In this document: positions 1-15,393 of the stretch, in pieces | How the letters are laid out: each line of letters begins with the position of its first letter | Numbering within the stretch: position 1 is the first letter of the stretch | From: a virus | Lineage: Duplodnaviria > Heunggongvirae > Uroviricota > Caudoviricetes | DNA length: 15,393 nucleotides | Direction: 5' to 3' (one strand) | IMG/VR virus record: IMGVR_UViG_2675903609_000002 | Coordinates: 1-15,393 of that record | Program-made: the position numbers and the translations under genes | Notes under the pieces: generated by a model | The model's input: only the letters and a program-made list of their open reading frames with translations | Told to the model about the DNA's origin: nothing | Database searches by the model: none

Positions 1-93
1 CCGCATAGTGCGCTGGGTTATCGCTCGCCACGGGAATATCTGCGGCAGCGGGCTTGTAATAGGTTAAGTGATAACAGATGTCTGGAAATATAG
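1..93 (+). CDS. insD: IS2 transposase OrfB (InsD), C-terminal 30 codons only; 5' part outside window
   Basis: Frame 1 translates to [30 protein letters not shown], stop TAG at 91-93, which is the InsD C-terminus from memory. Confidence 0.8.
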
Positions 94-104
94 GGGCAAA
101 TCCA
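1..104 (+). mobile_element. IS2, right-end fragment (element continues beyond the window start); terminus at 104
   Basis: Bases 1-104 match the 3' end of IS2 as I remember it, ending in the terminal repeat ...GTGATAACAGATGTCTGGAAATATAGGGGCAAATCCA. The sequence after 104 is unrelated usher coding sequence. Confidence 0.85.
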
Positions 105-1829
105 CCAGCGTTCTAACGGAATACTGAGATTCAAAGAGAGTGCACGGTCATTATTTTCATCAGTGTAGCGGCTGTATTGATAATTCAGGCTGTAACCAAT
201 TCCCCATTGCTGGCCGGAAACCCCAACAGAGATATTACTGTTTTTCTCGTTATTGCCCCAATAGTCTTGCTGTGAACCGGAGGCATACAGACTTACCCCA
301 TCAAATATTGTCTGGCTGATGTTGAATTGAATTTCACTTTTTTGGCGACTGTTATAGCCCCAATTGCGGGTATTGGCTTCATCAAAACTAAAATAGCCAT
401 CGTTGGTATAGCGATAGTAGCTAACAGCGATATTGGTGTTGGTTTCCGGGATATCTTTGATGTACTGAGTACGCCATTGATAGCCATGAAAAGAGTGCTG
501 GTTATCGAATTGGGTGTCAGCTCTGTTGATATCCATCGACAACGCGCCCAGTGCGCCAAGTGTGCCGCCGATACCGATCCCCAGCGCATAATAATCTTCA
601 GAACCGAGCAGGCCGCCATACAGCGTAAAAGTATTATTCAAACCATATATTGCCGTGGCTTCAGCAAATTCGGGTTCCTTGCTATCACTGTTTGCATCAG
701 CGCGATAGCGTCCAGCGGTCGCGCTATATTTTAGATGCCCAGGTCGCTGCATCATGGGTAATGAAGAATAAGGCTGGATAAAGCGACGTTGTGTACCGTC
801 ACTTTCTTCAATCGTGACTTCTAAATCGCCGCTGTTGGAAGAGGGGTAGAGATCGTTAATTTCAAAGGCACCCGCTGGCACGTTGCTTTGATAGATCACA
901 TAACCATTTTGCCTGATAGTCACGATTGCACTACTGTTTGCGATACCGCGTACCGTTGGGGCAAATCCGCGCTGGCTGTTTGGCAACATATTATCGTCGG
1001 AAGCGAGTTGCACGCCAGTAAAGGCGTAGCTGGAAAAAATACTGCCGCTGGTGGCGCTTTCTCCCAGAAGCAACTGAGACTTCAACGCCTTGATATCACG
1101 TTGTAAATAACTACTGATAGTGTTCCAGCTTGACGCCTGATCGTTGCGTGTCCACGTAGAATAGTTACGTAATCGCCAGGGGCCAAAATTAGCACCATTT
1201 TGCATATTCAGGTACTGTCGTTGGCTACGATTGCCCTGGCGGTAACGGTTATCAGAACCTGTAAACGAGTAGTTGGTAAACAGCGTTGGTATACCATCGT
1301 CCCAACGAGAAGGGGAGACGTAACCTCTTGCATCACGGTACAGTGCAATTTGGGGAATGCTCAAATTAAGTCGCTGATGATTGAAATCAAATTCAGCAGC
1401 TGTACCGGGAATGATTTGTTCAAGCGAGTTGATCACGCTATCGTCATCTTTTTCAGCCAGCGCCGGGATTTCATCCACCTTAATACCCAGCTCACGTAGT
1501 TGTTCTACCGTAAACTGTGGCTGCAGAAGTTGCTCTGCATTGGCGGTAAATGTAATTTTTTTCTGTGAAACCTTCTTTTTATTCAGCCAGATATCAACCT
1601 GATAAGTTCCTGGTAGTTGTGCGTATTTTTTTGAAAAACGTGACAGATCGGTTGTTTGCATACCACTTTTTGTAGTTTCCAGCATAATGGGGTCGAAATA
1701 ATACTCTTCGGCGTTAGCGGTAGTGCAAAGCATGCCGCTGCCAGTGAGCACCATCGGCAAACAACGTTTGATAATGAGCGCCAACTGTTTCGGTGTGCGT
1801 TTATGTCCCTGGTGGTGTCGTTGTGGCAT
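105..1829 (-). pseudogene. Fimbrial outer-membrane usher (PapC/FimD family), interrupted by IS2; N-terminal ~575 codons present
   Basis: Minus-strand ORF with signal peptide and usher N-terminal motif (MPQRHH...MVLTGSGMLCTTANAEEYYFDPIMLE...). The frame runs without a stop into the IS2 end at 104, so track ORF 18..1898 is a read-through artefact. Start taken at ATG 1829, 28 nt after the chaperone stop. Confidence 0.8.
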
Positions 1830-1857
1830 TCCCTGATGGCCTGTGTTTTTATATTTT

Positions 1858-2493
1858 TTATTGCAGTGGACGAGTTTCTGTCCCGGAACTGCCGCCATAA
1901 TCGTTGATCGCAGCCCATTTCACGTTCTTTCCGCCAGATGCTGGAAGTGGTAACTGTTTATGTTCTCCGGGCGCGATATATTCAATTTTGCTTGTGAGAT
2001 CGGTTTTATCGACTGCCAGTCCGGCAAATACGACGTAATATTCAGTTGGGTTATATATATTGAGTGAATGGTCACTACGTTTAAATTCCAGTGATTTCCA
2101 CGCATCGTTTACCCGTCCCTTCAGGTGTGCGGGGCGATAAAACATTTTGACCCGCGTTTTAAATACCAGCGTCAACTCGTTAGCATTAACATCATCTGAT
2201 TTTTTCTTTGCTGGAATGGCACGAACATTAATGTAGAACAGCGACTCTTTATTTTCAGGCAGGTTATCAGCTGTTTTAATAATTCGCAGTGATGAGTCAT
2301 CGCCAGCCTCAAGACGAAATAGCGGTGGGGTTATAATAAATGGGGCACGGCTTTTACCATCTATATTATCTACCCATGATTGCAGTAAATAAGGCGTTTC
2401 TGCGCCTTTGTTTGCGACAGGTAACGCAGCCTCTTTGCGGCTGGCATCATAGATCACTCGCGTTCGCTGTAAAACGATACCCCCTGCAGACAT
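1858..2493 (-). pseudogene. Fimbrial periplasmic chaperone (PapD/FimC family), 5'-truncated with no signal peptide
   Basis: Translation has chaperone hallmarks ([14 protein letters not shown]..., ...YLLQSWVDN...[13 protein letters not shown]...). The ORF begins at the mature-protein position, with an in-frame TAG (2494-2496) directly upstream and no signal peptide in any frame. Confidence 0.7.
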
Positions 2494-2562
2494 CTACTTG
2501 AAGCGGCAGGGGATTGATTGGAATGGTGTTTTTTAGATGTGAGAAATATTTTACCCGCTATT

Positions 2563-2763
2563 TTACCCATTGGCGCGGCTTAAGAGCTTATTTTTGAATT
2601 CACAATGGTCACGATATAACCATCTTGCTCGACCGTGGATAACTTTGGCTTTAGGCAGGTCGCCGGACTTAATCCGGTCGTAGATGAAGGTTTTACCAAA
2701 GCCAGTATCAGCCATGATGAATTTCAAATCAACCAGTGAATCAGGTTGTAGTTCGTGTTGCAT
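2563..2763 (-). CDS. AlpA/excisionase-family small DNA-binding protein (Xis-like), 66 aa
   Basis: SD GGAG 9 nt upstream of ATG 2763. Sequence ...DLKFIMADTGFGKTFIYDRIKSGDLPKAKVIHGRARW... resembles phage AlpA/Xis HTH proteins. It is the last gene of the leftward operon, where lambdoid xis sits. Confidence 0.55.
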   Translation of the reverse strand: MQHELQPDSLVDLKFIMADTGFGKTFIYDRIKSGDLPKAKVIHGRARWLYRDHCEFKNKLLSRANG

Positions 2764-2804
2764 GAGTGCTATCTCCGAATAGGGAATCGAACCTGCAAAT
2801 CAGG

Positions 2805-2830
2805 CAATAAAAAACCGCCATCAGGCGGCT
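2805..2830 (-). terminator. Intrinsic terminator candidate after the zinc-ribbon gene
   Basis: Minus-strand RNA AGCCGCC-UGAU-GGCGGUU followed by a U-rich tail (UUUUUUAUU). Confidence 0.45.
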
Positions 2831-2894
2831 TGGTGTTCTTTCAGTTCTTCAATTCGAATATTGGTTACATTGTTTTCATATATGAATAAATAAA

Positions 2895-3074
2895 TTAGCT
2901 TTTTTCGTTGCCTTCGCGTTCTTTATTAATTTTGACAAAATCGTTTTTACCACGCTCTCCAAATGCGTCTTTAGAGTCGTTGTATCCGCAATCGCAGCAC
3001 ACATAATCATCAGACCATCCACGCATTGTTTTTTCTTTTGCAATATTTCCAGAACCGCATTTTGGACAAGACAT
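2895..3074 (-). CDS. Small zinc-ribbon protein, 59 aa (CPKC...CCDC)
   Basis: SD GGAGG 7 nt upstream of ATG 3074. Translation MSCPKCGSGNIAKEKTMRGWSDDYVCCDCGYNDSKDAFGERGKNDFVKINKEREGNEKS has two Cys pairs. Confidence 0.55.
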   Translation of the reverse strand: MSCPKCGSGNIAKEKTMRGWSDDYVCCDCGYNDSKDAFGERGKNDFVKINKEREGNEKS

Positions 3075-3170
3075 ATCACTACCTCCAAAGCATGAGTGAG
3101 ATGACAACGTAACATTGATTGGAGATTAACAATAGATTGCTGATGTAAAAGATATGTATAAGCTTCGCTT

Positions 3171-4055
3171 TCAAAGTGGAGGCTCTGGTAGTGGCATCCA
3201 GTGGGTTACATTGCTAATCAGACCATATTCATTAGTTTGAGGATGGTTGCCGTTATCGTCTCCGTATTTAAGACTCTCCATAAAACCATAATGCTTATTC
3301 CCATTAACGCTCACAAAGCCGTAATAAGCTGGTATAACGCCGATCTCACACGTAATCAGCAAAGGAAAACTAGTTCTCCAATTTAGCTCGCCGATTACAG
3401 GCATTCTCTCACTACAGCTTATCCAACTATCCTGAGTTACCGGAGAGTTGCGCATTGCGACCTTTAATGCCTCATAGAAGCAACCTTTCAGATTGTTGAA
3501 CTGACGCCCATTTAGCAGGCCGTGTTCAGTCAGCATGTTGTGTAATTTCCATGCCGCGTCGTTTACTTCGCTGGATGACAGGGGAGGCAACTTGTAAGTT
3601 TGGCTTACAGTTTCGGCACCATGAAGCATGGCGTCGCTCCGCTCTATGCCATCCAGCGCGATTCGCAGTGCCTGAATTGTGGTAGAGCTATCGTTTGGGG
3701 CTATTCCATATCGCTCGAATACAGCTAAATGGTTGCGCATAATCTCAGGCGTAAGCTCTTTGTAAGCATAAGCAAGAGGCTCTGATGCATTATCCGGCAC
3801 AACCGACGCAGGCGCGGCAGCATAAACAGGAATAACGTCCGCTTGCTCTTTATTGCTTTCATCCGTTAAAGCCCAGAATAATTTCCCGGCAGGATGTTTG
3901 AAAATATAAGCAACTGGTTCTGCTTCCAGCGATGCCAGAGCAATTCGTGCCAGTTCTTCCGCTTCTTCTGCTGGCAGTTCAACGTTGCTACCAGGTCCGT
4001 ATGTTTCGCGCCACTGCTTGATTGTCAGTAGTCGCTCTTTGGTCATAGTGGTCAT
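3171..4055 (-). CDS. Phage early protein, 294 aa, C-terminal region resembling DUF551 (...THWMPLPEPPL)
   Basis: SD AAGGAG 7 nt upstream of ATG 4055, 1 nt after the upstream stop. Long ORF in the operon orientation. The DUF551 assignment is from motif memory only. Confidence 0.6.
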   Translation of the reverse strand: MTTMTKERLLTIKQWRETYGPGSNVELPAEEAEELARIALASLEAEPVAYIFKHPAGKLFWALTDESNKEQADVIPVYAAAPASVVPDNASEPLAYAYKELTPEIMRNHLAVFERYGIAPNDSSTTIQALRIALDGIERSDAMLHGAETVSQTYKLPPLSSSEVNDAAWKLHNMLTEHGLLNGRQFNNLKGCFYEALKVAMRNSPVTQDSWISCSERMPVIGELNWRTSFPLLITCEIGVIPAYYGFVSVNGNKHYGFMESLKYGDDNGNHPQTNEYGLISNVTHWMPLPEPPL

Positions 4056-4056
4056 A

Positions 4057-4785
4057 TCACTCTCCTTTGATGCGAAAGCCAGCTGCGCTTGCTGATTCTT
4101 CATATGCGCGTTTAGCAGCGTTAAGGATTGCTGCCAGTGGCGTATAGCCGCCATCCATTCGGATTGTGTTGTGGATGCCAGCCATTGTGTTGCGCAATTT
4201 TCTGTGGCTAGCAGACAGTTCTGCTATGCGCTTCTCTGCGGCTTCCAGCTTCTCGCGCATATCGTCAACGTACTCGACCAGAGAACCGCCAGCAGGAATT
4301 TCGCACTCCTCGACCAGTTGGAAGTAGATATCAGCTGCGGCCCGTGTGTTGCTATGCCTAGCGTCGCCCATCTCACCTTCACGAAGAGCATCGCGTTCGG
4401 CGGTAAGATTGGCTATTTTGCTGTCTTTGCCTTCCAGCTCAACGCGCAGCTTCCCTACCGTTAGCGCAATTTCCTCGTTCTCCTGATCGCGGCGTTTTAT
4501 GTATTGCTGGTTTCTTTCCAGCTCATCCAGCAGTGCCAGCACGGTAGCTGGACTGGCTGCGGCGATGAATTCAGCATTGGCCTGCTGTTCCATTTGGAAA
4601 TCTTCATCGAAACCGCTTTCAGGATGCGCTCCTTCAATTCTGCAAATGGGAATATATCCAGCAGCCTCGCGATGAATTAGGGCATCATCACCATCAAATC
4701 GGCTCTCTCCATATTCGAGCGACCACTCACCACACGTTGCTTTCTCTGCCTTGGCACGCAGTGCCTGATAGTCAATCTTGCTCAC
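4057..4785 (-). CDS. Ea22/Ead-like phage protein with central coiled coil, 242 aa, GTG start
   Basis: Strong SD AAAGGAGG 7 nt upstream of GTG 4785. The upstream part of track ORF 4057..4977 overlaps the Lar-like gene in another frame and is discounted. Confidence 0.55.
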   Translation of the reverse strand: MSKIDYQALRAKAEKATCGEWSLEYGESRFDGDDALIHREAAGYIPICRIEGAHPESGFDEDFQMEQQANAEFIAAASPATVLALLDELERNQQYIKRRDQENEEIALTVGKLRVELEGKDSKIANLTAERDALREGEMGDARHSNTRAAADIYFQLVEECEIPAGGSLVEYVDDMREKLEAAEKRIAELSASHRKLRNTMAGIHNTIRMDGGYTPLAAILNAAKRAYEESASAAGFRIKGE

Positions 4786-5005
4786 TGTTTGCCTCCTTTG
4801 CTCGCTGATTCCACTCTGCTCTAACCTCTGAATAAAAAATCGCGCAGTCATTTCCAGGCGCTGCATATTTGCTACCAGATTGAGCGCGACACGTACCGCA
4901 TCGAACGAAATAGAATCGACCGCCAGAGCCATATTCAGGGTGATCTGCTTCGCTGGCAACGTGCGCTGCACCGCCACAGAATGGACATGGTAGTAGGTTG
5001 CTCAT
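4772..5005 (-). CDS. Lar-family restriction-alleviation-type zinc-finger protein, 77 aa
   Basis: [16 protein letters not shown]...FVRCGTCRA... has the CPFCGG / CxxC pattern of Lar-family proteins. SD AAGGGAG upstream; its ATG overlaps the upstream stop as ATGA. Confidence 0.6.
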   Translation of the reverse strand: MSNLLPCPFCGGAAHVASEADHPEYGSGGRFYFVRCGTCRAQSGSKYAAPGNDCAIFYSEVRAEWNQRAKEANSEQD

Positions 5006-5562
5006 GAATGCACTCCCTTGTGAAGCTGTTCCGCACAATGCAGCAGGGCGTCAGTCGCCTCTTTCACCGTAACGCAGTCGCCATCGTCCAGCCCGGACAC
5101 CGACGCGTGCTTAACGAACGCCGCGCAAAGGTCATCAAACGCCTTAGCCCGGACTTCAGTCAGGAAAGCATCGGTGGCTGGGGTGTCTGATTGCATAGAC
5201 TTTGCGCGATAGTCATTCCACCCTCTTGCATACATGGGATTAACTTGCACTCCATCTTTTACGCAATATGCCTGCCCTCCACGGTTGATAACCTTGATTT
5301 CGTCCATAGCGCCAGACTTCAGCCCCGCATTCTCCGCTGCCAGTGCCGAAAACTTCTCGTGTGCCAACTTAACAGCCGAATCAGCCTGCTTAATTGACTC
5401 AATCGCTTTCTGTTGGTCTTCGGCCAGCGCCAAAATCTTGGCCTCCGCTTCAGCAAATTTACGCACCAGATATTCAGCGTTTGTTTCGTTAACATTTAAA
5501 TCTCGTGGGATGCATTTACCTTTCAGAAAACCATCCATCTCAATTAGTGACATTTGTTTCAT
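5002..5562 (-). CDS. Hypothetical phage protein, 186 aa
   Basis: ATG 5562 overlaps the stop of the upstream small ORF (ATGA). SD-like GGAG upstream. Helical N-terminal half, no motif I recognise. Confidence 0.55.
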
Positions 5563-5723
5563 TTCTTCCCACTCCGCCACATCGCATTCAGATATTTGTT
5601 TTGATTCACTGATGGAAACGAGTTTCGCTTAAGCAATTCCTCTCTCGATGGCATTGGCTTTACGCGTTGGCGAATAATCATTTCTGCCGGAAGAATGCCG
5701 GGATTGTATGCAAGTCCTCTCAT
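5559..5723 (-). CDS. Hypothetical small protein, 54 aa
   Basis: SD GAGGA 7 nt upstream of ATG 5723. Stop overlaps the downstream start (ATGA). Longer in-frame starts at 5756 and 5741 lack an SD. Confidence 0.4.
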
Positions 5724-5733
5724 GGTAAATTCC

Positions 5734-6030
5734 TCAGTCATTACTGATAGCGCCATAGCGTGATCGATAATTACGCAGACGCGGGTCGATATATTCAGGG
5801 AAGTGGGTATATGTGGCTTTGCGGAATGGTCGGATTGATGTCTGGTAAATTCGCTCGCGTTCTTCTTTCTCTGCAAGCCATATACAGTGGCGAAATTCCT
5901 TTTCCTCTTTCGTTTCCTGCGGTAGCGACATTATCCGATCGTAGTTTTTTCTGAATTTATCCAGCACCTCCGATACGGAATTGCCGGAACAGCGGCGCGG
6001 GTCATCCGCACCATACAGAGGCGCTGGCAT
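5734..6030 (-). CDS. Hypothetical phage protein, 98 aa
   Basis: SD AGGAGA 5 nt upstream of ATG 6030, 14 nt after the exonuclease stop. Confidence 0.55.
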
Positions 6031-6046
6031 GTTTTTCTCCTGTTGA

Positions 6047-6595
6047 TTATTTAGCTAACTTTTTCCAGATCGCTGAAACGTATTTGGCTTGGTGAATGGC
6101 ATCATCAAGAGCGTTGTGGCGAGTTCCTTTGAATGGCATATCTCGCTTAGGGTCGAATCCTATTGCCTTCCCAAGTTCGACGATTGTTCTTACGTCGCGG
6201 TCATTCCACCACTGCCACGGAACTGGCTGCCCTGTCAGCGAATAACTGTTGCGGAGAATAACGCAGTCAAATGATGCTCCATTCCCCCAAACCTGAACGA
6301 ATTTGTGGTTAGCGTTCTTTATGATGAATTCAGATAACCATGAAAGAGCCGTTGAAAGCTCCTGAGTGTTGCTGGTTAGCGATTTCCTGGCTTCTTCACT
6401 CTGTTCCAGCCACCATAAAATCGTTGAAGCGTCAGGACGCGCTCGATATCGCATTGATGATTCAAGCGAGATATTTACCGAGAACTCTTCTCCTGTTTCT
6501 CCGGTATTCGGGTCAAAGAATACCGCCCCAATAGAAATAACTGGCGCGTATGGCCCGTTGCCCATTGTTTCAAGGTCAACCATCAAGTGATTCAT
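6047..6595 (-). CDS. DnaQ-like (DEDD) 3'-5' exonuclease, 182 aa
   Basis: Exo motifs MVDLETMG (I), WGNGASFD (II) and HNALDDAIHQA (III). SD AAGGA upstream. Confidence 0.8.
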   Translation of the reverse strand: MNHLMVDLETMGNGPYAPVISIGAVFFDPNTGETGEEFSVNISLESSMRYRARPDASTILWWLEQSEEARKSLTSNTQELSTALSWLSEFIIKNANHKFVQVWGNGASFDCVILRNSYSLTGQPVPWQWWNDRDVRTIVELGKAIGFDPKRDMPFKGTRHNALDDAIHQAKYVSAIWKKLAK

Positions 6596-6603
6596 GTAAG
6601 TCC

Positions 6604-7119
6604 TTAAATTGCGTGAATAGCGTGACGAGGGAAGGGGAGAGTTACTGGTGCAAAGGGGATATCGTCGTCAAAATCCATAGGTGGTTCGCTGTGATTTCCC
6701 TGCTGCTGAGGTTGCTGTCTTTGTTGCTGACCATTATTTCGCTGAGGTGAAGACTGTTCATTGCCTCCTTGCTTGCCACCAAGCATTTGCATGGTTCCAC
6801 CAACGCCCACGATGACTTCGGTAGTGAACCGATCCTGTCCGCTTTGATCCTGCCATTTTCTTGTCCGCAATTTGCCTTCAAGATAAACCTCAGAGCCTTT
6901 TCGCAGATATTCGCTGGCAATTTCTGCCAGTTTCCCGCTCATTACCACGCGGTGCCACTCCGTCTGCTCCTTTTGCTCTCCAGTTTTCTTATCACGCCAT
7001 TGTTCTGACGTAGCAACGGTAAGGTTTGCAAATGCCGTTCCTGATGGTGAATATCTGATTTCTGGATCATGCCCAAGGCGACCAATAATGATCACCTTAT
7101 TTACGCCTCTGCTTGCCAT
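6604..7119 (-). CDS. ssb: Single-stranded DNA-binding protein (SSB), 171 aa, with a 15-aa extension after the DDDIPF tip
   Basis: [16 protein letters not shown]... OB fold, Gly/Gln-rich linker, then ...[11 protein letters not shown] followed by [15 protein letters not shown] before the stop. Confidence 0.9.
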
Positions 7120-7827
7120 TTATGCCGCCTGTTTTAGTTCGTTAACTCTGATGTTCATTACCTGAACGCATTTAGCCTGCGCCTCCTCGTTGCCAGCCAT
7201 TAATTGCCAGTCACGCTGATAACGCTCGATGAGTTTTTTCTTGTCAGTTTCTGTTGACGCATAATCGCTGAAGTCTTTCAGGATTTGTTCGCAGTCAACC
7301 GATGGAGATTTCTGGTTGGTATTTTCTGGTGATGGTTTGTTATCTGATGCTGGGATTGCCCATCCCGGCAGCGATGGAGGGAGCCAGTAAAATCCTGTTC
7401 CATCCTTGAGTTTTGCCCTGTGCCATCCCTGCTTTTTATCGAGAGATGTTTGTGCAAAACCTTCCTCAAGGTTATACAGATACCGACCGATCCCCCACTG
7501 AACGGCAGCGCGCTTCATTGCACCGGAACGACCACCTTTGACGGCTTCTACCTGCGTGTTTTCAGCAGCATCCCATTTGGTTACCCATTCGGAATCAATC
7601 CTGATTGATATGCCGCATTCAACGCCTCCGTTGTTGGGAATATCGCGGTATTCATTGCGCCATCCTGCTTTGCCGCAAACATCGTCCAGGCGTTTCATGA
7701 TTGCCCGGTTCGTGACATAAGCCAGCACCATAGCCCACACTTTGCCATCGCGTGTTTTACCGCTTTGCTGTATTCGCCATTCGATATCTTCAGGGCTGAA
7801 TGGCTTATCGAATTTATTCAAATCCAT
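7120..7827 (-). CDS. Rad52/Rad22-family single-strand annealing protein (Sak-like), 235 aa
   Basis: ...AYVTNRAIMKRLDDVCGKAGWRNEY...GGVECGISIRI... fits the Rad52 N-domain pattern. Directly upstream of ssb (stop abuts the ssb ATG); SD GAGGTGA upstream. Confidence 0.65.
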   Translation of the reverse strand: MDLNKFDKPFSPEDIEWRIQQSGKTRDGKVWAMVLAYVTNRAIMKRLDDVCGKAGWRNEYRDIPNNGGVECGISIRIDSEWVTKWDAAENTQVEAVKGGRSGAMKRAAVQWGIGRYLYNLEEGFAQTSLDKKQGWHRAKLKDGTGFYWLPPSLPGWAIPASDNKPSPENTNQKSPSVDCEQILKDFSDYASTETDKKKLIERYQRDWQLMAGNEEAQAKCVQVMNIRVNELKQAA

Positions 7828-7926
7828 AATTCACCTCAGAATGGACATGGCCCAAGGAAATAACGCTGGTTTAATACTTCGACTCTGGACAAATTAAGGC
7901 ATACCCGCATTCCTTCGCGGTCACCA

Positions 7927-8085
7927 TTATGGCGATACCAGAGAGCTTTCTGCGTGTACATGCGTCTCTGTAACTTGCTCTCCTTCACTGTGGTTGCAAG
8001 TGACATGAATATCTCCTTCGTTACCGATTAATTCTTTCATATGACGAATGAATTCTTCGTCTGACCAGTTATCTGTAAAACTCAT
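7927..8085 (-). CDS. Hypothetical small protein, 52 aa
   Basis: ATG 8085 overlaps the Kil-like stop as ATGA. No SD of its own; an internal ATG at 8040 is an alternative start. Confidence 0.3.
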   Translation of the reverse strand: MSFTDNWSDEEFIRHMKELIGNEGDIHVTCNHSEGEQVTETHVHAESSLVSP

Positions 8086-8234
8086 TTCCTGCGACACCAC
8101 GGAAGGTTGATAGCTGATTTCATCGCTTTATTTGCTTCAAGCCACATTTTTGAATCACCAATAAATCTGGCTATTACTGCTTTGTTCTGTGCAGCACGAA
8201 GCATCTGATGATTTATGGCTATTTCATTGCGCAT
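8082..8234 (-). CDS. Kil-like small protein, 50 aa (not in ORF track, under 60 aa)
   Basis: MRNEIAINHQMLRAAQNKAVIARFIGDSKMWLEANKAMKS... resembles the ...FIGDEKM... core of lambda Kil / Rac KilR from memory. Lies immediately downstream of cIII as in lambda. Confidence 0.5.
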   Translation of the reverse strand: MRNEIAINHQMLRAAQNKAVIARFIGDSKMWLEANKAMKSAINLPWCRRK

Positions 8235-8350
8235 AATAAGACCTCAACTCTTTTCCATCCGTCACGTAATTTACGGGTGATTCGTTCAAGTAAAGATTCA
8301 TTTAGTTGGAAGGCACCCATGCGAGCGCCTCCCGCGATTGCGTAAATCAT
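8219..8350 (-). CDS. cIII: cIII-like protease inhibitor, 43 aa (not in ORF track)
   Basis: MIYAIAGGARMGAFQLNESLLERITRKLRDGWKRVEVLLCAMK. The core ESLLERITRKLRDGWKR matches lambda cIII as I recall it. SD AAGGA 7 nt upstream. Confidence 0.8.
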   Translation of the reverse strand: MIYAIAGGARMGAFQLNESLLERITRKLRDGWKRVEVLLCAMK

Positions 8351-8374
8351 GGGTGGTTCCTTATGTTGGTTTTA

Positions 8375-9343
8375 TTAGTAGGTTATTTTTGTTGCGAATA
8401 CTTCGCCTTTTACGATGGCTGTTATGATATTTTTAGCAACATCTTCTGATGCACCAACCTTGATAAGGTCAGCAAGTATTTTGTTATTTACTTCTTTCCG
8501 GTGAGCTTTATCCTTTGCTCTACGCTCTTCTTCTTCCTTGATTCTTTTTTCTTCTGCTATTCTGGCTTGCTCTTTTGCTTCAGCATCGCGACGGATTCGT
8601 TCAGCCTCCTCCTGTGCTTTTCTGCGTTCTGCTTCAATTGCTGCCTGCTTTTCTCTTTCAGCTCGTTCTGCTGCCTCTTTTGCTTCGCGCTGTGCTCGCT
8701 GCTCGGCTTCAATGCGTTCACGCTCTGCACGTTCCGCTGCGGCCTTAGCTTCTGCTTCTCGCCTTGCTGCTGCTTCAATTTCGGCTTTTGCCTTTGCTTC
8801 GGCTTCTGCTCTGGCTTTCTCTTCAGCTTCTCTTTTTAAGCGTTCTTCATGCTCTCGCTTTTCCTGCTCCGCTTTGAGTCTTGCCTCTTCTCTTTGGCGG
8901 TCAAATTCGCGATCCATCAAAATAGCTATTTCATGGTCAGACTCAATTTGCTTTGCGAGAGCTTCAGCTGCTGCCTTAGCTTCTTCTTCGGCTTTAATCC
9001 GCGCCTGTTCTTCCTCATAATCAGTAAGAGGCTGGCGCGCCTTGGCTTTCAGTTCATCAAGGCGATCGCGCACTGTCTTGCGGTTAGCATCAATTAGCTT
9101 TGGAATTTCCTTCAGTTCAGCAACAAGGTCTTTGCCAAGACCATCGAGATATGTTTTCGTCTGCGCAACTTTATACGCCAGAGAAGCGATCTCCTTTCTG
9201 CCCTTTGCCGTTGTGATATCAGGCACAAAGGACATAACTTCACGTTCAACCTTTTGAAGGATTTCTTCAATCTGGTCGGCAGACTGAAATACAGTCATTG
9301 CATTTGCTTTTTCAATAACAACTAAATCTGTTACTTCACTCAT
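8375..9343 (-). CDS. Hypothetical early protein, 322 aa: N-terminal ~120-aa domain, ~170-aa Ala/Glu/Lys/Arg-rich coiled-coil region, short C-terminal domain
   Basis: SD GGAGGA 5 nt upstream of ATG 9343. Long ORF in operon orientation. The central region is low-complexity at DNA level. Confidence 0.7.
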   Translation of the reverse strand: MSEVTDLVVIEKANAMTVFQSADQIEEILQKVEREVMSFVPDITTAKGRKEIASLAYKVAQTKTYLDGLGKDLVAELKEIPKLIDANRKTVRDRLDELKAKARQPLTDYEEEQARIKAEEEAKAAAEALAKQIESDHEIAILMDREFDRQREEARLKAEQEKREHEERLKREAEEKARAEAEAKAKAEIEAAARREAEAKAAAERAERERIEAEQRAQREAKEAAERAEREKQAAIEAERRKAQEEAERIRRDAEAKEQARIAEEKRIKEEEERRAKDKAHRKEVNNKILADLIKVGASEDVAKNIITAIVKGEVFATKITY

Positions 9344-9355
9344 ATATCCTCCGTC

Positions 9356-9384
9356 AAAAAAATTGCCCTCACACTGGAGGGCAA
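9356..9384 (-). terminator. Intrinsic terminator immediately upstream of the 322-aa gene
   Basis: Minus-strand RNA UUGCCCUC-CAGUGU-GAGGGCAA followed by U7; the gene's SD starts 5 nt later. Confidence 0.6.
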
Positions 9385-9500
9385 AGAAGATTTCCAATAA
9401 TCAGAACAAGTCGGCTCCTGTTTAGTTACGAGCGACATTGCTCCGTGTATTCACTCGTTGGAATGAATACACAGTGCAGTGTTTATTCTGTTGTTTATGC

Positions 9501-9528
9501 CAAAAATAAAGGCCACCGTCAGGCAGCC
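9501..9528 (-). terminator. Intrinsic terminator candidate overlapping the ral stop codon
   Basis: Minus-strand RNA GGCUGCC-UGAC-GGUGGCC (two G.U pairs) followed by UUUAUUUUU. Confidence 0.45.
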
Positions 9529-9719
9529 TTGTTGTTCAGTTTACCAAGTTCTCTGGCAATCATTGCCGTCGTTCGTATTGCCCATTTATCGACATATTTC
9601 CCATCTTCCATTACAGGAAACATTTCTTCAGGCTTAACCATGCATTCCGATTGCAGCTTGCATCCATTGCATCGCTTGAATTGTCCACACCATTGATTTT
9701 TATCAATGGTCGTAGTCAT
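9519..9719 (-). CDS. ral: Ral restriction-alleviation protein, 66 aa
   Basis: MTTTIDKNQWCGQFKRCNGCKLQSECMVKPEEMFPVMEDGKYVDKWAIRTTAMIARELGK... matches lambda Ral almost residue-for-residue from memory. Confidence 0.9.
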   Translation of the reverse strand: MTTTIDKNQWCGQFKRCNGCKLQSECMVKPEEMFPVMEDGKYVDKWAIRTTAMIARELGKLNNKAA

Positions 9720-9789
9720 ACGGATAGTCCTGGTATTGTTCCATCACATCCTGAGGATGCTCTTCGAACTCTTCAAATTCTTCTTCCAT
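9703..9789 (-). CDS. Small acidic ORF, 28 aa, between N and ral
   Basis: ATG 9789 with SD GGTG 4 nt upstream. Translation MEEEFEEFEEHPQDVMEQYQDYPYDYDH; overlaps the ral start by 16 nt. Confidence 0.35.
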   Translation of the reverse strand: MEEEFEEFEEHPQDVMEQYQDYPYDYDH

Positions 9790-9797
9790 ATATCACC

Positions 9798-10124
9798 TCA
9801 AATAAGTGGTTTGCTGCCTAATTTCATTTTCTGGCGACCAACACAAGTCACACCCATTTCACTGCGTGGCTTGCTGTACCATGTGCGCTGATTCTTGCGC
9901 TCAATACGCTGCAGGTTGCTTTCAATCTGTTCGTGGTATTCAGCCAGCACCGTAAGGTCTATCGGATTCAGTGCGCTTTCTACTCGTGATTTCGGTTTGC
10001 GATTCAGCGAGAGAATAGGGCGGTTAACTGGTTTTGCGCTTACCCCAACCAACAGGGGATTTGCTGCTTTCCATTGAGCCTGTTTCTCTGCGCGACGTTC
10101 GCGGCGGCGTGTTTGAGAGTCCAT
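9798..10124 (-). CDS. N: Antitermination protein N, 108 aa
   Basis: MDSQTRRRERRAEKQAQWKAANPLLVGVSAKPVNRPILSLNRKPKSRVESALNPIDLTVLAEYH... is near-identical to lambda N (Arg-rich motif intact), differing mainly in the C-terminal ~20 aa. Confidence 0.95.
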   Translation of the reverse strand: MDSQTRRRERRAEKQAQWKAANPLLVGVSAKPVNRPILSLNRKPKSRVESALNPIDLTVLAEYHEQIESNLQRIERKNQRTWYSKPRSEMGVTCVGRQKMKLGSKPLI

Positions 10125-10165
10125 ATATCATCCTCAGATAAATGGCCCCTCAGCGGGGCCGACAG

Positions 10166-10294
10166 TTATTGGCAGGTTGCGTACTTGCTGATGCAGGAGA
10201 AGATTTCCACGATTCGCGTCATTGTTGTTTCAGGACGCTTTGCTTCATCACGCATTGACTTCAACCAAGCCATAAAGTGTTCGTTATGTTTCAT
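10166..10294 (-). CDS. Small ORF, 42 aa, inserted between the N leader and N (not in ORF track)
   Basis: ACAGGAG-ATGAAC-ATG: it uses the SD that precedes N directly in lambda. Translation MKHNEHFMAWLKSMRDEAKRPETTMTRIVEIFSCISKYATCQ. A GGCCCC-GCUGA-GGGGCC hairpin (10144-10160) follows. Confidence 0.35.
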   Translation of the reverse strand: MKHNEHFMAWLKSMRDEAKRPETTMTRIVEIFSCISKYATCQ

Positions 10295-10561
10295 GTTCAT
10301 CTCCTGTCAGTTAGCTTTGGTGGTGTGGTGGCTGGTAGTCTAGCTCCAGCTTGTTGAGTCTCATTCGGAGGGGTATAACCGGCACCCCAGCGATTTTTCC
10401 ATGCGACAACGTGCGCGTTATGGCGGCCTTATCGCCCGCGGCTCCCCATCTCGTCCACGCTATTGCTAGCGTTGGGAGCGCTTCACCGCTCAACAGTAGG
10501 TAAGCACTTGCCAGTGACTAGCTGGCTTCACCACACCCCAAAGCCTTCTGCTTTGAATGCT

Positions 10562-10592
10562 GCCCTTCTTCAGGGCTTAATTTTTAAGAGCC
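10562..10592 (-). promoter_or_regulatory. nutL (boxA-like + boxB hairpin)
   Basis: Minus strand reads GGCTCTTAAAAATTAA-GCCCTGAAGAAGGGC. The boxB hairpin matches lambda nutL as I recall it; boxA has G where lambda has C at its first position. Confidence 0.8.
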
Positions 10593-10636
10593 TCACCTTC
10601 ATGGTGGTCAGTGCGTCCTGCTGATGGCTTAAAATT

Positions 10637-10704
10637 ACAAGAAAGATTGTATGTTGTAAACAAGAAATATTGTAAAAAGGGGCGTGAAAAACAAACTCCA
10701 TTGT
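10637..10704. promoter_or_regulatory. OL operator cluster (OL1 10637-10650, OL2 10660-10673, OL3 10691-10704) with the PL promoter
   Basis: Three 14-bp ACAA-N6-TTGT sites: ACAAGAAAGATTGT, ACAAGAAATATTGT, ACAAACTCCATTGT. Minus-strand -35 candidates TTTACA at 10660-10655 or 10676-10671; hexamers not resolved. Confidence 0.75.
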
Positions 10705-10753
10705 TTTTAAATGAAAAATAGTTTGTTTTTGGTTATCGAGATTGAGGTGGGGA

Positions 10754-12106
<1,353 letters not shown>

Positions 12107-12114
12107 GACATTCC

Positions 12115-12146
12115 CGCTCTTACACATCCCAGCCCTGAAAAAGGGC
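12115..12146 (+). promoter_or_regulatory. nutR (boxA CGCTCTTACACA + boxB GCCCTGAAAAAGGGC)
   Basis: Matches lambda nutR boxA/boxB from memory; sits just after the cro stop. Confidence 0.8.
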
Positions 12147-12215
12147 ATTACCAGAAACAAATCTCTATGGTTTTGCGTTTCTTTGCGAAGCCAACTCTAT
12201 CTAATCATTAAGGAA

Positions 12216-12248
12216 ATTATCTATGGGTACTATTGCAACTAAAAGCAA
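12216..12248 (-). promoter_or_regulatory. PRE-like cII-activated promoter (TTGC-N6-TTGC box at 12248-12235, -10 GATAAT at 12221-12216)
   Basis: Minus strand reads TTGCTTTTAGTTGC, 13 nt, GATAAT, inside the first cII codons. This is the same architecture and position as lambda PRE. Confidence 0.55.
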
Positions 12249-12504
12249 GAAAGCGGCTCGCATCGAGTCAGCCTTGCTGAACAAACTGGCACTGATGGGG
12301 CAGAAGACATTCGCTCGAGCAATGGGGGTTCCTGAATATCAGGTAAGCCGATGGAAGAATGGTTTCTTCTCGCAGGTAAGCATGATGCTTGCTGTTCTGG
12401 AATACGGAATCGAAGACGATGAAATGGCTGAATTGACTAAGCGGCTTGCCGATTACCTGACAAAAGAAAAAGCCCCGAAGAACGGCGAATTCTTCGAGGC
12501 CTAA
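12223..12504 (+). CDS. cII: cII transcriptional activator, 93 aa
   Basis: ...[15 protein letters not shown]...[10 protein letters not shown]...[19 protein letters not shown]... parallels lambda cII. SD AAGGA upstream. Confidence 0.85.
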
Positions 12505-12538
12505 TGTAGAAAGACTGGATCAATCCACGGGAGTAATT

Positions 12539-12685
12539 ATGACAAAACAACTCAGTCCTTACCAGGACAAAATTCACAAACACATACTACGTGATCGCTT
12601 CCTGTCCAGCTTCAAGCAGCATGGTCGATTCCGGGCTGAGTTGGAAAAAGTGAAGCTGATGCAGAAGGAGAAAGGTCATGAGTAA
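12539..12685 (+). CDS. Small ORF, 48 aa, between cII and O (not in ORF track)
   Basis: SD GGGAG 8 nt upstream of ATG 12539. Translation [48 protein letters not shown]; overlaps the O start by 8 nt. Confidence 0.4.
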
Positions 12686-13538
12686 TCTTGCAACCGTAAC
12701 ACATTTAAGGCCTTCACAACGGCCTGTGGAGCGTCGTGTGGCAGAAGTTGAAGATGGTTATACCCGTCTTGCAAATGCCCTGTATGAAGAGCTTATCGGC
12801 GCAGATTTAACGAAAAATCAGAGCAAGGTTGCCCACGCCATATGCCGTAAAACATACGGCTACGGTAAAAAGATGGATCGCATCTCTGATAGTCAGTTAG
12901 CTCAAATTACCAGGCTGCCAAGACAGAAGGTAAACAAGGCCAAGAATGAGCTTATCGCGATGAAGGTTATCCTTCGCGAAGGCCAGCAAATCGGGCCTAA
13001 CAAGAACATCGAGGAATGGCAAATAGAAGGGTGTCACTACTCTGGTGATAATGTCACTGCATTGGTGACAAAAAGTGTCACCAAAACGGTGACAGCGCTG
13101 TCACCAAAACAGGGACACACAAAAGAAACTATTACAAAAGAAAAAAGAAATAATAAAAACACTATGTCCGAAAGTGTTCGGACGGAGTGTGAAAAATCAC
13201 ATGACCGTCACGAAGAAACCGACAAGGCATTCGAGGAAATATTCTGGTGTGCAGGCATGCGGAAAGCCGGGAAGAAAAACGCAGCTTCGGCATTCAGAAC
13301 ACAGTTCAGGGAATGGCGTAAAACTACCAGGGGTACGGCAAGCGAGTTTGCCACGATGCTGGCAGAAGACATCGCATGCAGGAATGGTAAGCAGTTCGGA
13401 TTCGACAGGTTGTTACCATCGAGCTACCTGAACGGTCAACGCTGGAACGACGAGAAGCCAGAAACTATTCAACCACAATCCAAACCATCATCCGCAATCA
13501 CCGTATCGAAAACTGGCTACGTGTTTTTCGACAGGTGA
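12678..13538 (+). CDS. O: Replication initiator O-like protein, 286 aa
   Basis: N-terminal ~100 aa (...[58 protein letters not shown]...) parallel lambda O. SD AGGAGA upstream; iteron origin inside the gene. Confidence 0.9.
13032..13165. other. Replication origin: four 19-bp iterons (13032-13050, 13052-13070, 13076-13094, 13099-13117) plus AT-rich region (13118-13165)
   Basis: Palindromic iterons TGTCACY-N5-RGTGACA, two with an AAAAC spacer, then about 48 bp of A-rich DNA. Lambda ori inside O has the same architecture (TCCCTC-AAAAC-GAGGGA). Confidence 0.75.
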
Positions 13539-13541
13539 ACC

Positions 13542-13649
13542 ATGAAATCAAAAATCAAATCGCTACTGGTTGCTGGTTATAACCACGGCTGGTTAAGTAT
13601 TTCGTTTGTCGATTTCTGGTTTAAAAATCTCAATCTGAGGGAATCATGA
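13542..13649 (+). CDS. Small hydrophobic ORF, 35 aa, bridging O and the primase-helicase
   Basis: ATG 13542 lies 3 nt after the O stop. Its stop TGA overlaps the primase-helicase ATG (ATGA). Translation MKSKIKSLLVAGYNHGWLSISFVDFWFKNLNLRES. Weak SD. Confidence 0.3.
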   Translation: MKSKIKSLLVAGYNHGWLSISFVDFWFKNLNLRES

Positions 13650-15393
13650 CGCCAAGTGAACTTAGCGACCTGCTTTGGGCGCAGGTTGACAGGGTGGCTC
13701 CGCACCTGTTGCCAAACGGCAAGAAAGAGGGGCATGAGTGGGTTGCCGGTAACGTCAATGGTGACAAGGGAAACAGCCTTAAGGTCAACCTTAGCGGCAA
13801 GAAAAAATGGGCTGATTTCGCTGAGGGAGACGGCGGTGACATGCTTGATTTGTGGATGGCATGTCGTGGAATTAACCTGCATCAGGCTATGCAGGAAGCG
13901 AAAGCATTTCTCGGTATCAAGGATGACGATCACCATTTCGATGCCAAACGTGAGAAAAAATTCTCCAGACCTGATCGCAAGAAAATCGCCCGCTACGTTA
14001 CCAGAACAGAATCCCATCTTGAGTACCTGCAATCGCGTGGCATATCGCCAGAAGTCGTAAAGCGCTACGAGGTTGTCAGCGGCAAGGTGTGGAATGGAGA
14101 ACGAGAACTTGATGCACTGGTGCTTCCGTACAAACGCGATGGTGAGTTGTTGCAGGTCAAGCGAATCAGCACTGAGCGCCCGGACGGGAAGAAAGTCATT
14201 ATGGCAGAAGGTGATTGCGAACCTTGTCTGTTCGGATGGCAGGCTCTGGACGCTGGCGTGAGGGCGGTTGTACTTTGCGAAGGCGAAATTGATTGTATGA
14301 GCTATGCGCAATACGGCATCTCGGCGTTATCCGTGCCGTTTGGTGGAGGGAAAGGCGCTAAGCAACAGTGGATTGAGTTTGAGTACCACAACCTCGACAG
14401 GTTTGAGGAAATATTCATCTCGATGGACGTTGATGATGTTGGTCGTGAAGCCGCAAGGGAAATCGCAAGCCGACTCGGTGAACATCGTTGCCGTCTTGTT
14501 ACTCTGCCGTACAAAGACATCAACGAATGCCTGATGAACGGTGTTACCGAGGATGAAATCTGGCAGTACATCGGCACGGCATCCTACTTTGATCCTGAAG
14601 AACTCTACAGCGCGCGAGAGTTTTACCAGGACACTATCAACGCTTTCTACGGCAAGCAGCAGTATCTGTTTAATCCACCGTGGGAATCTCTGGCAGATAA
14701 ATTCCAGTTTCGTGAGGCCGAGTTGACGCTGGTCAATGGTGTGAACGGTCACGGAAAAACGGAGGTTGTCGGGCATATGGCACTTGAGGCAATGCGTCAG
14801 GGTGTGAAGACGTGCATCGCGTCACTTGAGCTGAAGCCTGGTATTCTCCTTAAGCGCCTTACCCGTCAGGCGACGTGCTGCAAGATGCCGCCAGTGCTGG
14901 AAATTGACTCTGCATTTAAATTTTATGACGAAAGACTTTGGGTGTTTGGCCTGACTGGAACGGCGAAAGCCGACAGGCTGATCGAAATATTCGACTACGC
15001 TCGCCGCCGATACGGCATCCAGTTATTCATCATCGACAGCCTGATGAAATGCGGCATAGGTGACGATGACTATAACGGGCAGAAAGCATTTGTTGACTCG
15101 ATTTGTGACTTCAAAAACAAAACAAACTCCCACGTCATTCTCGTTACTCACTCCAGAAAAGGAGATAGCGAAGAAAAACCAACCGGGAAAATGGACGTAA
15201 AAGGCTCTGGAGCGATAACAGACCTGACAGACAACCTTTTTATCATCTGGCGTAACAAGGCTCGCGAGAGAGCGTTACAGAGAGTTCAGAGTGGTGAAAA
15301 GATGTCAGAGAAGGACGAACAGCTACTGGCATCTCCGGCATCTGTTTTGATGCTTGAAAAACAACGTAACGGCGAAGGTTGGGAAGGTGGTGT
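13646..15393 (+). CDS. Bifunctional DNA primase (toprim) / DnaB-like replicative helicase, 5' partial (3' end beyond window)
   Basis: Open frame from ATG 13646 (SD GAGGG) to the window end with no stop, 582 codons. Absent from the ORF track because it is open-ended. Toprim motifs VLCEGEIDCMSY and SMDVDDVGREAA; Walker A GVNGHGKT; Walker B-like LFIIDSLMK. Confidence 0.85.
   Translation, partial: MTPSELSDLLWAQVDRVAPHLLPNGKKEGHEWVAGNVNGDKGNSLKVNLSGKKKWADFAEGDGGDMLDLWMACRGINLHQAMQEAKAFLGIKDDDHHFDAKREKKFSRPDRKKIARYVTRTESHLEYLQSRGISPEVVKRYEVVSGKVWNGERELDALVLPYKRDGELLQVKRISTERPDGKKVIMAEGDCEPCLFGWQALDAGVRAVVLCEGEIDCMSYAQYGISALSVPFGGGKGAKQQWIEFEYHNLDRFEEIFISMDVDDVGREAAREIASRLGEHRCRLVTLPYKDINECLMNGVTEDEIWQYIGTASYFDPEELYSAREFYQDTINAFYGKQQYLFNPPWESLADKFQFREAELTLVNGVNGHGKTEVVGHMALEAMRQGVKTCIASLELKPGILLKRLTRQATCCKMPPVLEIDSAFKFYDERLWVFGLTGTAKADRLIEIFDYARRRYGIQLFIIDSLMKCGIGDDDYNGQKAFVDSICDFKNKTNSHVILVTHSRKGDSEEKPTGKMDVKGSGAITDLTDNLFIIWRNKARERALQRVQSGEKMSEKDEQLLASPASVLMLEKQRNGEGWEGG

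Follow-up and report, generated by a model that had tools for sequence, protein, structure and literature searches.

The interval 2895-6030 of the window, a stretch of viral DNA of 15,393 nt, very probably comes from a P22/HK620-like prophage (Lederbergvirus-type) and forms the distal part of its early-left (PL) operon, corresponding to the classical non-essential ea region. It is an ordinary, much-shuffled accessory (ea) block of an E. coli prophage and of a kind already known, since sequenced phages contain close relatives of all its genes, and among these Abc2 is a well-studied protein that hijacks RecBCD. The importance of the analysis is mostly one of annotation, of a textbook mosaic ea or exo-xis region with close annotated relatives for every gene. 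ORF calls place seven genes in the interval, all on the minus strand (Table 1). They are transcribed in the order Abc2, DUF2737, EaE/hkaH-like, Lar-like, Ead/Ea22, DUF551 (EaA-type) and EaG. An earlier sequence-only reading had taken the interval for the accessory (ea or exo-xis-equivalent) region of a lambdoid prophage, and in this it was right. The ORF sizes that it gave are confirmed. It had counted eight ORFs while itself listing seven; the 96-nt gap preceding eaG is non-coding.

Table 1. Features of the interval, its flanks and further gene junctions in the window
Feature	Coordinates	Strand	Details
torI/xis-type excisionase (flank)	2563..2763	-	100% identical to HK620 hkaC
Conserved boundary sequence with intrinsic terminator	2805..2868	-	hairpin 2831-2812 and T-run; closes the ea run
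eaG, zinc-ribbon gene (CxxC...CCxC), 59 aa	2895..3074	-	phrog_2945, E=5e-31
Non-coding spacer upstream of eaG, 96 nt	3075..3170	-	also in P22, HK620 and two E. coli prophages
EaA-type mosaic gene with C-terminal DUF551 (aa 210-293), 294 aa	3171..4055	-	PF04448, E=6e-11
Ead/Ea22-family gene, 242 aa	4057..4785	-	GTG 4785; RBS AGGAGG 4797-4792
Lar-like four-Cys zinc-ribbon gene, 77 aa	4772..5005	-	PF14354, phrog_599; ATG 5005
EaE/hkaH-like gene, 186 aa	5002..5562	-	phrog_614, E=1e-57; ATG 5562
DUF2737 gene (P22 orf56/HK620 hkaI/HK97 gp38 type), 54 aa	5559..5723	-	PF10930
abc2, anti-RecBCD protein 2, 98 aa	5734..6030	-	ATG 6030; RBS GGAG 6040-6037
3'-5' DEDDh exonuclease (flank)	6047..6595	-	PF16473, E=7e-74
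ATGA, kil to 52-aa phrog_2123 ORF	8085-8082		
ATGA, cI-type repressor to phrog_2651 protein	11158-11155		
ATGA, 35-aa phrog_21848 ORF to primase/helicase gene	13646-13649		

All seven genes have matches in PHROGs, and the Pfam families PF11043, PF10930, PF14354, PF13935 and PF04448 are represented. Pairwise comparison finds counterparts with 76-100% identity in HK620, HF4s and P22, and for EaG, DUF2737 and Abc2 the identity to P22 or HK620 proteins is 93-100%. Both ends of the interval (Abc2-DUF2737, and EaG with its flanks) are nearly invariant, while the middle is a patchwork with breakpoints at conserved junction sequences or within genes. Three of the middle genes are mosaics, whose modules occur in thousands of enterobacterial prophages. 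Of 5426 E. coli genomes, 3495 contain pieces of the interval, but only one covers 80% or more of it. The equivalent intervals of P22, HK620, HF4s and E. coli prophages share the gene order, which matches that of the P22 and HK620 ea regions save for the insertion of the Lar-like gene.

The ea region of P22 runs xis-eaC-eaG-eaA-eaI-eaD-eaF-orf45-eaE-orf56-abc2, with the same strand logic. The P22 proteins EaG, orf56 (DUF2737) and Abc2 are 95%, 75% and 93% identical to those of the window, and P22 has the 96-nt spacer before eaG, the terminator after it and the 10-nt gap between abc2 and orf56; over eaG with spacer and terminator the DNA identity is 98.4%. Unlike P22, the window lacks eaC, eaI, eaF, orf45 and abc1 and has the Lar-like gene in addition. 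Its EaA, EaD and EaE are other mosaics, with 32-46% identity over parts only, and in place of the abc1-erf-arf recombination module there is an exonuclease-SSB-Rad52-like module (named from PGAP annotations in relatives), to which the flanking exonuclease belongs. The correspondence with HK620 extends to TorI/hkaC and hkaI (DUF2737; both 100% identical), hkaJ (Abc2; 98%), hkaD (EaG; 95%) and hkaG (Ea22-type; 80%, with the last ~50 aa swapped), and to 4-nt overlaps at the module junctions. However, hkaF is absent from the window, hkaE, with 177 aa, is shorter than the 294-aa protein, identity to hkaH is no more than 40% past the first ~45 aa, and HK620 has Sak4 instead of the Rad52-like annealase and is without the Lar-like gene. 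Phage HF4s has an EaE that is 76% identical, an EaA that is 47% identical to the 294-aa protein, and the Lar-like cassette with 99.6% nucleotide identity.

The sequence-only reading had drawn a parallel with lambda, which stands for position. The exo-xis region of lambda and Stx phages (ea8.5, ea22, orf61, orf63 and orf60a) likewise lies between the recombination genes and xis, is expressed early from PL, as we infer here too, and contains non-essential genes modulating lysis and lysogeny (PMC10834534, PMC7093339). The boundary sequence beside xis is shared, as is the Ead_Ea22 N-terminal/coiled-coil module (58% identity to lambda Ea22 over 74 aa, confined to aa 51-124). Only this Ea22 module is homologous, however, and ea8.5, orf61, orf63 and orf60a are all absent from the window. 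The anti-RecBCD protein is Abc2 rather than Gam, and the flanking exonuclease is of the DEDDh 3'-5' type (PF16473) with no homology to lambda Exo, so that the parallel is positional only.

The 98-aa protein, previously listed as having no known function, is Abc2, and this is the one gene whose annotation is corrected. It matches PF11043 along its full length (E=4.3e-62; 206.8 bits against a cut-off of 25; the profile has 97 positions), phrog_656 (abc2 anti-RecBCD) and the PDB entries 8b1t/8b1u (E=1.4e-56). The structure of P22 Abc2 on RecBCD has been solved by cryo-EM and its mechanism described, and Pro68 has been proposed to occupy the active site of PpiB (PMC9836394). This proline is conserved in the window protein (motif IRPFRKATY, aligned to 8b1t). 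From its identity to the P22 protein, the Abc2 of the window would be expected to bind RecC and modify the activity of RecBCD.

Two further proteins that had been left without a function also belong to named families. The 54-aa protein is DUF2737, matched over its full length by PF10930 (E=2.6e-31; 107.7 bits against a cut-off of 25). The 186-aa protein is EaE/hkaH-like. It has no match in a Pfam search, and its similarity to P22 EaE is limited to a 37-aa match with a TPATDAFL motif. A representative search gave 631 clusters, in which modules shuffle independently. The AlphaFold2 model (pLDDT 72) is all-helical with a helix of 70 residues; it predicts a long helix of coiled-coil type and, after it, a C-terminal part that is helical too. 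Foldseek comparison of the model with the PDB returned nothing below E=5. A shared Ea22 origin of the 186-aa and 242-aa proteins was considered and rejected, as their direct similarity is not significant. PHROG 368 joins modules of both proteins.

The Ea22-type protein has an Ead_Ea22 N-terminal domain (PF13935, E=1.8e-30 over aa 2-144), a coiled coil (weak coiled-coil-type matches at aa 158-204) and a variable C-terminal domain. The mosaic architecture of Ea22 and the exo-xis region have been described, with DUF551 as a portable domain (PMC10834534). By analogy with Ea22 of lambda and Stx phages, this coiled-coil protein would probably bias the choice between lysis and lysogeny. A pro-lysogenic role may not transfer, because the C-terminal domain differs from that of lambda Ea22; a PDB search gave no match to the C-terminal domain of the lambda protein.

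The DUF551 domain of the 294-aa protein is recognized with 43.4 bits against a cut-off of 22. Its W-I-S-C-S..MP and W-MPLPEPP motifs are present, with W211, I212, S213, C214, S215, M218, P219, W286 and M287 invariant in an alignment of homologues. In the same alignment the N-terminus varies, a core at aa 47-145 is conserved, and a variable linker leads from it to the DUF551 domain. The homologues number at least 8000, and every one carries the name 'DUF551 domain-containing protein'. An AlphaFold2 model built from an alignment of 22 sequences was unusable (mean pLDDT 38.8).

PDB sequence searches gave no match for the 186-, 294-, 242-, 77- and 54-aa proteins, and structure prediction with fold searching added nothing on the function of the interval's proteins. 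The description of the genes as uncharacterised does not fit Abc2, which is known biochemically and structurally, nor the fact that every ORF falls in a named family. Four or five of the seven proteins, however, are of no demonstrated function, among them DUF2737, EaG and the DUF551 and EaE-like proteins. The case that the sequence-only reading had named as its refutation, with all ORFs in well-characterised families whose function is known, does not arise. These four are most likely further small proteins that bind host proteins. A literature search on DUF2737 and the P22 ea gene names found nothing useful.

The region had also been described as a home for host-interaction and anti-defence genes, and Abc2 and the Lar-like protein, as judged from their sequences, would fit that description. 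The Lar-like protein matches PF14354 (E=1.4e-9; 38.5 bits against a gathering cut-off of 28.6; profile positions 2-58 of 58), and its putative zinc-binding cysteines are C7, C10, C37 and C40. Together with the product of an upstream Ral homologue (9719..9519), this zinc ribbon would probably counter type I restriction. Such a role is uncertain, because the protein scores 29.4 bits against the cut-off of 39.6 for the Lar subfamily (TIGR03655 of NCBIfam), its identity to Rac RalR/Lar is 26% over 42 aa, and RalR has been reported to be a DNase toxin (PMC4041452).

The last point raises the alternative that the Lar-like gene encodes a RalR-type DNase toxin of a type I toxin-antitoxin pair instead of a restriction alleviator. 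The family founder, Lar of the Rac prophage, carries the annotation of an endodeoxyribonuclease toxin, RalR, whose antitoxin is the sRNA RalA (PMC4041452), and like the window protein it is a small protein (64 aa) with an N-terminal CxxC...CxxC zinc ribbon of PF14354, encoded next to prophage recombination genes. Yet the sequence identity is low, and neither a RalA-like RNA nor, at gathering thresholds, any Rfam family is detected in the window. The gene, present in 4 of 80 related viral loci, is inserted only occasionally; it lies within a tightly coupled operon and is not a cassette standing by itself with a partner in antisense. We therefore regard the toxin as an unlikely identity for this gene, and restriction alleviation as the better reading. 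It is less probable still that the Lar-like frame is spurious and that the Ea22-type gene is a long ORF of 306 aa starting from GTG 4977. The ORF 4057..4977 is indeed open, and in the HF4s record EaD is 270 aa long, its first 64 aa aligning with the extension. But the Lar-like frame exceeds the Pfam gathering score and encodes all four cysteines, and it is intact in each of the six other loci with the cassette, among them HF4s, where it is missing from the annotation and is now identified. Moreover, hkaG of HK620 starts at the short MSKIDYQ position with the strong AGGAGG site upstream, and the N-terminal extension is absent from loci that lack the cassette. The long ORF would remove one of the ATGA-coupled junctions.

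The sole mildly new observation is the rigid linkage of Abc2, DUF2737 and EaE. Among 80 viral loci chosen by at least 98% identity in DUF2737, which could make the linkage a reflection of descent instead of function, Abc2 adjoins DUF2737 in 79 and an EaE-like gene follows in 78. The 10-nt gap between abc2 and DUF2737 is kept in 79 of 79 of these loci, and the ATGA overlap into EaE in ~78 of 80, whereas identity over the remainder of the EaE-like gene is 38-97%. The gap is the same in P22, DUF2737 is present in all six loci (the only ones found) when genome contigs are searched with Abc2, and the window has no homologue of P22 Abc1. These features could indicate that the invariant block, or the genes of no demonstrated function, forms an unrecognised anti-defence module. 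Abc2, DUF2737 and the N-terminal module of EaE might then be a fixed, translationally coupled unit, retained amid recombination on all sides, in which DUF2737 and/or EaE partner Abc2 as cofactors in co-opting RecBCD, in place of Abc1, or else hide the takeover of RecBCD from defences that guard it. We hold this to be improbable in either form. Selection of the loci on DUF2737 means that shared descent or a recombination-cold junction may account for the linkage, Abc2 alone suffices to bind RecBCD in vitro (PMC9836394), and structure prediction, literature and PADLOC lend no support; PADLOC models found no defence system among the seven proteins, the one match being of coiled-coil type to LmuB (14 bits, E=0.005). 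If the linkage were functional, it would be a cheap lead on how P22-like phages without Abc1 handle RecBCD.

At the other end of the interval, similarity of EaG to the HVO_2753-type zinc finger is weak and below cut-off, and its PDB zinc-finger matches are sub-threshold only. The 96-nt spacer upstream has no variable column in an alignment of five sequences. It was considered as a structured RNA or a promoter and rejected as a distinct element, because it has no excess folding (z=-0.08) and no promoter-like site. Beyond eaG lies the terminator within the boundary sequence, which is common to lambda, HK022, 933W, Sf6 (as the 'bsq2 boundary sequence') and P22, whose annotation calls it the aI RNA terminator. 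It is followed by a cII-site-like motif, TTGC-N5-TTGC, at 2807-2795, where HK620 has its annotated integration promoter, and then by torI/xis.

The genes are tightly packed, as the sequence-only reading had noted, and its ATGA sites within the interval are confirmed by direct reading. At 5562-5559 the stop codon of DUF2737 overlaps the ATG of the EaE-like gene, and at 5005-5002 that of the EaE-like gene overlaps the ATG of the Lar-like gene. The +1-frame ORFs opened at these sites have 186 and 77 codons, family matches and their own Shine-Dalgarno sequences (GGAG 5575-5572 and GGGAG 5017-5013, respectively). The 3' end of the Lar-like gene overlaps the GTG start of the Ea22-type gene by 14 nt, and the stop of the latter is separated from the start of the 294-aa ORF by 1 nt. 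Transcription would occur early, upon infection or induction, from an N-antiterminated PL transcript. Since the Shine-Dalgarno sequence of each downstream gene lies in the 3' end of its predecessor, junctions of the ATGA, GTG/14-nt and 1-nt kinds would give coupling by termination and reinitiation, and thereby co-expression, in agreement with the translational coupling proposed earlier. The overlaps occur far beyond chance and, from comparison of sequences, are conserved traits of the module junctions. The other three ATGA sites, elsewhere in the window (Table 1), are genuine gene junctions as well.

The interval between xis and the exonuclease gene contains seven genes, every one on the minus strand, and is a known, very common and mosaic accessory region. 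The sequence-only reading had described eight uncharacterised, translationally coupled ORFs. As an observation this was largely right apart from the count, and the kind of region was recognized correctly, but 'uncharacterised' was wrong for the run as a whole and Abc2 was overlooked. Pfam and PHROG scans place each ORF in a described family. The Pfam matches are to PF11043 Anti-RecBCD_p2 (Abc2, E = 4e-62), PF10930 DUF2737 (the 54-aa protein, E = 3e-31), PF14354 Lar (77 aa, E = 1e-9, exceeding the gathering score), PF13935 Ead_Ea22 (242 aa, E = 2e-30) and PF04448 DUF551 (294 aa, E = 6e-11), while the PHROG assignments are phrog_2945 for EaG and phrog_614 for the 186-aa protein. The 98-aa protein, previously given as of unknown function, is Abc2; it matches the solved P22 Abc2 chains 8b1t/8b1u (E = 1e-56), and Pro68 of the P22 protein is retained in the alignment. 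The interval is flanked on one side by TorI/Xis (100% identity to HK620 hkaC), and on the other by a DEDDh 3'-5' exonuclease (PF16473), the first gene of an exonuclease-SSB-Rad52-like recombination module.

Genes of the interval, and other features in the window
Feature	Position	Strand	Description
Abc2	6030..5734	-	98 aa; RBS GGAG
DUF2737	5723..5559	-	54 aa
EaE/hkaH-like	5562..5002	-	186 aa
Lar-like	5005..4772	-	77 aa
Ead/Ea22-type	4785..4057	-	242 aa; GTG start behind AGGAGG
DUF551 protein	4055..3171	-	294 aa
EaG zinc ribbon	3074..2895	-	59 aa
ATGA	8085-8082		kil to phrog_2123 ORF
ATGA	11158-11155		repressor to phrog_2651 protein
ATGA	13646-13649		35-aa phrog_21848 ORF to primase/helicase gene
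Ral homologue	9519-9719	-	phrog_1055, E = 3e-49
35-aa ORF	13542-13649	+	phrog_21848, E = 4e-26
52-aa ORF	8085..7927	-	phrog_2123
56-aa ORF	8006..7836	-	phrog_1723

The gene order is that of P22 (annotated xis-eaC-eaG-eaA-eaI-eaD-eaF-orf45-eaE-orf56-abc2-abc1-erf) and of HK620 (hkaC(TorI)-hkaD(EaG)-hkaE(DUF551)-hkaF-hkaG(Ea22)-hkaH-hkaI(DUF2737)-hkaJ(Abc2)). EaG (95%), DUF2737 (75-100%) and Abc2 (93-98%) are close in identity to their P22 and HK620 counterparts, whereas the three middle genes, encoding the EaE-like, Ea22-type and DUF551 proteins, are mosaics. The Ea22-type protein has 80% identity to HK620 hkaG, with the final ~50 aa swapped, and the EaE-like protein 76% to EaE of the related phage HF4s; with HK620 hkaH it has the N-terminus in common, falling to 40% identity beyond it. 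HF4s EaA shares 47% identity with the DUF551 protein, whose homologues, at least 8000, are each named 'DUF551 domain-containing protein'. For the EaE-like protein there are 631 representative clusters, and across them segments 1-48, 30-85, 86-147 and 125-186 are shuffled independently of one another, conservation being limited to short motifs that include AEQLRKG. Of 5426 complete E. coli genomes, 3495 contain fragments of the interval, but just one covers ≥80% of it. In lambda and Stx phages the region is conserved yet mosaic, non-essential and modulates the lysis/lysogeny decision; Ea22 combines an N-terminal/coiled-coil scaffold with C-terminal domains that can be exchanged, and DUF551 is a portable domain (PMC10834534). 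The structural model of the DUF551 protein was unusable (pLDDT 38.8), a fold search with the all-helical model predicted for the 186-aa protein found no match, and PADLOC, Rfam and PDB sequence searches were negative for further function.

Descending the run, Abc2 and DUF2737 are separated by 10 nt. ATGA overlaps follow at 5562-5559 and 5005-5002, both as read earlier, then a 14-nt overlap at the Lar/Ea22 junction and a 1-nt gap between the Ea22-type and DUF551 genes. Three further ATGA sites proposed outside the interval are also genuine gene junctions, since the small ORFs there all have PHROG families. The 35-aa ORF lies between the replication-protein and primase/helicase genes, and the RefSeq relative B7A leaves it unannotated. 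The 52- and 56-aa ORFs overlap by ~77 nt in different frames, and each matches a PHROG labelled 'recombinase'. At the corresponding site HK620 carries just one gene, hkaM (62 aa), and in relatives the 56-aa ORF alone is annotated by PGAP; the pair may represent either one gene broken by a frameshift or two real genes that overlap.

The Lar-like cassette is inserted only occasionally, occurring in 4 of 80 viral loci. Its final 30 nt are a conserved sequence that elsewhere forms the EaE C-terminus (...KGGKQ*), the RBS and the GTG start of the Ea22 gene, so the cassette was inserted at a boundary sequence. A 306-aa ORF might replace the Lar-like and 242-aa genes, and the HF4s record (MT833387) does call an N-terminally extended 'EaD' ORF over the Lar-like gene in a different frame. 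That record nevertheless carries the Lar-like gene intact and unannotated at 4143-4376 (99.6% nucleotide identity), which argues against the longer ORF and favours the original two gene calls. The Lar-like protein scores below the NCBIfam Lar cut-off, and is just 26% identical to Rac Lar across 42 aa. A Ral homologue (75% identity to P22 Ral) is encoded in the same early-left operon, so that the prophage has Ral and a Lar-like protein together.

The 80 viral loci were fetched with DUF2737 as query and picked by its near-identity. Abc2 lies directly upstream of DUF2737 in 79, the remaining locus ending at a contig edge, and the spacing is exactly 10 nt in 79/79 related loci as well as in P22. 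The EaE-like gene begins on the DUF2737 stop (...ATGA...) in ~78/80; the protein itself varies between 38 and 97% identity, its first ~45 aa being kept even where the remainder is replaced. DUF2737 was also present in all six genome loci selected with Abc2. Striking as this linkage is, it could be mere shared descent because the loci were selected by near-identical DUF2737, and a functional unit of Abc2, DUF2737 and EaE seems rather unlikely.

Gene content, order, overlaps, internal Shine-Dalgarno sequences and junction conservation over related loci are direct observations; the proposed mechanism draws on established knowledge of lambdoid phages and on the named families. The run, with the N gene, Ral, cIII and kil upstream, would be expressed early, from an N-antiterminated PL transcript, and probably translated as a coupled chain. 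Abc2 would steer RecBCD to the phage's own annealase, and the Ea22-type protein may favour lysogeny. Ral and the Lar-like protein may counter type I restriction, the activity of the latter being uncertain because current annotation has Rac Lar as the DNase toxin RalR (PMC4041452).

The run is closed by a terminator. Together with the spacer upstream and the hairpin downstream, the eaG module is 98-100% identical in DNA sequence among P22, HK620 and E. coli prophages, and conservation of the non-coding flanks (3075-3170 and 2805-2894) exceeds that of eaG. The 96-nt non-coding spacer preceding eaG (3075-3170) is invariant among P22, HK620 and two E. coli prophages; folding analysis and a promoter scan gave no RNA-structure or promoter signal within it. 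The hairpin region (2805-2868) is common to lambda, Sf6 ('bsq2 boundary sequence'), HK022 and 933W, and in P22 is the annotated aI-RNA terminator.

Positions 1-2560 of the window are host flank, from the yra fimbrial operon. The prophage end joins the chaperone gene yraI at a shared 8-bp CCCCTGCA (about 2481-2488), part of the HK620/argW-type att core, and the first ~65 nt of the gene are missing as a result. This yraI-torI junction is absent from all 5426 complete E. coli genomes, suggesting integration at a secondary site or a rearrangement. The usher gene yraJ carries an inserted IS2 end, which makes up the first ~106 nt of the window.

Follow-up and report, generated by a model that had tools for sequence, protein, structure and literature searches.

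A putative P22/epsilon34-type recombination module with Abc2 and an optional DexA-like exonuclease in the PL operon of a lambdoid prophage

Organization of the module

The window, i.e. the whole stretch of 15,393 nucleotides that was analysed, carries on the minus strand of positions 5734–8100 a group of genes which, judged from sequence comparisons, is a homologous-recombination (Rec) module of the P22/epsilon34 type in the early-left (PL) operon of a lambdoid prophage (Table 1). The module consists of two small ORFs in the position of P22 arf, followed by the genes for a Sak/Rad52-type annealing protein (annealase), a single-strand binding protein (SSB), a DEDDh exonuclease of the DexA family and the anti-RecBCD protein Abc2, with intergenic gaps of only 0–16 nt. 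The ORFs for annealase, SSB and exonuclease had already been proposed in the initial annotation, and all three were confirmed on the minus strand with unchanged coordinates. The scores by which the three proteins match their families (see below) greatly exceed what chance would give.

The module is located between kil/cIII and the ea/xis region. The markers kil and cIII, which were identified by profile matches and by the annotation of homologous loci, show that it occupies the position in which lambda carries the red genes gam-bet-exo. Profile searches with all ORFs of the PL operon detected no member of the Gam, Bet or lambda-Exo (YqaJ-type 5'-3' exonuclease) families, which agrees with the earlier assumption that these proteins are absent.

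Table 1. Genes of the recombination module and its neighbourhood in the window
Feature	Position	Strand	Product	Family or profile
abc2	5734–6030	-	98 aa, putative anti-RecBCD (RecBCD-hijacking) protein; part of the module, outside the region of the initial annotation	PF11043, phrog_656
DEDDh 3'-5' exonuclease (predicted)	6047–6595	-	182 aa, DexA/Rv2179c-like family	PF16473
SSB, bacterial type	6604–7119	-	171 aa	PF00436, TIGR00621
Sak/Rad52-type single-strand annealing protein (predicted)	7120–7827	-	235 aa, three parts	PF04098, phrog_1097
Small basic ORF in P22 arf position	7836–8006	-	56 aa	phrog_1723
Small acidic ORF in arf position	7927–8100	-	57 aa, overlaps the ORF at 7836–8006	phrog_2123
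kil	8082–8234	-		PF06301 Lambda_Kil (1.7e-20)
cIII	8219–8350	-		phrog_550 CIII (1.6e-20)

The annealing protein

The assignment of the 235-aa protein to the Rad52/Sak family is supported by three kinds of comparison. It matched the Rad52_Rad22 profile PF04098 (E=3.9e-26; 92.2 bits, cutoff 20.3) and phrog_1097 (1e-129), and its residues 6–159 showed 58.7% identity (E=7e-55) to the annealing domain of Sak from Lactococcus phage ul36, the experimentally characterized prototype of the phage Rad52 homologues. In addition, the top 16 PDB matches obtained with Foldseek for an AlphaFold2 model (pLDDT 81) were all Mgm101/RAD52 structures (probability up to 1.0), so that a Rad52-like N-terminal fold, as in ul36 Sak, is predicted for this protein. 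The C-terminal domain differs from that of ul36 Sak. To our knowledge, no Abc2 occurs in the context of the ul36 gene.

Three parts of the protein can be distinguished: the N-terminal annealing domain (residues 1–155; 7363–7827), a disordered linker (residues 162–176) and a C-terminal three-helix domain (residues 179–234; about 7126–7293), which is common to Erf of phage P22. Residues 157–235, i.e. the last 79 of the protein, share 63% identity with residues 134–205 of Erf. When modelled alone, the C-terminal domain gave a confident three-helix bundle (pLDDT 94). A PDB fold search with this domain alone returned nothing significant (best E=1.9), and a specific likeness to the C-terminal domain of Red-beta or to a known partner-binding module could not be demonstrated. 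In a protein database, the last 86 residues matched nothing but fragments of the same annealase, and tblastn of the phage collection with the C-terminal domain yielded 119 records, in which the N-terminal domains are either Sak-type or Erf-type. By these sequence relationships the annealase is a domain chimera of a Sak-type N-terminal and an Erf-type C-terminal domain. As a peculiarity of the window, residue 8 is a lysine, while all other annealases that were compared possess a glutamate at this position.

The SSB and the ORFs in the arf position

The assumption that the phage encodes its own SSB held true; the protein has an OB-fold SSB domain (PF00436, 3.7e-38) and was also recognized by TIGR00621 (3.8e-54; 183 bits, cutoff 54). 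Its acidic tip DFDDDIPF comprises residues 149–156, and the matches to the SSB profiles of NCBIfam all stop at residue 156. The motif DDDIPF is not located at the very C-terminus with a free terminal phenylalanine; it is followed by an extension of 15 residues (encoded at 6607–6651), as is typical of modules that lack the HNH gene.

Of the two small ORFs, the basic one (phrog_1723, 9.4e-36; labelled 'recombinase' in PHROGs) is kept upstream of the annealase gene in most related loci and showed no similarity to P22 Arf in a pairwise comparison. The acidic one (phrog_2123, 1.2e-40; pI 4.5) shares with Arf only a 7-residue SDEEFI motif (pairwise BLASTP, 6/7 identities, E=0.014). With nothing but this motif in common and with different PHROGs, the two ORFs were rejected as Arf homologues.

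Abc2 and RecBCD

The statement of the initial annotation that no RecBCD inhibitor is recognizable proved to be wrong. The gene directly downstream of the exonuclease gene encodes Abc2 (PF11043, E=4.3e-62, 206.8 bits; also phrog_656), which is 92.9% identical to Abc2 of P22 over the full length of 98 aa and in which Pro68 is conserved. The gene was found in all 74 related loci with enough downstream sequence. Abc2 of P22 binds RecC, abolishes the response to Chi and is thought to hijack the host RecBCD (Wilkinson 2022, PMC9836394); phages with Abc2 use RecBCD in place of an exonuclease of their own (Wilkinson 2022, PMC9836394; Hutinet 2018). By analogy, Abc2 of this phage most likely binds RecC and hijacks RecBCD as well. 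Therefore, a module with Abc2 is to be read as a RecBCD hijacker in the manner of P22 and not as the supplier of its own exonuclease. That a RecBCD modifier does belong to the module is the correction which makes this analysis useful.

The exonuclease

The 182-aa protein had been described as a DEDD-type 3'-5' enzyme and not a nuclease of the lambda-Exo type, and the profile match and catalytic residues speak for this classification. It was aligned to the Rv2179c-like profile PF16473 over the complete 177 positions (1–177; E=6.9e-74, 247.8 bits), and the five DEDDh residues D7, E9, D110, H160 and D165 are present. D7, E9 and D110 align to D7, E9 and D119 of exonuclease A (DexA) of phage T4, whose structure (PDB 8KEL) was matched with E=1.5e-13. 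A search of NCBIfam gave no match. The 3'-5' polarity is that expected for the family, and the substrates considered below are putative. The exonuclease family occurs in 1858 phage records, compared to 180 for the annealase family.

A promoter consensus search for the exonuclease gene gave 3 matches, whereas 5.8 were expected from shuffled sequence, and an own promoter was rejected for this reason. Because no independent promoter signal above chance was found and the genes are tightly packed, the exonuclease is most probably co-expressed with the PL operon.

The exonuclease gene is an optional cassette. In a junction comparison with phage HK75, the cassette (roughly 6044–6603) fits exactly between the stop codon of ssb and the ribosome-binding site of abc2. 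Among 74 IMG/VR loci with an annealase at least 99% identical and at least 2 kb of downstream sequence, four architectures were found, namely ssb-abc2 (37 loci), ssb-exo-abc2 (18), ssb-HNH-abc2 (17) and ssb-HNH-exo-abc2 (2). Thus, the exonuclease is present in 20 of the 74 loci; this share of 27%, compared to 100% for abc2, is only a rough frequency, because the IMG/VR loci do not represent phylogenetically independent cases. The commonest annealase allele was seen in all four architectures, both with and without the exonuclease. Phages that have been isolated vary in the same way: no nuclease is encoded in HK75, ECP1 and N7, whereas Sf6 possesses only the HNH gene and CurroJimenez possesses both.

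Comparison with known systems

The same module is present in known phages. The DNA of the module is about 92% identical to that of mEp235 and mEpX2 (mEp235, 91.8% across 2.4 kb, with annealase and exonuclease proteins each 99% identical) and 86% identical to that of the Salmonella phage epsilon34 (genes 33–36); gene order and the four functions are the same in all of them. Differences of substance from these three phages were not detected; the SSB of the window is the 171-aa rather than the 168-aa variant. The module was described in the epsilon34 genome paper of 2008, in which the pairing of annealase and exonuclease was called unusual (PMC2629481). The initial annotation, which had made the same remark, asked whether the exonuclease might be the functional partner of the annealase; the evidence points to an optional cassette and not to an obligate partner. 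Zheng, Casjens et al. [quoted passage not shown]

The module of P22 (arf-erf-abc1-abc2) occupies the same operon position, and a common logic, in which RecBCD is hijacked for resection and a phage annealase is loaded, is suggested for both. In comparison to P22, the window has a Sak/Rad52-type domain in place of the N-terminal annealing domain of Erf and additionally encodes the SSB and the DEDDh exonuclease. Of the characteristics of the P22 Rec module (Erf annealing domain, Abc1, Arf) none was found: the N-terminal domain is Sak-type, abc1 is absent, and the ORFs in the arf position are unrelated and belong to other PHROGs.

Lambda Red has the same operon position and the same presumed purpose, RecA-independent annealing recombination together with control of RecBCD, but none of its three proteins has a homologue at family level in the window. 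RecBCD would be modified and not blocked, and a 5'-3' exonuclease is lacking in the window.

DEDDh catalytic residues are common to the window exonuclease, T4 DexA and the Rv2179c family of Mycobacterium tuberculosis. In comparison to DexA, the window exonuclease is about 30% identical, possesses neither the extra loops nor the tetramer contacts S87/D90, and is encoded by a PL-operon gene of a temperate phage, whereas dexA is an early gene of T-even phages.

Proposed function of the module

These relationships make it likely that RecBCD modified by Abc2 acts as the resection nuclease, and that the exonuclease is an accessory add-on to a P22/epsilon34-type module. Upon induction or infection, Abc2 would bind RecC, by homology with P22, and turn the host RecBCD into a Chi-blind helicase and 5'-strand nuclease that produces 3' single-stranded DNA. 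The phage SSB would coat this DNA, and the Rad52-like domain of the annealase would anneal it to complementary single strands, while the Erf-type three-helix domain probably contacts partners. The exonuclease would not be a partner in resection. Its task is most likely similar to that of DexA, i.e. the removal of 3' single-stranded ends and oligonucleotides, by which degradation products might be cleared or recycled and 3' tails trimmed. This activity may modulate recombination and would not be needed for it.

A less probable explanation is that the Rad52-like annealase and the exonuclease really work together as partners, so that modules with the exonuclease recombine better or differently; we consider this unlikely. 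After annealing, non-homologous 3' flaps could be removed so that the 3' end primes synthesis, comparable to single-strand annealing by eukaryotic Rad52, or the enzyme could generate 5'-tailed single-stranded substrates. The gene is packed tightly within the module, and T4 DexA participates in the repair of double-strand breaks in the course of intron homing (PMC12153337). Two further observations also count against a merely accessory role: exonuclease orthologues with at least 90% identity are essentially confined to Sak-SSB-Abc2 modules, and Zheng et al. (2025) treat the DnaQ gene of epsilon34 as a legitimate member of the Rec module (PMC12315714). On the other hand, the exonuclease is missing from 73% of the modules with the same annealase allele, and according to Zheng et al., who cite Lovett 2011, the usual effect of DnaQ-type 3'-5' exonucleases on recombination is inhibition and not promotion. 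The individually selected Sak relatives that were examined in Yersinia phage 21.09, Vibrio phage D59, Paenibacillus phage SV21 and Rhizobium phage RHEph18 are not accompanied by any DEDD exonuclease. Conversely, phages without any Rec module and without an annealase, such as LLS (PMC12315714), mEp460 and Serratia phage OS31, encode next to xis/int exonuclease homologues that are about 60% identical, and P22 encodes Erf with the same C-terminal domain as the annealase, yet no such exonuclease. A pairing of the exonuclease with another annealase family was rejected, too; the two loci without Sak upstream of the exonuclease are deletion remnants.

An independent neighbourhood of this kind was observed in Vibrio phage 1.112.O, where the gene for a different, PolB-exo-like DEDD 3'-5' exonuclease (PF10108) immediately precedes, on its upstream side, that for a Rad52-like annealase; this is a hint that such pairings recur. 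This gene pair and the part which T4 DexA plays in the break repair associated with homing are also hints that the exonuclease might be a true, selectable component of recombination, which trims 3' flaps or 3' tails together with the annealase and is perhaps recruited via the extended tail of the SSB or the Erf-type C-terminal domain. We regard this more specific proposal as rather unlikely. If true, it would define a phage annealing pathway in which a 3'-5' nuclease works alongside hijacked RecBCD.

It is very unlikely that the exonuclease serves as an HREX-like weapon against competing phages, which degrades 5hmC-modified DNA of T-even phages like EcD, a DexA homologue of E. coli, and is located in the Rec module only incidentally. 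E. coli cells with EcD on a plasmid were protected from T4, and a protein nearly identical to the window exonuclease (WP_001016185.1) is included in the homologue list of the same study (Kang et al. 2025, Table S3). Furthermore, the window exonuclease possesses W130, the equivalent of W152 in DexA, and lacks the tetramerization residue D90. However, EcD, rebuilt from the primers of that paper, is a different protein (189 aa, starting with MIDTET, A78) which is only 37% identical and is encoded beside a Dam methylase in a P2-like prophage and not in a Rec module. A lysogen should also not express the exonuclease, because its gene is located far inside the PL operon, which is repressed, and has no promoter signal above chance, and PADLOC gave only a weak, generic DEDDh match (1.9e-4).

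It is extremely unlikely that the prophage is decaying and the module merely a remnant without any function in this genome: although the left end of the prophage abuts host fimbrial genes, the window contains a TorI-like excisionase and no integrase, and no E. coli genome matched the whole window in one piece, all ORFs of the module are intact and their proteins are 98–99.5% identical to those of the plaque-forming phages mEp235, Sf6 and CurroJimenez_Bas106, the same intactness applies to N, cIII, kil, O and the immunity region, and int and xis can occupy opposite ends in related prophages.

Prevalence and significance

The module is already known; it has appeared in genome papers since 2004–2008 and was classified in 2025. 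As a discovery it matters little, as it is common and catalogued. Whether annealing recombination is promoted, impaired or left unaffected by the DnaQ/DexA-type exonuclease of temperate-phage Rec modules could matter for recombineering toolkits based on Sak-type annealases. Each of the module proteins belongs to a cluster of 1000–1500 database sequences, and of 5426 complete E. coli genomes, 140 contain the full module.

Gene content of the recombination module

The gene content and order of the recombination module, its arrangement and the family memberships of its products are compiled in the table. Between positions 6047 and 7827 exactly three ORFs were found, all on the minus strand. Residues 6-159 of the annealase share 58.7% identical amino acids with Sak of Lactococcus phage ul36, and the 16 best PDB matches of its AlphaFold2 model (pLDDT 81) were Mgm101 and RAD52 only. 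The exonuclease possesses the DEDDh residues (D7, E9, D110, H160, D165) and matches T4 DexA in the sequence of crystal structure 8KEL (E=1.5e-13). No homologue of Gam, Bet or lambda-Exo was detected anywhere in the PL operon. The initial annotation, made from the sequence alone, had proposed these three genes as a Rad52/Sak-type annealase, an own SSB and a DEDD-type 3'-5' exonuclease, with Gam, Bet and lambda-Exo absent, and in all these points it was borne out. The module genes are packed with gaps of 0-16 nt, a co-transcription geometry, and no promoter signal above chance was found within the module.

Codon 8 of the annealase gene (7804-7806) encodes Lys in the window, a private substitution; this position is Glu in all 147 related loci examined (Ala in two alleles). 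The exact annealase sequence carries Shigella flexneri as source in the databases.

Features of the window and of compared loci (window positions unless another locus is named)
Feature	Position	Strand	Description
Host DNA	18-2493		left end of window; fimbrial usher ORF and PapD-type chaperone
TorI-like excisionase	2563-2763		last in PL operon; prophage start near 2481-2560
Lar-like restriction-alleviation/zinc-ribbon ORFs	4772-5038, 2895-3107		PL operon
Abc2	5734-6030	minus	P22 anti-RecBCD protein; PF11043, E=4.3e-62; phrog_656
Exonuclease	6047-6595	minus	182 aa; Rv2179c-like 3'-5' exonuclease, PF16473 end to end, E=6.9e-74
SSB	6604-7119	minus	171 aa; bacterial-type, PF00436, E=3.7e-38
Annealase	7120-7827	minus	235 aa; Rad52_Rad22, PF04098, E=3.9e-26
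340-aa protein	8375-9397		between cIII and ral; phrog_1376, annotated elsewhere as "TolA-like"
Ral	9519-9719		PL operon; PF11058, E=2e-48
N	9798-10124		follows cI-type repressor
158-aa ORF	10754-11230		directly downstream of and overlapping cI repressor gene
cI-type repressor	11155-11787		start of PL operon order
Sf6 locus	1825-2787		HNH insertion in ssb
LLS	3493-5314		60%-identical exonuclease beside excisionase
mEp460	1681-5391		60%-identical exonuclease beside excisionase
Vibrio phage 1.112.O	2279-3543		240-aa PolB-exo-like DEDD 3'-5' exonuclease, PF10108, E=3e-11; overlaps start of Rad52-like annealase
EcD, P2-like prophage	6404-6970		DexA homologue

The same annotation had recognised no RecBCD inhibitor, which was wrong: the exonuclease gene is directly followed, 16 nt downstream, by the gene for Abc2, with 92.9% identity to P22 Abc2 over the full length and with Pro68, the residue engaging host PpiB, retained. 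With Abc2 present, the module has to be interpreted differently. The protein binds RecC next to the region recognising Chi and was proposed to hijack RecBCD, the host enzyme then performing resection and delivering ssDNA to the annealase of the phage; characteristically, phages that carry Abc2 encode no 5'-3' exonuclease themselves (Wilkinson et al. 2022, PMC9836394; Hutinet et al. 2018, PMC5928155).

The module is already known and belongs to a catalogued class. The 2.4 kb from 5700 to 8100 show 91.8% identity to coliphages mEp235 and mEpX2 and 86% to Salmonella phages epsilon34 and g341c; all four share the gene order of the module. At least 80% of this stretch is carried by 140 of 5426 complete E. 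coli genomes. Annealase, SSB and exonuclease each belong to a cluster that counts 1000-1500 database sequences at 90% identity. In the epsilon34 genome paper (2008), genes 33-36 were described as Abc2, a possible nuclease called "unusual in this context", SSB and an Erf-like protein named Erf only for its C-terminal residues; the authors also refer to Erf "domain swaps" as a subject discussed before (PMC2629481). Zheng, Casjens, Davidson, Amundsen and Smith (2025) sorted 246 lambdoid Rec modules into classes (PMC12315714). The supposedly unusual pairing of annealase and exonuclease is present, but it is already known, as an option within a module class that has been catalogued.

The exonuclease as an optional cassette

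Several independent lines say that the exonuclease is optional rather than the obligate partner of the annealase. In phages with annealases of 97-99.6% identity, the interval between ssb and abc2 is empty (HK75, ECP1, N7) or holds an HNH endonuclease gene (Sf6), the exonuclease gene (mEp235, mEpX2) or both (CurroJimenez_Bas106); the exonuclease also occurs in epsilon34 (annealase ~92% identical). Among 74 IMG/VR loci with an annealase at least 99% identical and enough downstream sequence, the architecture was ssb-abc2 in 37, ssb-exo-abc2 in 18, ssb-HNH-abc2 in 17 and ssb-HNH-exo-abc2 in two. Abc2 is encoded in 100% of them and the exonuclease in 27%, a rough frequency, given the lack of phylogenetic independence between the loci. 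The most frequent annealase allele was found with all four architectures; hence no annealase variant goes with the exonuclease.

The cassette boundaries are clean. In HK75, ...CAATTTAA with the ssb stop is directly followed by TCAGGAGAAAAACATG with the RBS and start of abc2, whereas in the window ...CAATTTAA is followed by GGACTTACATG and, beyond the exonuclease gene, by TAAATAA and TCAACAGGAGAAAAACATG.

Furthermore, lambdoid phages that lack any Rec module carry exonuclease homologues of ~60% identity beside xis/int, often accompanied by a dNMP phosphatase and DUF2303. LLS, described as encoding no Rec proteins (Zheng et al., PMC12315714), shows this most clearly, and the homologues of mEp460 and Serratia OS31 are placed likewise. 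The linear-plasmid prophage PY54 carries a homologue with no annealase nearby, and the exonuclease family including T4 DexA occurs in 1858 phage records versus 180 for the annealase family. In LLS and mEp460, exonuclease, deoxyribonucleoside 5'-monophosphate phosphatase and DUF2303 protein share an operon, a hint that this exonuclease family may be linked with nucleotide metabolism.

Domain structure of annealase and SSB

The annealase is a chimera of a Sak/Rad52-type N-terminus and an Erf-type C-terminus. Residues 157-235 (7123-7360) show 63% identity to residues 134-205 of P22 Erf, while N-terminally the two proteins differ in domain family (Sak/Rad52-type in the window, Erf-type in P22). 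In the model, residues 1-155 form a Rad52-like domain and residues 179-234 a three-helix bundle, with a disordered linker (162-176) between them; modelled alone, the bundle reached a pLDDT of 94, and no solved structure matched it significantly. The same C-terminal domain (CTD) was found in 119 phage records, joined to Sak-type or Erf-type cores; the Erf/Sak domain swap was noted earlier in the epsilon34 and Sf6 genome papers (epsilon34: PMC2629481). Since the CTD is common to P22, which possesses Abc2 but neither SSB nor exonuclease, its partner should be common to both systems, and we infer Abc2-RecBCD, host SSB or another host factor as candidates rather than the exonuclease.

The SSB carries 15 extra residues (157-171; 6604-6651) after the canonical ...DFDDDIPF tip, which leaves no free terminal Phe, an arrangement that is the norm among about 120 related loci. 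Modules of the Sf6 type have the HNH endonuclease gene inserted immediately behind the IPF codon: their SSB terminates precisely at ...DIPF, and the 14-residue tail displaced from it closes the HNH ORF. This resembles the insertion of a homing endonuclease gene into the 3' end of ssb.

Putative function of the exonuclease

Following the work on P22, Abc2 would convert RecBCD into a Chi-blind resection machine, the phage SSB would coat the ssDNA from resection, and the Sak-type protein would anneal the coated ssDNA. By its family, the exonuclease may be a DexA-like 3'-5' DNA exonuclease removing 3' ssDNA ends and oligonucleotides; T4 DexA is documented to scavenge host DNA and to process ends in intron homing (PMC12153337). 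It is probable that resection is based on RecBCD/Abc2 and, at the same time, that the exonuclease is accessory.

Exonuclease orthologues of at least 90% identity are confined to the module, apart from two exceptions that are deletion remnants, and Vibrio phage 1.112.O has a different DEDD exonuclease directly upstream of its Rad52-like gene. This would fit a true recombination partner, e.g. a 3'-flap trimmer, but four other distant Sak relatives examined have no DEDD-exonuclease neighbour, and such a role is rather unlikely. The Vibrio phage offers another case of a DEDD nuclease gene beside a Rad52-like gene, with a nuclease that is not orthologous.

An HREX-like nuclease directed against modified-DNA phages is improbable to a still higher degree. 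EcD, an E. coli DexA homologue, protects against T4, and the homologue table of the same study lists WP_001016185.1, the near-identical protein of a sister prophage (Kang et al. 2025). However, EcD, rebuilt from the primers of that study, is only 37% identical to the window exonuclease and sits in a P2-like prophage, which ruled out that both are the same protein; moreover, the window gene lies in a repressed operon. That the module is an inert remnant is very unlikely, as every gene is intact and has a near-identical counterpart in plaque-forming phages.

EcD is encoded in the early operon of its prophage together with a cox-like gene, a ParE-like gene and a Dam methylase gene, with a divergent repressor and an integrase. 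As WP_001016185.1 also belongs to a prophage, a lambdoid one, the DexA homologues called "bacterial" are at least in part encoded by prophages.

Prophage layout and neighbouring genes

The module lies in the early-left (PL) operon, on the minus strand, of a lambdoid prophage. N is followed by ral, cIII, kil, ea-type genes and the TorI-like excisionase gene, beyond which host fimbrial chaperone and usher genes were found, with no integrase in between. The usher ORF matches only profile positions 1-377 of 549, has no C-terminal domain match and is therefore probably truncated. With Ral and two Lar-like ORFs, several anti-restriction functions are present within one PL operon.

The 340-aa protein is extremely charged (rich in Glu, Lys, Arg and Ala), has no Pfam match and is kept in Sf6 (gp33) and relatives; the strongest AT skew of the window coincides with its gene. 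The 158-aa ORF, for which nothing was found in Pfam, PADLOC or NCBIfam, has a signal-peptide-like N-terminus and occupies the position of lysogen-expressed morons, e.g. rexAB or sieB.

Follow-up and report, generated by a model that had tools for sequence, protein, structure and literature searches.

[quoted passage not shown] The ssb gene of the prophage studied here raises the question of what becomes of such a tip when it does not end the protein. A sequence-only reading of the window (the whole 15,393-nucleotide stretch of IMG/VR record IMGVR_UViG_2675903609_000002 that was analysed) had noted that the SSB open reading frame runs past DDDIPF, and translation of positions 6604-7119 gives exactly this result, with 15 further residues and then a TAA stop. 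The range given for the feature at that time, 6604-6660, spans the IPF, the tail and the stop.

The gene (6604..7119, minus strand) encodes a 171-residue phage SSB with a capped tip, identified from its ORF and translation, from Pfam PF00436 and PHROG 44, and from RefSeq homologues annotated as ssb. A Pfam search placed PF00436 over residues 6-105 of the product (E = 3.7e-38), and this match, an AF2 model and homologue identity delimit a putative OB-fold DNA-binding core of approximately residues 1-112 (6784..7119, minus strand). The AF2 monomer model, built with a 34-sequence alignment, predicts a beta-barrel plus one helix, with strands between E9 and E114 and pLDDT values of ~70-90. From residue 117 on, pLDDT lies below 50, both in linker residues 117-146 and in the tail, which is predicted to be disordered; only the OB fold is confident in this monomer model, and it carries no information on tail docking. 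Low complexity and low identity, together with the AF2 model, mark residues 113-145 (6685..6783, minus strand) as a Gln/Pro/Gly-rich disordered linker.

Read codon by codon, the acidic tip of 11 residues (146-156; 6652..6684, minus strand) is internal rather than C-terminal, and a cap or tail of 15 residues follows it (157-171; 6607..6651, minus strand). The tail belongs to class A, a capped-tip group defined within the present analysis by DDDIPF, then [AS]P, and a 14-16 residue tail of the form [VIL]-[GT]-L-x-[FYH]-...-[ILVM]. The TAA stop codon (6604..6606, minus strand) also lies within the TAAGGA Shine-Dalgarno sequence of the downstream exonuclease gene, whose ATG is at 6593-6595.

The chromosomal SSB of E. 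coli (PF00436; PDB 1eqq_A, 178 aa) resembles the window protein in its OB fold and its Gln/Pro/Gly linker, and its last 11 residues are identical to the 11-residue tip. However, 1eqq_A ends exactly at the IPF of this tip, which there forms the extreme C-terminus with a free carboxylate, whereas the window SSB continues for 15 conserved residues, a true addition to the canonical sequence. The window SSB, which is ~62% identical to a host-type SSB cluster (P0010), consequently has the OB fold, the disordered linker and then the DDDIPF tip expected of a PF00436 member, while the free alpha-carboxylate of a terminal Phe is replaced by the 15 residues that follow F156.

Host fimbrial usher and chaperone genes occupy the start of the window (18-2493), with a lambdoid prophage beyond them. 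The pL operon of this prophage reads N (9798-10124), kil (8082-8234), annealing protein, ssb, exonuclease and abc2; a cI-like S24 repressor gene (11155-11787) lies on the other side of the prophage, together with cII and an O-like replication protein, and the prophage also holds DUF2737, Ead/Ea22 and DUF551 genes. Directly upstream of ssb is a single-strand annealing protein gene (7120..7827, minus strand; PF04098 over residues 4-136, PHROG 1097), the stop codon of which abuts the ssb ATG. Its product joins a Rad52_Rad22 core to an Erf-type C-terminal domain, with a C-terminal 75 aa that is 65% identical to the C-terminus of P22 Erf. Directly downstream of ssb are a Rv2179c-like 3'-5' exonuclease gene (6047..6595, minus strand; PF16473, E = 6.9e-74) and, in the same recombination module, the anti-RecBCD gene abc2 (5734..6030, minus strand; PF11043, E = 4.3e-62). 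Phages HK75 and ECP1 have no exonuclease at that position, and abc2 follows ssb directly. The ssb gene with its internal DDDIPF is an early pL-operon gene within the recombination module of a lambdoid E. coli prophage, which agrees with its initial description as a prophage SSB and with the location of class A.

One explanation of the extension, already offered in the sequence-only reading, is the loss of a stop codon in a decaying prophage, or else a sequencing or assembly error near position 6650. Close homologues in Sf6, IME10, N7 and ES18 do stop directly after IPF, as such an explanation would predict. However, a search of 5,426 complete E. coli genomes located the fused tip-and-tail DNA, an 87-nt segment, in 299 of them, and the 1.8-kb block of annealing protein, ssb and exonuclease genes occurs in 140 complete E. 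coli genomes (at least 80% coverage). The same extension occurs in many isolated phages, among them HZ41, ECP1 and CP-1639, and it also sits on SSB bodies that are only 70% identical (HK75, mEp235, mEpX2, epsilon34 and g341c). Its recurrence in hundreds of independent assemblies shows that no read or assembly error created it. An assembly labelled DH5alpha (phi80) was also considered as a carrier of the module and was set aside: it contains csc genes and shares the dsd/csc-adjacent prophage of E. coli W (NC_017664.1, NC_017635.1), so the strain label looks wrong.

Alignment with other SSBs, the comparison first suggested for deciding whether the extension is conserved, revealed that the 15-aa tail is kept in 115 of the best 120 clusters (90% identity) from a collection of 5.8 billion proteins. 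The hosts of these clusters are Klebsiella, Citrobacter, Salmonella, Enterobacter and Escherichia, and the 115 tails share the consensus [AS]P[VIL][TS]LPFPRH[ATV][IVM][HY][AV][IL], with conservative substitutions only. Mean pairwise identity among 116 homologues was 0.87 in the OB fold, 0.53 in the linker, 0.95 in the tip and 0.85 in the tail, and by this measure the tail is as constrained as the folded OB domain. This regional comparison provides the unbiased support for selection on the tail; less weight was placed on the pN/pS values of 0.3-0.4 for pattern-defined tail classes, which ascertainment biases downward.

Differences in tail DNA are mostly synonymous, with a pN/pS of 0.044 within one group sharing a 10-residue tail motif, and the tail encoded by contig L079 departs from that of the window by synonymous changes only. 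Homologous tails are also found on more distant SSBs, in Hafnia phage Pocitis76 and Vibrio phage 1.079.O. The tail is neither sporadic nor neutrally evolving, as a pseudogene or a lost stop codon would have it, and the alleles that end at IPF carry an inserted gene. These patterns refute a lesion or an artefact: the 15-residue extension is a genuine module at the C-terminus, which a large family of SSBs from phages and prophages has kept over a long time.

The sequence-only reading had set against a meaningful extension the prospect that homologues would end at IPF and that the extension would be unique to this genome. The first half holds, for IPF-ending homologues exist in Sf6, IME10, N7, ES18 and Huey; the second half fails, as the extension is shared well beyond the window genome. 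The SSBs of Sf6, IME10, N7, CurroJimenez and Huey end in ...MNFDD(S)D/E-IPF with a free tip, and 9-15 bases after their ssb stop codons a Cys/His-rich ORF of 155-159 aa begins. This ORF belongs to PHROG 2340 (endonuclease), and the DNA encoding its last 14 residues, which form the C-termini of Sf6 gp26 and of the Huey endonuclease, is identical to the tail DNA of the window ssb and in the same frame. Sf6 gp26 has 532 homologues in phages, one of them the I-KsaII enzyme that an intron of Staphylococcus phage K encodes. These homologues and the PHROG 2340 profile align only to residues ~134-143 of 159, which indicates that the tail is a captured ssb 3' end and not endonuclease sequence.

Sf6 (gp27/gp26), like IME10, N7, CurroJimenez and Huey, has the same module of Rad52-like annealing protein, ssb and abc2 as the window, and the Sf6 SSB body is 97% identical to that of the window, with identical tail DNA present. 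The difference lies in the I-KsaII-like HNH gene, which in Sf6 separates the tip (...MNFDDSDIPF, then a stop) from the tail (now the endonuclease C-terminus), whereas the window gene is uninterrupted. DNA alignments of empty sites (window, HK75, ECP1) with occupied or remnant sites (Sf6, Huey, phiKp_30) located the insertion point between CCC TTT and GCA CCA, that is, between F156 and A157 (6646..6657, minus strand). The window has the empty-site form, in which TTT (F156) runs straight into GCA CCA after an MDFDDDIPF tip. Empty, HNH-free sites read ATGGATTTTGACGAC, and the HNH-bearing alleles share the recoded tip DNA ATGAACTTCGACGAT on two ssb backbones, that of Sf6 resembling the window and that of Huey resembling HK75.

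The Sf6 and Huey endonucleases are 48% identical overall and identical from the HNH motif onward. The shared recoded tip and the identical C-terminal part of the endonucleases fit a cassette that co-converts its flank and probably immunises it. An I-KsaII-like HNH gene thus inserted exactly between F156 and A157 of ssb; a stop codon and a recoded version of the tip came with it, and its reading frame continues into the orphaned tail codons. On this evidence, the IPF ending is the derived state in the five phages with a full-length endonuclease ORF (Sf6, IME10, N7, CurroJimenez and Huey). In Klebsiella phage phiKp_30 a degraded HNH remnant separates an ssb with a free tip from a tail that is drifting, and the Sf6-type endonuclease gene is present in 98 complete E. 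coli genomes. Clusters P0022, P0058 and P0113, in which a tip of the HNH type runs on into a fused tail, may represent precise losses or uninvaded variants. Since Sf6-type phages with a free-tip SSB exist as sequenced phages, the tail must be dispensable at least in that background.

The near-perfect sharing of tail DNA also invites an explanation at the DNA level, in which the tail codons persist as a joint for mosaic recombination or as an HNH homing site and the peptide is irrelevant. The 45-nt tail DNA is 100% identical across ssb alleles whose bodies share only 70% protein identity and in the 3' end of the HNH gene, and the downstream gene differs (in HK75 and ECP1 it is abc2, in place of the exonuclease of the window), which places a module boundary right after the ssb stop codon. 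Yet distant relatives vary at synonymous positions while keeping the peptide, the tails of Hafnia, Vibrio, Klebsiella and Citrobacter are conserved as protein, and the downstream Shine-Dalgarno sequences come after the stop codon rather than within the tail; we consider this explanation very improbable. Two further candidates at the nucleotide level were rejected. Overlap with the downstream ribosome-binding site does not account for the tail, as the Shine-Dalgarno sequence begins no earlier than the stop codon, and a programmed frameshift at CCC TTT G that would yield a free tip is contradicted by homologue codons that vary (ATA CCT TTT, ATT CCG TTC), leaving no conserved slippery site.

Capped tips extend well beyond this family. 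Within an unbiased IMG/VR sample of FDDDIPF-bearing proteins (n = 116 tips), 84 tips were followed directly by a stop, 31 were capped by up to 25 residues and 1 was internal. The residue after the capped tip was Ala in 22 of the 31 cases, and Ala-Pro opened the cap in 17. DDDIPF followed by AP gave at least 120 matches in IMG/VR and at least 120 in GTDB (one genome per species). Among the best 150 representatives at 50% identity, 86 bear the tip, which is terminal in 71 of them and capped in 15. The caps comprise many unrelated sequences, from 1 to ~25 residues in length.

Classification of these caps revealed a marked association with host clade. Class A (AP-[VIL]-[GT]-L-x-[FYH]...) was found at 24 genome loci, 13 in Enterobacterales, 9 in Vibrio/Alteromonadales/Aeromonadales and 2 in others; its broad form reads [AS]P-[VIL]-[GT]-L-x-[FYH]-P-x-H-x-I-x-x-[ILV], and variants occur in Hafnia, Vibrio and Alteromonadales phages. 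The class APxHHLxGx belongs to Pseudomonadaceae at 29 of 31 loci, as does APISRLLLNII at 7 of 8; APE[WV]R is alphaproteobacterial at 13 of 14 loci, and APHFDGQF was confined to Psychrobacter (5/5 loci). A single tail class can be carried by differing bodies, namely the canonical SSB, a short SSB of 152 aa, and proteins of ~215-245 aa that have no Pfam match and adjoin Sak4-like AAA_24 ATPases. The upstream neighbours of capped proteins (non-redundant, n = 123) included YqaJ (23), AAA_24 (17), ERF (9), Rad52 (6), RecT (3), HNH endonucleases (3) and Sak (1). The cap is thus a property of ssDNA-binding proteins in the recombination modules of mobile elements, whichever annealing protein they encode. 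The tail classes track host clade independently of the SSB fold and of the adjacent recombinase family, although the association could arise in part from host-restricted phage gene pools rather than from a host partner.

What the cap does to the tip can be approached through E. coli SSB. Addition of one Gly to its C-terminus left no measurable chi binding and impaired complementation, a defect attributed to the loss of the Phe177 carboxylate and of pocket closure (Naue et al. 2011, PMC3045619); the importance that the sequence-only reading had attached to a free C-terminal Phe is borne out by this mutant. SSB+Gly resembles the window protein in having sequence after DDDIPF and in losing the Phe carboxylate, but it was engineered, gains a single residue and has a documented defect, whereas the 15 added residues of the window protein are natural and conserved. 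The canonical pockets of SSB partners engage the alpha-carboxylate of the last Phe, and given that a single Gly abolishes chi binding, the longer cap should block canonical partner docking, at least as strongly as the added Gly. The capped phage SSB would then coat phage ssDNA without the usual recruitment of host SSB-interacting proteins.

Insulation might be the whole function, with a purely steric cap that removes the free carboxylate, so that host partners are neither titrated nor recruited, and a tail that has no partner of its own. The sufficiency of one Gly against chi binding agrees with this reading, as do the unrelated sequences and the wide range of lengths among caps. A partnerless cap should drift, however, and the class A tail is as conserved as the OB fold (0.85 versus 0.87), remains recognisable from E. 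coli to Vibrio phages, and has counterparts in which each host clade possesses its own conserved class. We regard a pure cap as unlikely. The near-invariance of the internal DDDIPF would also be left unexplained if capping merely inactivated the tip.

The internal tip is nearly invariant and must therefore retain a function that does not require the free carboxylate. In E. coli SSB the tip contacts the OB fold in cis via Phe171 (PMC3936761). The window tip may be kept for such binding to the OB fold in cis, or as one half of a bipartite epitope formed by tip and tail.

A capped tip that is almost invariant would also be expected if the tip were exposed later, and this raises the prospect of a pro-peptide or degron, with a host protease clipping the tail so as to unmask the IPF in time, or with the tail shortening the life of the SSB. 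The junction is strongly biased towards Ala followed by Pro, the tails end in hydrophobic residues in the manner of known degrons, and clade-specific tails could fit clade-specific protease preferences. We matched the tail to no protease site or degron family, however, and Pro at P2' is not known as a cleavage determinant for cytosolic AAA+ proteases. Free-tip, HNH-bearing alleles moreover coexist with capped ones with no obvious compensating change, and a role as pro-peptide or degron appears distinctly unlikely.

Conservation of the tail combined with clade specificity indicates that it is more than a plug, and it is probably a short linear motif, specific to each lineage, through which the phage SSB has a private or modified interface. 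One candidate for such a motif is a beta-clamp-binding peptide, in which PVTLPF or PIGLxY would anchor the phage SSB in the hydrophobic cleft of DnaN, the sliding clamp of the host. The tail resembles the hexapeptide clamp-binding motifs QLSLPL and QLVLGL (consensus QLxLx[LF]; other forms QL[SD]LF and QLxLxL), and class A preserves the hydrophobic-x-L-x-aromatic spacing, but Pro stands where the conserved Gln is expected. Nearly all bacteria share the clamp pocket and its motif, whereas the tails of other clades differ (APLHHLAGA in Pseudomonas, APEWR in Rhizobiales, APHFDGQF in Psychrobacter), and we judge tethering to the clamp extremely improbable.

The neighbouring annealing protein was another candidate partner. 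A precedent exists in HK620, where a phage SSB lies beside an annealing protein and its last six residues, which have a phage-specific function, are required to stimulate the cognate annealase Sak4 (Hutinet et al. 2018, PMC5928155). The HK620 protein is a more distant SSB that ends freely in NDYPPF and has no cap after a host-like DDDIPF, and in contrast to its pairing with Sak4, the tail class of the window type does not follow annealase family. A C-terminal domain of ~55 aa, common to the Rad52-like, ERF and Sak4-like proteins beside capped SSBs, was rejected as the tail partner for want of specificity: it is also found in P22 Erf, although the erf-abc1-abc2 region of P22 lacks an ssb at the place that it occupies in Sf6 and HK75, and it is found in Sf6, whose SSB has a free tip, and many neighbours of capped SSBs do not have it. 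P22 Abc1, which occupies the position of ssb in that phage, carries no such tail. Because tail class ignores annealase family, a host factor would be a more likely partner than the neighbouring annealing protein. The T7 gp2.5 and Enc34 ORF6-type SSBs have a disordered acidic C-terminus that serves protein contacts and competes with ssDNA binding (PMC5686142), but their tails end in the functional residue and contain no copy of the host tip followed by a cap.

Collectively, the explanation that we favour, and consider moderately probable, is that the tail is conserved and under selection, that free tips in this family derive from HNH insertion, and that the capped SSB combines insulated docking with a lineage-specific motif. 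A broader and more tentative proposal, which we regard as possible, is that phages widely cap the tip as a strategy that has so far escaped description, used by about a quarter of viral DDDIPF proteins across several unrelated folds, in which a host-clade-specific peptide, most often opening with Ala-Pro, creates a private, insulated or decoy interface and homing endonucleases toggle between capped and free forms. The functional idea is plausible in this form, with a conserved cap that is specific to host clade and that a homing endonuclease toggles.

A peptide-string and topical literature search, with most subscription-journal papers outside its reach, returned no description of capped SSB tips, which also go unmentioned in the ETfinder, Enc34, DRT10 and HK620 papers; an earlier mention may exist in the literature. 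A PDB sequence search with tip and tail retrieved free-tip SSBs only, the tail being present in no entry. The sole trace of the tail that we found is the GenBank note on Sf6 gp26, which records '14 contiguous amino acids identical to ... E. coli SSB'.

The portability of annealing proteins in recombineering depends on SSB tails, and the capped SSBs are encoded in modules with Rad52, Erf, Sak4 or RecT proteins, which makes them relevant to that technology. HNH insertion has moreover generated natural pairs of capped and free-tip SSBs (HK75 and Huey; ECP1 or the window prophage and Sf6), and since both forms occur on the same backbone, phages already available allow a direct test of the question. 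A conserved internal tip runs counter to the usual premise that this part of SSB always ends the protein. A large natural class with an internalised tip would offer ready-made separation-of-function SSB variants and would point to a host-clade-specific binding partner or processing step. If the proposal is true, the cap would govern the access of host proteins for replication and repair, and of host nucleases, to phage ssDNA.

The Sf6 gp26-type HNH endonuclease gene, which in the alleles bearing it separates the codons of the ssb tip from those of the C-terminal tail, was detected in 98 complete E. coli genomes (for example at NZ_CP027355.1 416445-416881) and occupies positions 2984-3463 of the Sf6 locus. 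No annotated feature lies beneath the HNH gene match in the ten E. coli records listed. In Klebsiella phage phiKp_30, a degenerate remnant of the gene (2340-2550 of the phage locus) begins with MKICSRCH and soon runs into an early stop. This remnant is located between an ssb ending at a free IPF tip and a diverging tail relic of 14 residues, and the next gene is the same exonuclease gene as that of the window. The phiKp_30 locus is a case of homing-endonuclease decay caught midway. The recoded tip associated with the HNH gene (MNFDDEIPF or MNFDDSDIPF) and a fused tail occur together in five SSB protein clusters (P0022, P0058, P0080, P0086 and P0113). These clusters could represent alleles from which the endonuclease gene was precisely lost, or alternatively uninvaded ancestors of the recoded site.

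The exonuclease gene, of the Rv2179c-like 3'-5' type, forms an additional module between ssb and abc2 (window 6047-6595). In phages HK75 and ECP1, abc2 directly follows ssb, whereas the window prophage carries the exonuclease gene in between. The mosaic joint is located immediately 3' of the ssb stop codon.

Analysis of the tip-tail junction across the sampled viral and genome loci revealed that Ala directly follows the tip Phe in ~70% of capped proteins (those with a tail beyond the tip), and Ala-Pro in ~55%, across unrelated tail classes. A Rheinheimera metagenome-assembled genome (MAG) locus contains two capped DDDIPF-AP tips on the same strand, ~550 bp apart (APMGLECRRMLHCI at 5713-5735 and APMGLECWRMLHCV at 6261-6283). 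This arrangement suggests capped SSB-like genes in tandem.

The boundary between host and prophage falls within window 2493-3171, between the fimbrial chaperone gene, which ends at 2493, and the DUF551 gene. No integrase-sized ORF is present in this interval, and the only ORF detected there is one with a weak, excisionase-like HTH_17 match (2563-2763). At the thresholds applied, Pfam matched none of five sizeable minus-strand prophage ORFs, which encode 340 aa (8375-9397), 244 aa (13577-14311), 192 aa (5002-5580), 158 aa (10754-11230) and 149 aa (14327-14776).

Two records, NZ_CP026085.1 and NZ_CM135829.1, bear the strain label 'DH5alpha'. The first contains csc sucrose genes together with the prophage that is also present in NC_017664.1 and NC_017635.1, two records of E. 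coli W, and its label looks wrong. For the second, the comparison covers the ssb module only, whose 98.7% identity equals that of the E. coli W records.

Upstream of ssb, the minus-strand gene at window 7120-7827 encodes a chimeric annealing protein, in which a Rad52_Rad22 core (residues 4-136, Pfam) is joined to a C-terminal domain of ~55 aa (...ILKDFSDYA...KCVQVMNIRVNELKQAA). This domain shares 65% identity with the C-terminus of P22 Erf. In Enterobacteria as well as in Pseudomonas, the same domain is also carried by ERF-family and Sak4-like AAA_24 proteins adjoining capped SSBs. The ~55-aa C-terminal domain looks like an adapter domain common to several protein families.

Follow-up and report, generated by a model that had tools for sequence, protein, structure and literature searches.

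A widespread, uncharacterised phage protein with a long predicted helix, encoded downstream of tL2a and near recombination genes in a lambdoid early-left operon

Recombineering is built on the annealing-protein modules of phages, which are also a main driver of mosaicism among phages; an annealing protein, a nuclease, an SSB and an anti-RecBCD protein are the parts generally accepted. In a 2025 survey that took in 325 lambdoid Rec modules, these same four components (SSB, nuclease, annealing protein and anti-RecBCD) are listed and other candidate members are discussed, among which the family described here does not appear (PMC12315714). For phages of Firmicutes, a Mu-Gam homologue or a DUF2483, DUF1351 or Gp157 gene has been described upstream of erf or sak4, and from this common placement analogous functions were inferred (PMC8093625). 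The other system to which our locus is close is the early-left operon of lambda itself, where the region between ral and ea10 yields the Hfq-dependent sRNA LPR1, since renamed PreS; it is about 88 nt long, is processed to about 68 nt, ends in a GC-rich hairpin and U-tail that are the terminator tL2a, and during lytic growth increases the synthesis of DnaN by the host (2024 preprint, 10.1101/2024.10.31.621285).

The window analysed here is a stretch of 15,393 nt that forms positions 1 to 15,393 of the IMG/VR record IMGVR_UViG_2675903609_000002. By PHROG profiles it is a lambdoid prophage early region with a leftward operon on the minus strand, and it encodes, next to ral, a 322-aa member of what profile searches indicate to be an uncharacterised and very widespread phage protein family.

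The gene and its operon

The operon features that matter for the argument are the following, with the two nut sites given first.

10562..10576, minus strand: nutL boxB, an exact match to lambda, GCCCTGAAGAAGGGC
12132-12146, plus strand: nutR boxB, exact lambda sequence
9798..10124, minus strand: lambda-type antiterminator N (PHROG)
9519..9719, minus strand: ral (restriction alleviation), the gene upstream of the 322-aa gene (PHROG)
9348..9352, minus strand: Shine-Dalgarno sequence GGAGG, 4 nt 5' of the ATG
8375..9343, minus strand: coding sequence of the 322-aa protein, ATG at 9343-9341 and stop TAA at 8377-8375 (PHROG 1376)
8219..8350, minus strand: cIII-like gene, immediately downstream (PHROG)
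8082..8234, minus strand: kil (PHROG)
5734..8100, minus strand: recombination module of the same operon (PHROG, Pfam), made up of the next five entries
7836-8100, minus strand: two small Arf-like ORFs
7120-7827, minus strand: Rad52/Erf-type annealing protein
6604-7119, minus strand: SSB
6047-6595, minus strand: DnaQ-like exonuclease
5734-6030, minus strand: Abc2 anti-RecBCD protein

In addition, a 28-codon ORF lies between N and ral, at the position of lambda orf28. The first-pass annotation had reported a 322-aa ORF between ral and cIII, and both the ORF listing and the PHROG assignments of its neighbours show that this gene is present and real. A mechanical listing of open reading frames gives a longer product of 340 aa from a TTG start (8375-9397, minus strand), while the ATG at 9343-9341 gives 322 aa. 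We favour the shorter product because GGAGG precedes this ATG and because the homologues of Klebsiella, Vibrio and Pseudomonas phages share the same MSE... start; the TTG would also fall within the second of the two hairpins described below. The exact 322-aa protein has no copy in a collection of 15 billion proteins. Tandem repeats in the DNA of the gene are weak, the strongest being a 6-nt unit repeated no more than 14 times with a 63% match, and the region is therefore no repeat array.

Downstream of the gene the order is stable among close relatives: the cIII-like gene is linked to it in 78 of 80 loci, and kil too is kept on that side in the same set. Between it and the annealing-protein gene stand, here and in the close relatives, cIII, kil and the two small ORFs. 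The upstream side is variable, with ral found in about 14 of the 80 loci, and in some loci an insertion of approximately 350 nt sets the 322-aa gene apart from tL2a.

The ral-distal spacer and expression

Two terminator-like hairpins precede the gene, as had been noted from the sequence; they are borne out by a consensus terminator scan, by folding and by near-identity to lambda.

9500..9530, minus strand: hairpin 1 with a T-rich tail, overlapping the ral stop codon and conserved in lambda and mEp234
9356..9443, minus strand: PreS (LPR1) homologue, approximate extent, reckoned 88 nt back from the U-tract
9356..9384, minus strand: hairpin 2 with T7, the lambda terminator tL2a and 3' end of the sRNA PreS/LPR1

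The scan places the stem of hairpin 1 at 9530-9509 (9 pairs), followed by TATTTTTGG, with the ral stop codon (9519-9521) in its loop, and that of hairpin 2 at 9384-9363 (8 pairs), followed by T7; this T-run ends at 9356, 3 nt before the Shine-Dalgarno sequence. The folding energy is -13.2 kcal/mol for each hairpin, with z-scores of -2.5 and -2.4. Since the five terminator-like sites found between 8000 and 10400 compare with a chance expectation of 3.2 +/- 1.8, a count that is not significant by itself, the case for the hairpins rests on their near-identity to lambda. The whole spacer at 9344-9530, both hairpins included, is nearly identical in alignment to the one between ral and ea10 in lambda, and it can be aligned as well with the mEp234 spacer, which there precedes the same gene and follows a gene other than ral. 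The sequences of this window, lambda and mEp234 diverge just 5' of hairpin 1 and a few bases past the T-run of hairpin 2. In the mEp234 GenBank record both hairpins are annotated as rho-independent terminators, while the Sf6 record labels the hairpin before its gene 33 'homology to phage lambda; tL2A' and names the spacer boundary sequence bsq4. As the identity to the lambda spacer, the mEp234 and Sf6 annotations and the PreS preprint all agree, we identify hairpin 2 as tL2a, the terminator of PreS.

The likeness to lambda thus extends to a GC-rich hairpin followed by a U-tract in the same spacer; compared with lambda, hairpin 1 carries a few substitutions, and the end of the tL2a stem shows one extra T and one base change. 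The PreS stretch differs from that of lambda only in the U-run and at the very end of the terminator stem, so that a homologue of this sRNA can now be placed, by sequence, in this prophage. A search of the whole window against Rfam gave no match, and PreS reaches no Rfam family at gathering score. Because the spacer from ral to the gene is almost identical to that between ral and ea10, the 322-aa gene occupies the lambda ea10 slot, in agreement with the neighbourhood originally proposed for it. What differs from lambda is the gene downstream, ea10 there and the 322-aa gene here; Ea10, tried as a relative of the 322-aa protein, proved unrelated.

It had also been supposed that the two hairpins gate this gene in particular. 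This does not hold: they are part of a conserved lambda spacer, bsq4, that is annotated in Sf6 and mEp234, and as upstream genes and insertions vary among close relatives, the terminators belong to the shared spacer and not to the 322-aa gene. The terminator half of the original proposal is, as far as sequence comparison goes, already known biology, namely tL2a, PreS and a mosaic boundary sequence.

As a separate observation, the RNA that separates the two hairpins has an unusual degree of structure (z = -5.9), and a 14-bp hairpin lies at 9443-9474, just upstream of the inferred 5' end of PreS.

A promoter scan found no sigma-70-like site on the minus strand between N and the 322-aa gene, in agreement with the earlier statement that no promoter lies in between. 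Because lambda N, nutL and tL2a are present with no promoter-like site between, N-dependent expression appears plausible and may fairly be inferred. The 322-aa protein would then be a delayed-early product of the leftward (PL) operon, and its gene would be reached only by N-modified RNA polymerase reading through the ral-distal hairpin and tL2a.

Protein architecture and searches for relatives

The three-part layout that had been read from the sequence (N domain, charged middle, short C domain) is supported both by an AlphaFold2 model of the 322-aa protein, with a pLDDT of 81.7, and by conservation within the family.

8999..9343, minus strand: N-terminal conserved domain, aa 1-115, a three-helix unit
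8513..8998, minus strand: E/K/R/A-rich helical spacer, aa 116-277, of variable length across the family
8378..8512, minus strand: C-terminal conserved domain, aa 278-322

In the model, the N domain has helices at residues 12-20, 22-38 and 46-138; these are followed by one uninterrupted helix of 152 residues (144-295), mostly with pLDDT above 90, and by a short helix at 300-311 and a tail of low confidence. In 101 family representatives the N domain measures 112-129 aa and the C domain has a median of 45 aa, with a middle of 144 to 355 aa between them. Both end domains are conserved across Enterobacterales, Vibrio and Pseudomonas. T45, R49, K63, G70, R88 and P105 are invariant in the N domain, and many basic positions on its long amphipathic helix are nearly so; the net charge is -3 over the N domain and -8 over all 322 aa. 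The C domain follows the consensus HRxxINxxAxxxLxxxGxxExxAxxxVxxIAxGxIPxVxIxY-COOH, with Tyr or Phe as the terminal residue in more than 90% of members.

The first-pass annotation had described the middle as a coiled coil, and here the check came out negative. While helix 46-138 shows a strong amphipathic periodicity, the middle helix shows none: its power at a 3.5-residue period is 0.03 against a shuffle mean of 0.08, and only 14 large hydrophobic residues occur in its 152 positions. It consists to 88% of E/K/R/A/Q/D and contains 56 opposite-charge pairs at i/i+4 in 152 residues. As there is no heptad pattern, the model reads as a spacer of the single-alpha-helix type, with a predicted length of about 23 nm, and not as a coiled coil. 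The middle shares with E/K/R-rich single alpha-helix domains their composition, their dense i/i+4 salt bridges and their lack of a hydrophobic heptad; as in other spacers of this type, TolA domain II included, the helix is predicted to be uninterrupted, here over 152 residues.

That the protein could not be assigned to a characterised family proved correct. Its sole family assignment is PHROG 1376, of unknown function, with a full-length match over residues 1-322 (E = 8.4e-110). Pfam searches with the whole protein, its separate N and C parts, the 101 representatives and 89 C-domains gave only low-complexity or sub-threshold noise; the 322-aa protein matched no NCBIfam model and nothing in PADLOC, and in sequence searches of the PDB neither the protein nor the profiles of its N and C domains found a significant match. 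Among solved structures, none was found to resemble either end in sequence or fold, and a literature search turned up no characterised member of the family.

The gene product had been called TolA-like, and this is true of its composition, since the Ala/Glu/Lys-rich helix resembles TolA domain II, while as an assignment it fails: the protein scores 8.6 bits against TIGR02794, where the curated cut-off is 59.45 (E = 0.98). Database records nonetheless often name homologues 'cell envelope biogenesis protein TolA' or 'colicin import membrane protein', and one might ask whether the protein is in fact a TolA-like envelope protein. We find this scarcely credible. No TolA Pfam domain is found in the protein, no hydrophobic N-terminal anchor is seen in its sequence, TolA domain III is absent as well, and neither the conserved N domain nor the conserved C domain is related to its TolA counterpart. 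At the sequence level we regard the TolA reading as already refuted and, given how far the TIGR02794 score falls below its cut-off, the database name as a compositional artefact; recognition of the family would correct a widespread mis-annotation.

Among the genes that take the corresponding place in phages of Firmicutes, DUF1351 is similar in outline: its sequenced member has about 300 aa, adjoins an annealing-protein gene and has no known function, all of which is the case here. None of the 101 representatives matches the DUF1351 model (PF07083) at E <= 0.1, while phiS13, as a positive control for this model, scores 119.9 bits. Profile-to-profile comparison with hhalign aligns 89 colinear N-terminal columns of the family with an 11-sequence DUF1351 profile, which is not significant (P = 0.022, probability 2%); this profile was built from 11 proteins in phage records, as a homologue search gave only near-identical Oenococcus proteins. 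The C-terminal ends also differ, DTxTGE in DUF1351 versus GxIPxVxIxY-COOH in the 322-aa family, and we regard homology between the two as possible. For Sipho_Gp157 (PF05565) there is no Pfam match, and hhalign against Sfi21 orf157 gives a probability of 0.2%; no member of the 101 representatives reaches the DUF1351, Sipho_Gp157, DUF2483 or Mu-Gam-like Pfam models.

For the C domain, the most consistent weak profile matches are to RuvA domain III from several species and to UBA domains, with the pattern aLxaxGxxxxeAxxxvxxI in common. These matches are sub-threshold against the PDB (E 0.2-0.4), and with RuvA_C (PF07499) three of 89 members match, at a best E of 0.012 and below the gathering score. 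Where UBA domains have a third helix, the C domain of the 322-aa protein is predicted to have two helices and then a Pro-containing, beta-strand-like segment that ends in Tyr or Phe. We treat this resemblance as a lead only.

Neighbouring recombination genes and a proposed role

In more distant phages the homologues lie close to recombination genes of several kinds. The homologue in Pseudomonas phage JBD44 is directly 5' of erf and an exonuclease gene, that in a Klebsiella phage is directly 5' of gamL-bet-exo, and that in Vibrio phage Seahorse is two genes past an ATPase. We examined 63 loci from different GTDB species of Gamma-, Beta- and Alphaproteobacteria, together with a few MAGs labelled otherwise; the counts per locus come from crude ORF calling and from home-made iterated HMMs seeded from known proteins, with no matched control gene for the background rate. 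An annealing protein (Erf, Rad52-like, RecT or Sak4) is encoded on the same strand within 2.5 kb in 51/63 loci, and an annealing protein, exonuclease or SSB lies near the homologue in 56/63. The neighbour is within 100 nt in 29 of the 63 loci. Pfam assignments of the next two ORFs at 60 loci (120 ORFs) comprise YqaJ (19), ERF (18), SSB and DUF3799 (8 each), RecT (6), and AAA_24 and Rad52 (3 each); the nearest upstream ORF is a RecT in five loci. In two loci (L118 and L128) the homologue even stands between erf and the exonuclease gene.

Based on these conserved recombination-gene neighbours, we suggest that the 322-aa protein serves the recombination module of the phage as a non-enzymatic accessory or adaptor; this is the reading we consider most likely, with a probability of roughly 0.55. 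The product would be a cytoplasmic, elongated protein without enzymatic activity, in which a stiff charged single helix would hold the N-terminal three-helix domain and the small C domain approximately 20 nm apart, and each end would bind a different partner in the service of homologous recombination and DNA-end processing. Among the 80 E. coli-type loci, alleles with at least 97% N-domain identity occur with Erf-type (38), Rad52-like (29) and Sak4 (3) recombinases. As the same allele serves different families of annealing protein, DNA or a host protein, and not the phage annealing protein, is the probable identity of at least one partner. Against the adaptor role, the protein has no similarity in sequence or fold to any recombination protein, and in this window its gene sits at a mosaic junction, in the slot of the unrelated lambda ea10; synteny, moreover, is an association and not a function.

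This location within the operon could also be that of a host-takeover, exclusion or counter-defence gene that rides in the variable early-left operon, as the first-pass annotation had hinted. In the ea10 slot the gene has as neighbours ral, cIII and kil, three genes that each act on functions of the host; it is bordered by a mosaic boundary sequence that was already known; and its distribution is accessory-like, with the family present in only 530 of 5,426 complete E. coli genomes (~10%). We nevertheless think a role of this kind unlikely, and it gained no support from our searches. PADLOC is empty, the protein sequence shows no membrane segment and no signal peptide, and the gene is adjacent to four recombinase families from Alpha- to Gammaproteobacteria, at positions within the module among others; with an adjacency conserved across four recombinase families a free-floating moron is not expected, and it is to the recombination module that the conserved gene order points.

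A narrower form of module membership is that the protein is a functional analogue of Gam, one that would protect the ends of linear phage DNA or block a host nuclease such as RecBCD or SbcCD and so let the annealing protein and the exonuclease work. In Pseudomonas and Burkholderiales the genes most often run family-erf-exo-ssb, 8-11 nt apart, so that the homologue stands where lambda has gam; it is often the first gene of the module. A recognisable Gam, GamL, Abc2 or Mu Gam was found in only 5 of 66 diverse loci, in a single-seed search of limited sensitivity. The DUF1351, Gp157, DUF2483 and Mu-Gam-like genes that lie upstream of erf, sak4 or recT in Firmicutes phages hold the same position relative to the annealing protein as the 322-aa family does, and there Mu-Gam-like genes alternate with unknown genes (PMC8093625). 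We still rate a Gam-like activity as quite improbable, as Abc2 co-occurs with the family in 70 of the 80 E. coli-type loci, this window included, and GamL does so in the Klebsiella phage. The protein shows no similarity to Gam, Mu Gam or Abc2, with no Pfam or PHROG match of the Gam (PF06064), GamL, Abc2 or Mu Gam types; a net charge of -8 over 322 aa does not make it a strongly acidic DNA mimic, and it is three times larger than lambda Gam, phi80 GamL and P22 Abc2 and built on a long single helix.

Returning to the accessory or adaptor role, we can go further and speculate, at rather long odds, that the family is an unrecognised, near-universal fifth component of the recombination modules of Proteobacteria phages and acts as a molecular ruler. 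The N domain would bind DNA or a recombination intermediate, while the C-terminal hairpin, with its weak resemblance to RuvA domain III, and the terminal aromatic strand would capture a motor or nuclease of the host, with RuvB, RecBCD and partners of SSB as examples; this would either link the annealing pathway of the phage to the host repair machinery or shield it from that machinery. In this case the family may also be the Gram-negative counterpart of DUF1351.

The breadth of the family is what makes it a strong candidate for a missing part of these modules. An exhaustive profile search finds 5,695 clusters at 50% identity with E <= 1e-3, of which 5,138 have E <= 1e-10; the best matches listed are mostly proteins of 300-400 aa that carry the domain N-terminally. 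The distribution is phage-specific, as the family is nearly missing from plasmids, with only 26 out of 72,556 records that contain it, almost all of them phage-sized. That these some 5,700 clusters lack a Pfam model, that they accompany four recombinase families with no relation to one another, across three or more classes of Proteobacteria, and that ~10% of complete E. coli genomes carry the gene all argue for such a role, and if the protein improved annealing or protected DNA ends it could raise the efficiency of recombineering where lambda Red works poorly.

The terminator-containing spacer upstream of the family gene

The spacer upstream of the family gene holds a homologue of the lambda sRNA PreS (LPR1), which together with the hairpin on its 5' side spans 9356-9474 on the (-) strand of the window:

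9443-9474 (-): perfect 14-bp hairpin preceding the PreS/LPR1 homologue

The 116-nt segment that separates both terminator hairpins has a folding z of -5.9, and in an Rfam search the region of the PreS homologue matches no family. In the close relatives L011, L017 and L020-L022 (all IMG/VR contigs), the spacer containing the terminator tL2a stops ~350-420 nt ahead of the family gene; an insertion separates the terminator from the family gene in these loci.

The family gene at other loci

In L090 (JAFADF010000066.1), from a metagenome-assembled genome labelled Actinomycetes, a 3.9-kb contig carries the family gene followed by a Rad52-type annealing protein. The N domain of the family gene is 100% identical to that of the E. 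coli phage allele, and the contig probably represents contamination of the assembly by an enterobacterial phage. The gene order is reversed in the Aeromonas prophages L104-L108 and L111, where a RecT-family gene lies upstream of the family gene; the distance from the end of the former to the latter is 22-63 nt in five of these six loci and 715 nt in L104. There, the family gene is followed by either a large ORF of ~400 aa or one of ~190 aa.

Features elsewhere in the window

Additional sequence (10144-10300 (-)) separates nutL (10562-10576) from the antiterminator gene N; it may form a structured leader or represent the insertion of a small gene. Two features are found within this stretch:

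10166-10300 (-): 44-aa ORF
10160-10144 (-): 6-bp all-GC hairpin, immediately upstream of the N ribosome-binding site

Another ORF accompanies the cI-like repressor gene (11155-11787):

10754-11230 (-): 158-aa ORF directly downstream of the repressor gene, overlapping its end

In translation, the N-terminal part of this ORF contains a hydrophobic stretch resembling a signal peptide. Because it occupies the position of rexAB in lambda, we suggest that it may be a moron expressed in the lysogen. In phage mEp234 (L001 / L002, locus 995-2125), the interval between cI and PL contains a hicA-hicB toxin-antitoxin pair and a third gene, named hicC in the 2025 record; all three are absent from the window.

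The left end (18-2763) was assigned by eye, with inspection of the translations as the sole basis:

18-1898 and 1858-2493 (-): apparent fimbrial usher and chaperone ORFs
2563-2763 (-): 66-aa ORF after these, apparent AlpA-type regulator

Follow-up and report, generated by a model that had tools for sequence, protein, structure and literature searches.

What occupies the interval between the N leader and the antiterminator gene N in this lambdoid prophage, and does it serve N or a function of its own? The stretch of DNA analysed here, referred to as the window, is 15,393 nt long and carries on its minus strand the early-left (pL) operon of a lambdoid prophage; all features described below lie on that strand. 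The original prediction was that a small ORF and a GC hairpin have been inserted between the N leader and N, that the ORF has taken over the ribosome-binding site that N uses in lambda, and that the arrangement could either place N expression under translational coupling or attenuation control or supply a small accessory peptide. Each of the elements named, the sequence CCAAAGCTAACTGACAGGAG, the ORF, the hairpin, its tail and the Shine-Dalgarno (SD) sequence of N, was located on the minus strand at the position claimed for it. As for what the insert does, the evidence set out below favours the accessory peptide over coupling or attenuation of N.

The features of a lambda-type nutL-N leader are present in the window, which has in common with lambda the pL start, boxA and boxB after pL, the arms that close the leader and the SD sequence CTGACAGGAG. 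The repressor gene cI, of the 434/Sf6 type, lies ahead of pL (11155-11787), and the pL promoter/operator (10625-10700) is of the same type, its counterpart in Sf6 being annotated as PL/OL “similar to phage 434”. By homology the pL transcript would start at the A of position 10625 (ATCAGCAGG...), a 5′ end that is conserved with lambda in the alignment. The nutL region (10562-10592) aligns with the annotated lambda Nutl site and consists of boxA (GGCTCTTAA, 10592-10584), which begins with G where lambda has C, and boxB (GCCCTGAAGAAGGGC, 10576-10562), which is that of lambda. It is followed by a structured N leader (10313-10545) in which a 5′ arm, GGCTTTGGGGTGTGGTG, and a 3′ arm, CACCACACCACCAAAGC, enclose a variable middle; in an alignment of five loci a mosaic middle contrasts with conserved arms. 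The fold predicted for positions 10560-10280 is closed by these arms and has an energy of −105.7 kcal/mol (z = −4.2), with none of 200 shuffled sequences equally stable. The RNase III sensitivity of the lambda leader is credited to refs 28 and 29 in PMC5725501, and by analogy the structured leader of the window would correspond to this sensitive domain, the sensitivity itself being carried over from lambda. An Rfam search of the whole window gave no family at gathering score, leader and hairpin matching no described RNA element, and a promoter scan predicted no promoter-like site within 10300-10560.

It is at the 3′ end of this leader that the window parts from its relatives. In alignment the lambda genome (NC_001416), Sf6 and E. 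coli AZ159 all read CTGACAGGAGA followed by ATCCAG and the ATG of N, and the prediction was right about the sequence before the lambda N start, since NC_001416 contains the identical CTGACAGGAGA. The window, with CCAAAGCTAACTGACAGGAG at 10320-10301, reads instead CTGACAGGAGA-TGAACATGAAAC...(ORF)...TAA-CTGTC-GGCCCCGCTGAGGGGCC-ATTTATCTGAGGATGATAT-ATGGACTCT, the last element belonging to N. Compared with lambda, Sf6 and E. coli prophages, approximately 165 nt are thus extra just 3′ of the lambda N SD CTGACAGGAGA, and they comprise a 42-codon ORF, a GC hairpin and a new SD for N. The left edge of the insert is sharp, as the leader is 100% identical to those of Sf6, HK446 and HK633 as far as position 10300 and the homology ends exactly there. 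The right edge lies inside N, where codons 2-3 are GAC TCT (Asp-Ser) in place of the lambda GAT GCA. These alignments with lambda, Sf6 and AZ159 bear out the proposed insertion of ORF and hairpin between the N leader and N, on lambda's N SD.

The consequence for the order of cistrons is direct. The SD sequence AGGAG (10301-10305), which drives N in lambda, here serves the small ORF, now the first cistron on the transcript from pL. Its ATG at 10294 takes the canonical start position, 6 nt from the SD, where lambda N begins 7 nt from it; the window has no N start 7 nt after this SD, and the N ATG is instead found 177 nt past the ancestral SD, approximately 170 nt farther downstream than in lambda and with a different SD. 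The small gene spans 10166-10294 and encodes 42 codons plus TAA (MKHNEHFMAWLKSMRDEAKRPETTMTRIVEIFSCISKYATCQ). The predicted length of 42-44 codons reflected two in-frame starts, ATG 10300 and ATG 10294, both of which exist upstream of the stop codon TAA at 10168-10166. The 42-aa reading is the one supported, given the MKHN... start shared by all relatives and the 6-nt distance between the SD and ATG 10294; the 44-aa start at ATG 10300 was rejected, having an SD spacing of 1 nt.

The hairpin GGCCCC-GCUGA-GGGGCC (10144-10160) begins 5 nt past the stop codon of the ORF. Directly 3′ of it are an interrupted U-rich tail, AUUUAUCU (DNA ATTTATCT; 10136-10143), and the new ribosome-binding site of N (10125-10135), made up of GAGGA (10135-10131) and the spacer UGAUAU. 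N itself is a lambda-type antiterminator of 108 aa (9798-10124) that matches Pfam PF11438 (N36, E = 5e-26), and it starts at ATG 10124, preceded after the hairpin by an SD of its own. The sequence before N, ATTTATCTGAGGATGATATATGGA, closely resembles the junction between the N stop codon and the next gene, CTTATTTGAGG-TGATATATGGA at 9806-9785, and N's “own” ribosome-binding site was probably borrowed, via recombination, from a common lambdoid inter-gene linker. An acidic ORF of 28 codons (9703-9789; phrog_16060) and the Ral anti-restriction gene (9519-9719; Pfam PF11058 Ral, E = 2e-48) complete the transcript that precedes the first terminator, as the pL operon has its first convincing terminator-like site, a 9-bp stem followed by TATTTTTGG, at the end of ral (9509-9530).

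Whether the ORF is a gene at all can be judged from its relatives. A word-indexed protein search returned only the peptide's own 90% cluster, and relatives emerged with an exhaustive phmmer search of 1.84 billion representative proteins, which gave 7 small relatives with 40-67% identity. Two further phmmer matches, P0012 (584 aa) and P0016 (661 aa), were set aside as unrelated, being repetitive proteins matched over short stretches. Profile searches brought the family to approximately 40 protein clusters of 38-57 aa, with a few longer gene calls, at 40-74% identity. Within subtypes that share identical peptides there are no nonsynonymous and up to five synonymous differences, and across the three 42-codon subtypes the variable columns are distributed over the three codon positions as 14/7/30. 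Because of this codon-position bias and of the synonymous-only differences within subtypes, the ORF is not a chance reading frame, and the substitution pattern indicates that the family is under purifying selection. In the family alignment E17, A18, R27 and I31 are invariant and N4, H6, W10, L11, L14, E30 and Y38 nearly so. AlphaFold2, supplied with this alignment, predicts a two-helix hairpin (H5-19 and H25-41) with a mean pLDDT of 90.8; a Foldseek search of the model against the PDB retrieved non-specific helical hairpins at best (E = 4.6). We regard it as very probable that the ORF is a real gene and the first cistron of pL.

Existing annotation says little of this family. In NCBI PGAP the ORF appears as a hypothetical protein of 42 aa, WP_000682198.1, and searches of Pfam, PHROGs, NCBIfam and PADLOC with the window peptide alone gave nothing meaningful, the best weak matches being a GCK domain (E = 0.07) and a DNA methyltransferase PHROG (E = 0.06). 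For the family as a whole, our searches found neither annotation nor literature.

The genomic settings of the relatives are more informative. The family is found in early regions of enterobacterial temperate phages and in ICE-like regions and megaplasmids of Pseudomonas. A subtype 71% identical to the window peptide is likewise the first gene after cI and pL, between a structured leader and N, and in four different prophages it lies 36-39 nt upstream of an antiterminator of the PF25694 N_peptide family, to which the PF11438-type N downstream of the window-type ORF is unrelated; in E. coli HL15 the PF25694-type N is present without the ORF. A 74%-identical subtype from Citrobacter is placed upstream of the structured leader, and the next ORF, 159-240 nt away, is neither N-like nor Arg-rich. 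A subfamily of 45 aa occurs in Pseudomonas ICE-like gene arrays that contain no N, with UvrD, MvaT, DotM_C, ParA, RadC and UmuDC as neighbours, and also on two Pseudomonas megaplasmids, again without N. Other members come from other phage-like early regions. Conservation of the amino acid sequence and occurrence outside N contexts both speak against a leader peptide or attenuator, and as the peptide is independent of N, a pure leader-peptide role is argued against. Counting the other way is the distance between the two cistrons, whose tight and fixed value in two N families could instead reflect an N-linked function.

The window-type insert is rare but widely spread. A leader and N 5′ end of this type are present in 864 of 5,426 complete E. 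coli genomes, and eight of these carry the insert, a frequency of approximately 1% of otherwise collinear nutL-N intervals; in two of the eight, N is interrupted after codon 8 by ISEc12. The exact peptide is present on approximately 296 contigs, with a lambda-type N 41-42 nt downstream in all loci inspected, and the prophages concerned have at least six repressor types, three leader middles and varied downstream genes. One of these loci is from Klebsiella aerogenes, and a scan of GTDB species representatives found one E. coli locus. Among 50,697 phage records, blastn at 65-70% sensitivity gave no match to the insert, tblastn with the window peptide gave just a spurious match at E = 6, and tblastn with the 71%-identical relative was likewise negative. 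Among window-type loci the insert DNA hardly varies, and it consequently lends itself to no internal test of either coding or RNA structure (covariation).

The strongest lead to function is a likeness to Stp of phage T4. Stp (PF08133 Nuclease_act; phrog_6763) is a 26-aa peptide whose inhibition of EcoprrI/EcoR124I triggers the PrrC anticodon nuclease. It inhibits type IC restriction (EcoprrI, EcoR124I) and not type IA, and leaves modification unaffected (PMC3014915). Loss-of-function (suppressor) mutations cluster at residues 4-14, and deletion of the last 8 codons, which are largely dispensable, has a moderate effect (PMC3014915); a 2025 EcoSal review describes Stp as acting “by an unknown mechanism”. 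Among 35 members of the small-ORF family, 14 match phrog_6763, described as “activator of host PrrC lysyl-tRNA endonuclease” and equivalent to T4 Stp, at E < 1, the best at E = 1.4e-4, and two match Pfam PF08133, “Anticodon nuclease activator”, at E = 1.3e-3; the window peptide itself matches neither phrog_6763 nor PF08133 at E ≤ 10.

A direct comparison was made with nine Stp sequences, namely T4 Stp, whose sequence was checked in T4-like genomes and in the annotated stp gene of T2, and eight homologues from T-even phages, Drexlerviridae and other siphoviruses. These are 25-28 aa long and share an invariant M1, H5, N6, E7, H8, M10, Q11, R14 and K18. When the family was aligned to the nine by hhalign (probability 94.7%, E = 5.8e-8), family residues 2-12 (KHNEHvMxWLx) were paired with Stp residues 4-14 (FHNEHVMQFYR), so that the shared segment would be exactly the functional core of Stp. 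In the members P0011 and P0021 the string HNEHVMQW is identical to that in Stp of phages TH44 and LPSTLL. On the Stp profile the window peptide (HNEHFMAWLK) reaches 11.2 bits, against a maximum of 10.6 among 10,500 composition-matched shuffles, and exceeds every background ORF bar Stp itself. It retains the Stp-invariant H, N, E, H and M, and differs at three positions that are invariant in the nine, V/I9, Q11 and R14, where it has F, A and K. On these alignments a Stp-type homology of the N-terminal core seems somewhat more probable than a chance resemblance.

The likeness has limits, as it spans 11 residues only. What T4 Stp and the family have in common is that they are very small, early-expressed and phage-encoded, and that the N-terminal motif is equidistant from the start. 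In contrast to Stp with its 25-28 aa, the small-ORF family has 42-45 aa, 1.6 times the length, and possesses a conserved second helix (E17, A18, R27, E30, I31) where the C-terminus of Stp is variable and largely dispensable. This extra length and second helix imply that the family may do something different from Stp. Its carriers are temperate phages, ICE-like regions and megaplasmids, while Stp belongs to virulent T-even or T1-like phages, and the family does not reach the curated thresholds of the models for Stp. We prefer to call the small ORF a Stp-like variant, and not Stp, because its length, its second helix and those thresholds keep it out of strict membership. No solved structure was found in sequence searches of the PDB for either the small-ORF family or Stp. 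The literature searched yielded no paper containing the string HNEHVM, and papers on Stp/PrrC/EcoprrI, anti-restriction and anti-defence described Stp-like genes from neither lambdoid prophages nor conjugative elements.

Taken as a whole, the sequence evidence leads us to read the insert as a small accessory gene, and not primarily as a regulatory leader, that may encode a Stp-like immediate-early anti-restriction peptide; we would put the chances of this reading at about even. Anti-restriction function as such, which is argued by analogy with Stp, we hold a little more tentatively. The peptide would bind a type I restriction enzyme and block it, in the way that Stp inhibits the type IC enzymes EcoprrI/EcoR124I. 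Because the gene precedes N and every terminator, the peptide would be made in the first moments of infection or induction without antitermination, and because the first good terminator-like site follows ral, it would be made together with N and Ral on one transcript. Ral acts on type IA enzymes, whose modification activity it enhances. Since Stp is directed against type IC enzymes and spares type IA, Ral and the peptide would then complement and not duplicate each other. Lambda Ral (PF11058) is likewise a small early protein of the pL operon directed against type I restriction and encoded on the same pre-terminator transcript, although there is no sequence similarity between Ral and the small peptide.

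The position of the gene also suggests how its expression may be limited. In lambda, N and the Nus factors at NutL repress translation at the N ribosome-binding site, and the leader modulates this, according to PMC5725501, which relies on Wilson et al. 1997 and 2002 for N autoregulation. As the small gene occupies lambda's N ribosome-binding site downstream of nutL and the leader, the N/Nus-NutL repression and the RNase III control would fall on it and produce a brief early burst of peptide. N would be translated from its own SD, with the hairpin acting as a leaky terminator at most, or as a structural element of the mRNA. Two findings weaken the case for a function in viable phage, namely that no family member occurs in the 50,697 phage genomes and that two of the eight E. 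coli carriers have the N cut by ISEc12. In its fullest form the proposal is of an unrecognised Stp-like anti-restriction family outside virulent phages, repeatedly placed ahead of N, in which the N circuit gates a burst of counter-defence and the new start codon of N can be hidden by an alternative fold; so extended, we consider it a speculation that is possible but rather doubtful.

The alternative that survives best is that the ORF is mainly a cis-acting uORF, its translation and the hairpin together setting the level of N by coupling, attenuation or an RNA switch. Part of the appeal lies in the geometry, since every window-type locus has 41-42 nt between the ORF stop and the N start, with 36-39 nt in the PF25694-N type, and part in the RNA around the N start. 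The hairpin alone has an energy of −14.7 kcal/mol, with a 6-bp all-GC stem and a 5-nt loop, and a scan flags it as terminator-like, one of 3 such sites compared with 2.1 ± 1.8 in shuffles. Its tail AUUUAUCU contains three consecutive U at most, with an A before them, and the hairpin is at most a candidate for a weak intrinsic terminator. A strong terminator was rejected on account of the conserved N downstream, the interrupted U-tract and the hairpins without U-tracts in other subtypes; termination ahead of N would be self-defeating. The hairpin sequence itself differs between subtypes, and the U-rich tail is confined to the window type, which speaks against a mainly cis-acting role.

The minimum free energy fold pairs the 3′ arm of the hairpin plus CCAU with AUGGACUCUC, that is, with the N AUG and codons 2-4, and the insert-specific N codons GAC UCU take part in this pairing. 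At −29.5 kcal/mol this alternative fold lies below the −24.9 kcal/mol of the best structure retaining the hairpin, which it is predicted to outcompete at equilibrium (hairpin probability ≤ 0.04); it would bury the N AUG (predicted unpaired probability ≤ 0.16) while looping out the N SD. In the PF25694-N subtype, a predicted pairing joins the CCUC abutting the stop codon to the N SD GGAG (unpaired probability 0.01-0.06), which is a classical coupling arrangement. However, the local fold around the N start is no stabler than that of shuffled sequences (z = −1.07), and the near-invariance of the insert precludes a covariation test. Purifying selection over 40-74% divergence, together with a confidently predicted fold, would moreover be unusual for a pure leader peptide, and there are relatives with no N nearby, or separated by 159-240 nt and a structured leader from the next ORF. 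We therefore consider a mainly cis-acting role unlikely. It can nevertheless coexist with the accessory-gene explanation as a secondary effect: the features of the hairpin and the N start, as modelled, are compatible with some coupling of the two cistrons, and regulation of N is possible on that secondary footing.

A trans-acting partner of N is improbable. Such a peptide would, for example, protect N from Lon or modulate the antitermination complex, and its likeness to Stp would be coincidental or convergent. This would account for the gene almost always abutting N on its upstream side in enterobacterial prophages, with two unrelated N families and in many immunity regions, but the members of the Pseudomonas ICE-like regions and megaplasmids and the Citrobacter type speak against a dependence on N, the sequence gives no hint of RNA, Nus or Lon binding, and two independent libraries and the profile-profile comparison all indicate Stp. 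Least credible of all, and effectively refuted already by the diverged homologues and the substitution pattern, is the view of the segment as a functionless scar of recombination and of the ORF as an annotation artefact, which could draw on the near-invariance of the window-type insert, without internal evidence of selection, on its rarity (8 of 5,426 complete E. coli genomes, compared with 864 that have the leader and N 5′ end) and on its absence from sequenced phages, but which conflicts with homologues that retain frame, length and residue pattern, with substitutions that are third-position-biased or synonymous only, and with an exact peptide shared by approximately 296 contigs and at least six repressor types.

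With the accessory-gene reading preferred, the insert can be compared with other additions to lambdoid genomes. The “morons” of lambdoid phages, as Juhala et al. are said to have described them in 2000, are extra genes between genes that are adjacent in related phages. The insert is moron-like in being a discrete extra gene with a trailing hairpin, placed between elements that are otherwise adjacent and moving between differing immunity regions and leader middles. Unlike morons, it has no predicted promoter of its own, the region 10300-10560 containing no promoter-like site, and its terminator-like hairpin is weak; it uses the promoter of the host operon and the ribosome-binding site of the neighbouring gene, and would be expressed with the early lytic operon and not from the repressed prophage.

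Stp has so far been treated as a T-even curiosity, and the family described here occurs in temperate phages, ICE-like regions and megaplasmids across two bacterial orders. If the relationship is true, a longer and well-folded relative of Stp would offer a tractable handle on the 11-residue motif that disables type I restriction, and would help to explain how PrrC-like defences sense the inhibition of restriction. If the Stp likeness is superficial, a conserved, unannotated small early protein remains. For the lambdoid phages themselves, the locus reveals that the textbook order of pL, nutL and N is not fixed and that a gene placed ahead of N can inherit the translational control region of N, making the insertion a natural experiment on N autoregulation.

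The segment directly upstream of the N start codon, ATTTATCTGAGGATGATATATGGA (10120-10143, minus strand), closely resembles CTTATTTGAGGTGATATATGGA at the junction between the N stop and the start of the next open reading frame (9785-9806, minus strand), the two differing by one indel and one mismatch. The linker TGAGGTGA..ATATG also lies 3′ of N in most related prophages. The stretch before the N ATG looks like a recombination linker that supplied N with its new ribosome-binding site.

Directly 3′ of N on the minus strand is a 28-codon, extremely acidic open reading frame (MEEEFEEFEEHPQDVMEQYQDYPYDYDH; 9703-9789) that overlaps the start of ral and matches phrog_16060, a family of unknown function (E = 2.5e-18). 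This frame lies on one pre-terminator transcript together with N, Ral and the Stp-like gene.

In two of the compared loci, L003 (E. coli Ecol_545) and L009 (E. coli C1), N is split after codon 8 by the IS21-family element ISEc12, with the Stp-like reading frame and hairpin remaining intact in both and the remainder of N found 3′ of the element in L009. Stp homologues also occur, unannotated or labelled “hypothetical”, in several siphoviruses of the Kagunavirus, Drexlerviridae, Segzyvirus and Skatevirus groups (loci L034-L040), and many T4-like records carry the Stp reading frame without any annotation, the match being placed under ndd.

Between cI and pL, in the position of rexAB, the window carries a minus-strand reading frame (10754-11230) whose N-terminus, taken from the likely start, resembles a signal peptide or lipoprotein. 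It matches phrog_2651, of unknown function (E = 2e-57), and a Pfam search with it returned no match; in related prophages this slot is occupied by different genes (NYN, SDH_protease and others). At its left end, the early-left region of the prophage borders on genes for a fimbrial usher (PapC/Usher; 18-2493, minus strand) and a chaperone (PapD; 2500-3170). No integrase was recognised in the window between these fimbrial genes and the early-left region, and either the left end of the prophage is truncated or its attachment site is unusual.

The N leader was compared between the window (10346-10528), L002-L004 and lambda in a five-locus alignment of the nutL-N interval. Within this alignment the first base of the nutL boxA (10592 in the window) is G (GGCTCTTAA) as against C in lambda (CGCTCTTAA), and the G is common to all four non-lambda sequences, namely the window itself plus JCKP02, Ecol_545 and VTB97584v, three prophages that carry the insert. 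In the Citrobacter-type prophages (L019-L021, approximately 4130-4330) the Stp-like reading frame is followed by a hairpin, GGCGCTC-N8-GAGCGCC, and 3′ of this hairpin by a leader whose arms resemble those of lambda (TTTTGGGGTG ... CCACACCACCAAAAC); in L019 the next reading frame after the leader is acidic and bears no likeness to N. The arms of the N leader are kept in all prophages (5′ GGCTTTGGGGTGTG, 3′ CCACACCACCAAAGC), and the 110-200 nt between them exist in at least four unrelated versions in the five-locus alignment. This mosaic pattern is consistent with an N leader built from a conserved closing helix and an apical part that may be freely exchanged.

What the first reader, a model, noticed from the sequence alone, without database searches (positions are those of the whole stretch)
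10301..10560. Enlarged, GC-rich structured PL leader with a long-range helix
About 200 nt between nutL and the N-proximal SD is bracketed by a perfect 9-bp inverted repeat (GGTGTGGTG at 10322-10330, CACCACACC at 10529-10537), which in the RNA pairs GGGGUGUGGUG with CACCACACC. It contains two similar internal hairpins (GCCAG...CUGGC at 10510-10526 and GCUGG...CCAGC at about 10331-10350). Lambda has a shorter leader with a similar terminal helix that I recall as the RNase III site controlling N translation. Here the interior is different and longer, so it could be a variant processing site or an inserted structured element.
Basis: partly seen in the sequence, partly recalled or inferred. Interest (0 to 1): 0.4.

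Follow-up and report, generated by a model that had tools for sequence, protein, structure and literature searches.

The report
Swappable structured-RNA cassette in phage N leader
The long-range helix is real and matches the known RNase III-processed stem in the leader of phage lambda's N gene, but here it encloses a different 198-nt folded RNA, one of about 20 interchangeable RNA "cassettes" (one of them a tRNA) that related phages carry at exactly this spot.

Summary
The helix is really about 15 bp with one bulged A (10543-10529 with 10330-10315).

Its arms are identical to those of lambda's N leader. The GU-rich 5' arm sits where nutL boxC sits. Only the 198-nt interior (10528-10331) differs from lambda. 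That interior is 100 % identical in Sf6, HK446, HK544, HK633, mEp043, mEp213 and Sf101. It is unannotated there and matches no Rfam family.

Among about 177 related leaders I found about 20 unrelated interiors between the same arms:
- The ten outer base pairs never change, and the inner five covary with the cassette (0/500 shuffles reach the observed values).
- Several interiors show compensatory changes.
- One cassette scores as a tRNA, and three or four carry canonical T-loop hairpins.
- The window's cassette has first and last hairpins with complementary loops, which resembles a tRNA elbow.

N starts 176 nt further on, at 10124.

Best reading: a lambda-type, RNase III-processed N-leader helix with a modular interior. 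Whether the excised RNA acts in trans is open.

The parts
10585..10592 (-). nutL boxA (GGCUCUUA)
   Evidence: Aligns with lambda CGCUCUUA and with the annotated boxA of HK544. Position taken from the leader string.
10562..10576 (-). nutL boxB hairpin GCCCUGAAGAAGGGC
   Evidence: Identical to lambda nutL boxB. Annotated as nutL in Sf6 and HK544.
10539..10555 (-). Local hairpin CAAAGC-AGAAG-GCUUUG, which competes with the outer part of the long-range helix
   Evidence: Predicted at -5.1 kcal/mol, and it forms in the fold of the transcript truncated before the 3' arm. Its loop varies (AGAAG/AGAAA/AGCAA) while its stem is constant among leaders. Function is inferred only.
10529..10543 (-). 5' arm of the long-range helix (CUUUGGGGUGUGGUG), a GU-rich element in the boxC position
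   Evidence: Identical to lambda up to GGGGUGUG. Pair probabilities >=0.995. Covaries with the 3' arm across about 20 cassette types. nut sites are defined as boxA-spacer-boxB-boxC (PMC2724277), and rrn boxC UCUGUGUGGG lies in the 5' strand of the leader-trailer helix (PMC10250234).
10331..10528 (-). 198-nt interior, 'cassette type A'. GC-rich, multi-helix, non-coding
   Evidence: 100 % identical in 19 phage records and in 60/5426 E. coli genomes. No Rfam family and no tRNA/tmRNA call. 14 distinct variants found. A 1-nt deletion variant (L038) frameshifts the only long ORF.
10510..10526 (-). First hairpin GCCAG-CUAGUCA-CUGGC, 2 nt after the 5' arm (the D-arm position)
   Evidence: Loop bases UAGUC are invariant in all 14 variants while the neighbouring C varies.
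10457..10472 (-). Hairpin ACGCUA-GCAA-UAGCGU with a GNRA tetraloop
   Evidence: This is the only pair in the type-A interior with a compensatory change (C-G to U-A in L161). The loop changes GCAA to GUAA, and both are GNRA.
10331..10350 (-). Last hairpin GCUGG-AGCUAGACUA-CCAGC, abutting the 3' arm with no spacer (the T-arm position)
   Evidence: Loop bases GACUA are complementary to UAGUC of the first hairpin and are invariant, while 3 neighbouring loop positions vary (hypergeometric p = 0.015). Types D and L190 have a canonical T-loop (UUCGACU) hairpin at the same place.
10315..10330 (-). 3' arm CACCACACC-A-CCAAAG (bulged A at 10321)
   Evidence: The arm plus linker plus SD are exact in 41/45 leaders that were retrieved by the 5' anchor alone, and the other 4 differ by one base.
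10301..10305 (-). Shine-Dalgarno AGGAG. This is lambda's N SD, but here it serves ORF44
   Evidence: The alignment with lambda, Sf6 and HK544 shows CTGACAGGAGA shared and then an insertion in the window.
10166..10300 (-). Inserted 44-codon orphan ORF (RefSeq calls a 42-aa version, WP_000682198.1)
   Evidence: ORF list. Absent from all phage records and present in 8/5426 E. coli genomes, where it is annotated 'hypothetical protein'. A single homologous cluster and no PHROG family.
10144..10160 (-). GC hairpin GGCCCC-GCUGA-GGGGCC followed by AUUUAUCU. It is terminator-like and lies between ORF44 and N
   Evidence: Terminator-like hit in the consensus scan. Part of the same insertion. Function not tested.
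9798..10124 (-). N antiterminator gene (108 aa) with a new SD (GAGGA, about 10133-10137)
   Evidence: phrog_271 'anti-termination protein N-like', E = 2.4e-26. ORF list.

Best explanation
This is the N-leader of the PL transcript of a lambdoid phage of the Sf6/Sf101/mEp043 kind.

Right after nutL (boxA, boxB), a GU-rich boxC-like strand (10543-10529) pairs about 200 nt downstream with CACCACACC-A-CCAAAG (10330-10315). This forms a ~15-bp helix with one bulged A, and it is the same helix that closes lambda's RNase III-sensitive N-leader structure.

The helix folds away the intervening RNA and places the nutL-bound N/Nus/RNA-polymerase complex next to the Shine-Dalgarno that lies 10 nt beyond the 3' arm. 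In lambda this arrangement lets N repress translation in cis. RNase III, by cutting the helix, disconnects nutL from the mRNA and relieves the repression.

The 198-nt interior is a self-contained, exchangeable folded module (cassette type A). Its first and last hairpins flank the helix in a tRNA-like topology and probably kiss (UAGUC/GACUA), which helps bring the two arms together. The invariant arms also act as homology patches through which cassettes are swapped between phages.

In this window the regulated SD belongs to an inserted 44-codon ORF. N follows behind a GC hairpin with its own SD, so control of N is probably relayed through that ORF.

Shown here: the helix, its homology to lambda, its covariation, cassette modularity, and the non-coding nature of the interior.
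Inferred: RNase III cleavage, translational control, the kissing interaction, and relay through ORF44.
For: - Arms identical to lambda and interior replaced.
- Helix pair probabilities >=0.995 in the full leader. Fold z = -3.74.
- Across 33 distinct arm pairs from about 20 cassette types, 95.2 % of cells are paired against 86.5 % in shuffles (0/500). There are 32 double-change cells against 9.1 (0/500). Slid registers give 39-52 %.
- The ten outer bp, the bulge position, the linker and the SD are almost invariant even where boxB, N and the cassette differ.
- Lambda precedent: nutL about 200 nt upstream of N, N+Nus at NutL repress N translation, the intervening RNA is highly structured, and RNase III modulates this (PMC5725501). 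nut = boxA/boxB/boxC. In rrn, boxC is the 5' strand of the RNase III leader-trailer helix.
- Modularity: the same ORF44+N downstream unit carries type D in E. coli genomes and type A in the window. Type A also occurs with a different boxB (L018).
- Interiors are selected folds: compensatory pairs in types G (3), B (2), N/J (4) and A (1).
- Non-coding: a frameshift variant, no protein family, and a TTG start without an SD.
Against: - No experimental data on cleavage or translation exist for this leader. The lambda primary papers could not be read here, and my placement of lambda's cuts (about +88 and +197, next to the bulged A) is recollection only.
- Within type A nearly all pairs are invariant. 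Only one is compensatory, and a few predicted interior pairs are broken in L018/L161, so the interior fold is not established.
- If only compaction were needed, short hairpins should win. Yet the largest, GC-rich cassette is the commonest (55 of 165 leaders), which hints at an additional function.
- In this window the helix no longer abuts N.
Confidence: 0.7

Rival explanations
1. Cargo RNA. The helix is a processing cassette like the rrn leader-trailer helix. RNase III excision releases the ~200-nt interior as a stable RNA that acts in trans, for example as a tRNA-like decoy, a sponge for a host factor, or an anti-defence RNA. It would be made from the very first phage transcript. This is compatible with the cis role.
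For: - About 20 unrelated, GC-rich, structurally selected interiors at one site.
- One cassette passes the Rfam tRNA threshold (34.8 bits against 29) and ARAGORN.
- Canonical T-loop hairpins next to the 3' arm in types D and L190, and one in L151.
- tRNA-like topology and complementary terminal loops in types A and I (p about 0.015 and 0.004).
- The largest cassette is the most frequent and is near-invariant.
- The rrn analogy: boxC helix encloses a functional RNA.
- Phage tRNAs are documented counter-defence tools (preprint 10.64898/2026.07.10.737580).
Against: - There is no evidence that the excised RNA is stable or binds anything.
- No Rfam family matches any cassette but one.
- Most cassettes are not tRNA-like.
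- Near-identity of type A may reflect recent spread instead of selection, because the flanks are equally conserved.
- An anti-Old library screen of HK446, which carries type A, recovered a protein and not this region.
Confidence: 0.22
2. tRNA-like RNase P site. The cassette mimics a tRNA (acceptor-like helix, T-like and D-like hairpins, ACCA after the helix), so that RNase P and tRNA 3'-end enzymes, instead of or in addition to RNase III, sever nutL from the mRNA.
For: - L031 is tRNA-like by two tools, with its acceptor made of the conserved arms.
- T-arm hairpins stack directly on the 3' arm in D, L190 and L031.
- A 2-3-nt connector between helix and first hairpin in A, D, I and L190 resembles tRNA positions 8-9.
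- A/G + CCA follows the inner helix in all leaders.
Against: - The window's cassette is rejected by ARAGORN and Rfam, as are D and L190.
- Its T-position loop is 10 nt and has no T-loop consensus.
- The distance from the T-like stem to the 'ACCA' is 9 bp in A/D and 6 bp in L031, and lambda has no T-arm, so the ACCA is not consistently placed.
- The 'CCA' is base-paired in the outer helix.
Confidence: 0.08
3. The interior is functionless filler. On this view it is mosaic debris left by illegitimate recombination between phages, tolerated because only the arms matter.
For: - The interiors are unrelated to one another and have no database family.
- Truncated or rearranged leaders exist (L013, L037, H89).
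Against: - Compensatory substitutions in interior helices of four cassette types.
- GNRA loop retained through a change.
- All interiors fold stably at -0.41 to -0.53 kcal/mol per nt.
- A recurring T-loop motif is not expected in debris.
Confidence: 0.1
4. The interior encodes the 60-aa protein annotated in phage Bas106 (Bas106_0045; window 10493-10311, minus strand).
For: An open frame of 60 codons exists and one genome annotates it.
Against: - TTG start with no SD.
- The frame runs through the 3' arm.
- Variant L038 has a 1-nt deletion that frameshifts it.
- No PHROG family.
- All other records leave it unannotated.
Confidence: 0.02

Closest known systems
Phage lambda N-leader structure with its RNase III site (rIII) between nutL and the N ribosome-binding site
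   Same: Same position on the PL transcript. The flanks are identical (PL to GGGGUGUG, and CACACCACCAAAGCUAACUGACAGGAGA). The closing helix has the same bulged A, and the SD sits at the same distance.
   Different: The interior is 198 nt here against about 90 nt in lambda and is unrelated in sequence. It is a multi-hairpin fold with a tRNA-like topology, not lambda's hairpin. In this window the SD serves an inserted ORF and not N. Cleavage is untested.
rrn operon leader-trailer helix containing boxC (RNase III site that brackets 16S rRNA)
   Same: An antitermination signal (boxA/boxB) is followed by a GU-rich boxC strand that pairs long-range with a downstream trailer and encloses a folded RNA. 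Helix structure matters more than sequence (PMC10250234).
   Different: The box order differs (boxB-boxA-boxC in rrn). The rrn helix is longer (25-40 bp). The rrn cargo is a known functional RNA, whereas the cargo function here is unknown.
tRNA, the tmRNA tRNA-like domain, and engineered 'tRNA scaffolds' for RNA expression (the last from my own knowledge)
   Same: A helix closed by the 5' and 3' ends, a last hairpin stacked on the 3' strand, a first hairpin 2 nt after the 5' strand, loop-loop contact, and a large insert where the anticodon arm would be. A true tRNA-like cassette sits at this site in L031.
   Different: The window's cassette fails both tRNA detectors and has no T-loop consensus. 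Its loop contact would be Watson-Crick kissing. There are 9 bp plus a further 6 bp of helix in place of a 7-bp acceptor stem.
HK022 put RNA (a structured RNA in the PL/PR leaders that modifies RNA polymerase; PMC9378689 listed)
   Same: A folded cis-RNA immediately downstream of an early lambdoid promoter.
   Different: put replaces N/nut. Here nutL and N are intact. There is no sequence or architectural similarity, and no evidence of RNA polymerase binding.
Lambdoid 'boundary sequences' (annotated as bsq in Sf6; the concept is from my own knowledge of the HK620/Sf6 papers)
   Same: Short conserved stretches flanking interchangeable modules in the early-left operon. The arms behave this way for the cassette.
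   Different: The arms are also the two strands of a selected RNA helix (covariation), so they are more than recombination linkers.

Membership tests
Lambda-type N-leader long-range helix (nutL boxC strand + complement; rIII) | Lies on the PL transcript between nutL boxB and the first downstream Shine-Dalgarno | tested here: met
   boxB is at 10576-10562, the helix arms at 10543-10529 and 10330-10315, and the SD at 10305-10301.
Lambda-type N-leader long-range helix (nutL boxC strand + complement; rIII) | Both arms homologous to lambda's arms | tested here: met
   The alignment is identical up to GGGGTGTG and from CACACCACCAAAGC onward.
Lambda-type N-leader long-range helix (nutL boxC strand + complement; rIII) | The helix is under selection (covariation) | tested here: met
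   15 pairs: 10 invariant and 5 covarying across about 20 cassette types. 0/500 shuffles reach the observed pairing, double changes or covariation score. Slid registers give 39-52 % paired.
Lambda-type N-leader long-range helix (nutL boxC strand + complement; rIII) | Cleaved by RNase III | not testable with these tools
   Needs end-mapping in wild type against rnc. The lambda precedent is known only from the literature.
Lambda-type N-leader long-range helix (nutL boxC strand + complement; rIII) | Mediates N/NUTL-dependent repression of the adjacent cistron | not testable with these tools
   Needs reporter fusions with and without N and with and without rnc.
Lambda-type N-leader long-range helix (nutL boxC strand + complement; rIII) | The adjacent cistron is N | tested here: not met
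   In the window ORF44 (10300-10166) and a hairpin intervene, and N starts at 10124. The same leader does abut N in Sf6, HK544 and Bas106.
tRNA / tRNA-like (Rfam RF00005, ARAGORN) | Scores above threshold with a tRNA covariance model or ARAGORN | tested here: not met
   Window: no hit. The L031 cassette at the same site does score: 34.8 bits against a gathering score of 29, called tRNA-Pro(AGG).
tRNA / tRNA-like (Rfam RF00005, ARAGORN) | 7-nt T-loop of consensus UUCRANY on a 5-bp stem stacked on the acceptor | tested here: not met
   The window has the 5-bp stem in the right place but a 10-nt loop, AGCUAGACUA. Types D and L190 have UUCGACU.
tRNA / tRNA-like (Rfam RF00005, ARAGORN) | D-loop/T-loop elbow contact | tested here: inconclusive
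   UAGUC and GACUA are complementary and invariant while 4 neighbouring loop positions vary (p = 0.015). The analogous GCUGA/UCAGC pair is seen in type I (p = 0.004). No direct structural evidence.
tRNA / tRNA-like (Rfam RF00005, ARAGORN) | 7-bp acceptor stem followed by a single-stranded NCCA | tested here: not met
   There are 9 bp, then A, then CCA, but the CCA is paired with UGG in the outer helix. The spacing varies between cassette types.
Protein-coding gene (Bas106_0045-like, 60 aa) | Reading frame preserved among variants, with a recognisable start signal or family | tested here: not met
   Frameshift in L038, TTG start without an SD, no PHROG family.
Dispersed repeat / MITE with terminal inverted repeats | Multiple copies in unrelated genomic contexts | tested here: not met
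   Median of 1 copy per positive E. coli genome, and every full-length copy examined lies in this prophage PL-leader context. No hits elsewhere in phage records.

The most novel reading that the evidence does not exclude
The nutL boxC helix of lambdoid phages may be a dedicated RNA-expression and processing site, a miniature counterpart of the rrn leader-trailer helix. Phages would load it with interchangeable structured 'cargo' RNAs: about 20 kinds so far, including a tRNA and several tRNA-like scaffolds such as the one in this window. RNase III would excise these from the first transcript made after infection or induction, and they would act in trans on the host, for example as decoys for tRNA-targeting or RNA-sensing defences or as sponges for host factors. 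Their diversity would reflect an arms race.
Probability: 0.2. Interest if true: 0.85.

Novelty: new variant of a known kind. Interest (0 to 1): 0.55.

Why it matters
Lambda's N leader is a textbook case of coupling between transcription antitermination, RNA processing and translation. It has been treated as a single structure.

The data here show that only the closing helix and its flanks are fixed, and that the enclosed RNA is a hypervariable, structurally selected module. That splits the element into a constant regulatory part and a variable part.

It also gives natural cassette-swap experiments for testing how the interior affects N autoregulation and RNase III control. And it raises a testable possibility that lambdoid phages deliver small structured RNAs, including tRNA-like ones, from their earliest transcript.

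Practically, none of the phage and RefSeq records examined annotates this RNA (one annotates a spurious ORF), and Rfam has no family for it. A family definition would improve annotation of prophages in about 16 % of complete E. coli genomes (863/5426 have this leader type).

Tried and rejected
- **Rfam.** I used gathering and permissive thresholds on the window, and on representatives of nearly all cassette types. The only hit was the L031 tRNA. The weak algC, ES003 and RSV_PBS hits are chance or boxB look-alikes.
- **ARAGORN.** No tRNA or tmRNA in the window or in the A, D or L190 loci.
- **Prophage anti-sRNAs (AgvB/AsxR).** These map to the PR' moron site, not to PL. The Pas sRNA preprint does not mention this region.
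- **Coding hypothesis for the 60-aa ORF.** Rejected.
- **Link to P2 Old tRNase evasion by HK446.** The anti-Old factors are gp27/Oad2 and a separate Thr tRNA, not the leader.
- **General tRNA-likeness of all cassettes.** Rejected. Loop-loop complementarity is significant in only 1-2 of 17 testable types.
- **'ACCA' as a true tRNA 3' end.** Rejected because its spacing from the T-like stem is inconsistent.
- **Lambda primary papers** (PMC126142, PMC275398, PMC3545037). Not held, and several full-text searches were swamped by 'Nutlin'.
- **Covariation within type A.** Too little variation: 14 variants at 99 % mean identity.
- **Non-enteric hits in the species-representative genome scan.** All are the lambda-type leader on lambda-sized or tiny low-coverage contigs, so they are contamination and not host range.

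Full report
**1. Context**

The window is an early region of a lambdoid phage transcribed leftward on the minus strand. It carries a 434/Sf6-type repressor (11787-11155) and cro (11759-12106). A lambda-like N gene (108 aa, 10124-9798) hits phrog_271 at E = 2.4e-26. As a whole it is 97-99 % identical to Sf101, Sf6 and mEp043 over the parts they share. By alignment with lambda and the annotated HK544 record:
- the PL transcript starts at about 10625;
- nutL boxA is 10592-10585;
- nutL boxB is 10576-10562.

**2.

The helix is longer than reported. CUUUGG-GGUGUGGUG (10543-10529) pairs with CACCACACC-A-CCAAAG (10330-10315), giving 15 bp with one bulged A. Every pair has probability >=0.995 in the ensemble of the full leader.

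The 260-nt region folds better than shuffles (z = -3.74). A 9-bp inverted repeat alone would occur in 4.3 % of shuffles, so homology and covariation carry most of the weight.

**3. What the arms are**

Alignment with lambda shows the two leaders are identical from PL through GGGGUGUG and again from CACACCACCAAAGCUAACUGACAGGAGA. Only what lies between differs: 198 nt here against about 90 nt in lambda.

The literature I could read says the following:
- Lambda nutL lies about 200 nt upstream of N. N plus Nus factors at NutL repress N translation. The intervening RNA is highly structured, and RNase III modulates the repression (PMC5725501, citing Wilson 1997 and 2002).
- nut sites are defined as boxA-spacer-boxB-boxC (PMC2724277).
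[quoted passage not shown] That helix's structure matters more than its sequence (PMC10250234).

The GU-rich 5' arm here occupies the boxC position. From memory only, since the primary papers are not held, RNase III cuts lambda's leader near +88 and +197. That falls in the invariant outer helix beside the bulged A.

**4. The interior is one cassette among many**

The 198 nt are 100 % identical in 19 phage records: Sf6, Sf101, HK446, HK544, HK633, mEp043, mEp213, Bas106 and 720R6. They are present at >=98 % identity in 60 of 5426 complete E. coli genomes, always in prophages. Only Bas106 annotates anything there, a 60-aa 'hypothetical protein'.

I anchored searches on the 3' arm plus SD and, independently, on the 5' arm. 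This retrieved about 177 leaders from viral contigs, species-representative genomes and metagenomes. They fall into about 20 unrelated interiors of roughly 45-200 nt between the same arms.

Credible hosts are E. coli/Shigella, Citrobacter, Yokenella, Pseudescherichia and other Enterobacteriaceae. Each representative genome carries a different cassette. Hits in unrelated taxa are all lambda itself, so they are contamination.

**5. The closing helix is selected**

I built an arms-only alignment of 33 distinct arm pairs. The ten outer base pairs never vary. The five inner ones change with the cassette and stay complementary:

| Measure | Observed | Shuffled mean | Shuffles reaching observed |
|---|---|---|---|
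| Cells paired | 95.2 % | 86.5 % | 0/500 |
| Double-change cells | 32 | 9.1 | 0/500 |
| Covariation score | 0.205 | 0.058 | 0/500 |

Slid registers give only 39-52 % paired.

Among 45 leaders retrieved by the 5' anchor alone, the 3' arm plus linker plus SD is exact in 41 and off by one base in 4. This holds even though boxB, N and the cassette differ among them.

**6. The interiors are folded RNAs, not filler or genes**

Compensatory changes occur inside other cassette types: G has 3 pairs, B has 2, and N/J have 4.

For type A I found 14 distinct variants among 58 complete copies. Two are usefully diverged, with 12 and 13 differences. The results:
- There is only one compensatory pair, in the hairpin ACGCUA-GCAA-UAGCGU (10472-10457). 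Its loop changes GCAA to GUAA, and both are GNRA.
- Most other predicted pairs are invariant, and a few are broken. The detailed interior fold is therefore not established.

The 60-codon frame starts with TTG, has no SD, is frameshifted in variant L038 and matches no family. It is not a gene.

**7. A tRNA-like theme in a subset**

- The cassette of L031 scores as a tRNA (Rfam 34.8 bits against a threshold of 29; ARAGORN tRNA-Pro(AGG)). Its acceptor stem is made from the conserved arms.
- Types D and L190 end in a canonical T-arm (loop UUCGACU) stacked directly on the 3' arm, and L151 contains a UUCGAUU hairpin. However, D and L190 fail the tRNA and tmRNA models.
- The window's type A has the same topology: helix, 2 nt, first hairpin ... 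last hairpin, 0 nt, helix. Its loops contain complementary UAGUC and GACUA. These ten bases are invariant while four adjacent loop positions vary (p = 0.015).
- Unrelated type I has the analogous GCUGA/UCAGC pair (p = 0.004).
- Most cassettes show nothing of the kind, and the 'ACCA' after the inner helix is not consistently spaced from the T-like stem. The arms are therefore not a genuine tRNA end.

**8. What is different in this window**

Between lambda's N SD (CAGGAGA) and the N ATG, the window has a 176-nt insertion (10300-10125):
- a 44-codon ORF (10300-10166);
- a GC hairpin with a U-rich tail (10160-10144, terminator-like);
- a new SD for N.

The insertion is in no phage record and in 8 of 5426 E. 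coli genomes. The ORF is an orphan.

Those genomes combine it with the type-D cassette. I verified this in three; the other five show the same two-piece 63-66 % coverage. The window's combination of type A with ORF44 is in none of them. That is direct evidence that cassettes are exchanged independently of what lies downstream.

Any N-mediated control exerted at this SD would reach N only indirectly. One inferred route: a ribosome terminating 5 nt before the hairpin opens it and exposes N's SD.

**9. Mechanism and rivals**

I commit to the lambda-type cis mechanism (confidence 0.7). The boxC-strand helix compacts the leader and places the nutL-bound antitermination complex by the SD. It is the RNase III site, and the interior is an exchangeable folding module.

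Rivals:
- The main rival, which is not exclusive, is that the excised interior is a functional trans-acting RNA (0.22). In its favour are the number, stability and structural selection of the cassettes, the tRNA at this site, and the rrn analogy. Against it is the total lack of evidence for a stable product or a partner.
- RNase P processing (0.08), functionless filler (0.1) and coding (0.02) are weaker, for the reasons given in their entries.

**10. Novelty**

The helix and its role are known from lambda. This interior is already sequenced in several phages but is undescribed and is in no RNA family. I found no paper describing cassette polymorphism of the N leader, but my literature access was limited. 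Older work may have noted that lambda, 21 and P22 keep the 'form but not the sequence' of this region (recollection of Franklin 1985).

I therefore classify the finding as a new variant of a known kind. The cassette system is a moderately surprising and readily testable extension.

Noticed in passing
window 10125-10300 (minus strand): A 176-nt insertion sits exactly between lambda's N Shine-Dalgarno and the N ATG. It contains a 44-codon orphan ORF (MNMKHNEHF...), a terminator-like GC hairpin (10160-10144) and a new SD for N. It is present in only 8/5426 E. coli genomes and in no deposited phage, and it may couple N expression to translation of the small ORF.
   Followed up: partly
L031 369-450 (minus strand of locus; IMGVR_UViG_3300011794_000001): In this lambdoid contig the N-leader cassette is a tRNA-like sequence: Rfam tRNA 34.8 bits, ARAGORN tRNA-Pro(AGG), 82 nt, with an expanded anticodon region. 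Its acceptor stem is formed by the conserved leader arms.
   Followed up: partly
window 10539-10555 (minus strand): The outer 5' strand GCUUUG can also pair locally with an upstream CAAAGC, a direct repeat of the CCAAAGC in the 3' arm. This gives a 6-bp hairpin (-5.1 kcal/mol) whose loop varies among leaders. It would form first during transcription and could gate completion of the RNase III-length helix.
   Followed up: partly
L005 2797-5099 and L006 1497-2586 (E. coli Ecol_545 and C1): An IS21-family element (ISEc12, istA/istB) is inserted just after the start of N in two of the prophages that carry ORF44, so those prophages have a disrupted N.
   Followed up: no
L013, L037 (viral contigs) and NZ_CP044293.1 503215-503305 (hit H89): Truncated leaders in which the 3' part of a cassette (type A or B) is joined to unrelated coding DNA. 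In H89 it lies inside a 'packaged DNA stabilization protein' gene. This suggests rearrangement breakpoints within cassettes, or assembly chimeras.
   Followed up: no
L008/L056/L097 and L192-L196, cassette type J: This short cassette contains GCG-UGAAAAA-GCGC, which closely resembles the same phages' own boxB (GCGCUGAAAAAGCGC). It could be a second, degenerate N-binding hairpin inside the leader. In L192-L196 the bulged A of the closing helix is G.
   Followed up: no
L127-L149 (genome-contig scan): Lambda-type leader sequences turn up in assemblies of Marinifilum, Nocardioides, Pseudomonas, Shewanella, Neobacillus and others, on lambda-sized (~48 kb) or tiny low-coverage contigs. These are almost certainly lambda DNA contamination in public genome assemblies.
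   Followed up: partly
many leaders, immediately 3' of the 5' arm (window 10531-10525, minus strand): A recurrent GGUGAAG/GGUGAAU motif follows the 5' arm in otherwise unrelated cassettes (A, B, D, I, J, K, N, L190). It recurs inside types A and D as GCGGUGAAG. I have no explanation for it.
   Followed up: no

Follow-up and report, generated by a model that had tools for sequence, protein, structure and literature searches.

Is a cluster of palindromic repeats inside an O-like gene the origin of replication of the prophage that carries it? And, if it is built like the origin of phage lambda, do its different half-sites make it a specificity type of its own? The repeats lie in a DNA stretch of 15,393 bp from the IMG/VR virus record IMGVR_UViG_2675903609_000002, the whole of which is called the window here. 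Fimbrial usher and chaperone genes at the left end of the window are host DNA, so the virus stretch is a prophage. Upstream of the O-like gene there are a CI-like repressor gene, cII and a pR/OR region. The presumed partner encoded downstream of O is a primase-helicase with Toprim and DnaB-like domains, neither a plain helicase nor lambda P. This protein is 626 aa long in phage Sf101, and its counterparts Sf101_0045 and mEp043_055 are annotated as 'similar to ES18 gp61', which is itself annotated as a putative primase/helicase similar to phage T7 gene 4. The features of the locus are collected in Table 1.

Table 1. Features of the window around the O-like gene and its iterons (positions are those of the window).
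Feature	Position	Strand	Remarks
CI-like repressor	11155-11787	-	upstream of O gene
cII	12223-12504		upstream of O gene
O-like replication initiator gene, 286 aa	12678-13538	+	Pfam PF04492 and TIGR01610 matches
Predicted helix 3 codons, aa 82-94	12921-12959	+	AF2 model; putative iteron-reading helix
Iteron 1, TGTCACTACTCTGGTGATA	13032-13050	.	TGTCACT, spacer actct, GGTGATA; right arm with 1 mismatch
Iteron 2, TGTCACTGCATTGGTGACA	13052-13070	.	TGTCACT, spacer gcatt, GGTGACA
Iteron 3, TGTCACCAAAACGGTGACA	13076-13094	.	TGTCACC, spacer aaaac, GGTGACA; perfect palindrome
Iteron 4, TGTCACCAAAACAGGGACA	13099-13117	.	TGTCACC, spacer aaaac, AGGGACA; left arm type-specific
A-rich tract, putative DNA-unwinding element	13118-13165	+	48 nt: 32 A, 7 T, 6 C, 3 G
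Inverted repeat ACACTATGTCCGAA / TTCGGACGGAGTGT, core GTCCGAAAGTGTTCGGAC (13166-13183)	13159-13190	.	directly right of A-rich tract
Primase-helicase gene, Toprim and DnaB-like ATPase	13646-15393, continues past window end	+	Pfam Toprim_2 (E 3e-12), AAA_25, DnaB_C

An earlier note on this DNA had described four 19-bp palindromic iterons, two of them with the AAAAC spacer of lambda, followed by an A-rich stretch of about 48 bp, and had likened the architecture to lambda ori in spite of half-sites unlike those of lambda. The description holds throughout, with the correction that iterons 1 and 4 are imperfect palindromes. When up to two mismatches are allowed, the pattern TGTCACY-N5-RGTGACA is matched four times in the whole window, each time by one of the iterons. 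The chance expectation is a mean of 0.13 matches with a maximum of 2, and four are reached in 0 of 200 dinucleotide-preserving shuffles, which rules out a chance or low-complexity artefact. The AAAAC spacer is that of iterons 3 and 4, and the same spacer is found in lambda ITN1, 2 and 4.

The four lambda iterons, ITN1 to ITN4, start at positions 39034, 39054, 39078 and 39101 of the lambda sequence. Their start-to-start distances of 20, 24 and 23 bp are identical to those of the window, and the array begins at gene offset 355 in the window O gene versus 349 in lambda. In both, the iterons are followed directly by CACAAAAGA...ACTATTACAAAAGAAAAAAGAAA. From the spacer of iteron 4 through its right arm and the A-rich tract, 42 of 46 positions are identical without a gap (13106-13151 against lambda 39108-39153); the spacer and right arm AGGGACA of iteron 4 thus lie in a stretch shared with lambda ITN4 (...CAAAACAGGGGGA). 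The iteron stretch itself is different, with just 26 of 74 positions identical (13032-13105 against lambda 39034-39107), and the half-site consensus is TGTCACC in the window versus ATCCCTC in lambda. Since most half-site positions differ, the distinctness of the two is safe. This is positional homology with lambda ori rather than a loose resemblance, because the four-site register and CACAAAAGA recur in ES18, P22, mEp213 and the Proteus phage vB_BPM-V3.

The A-rich tract begins directly past iteron 4. Ranked by nearest-neighbour free energy, only one 40-mer of the window is less stable than the core of the tract at 13121-13160 (-40.8 kcal/mol; the mean over the window is -54.1, with a standard deviation of 3.8), and the GC content of the region is 24-32%. 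The inverted repeat to its right has arms of 14 nt each (13159-13172 and 13177-13190) that are 86% complementary. It occupies the position of the lambda ori palindrome, to which its sequence is unrelated, and it belongs to the module that encodes the C-terminal domain of O. The same palindrome is kept in ES18, and other palindromes take its place in lambda, phi80 and PhiR26_1, and again in P22, mEp213 and phiEt88.

Like lambda ori, the putative origin region of the window is found inside the initiator gene at a domain junction, with an inverted repeat right of the A-rich tract. The window holds the features of a lambda-type origin: a Phage_rep_O domain, about four intragenic iterons, an A+T-rich, strand-asymmetric region and an inverted repeat. 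It does not hold those of a lambda replicon in the strict sense, which are ATCCCTC half-sites with the lambda helix 3 and a lambda-type O C-terminus with a P gene.

The assignment of the gene to the O family is firm. The product matches Pfam Phage_rep_O (PF04492) with an E value of 1e-37 and 128.8 bits, against a cut-off of 28.7, and TIGR01610 (phage_O_Nterm) with an E value of 2e-30 and 105 bits, against a cut-off of 45.5. A predicted origin-binding winged-helix domain occupies about aa 20-114 (the Phage_rep_O match covers residues 20-114), and is followed by a linker, about aa 118-163, for which the iterons and the A-rich tract supply the codons, and by a C-terminal domain that is of the type seen in ES18 and epsilon34. 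Identity with lambda O is 49% over aa 1-157, and beyond aa ~157 there is no similarity; at the nucleotide level the region that encodes the N-terminal domain is 61% identical to that of lambda. From window position 13105 on, the C-terminal half of the gene has 93-95% DNA identity to the O genes of ES18, epsilon34 and g341c.

An AF2 model of the N-terminal domain, fed with an alignment of homologous proteins that were mostly truncated, has helices at aa 46-59, 71-78 and 82-94 and strands at aa 69-70, 98-101 and 104-107. These form a helix-strand-helix-helix-wing unit in which the motif PRQKVNKAK falls in helix 3; the corresponding lambda motif is PVKRCNEAK. The confidence of the model is moderate, with a mean pLDDT of 65 and values of 78-85 across aa 71-100. 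A sequence search for a relative of O in the PDB found none. In Foldseek comparisons with the PDB all matches were weak (E about 0.01) and uniformly to winged helices of the MarR/CRP type, which is consistent with a winged helix in O but falls short of proof.

Does this domain go with these half-sites? To approach the question independently of the protein, IMG/VR was scanned for TGTCACC-N5-GGTGACA, which gave at least 120 loci, the counts being those of a sample. Of the matches listed, 51 have TGTCACC iterons in clusters of three or more, and in every one of these the sequence immediately upstream codes for an O N-terminal domain with 61-100% identity to that of the window. A further 57 of the matches listed are single-site loci without an O domain, and these look like chance matches in a very large database. 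Three distant loci (L159, L102 and L200), whose domains are 46-49% identical to that of the window, hold one or two TGTCACC iterons. All the TGTCACC-linked domains that were aligned, down to 46% identity, keep the helix-3 motif (L/I)PRQKVN(K/P)AK. The diversity of loci comes from this pattern scan and from tblastn searches of named phages, as a search for related loci with the N-terminal domain gave 99-100% identical copies only. In 80 IMG/VR loci with such copies the iteron stretch is almost invariant, and the few changes are mostly in spacers and flanks.

The half-site alone is insufficient to identify the O family, because viral contigs that are unrelated and encode no O-type N-terminal domain (L121/L152 and L149/L210) also have TGTCACC/GGTGACA arrays. 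For the same reason we reject the idea that TGTCACC is linked exclusively to O-type initiators.

The earlier note had proposed that the half-sites define a distinct O/ori specificity group, and had pointed to an alignment of O N-terminal domains and iterons across lambdoid phages as a check. In that alignment, the helix-3 motif covaries with the half-site. The motif (L/I)PRQKVN(K/P)AK goes with TGTCACC in the window, Sf101, vB_BPM-V3 (68.6% identical), L136 (61%) and the three distant loci; ISRSKANIAKN goes with TGTTACC or TGTWYCC in phiEt88, Midgardsormr38 and Omnitron; and LSRQNVNKAKK goes with TGTCTCC in Pocitis76 and Bas106. Farther away, LPVKRCNEAKL is paired with ATCCCTC in lambda and ES18, MAPTKCSTAKN with TTTACC in P22, and IHHTHVCAAKR with ATTAGCC in the mEp213/HK97 type. 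Domains that are 54-65% identical to that of the window but have other helix-3 motifs carry other half-sites. The comparison of sequences supports the view that the O N-terminal domain would be what reads the iterons, and that TGTCACC with PRQKVNKAK probably makes up a separate specificity type, much as the note had proposed. Part of the covariation reflects shared descent, because gene and site are physically linked. Much of it is at the level of clades, as linkage and conservation would give, and this is short of proving direct contacts.

It might still be that the array is a true O-binding array without a separate specificity, if O proteins cross-recognize the half-sites of their one-base neighbors, TGTTACC in phiEt88 and Midgardsormr38 and TGTCTCC in Pocitis76 and Bas106. 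Such cross-recognition would be compatible with the mechanism set out below. These neighbor types differ from TGTCACC at only one of the seven half-site positions, and iterons within a single origin already vary by one or two mismatches, as GGTGATA and AGGGACA do in the window. However, the helix-3 motifs differ systematically between the neighbor types at similar overall identity, and no mixed half-site array was seen in the 51 clustered loci among the matches listed; the separation from lambda, in any case, is not touched by the argument. We therefore regard the lack of a separate specificity as unlikely, and the TGTCACC origin as probably a type of its own. A graded series may exist, and we put this forward tentatively, in which the one-base half-site changes from TGTCACC to TGTTACC and TGTCTCC are matched by two to four helix-3 substitutions as the spacing and the unwinding element stay constant.

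The window allele is carried by independently isolated phages. The O gene of Sf101, annotated as 'replication protein O', is 99.9% identical to that of the window, those of mEp043 c-1 and vB_EcoP-720R6 are 99.2% identical, and that of SEN22 is 98.6% identical. All four iterons are included in this identity, with essentially no difference. The first 523 bp of the O gene, with the origin region, are present in 181 of 5426 complete E. coli genomes (~3%).

Other named phages share one part of the locus and differ in the rest. In the PhiR12 series the N-terminal domain, iterons and A-rich tract are 99.8% identical to those of the window, but a lambda-type C-terminal domain and then P follow. ES18, epsilon34 and g341c (gp59, O-like, and gp61, primase-helicase) have the C-terminal domain, right-hand palindrome and partner type of the window, whereas in their N-terminal domain and in their iterons (ATCCCTC) they follow lambda; the O N-terminal region of the ES18 type is 94% identical to lambda gpO (PMC2629481). 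The Proteus phage vB_BPM-V3 has TGTCACC iterons at the 20/24/23 spacing and a helix 3 identical to that of the window in its more divergent domain, and differs in having a DnaB-type helicase as partner and a CCCCTTACCCC...GGGGG palindrome. The nearest other type, that of the Erwinia phages phiEt88 and Midgardsormr38, is a single base change away and has SRSKANIAK in helix 3. In P22 (gene 18/ori) and in the HK97-mEp213 group (O/ori), four iterons at 20/24/23 followed by CACAAAAGA lie inside the O homologue, but the half-sites are TTTACC/GGTAAA in P22 and ATTAGCC in mEp213, and the partner is a DnaB-type helicase. The four repeats of about 20 bp in P22 gene 18 have been described as unlike those of lambda (PMC8022706). 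A rep_origin is annotated inside the O homologue in both ES18 and P22.

The unit of N-terminal domain and iterons is therefore found joined to three downstream modules. The first, in the window, Sf101 and mEp043, consists of the ES18-type C-terminal domain and the primase-helicase; the second, in PhiR12_1 and the IMG/VR loci L050, L070 and L077, of the lambda-type C-terminal domain and then P; and the third, in vB_BPM-V3, has the DnaB-type helicase. The homology breakpoints are at about 13105-13154, in the A-rich tract that is common to all types, and fit the classical two-domain O with an N-terminal origin-binding and a C-terminal partner-binding part. The palindrome right of the tract has three classes of sequence, which change with the partner (P, DnaB-type or primase-helicase). 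Because of this covariation, the palindrome could be a partner-specific loading element and not a passive part of the coding sequence.

Taken with its setting, the array is in all likelihood the replication origin of a lambdoid prophage of the Sf101/mEp043 type, built like lambda ori inside the O gene and working by a mechanism that can be read across from its homologues. By homology with lambda, O would act as a dimer whose N-terminal winged-helix domains use helix 3 (RQKVNKAK...) and the wing to bind the four iterons, and the bound dimers would wrap or distort the DNA as an O-some. The O-some may then destabilize and open the adjoining A-rich tract. The C-terminal domain of O would recruit the Toprim/DnaB-like primase-helicase of the phage, which would stand in for lambda P and the host DnaB.

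Enzymes like T7 gp4 manage in T7 without any O-type initiator. In phages with such a primase-helicase, the array could be a conserved relic or a regulatory site for O, with productive initiation elsewhere. We consider this improbable. The anatomy of lambda ori is kept base-for-base in its spacing, down to an A-rich tract at a minimum of stability, and the array moves with O into modules of the P and DnaB types. The window is also without further iteron matches, and near-invariance of the iteron stretch extends over the 80 loci described above.

Least probable of all is that the repeats serve a repeated linker peptide, or a DNA-binding protein other than O such as a repressor or a CRP-like host factor. 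The linker that the iterons encode is indeed V-T-rich and repetitive, and TGTCAC-type palindromes occur in unrelated contexts, one example, in L156/L180, being a pair that resembles an operator and lies upstream of an HTH gene; but the motif is palindromic and its copies begin in O reading frames 0, 2, 2 and 1, so the constraint is on the DNA and a peptide-level repeat is rejected, the linker peptide looking like a by-product of the iterons. The linker peptides are wholly different between types, that of the window and that of lambda among them, while the DNA architecture is constant. A repressor operator is rejected too, as the OR operators of this prophage have another sequence (ACAAGATACATTGT type) and within the window the iteron motif is confined to the array, and a CRP- or LexA-like site is rejected by inspection, the palindrome being unlike TGTGA-N6-TCACA or CTGT-N8-ACAG. 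Among the matches listed, the clustered array always stands behind one specific O domain.

The origin of the window and its O protein can be placed in what was known before. In the GenBank records of both Sf101 and mEp043 the O gene is annotated and an origin is not, and the paper on Sf101 does not analyse one either. A literature search for the iteron string gave nothing relevant, its one match being an unrelated primer sequence, and the terms 'iteron' and 'replication origin' do not occur in a paper on Chi sites in lambdoid phages (PMC12315714). O/ori specificity types in lambdoid phages have long been established (PMC8022706, PMC2629481), so TGTCACC adds a type and not a concept. The TGTCACC origin belongs to a well-known system as one of its ordinary members, which had gone without annotation in phages that were already sequenced.

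The practical value of the finding is modest and the understanding of lambdoid replication is unchanged by it. The origin can now be marked in the sequences of Sf101, mEp043, SEN22, the PhiR12 phages and the E. coli genomes that carry it. A cleanly defined specificity type helps to predict replication incompatibility and cross-complementation between co-resident prophages, and may be of use in building orthogonal lambda-style minireplicons. If the graded series is true, it would offer a readable recognition code for winged-helix initiators of the O family, together with mutually orthogonal cassettes of origin and initiator. The locus is a natural example of an initiator and its site that co-evolve while the architecture stays fixed.

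The breakpoints of homology in the replication initiator gene O cluster at positions 13105-13154 of the window, in the A-rich tract that is common to all of the iteron types. Identity with some phage types ends here and with others begins here (see the table). To judge from these alignments, the A-rich tract appears to be a crossover zone for swapping the origin-recognition and partner-recruitment halves of O.

Directly to the right of this tract is a palindrome, which was compared between the window and ES18, lambda, phi80, PhiR26_1, P22, mEp213 and phiEt88 (loci L083, L002, L089, L087, L085, L086 and L084, respectively). Three sequence classes are present, and these track the C-terminal domain of O and the helicase partner encoded downstream. 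The class GTCCGAAAGTGTTCGGAC, in the window and ES18, accompanies a primase-helicase; TCGTCMGAGAATTCTGRCGAATCCTC, in lambda, phi80 and PhiR26_1, accompanies P; and CCCCCTTACCCCC..GGGGG, in P22, mEp213, phiEt88 and vB_BPM-V3, accompanies DnaB-type helicases. The palindrome could be a partner-specific loading element. Alternatively, it could be merely coding sequence linked to the C-terminal module.

Features of the window and positions at which O-module identity changes
Feature	Position	Strand	Remark
Fimbrial usher	18-1898	minus	host DNA
PapD-like chaperone	1858-2493	minus	host DNA
DUF551 gene	3171-4154		among first recognisable phage genes
Ead/Ea22 gene	4057-4977		among first recognisable phage genes
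Terminator-like hairpin	12470-12502	minus	strong; 14 pairs, then T run; at cII end
DUF2740 ORF	12539-12685		48 codons; placed by homology to Sf101_0043; overlaps O start
ES18/epsilon34-type identity	13105		begins
PhiR12-type identity	~13150		stops
Stx2a-phage identity	~13153		begins
Palindrome	13159-13190		right of A-rich tract

Upstream of O, the DUF2740 ORF is a conserved small companion of the initiator gene. Annotated genomes have it in the matching place ahead of O homologues with several types of iteron (P22 orf48, mEp043, Midgardsormr38 and PhiR12_1), and in ES18 and mEp213 its counterpart is annotated as HK97 gp53-like. At the position matching the hairpin, P22 has an annotated oop RNA terminator ('oop; similar to phage lambda').

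Host DNA encoding fimbrial proteins occupies the left end of the window, and only about 700 bp with small ORFs separates it from the first recognisable phage genes. An integrase was not found among the ORFs scanned in the window, and this end of the prophage may therefore be truncated or rearranged.

The IMG/VR contigs L159, L102 and L200 encode a distant clade of O proteins with 46-49% identity. These proteins have an insertion after helix 1, and helix 3, the putative iteron-reading helix, is IPRQKVNPAKHAL. Ahead of the CACAAAAGA tract, full iterons (TGTCACC-aaaaa-GGTGACA) number just one or two and are accompanied by half-sites; iteron number is thus variable within one half-site type.

Arrays of GGTGACA/TGTCACC in tandem, which repeat every 22-23 bp and have spacers rich in G+C, are also found in the unrelated IMG/VR contigs L210, L149, L121/L152 and L098. 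The L210 array (about 3500-3580) lies inside a gene (3246-3935) encoding 229 aa. The C-terminal part of this protein is homologous to that of the window O (BLASTP E 2e-10), with the common motif ...FW..RK.GK...NG.RWNDE, and its N-terminal part is a different winged helix, weakly HTH_36-like. This combination indicates that the origin-inside-initiator layout and a TGTCACC-like half-site are reused in L210 with another putative reading domain.
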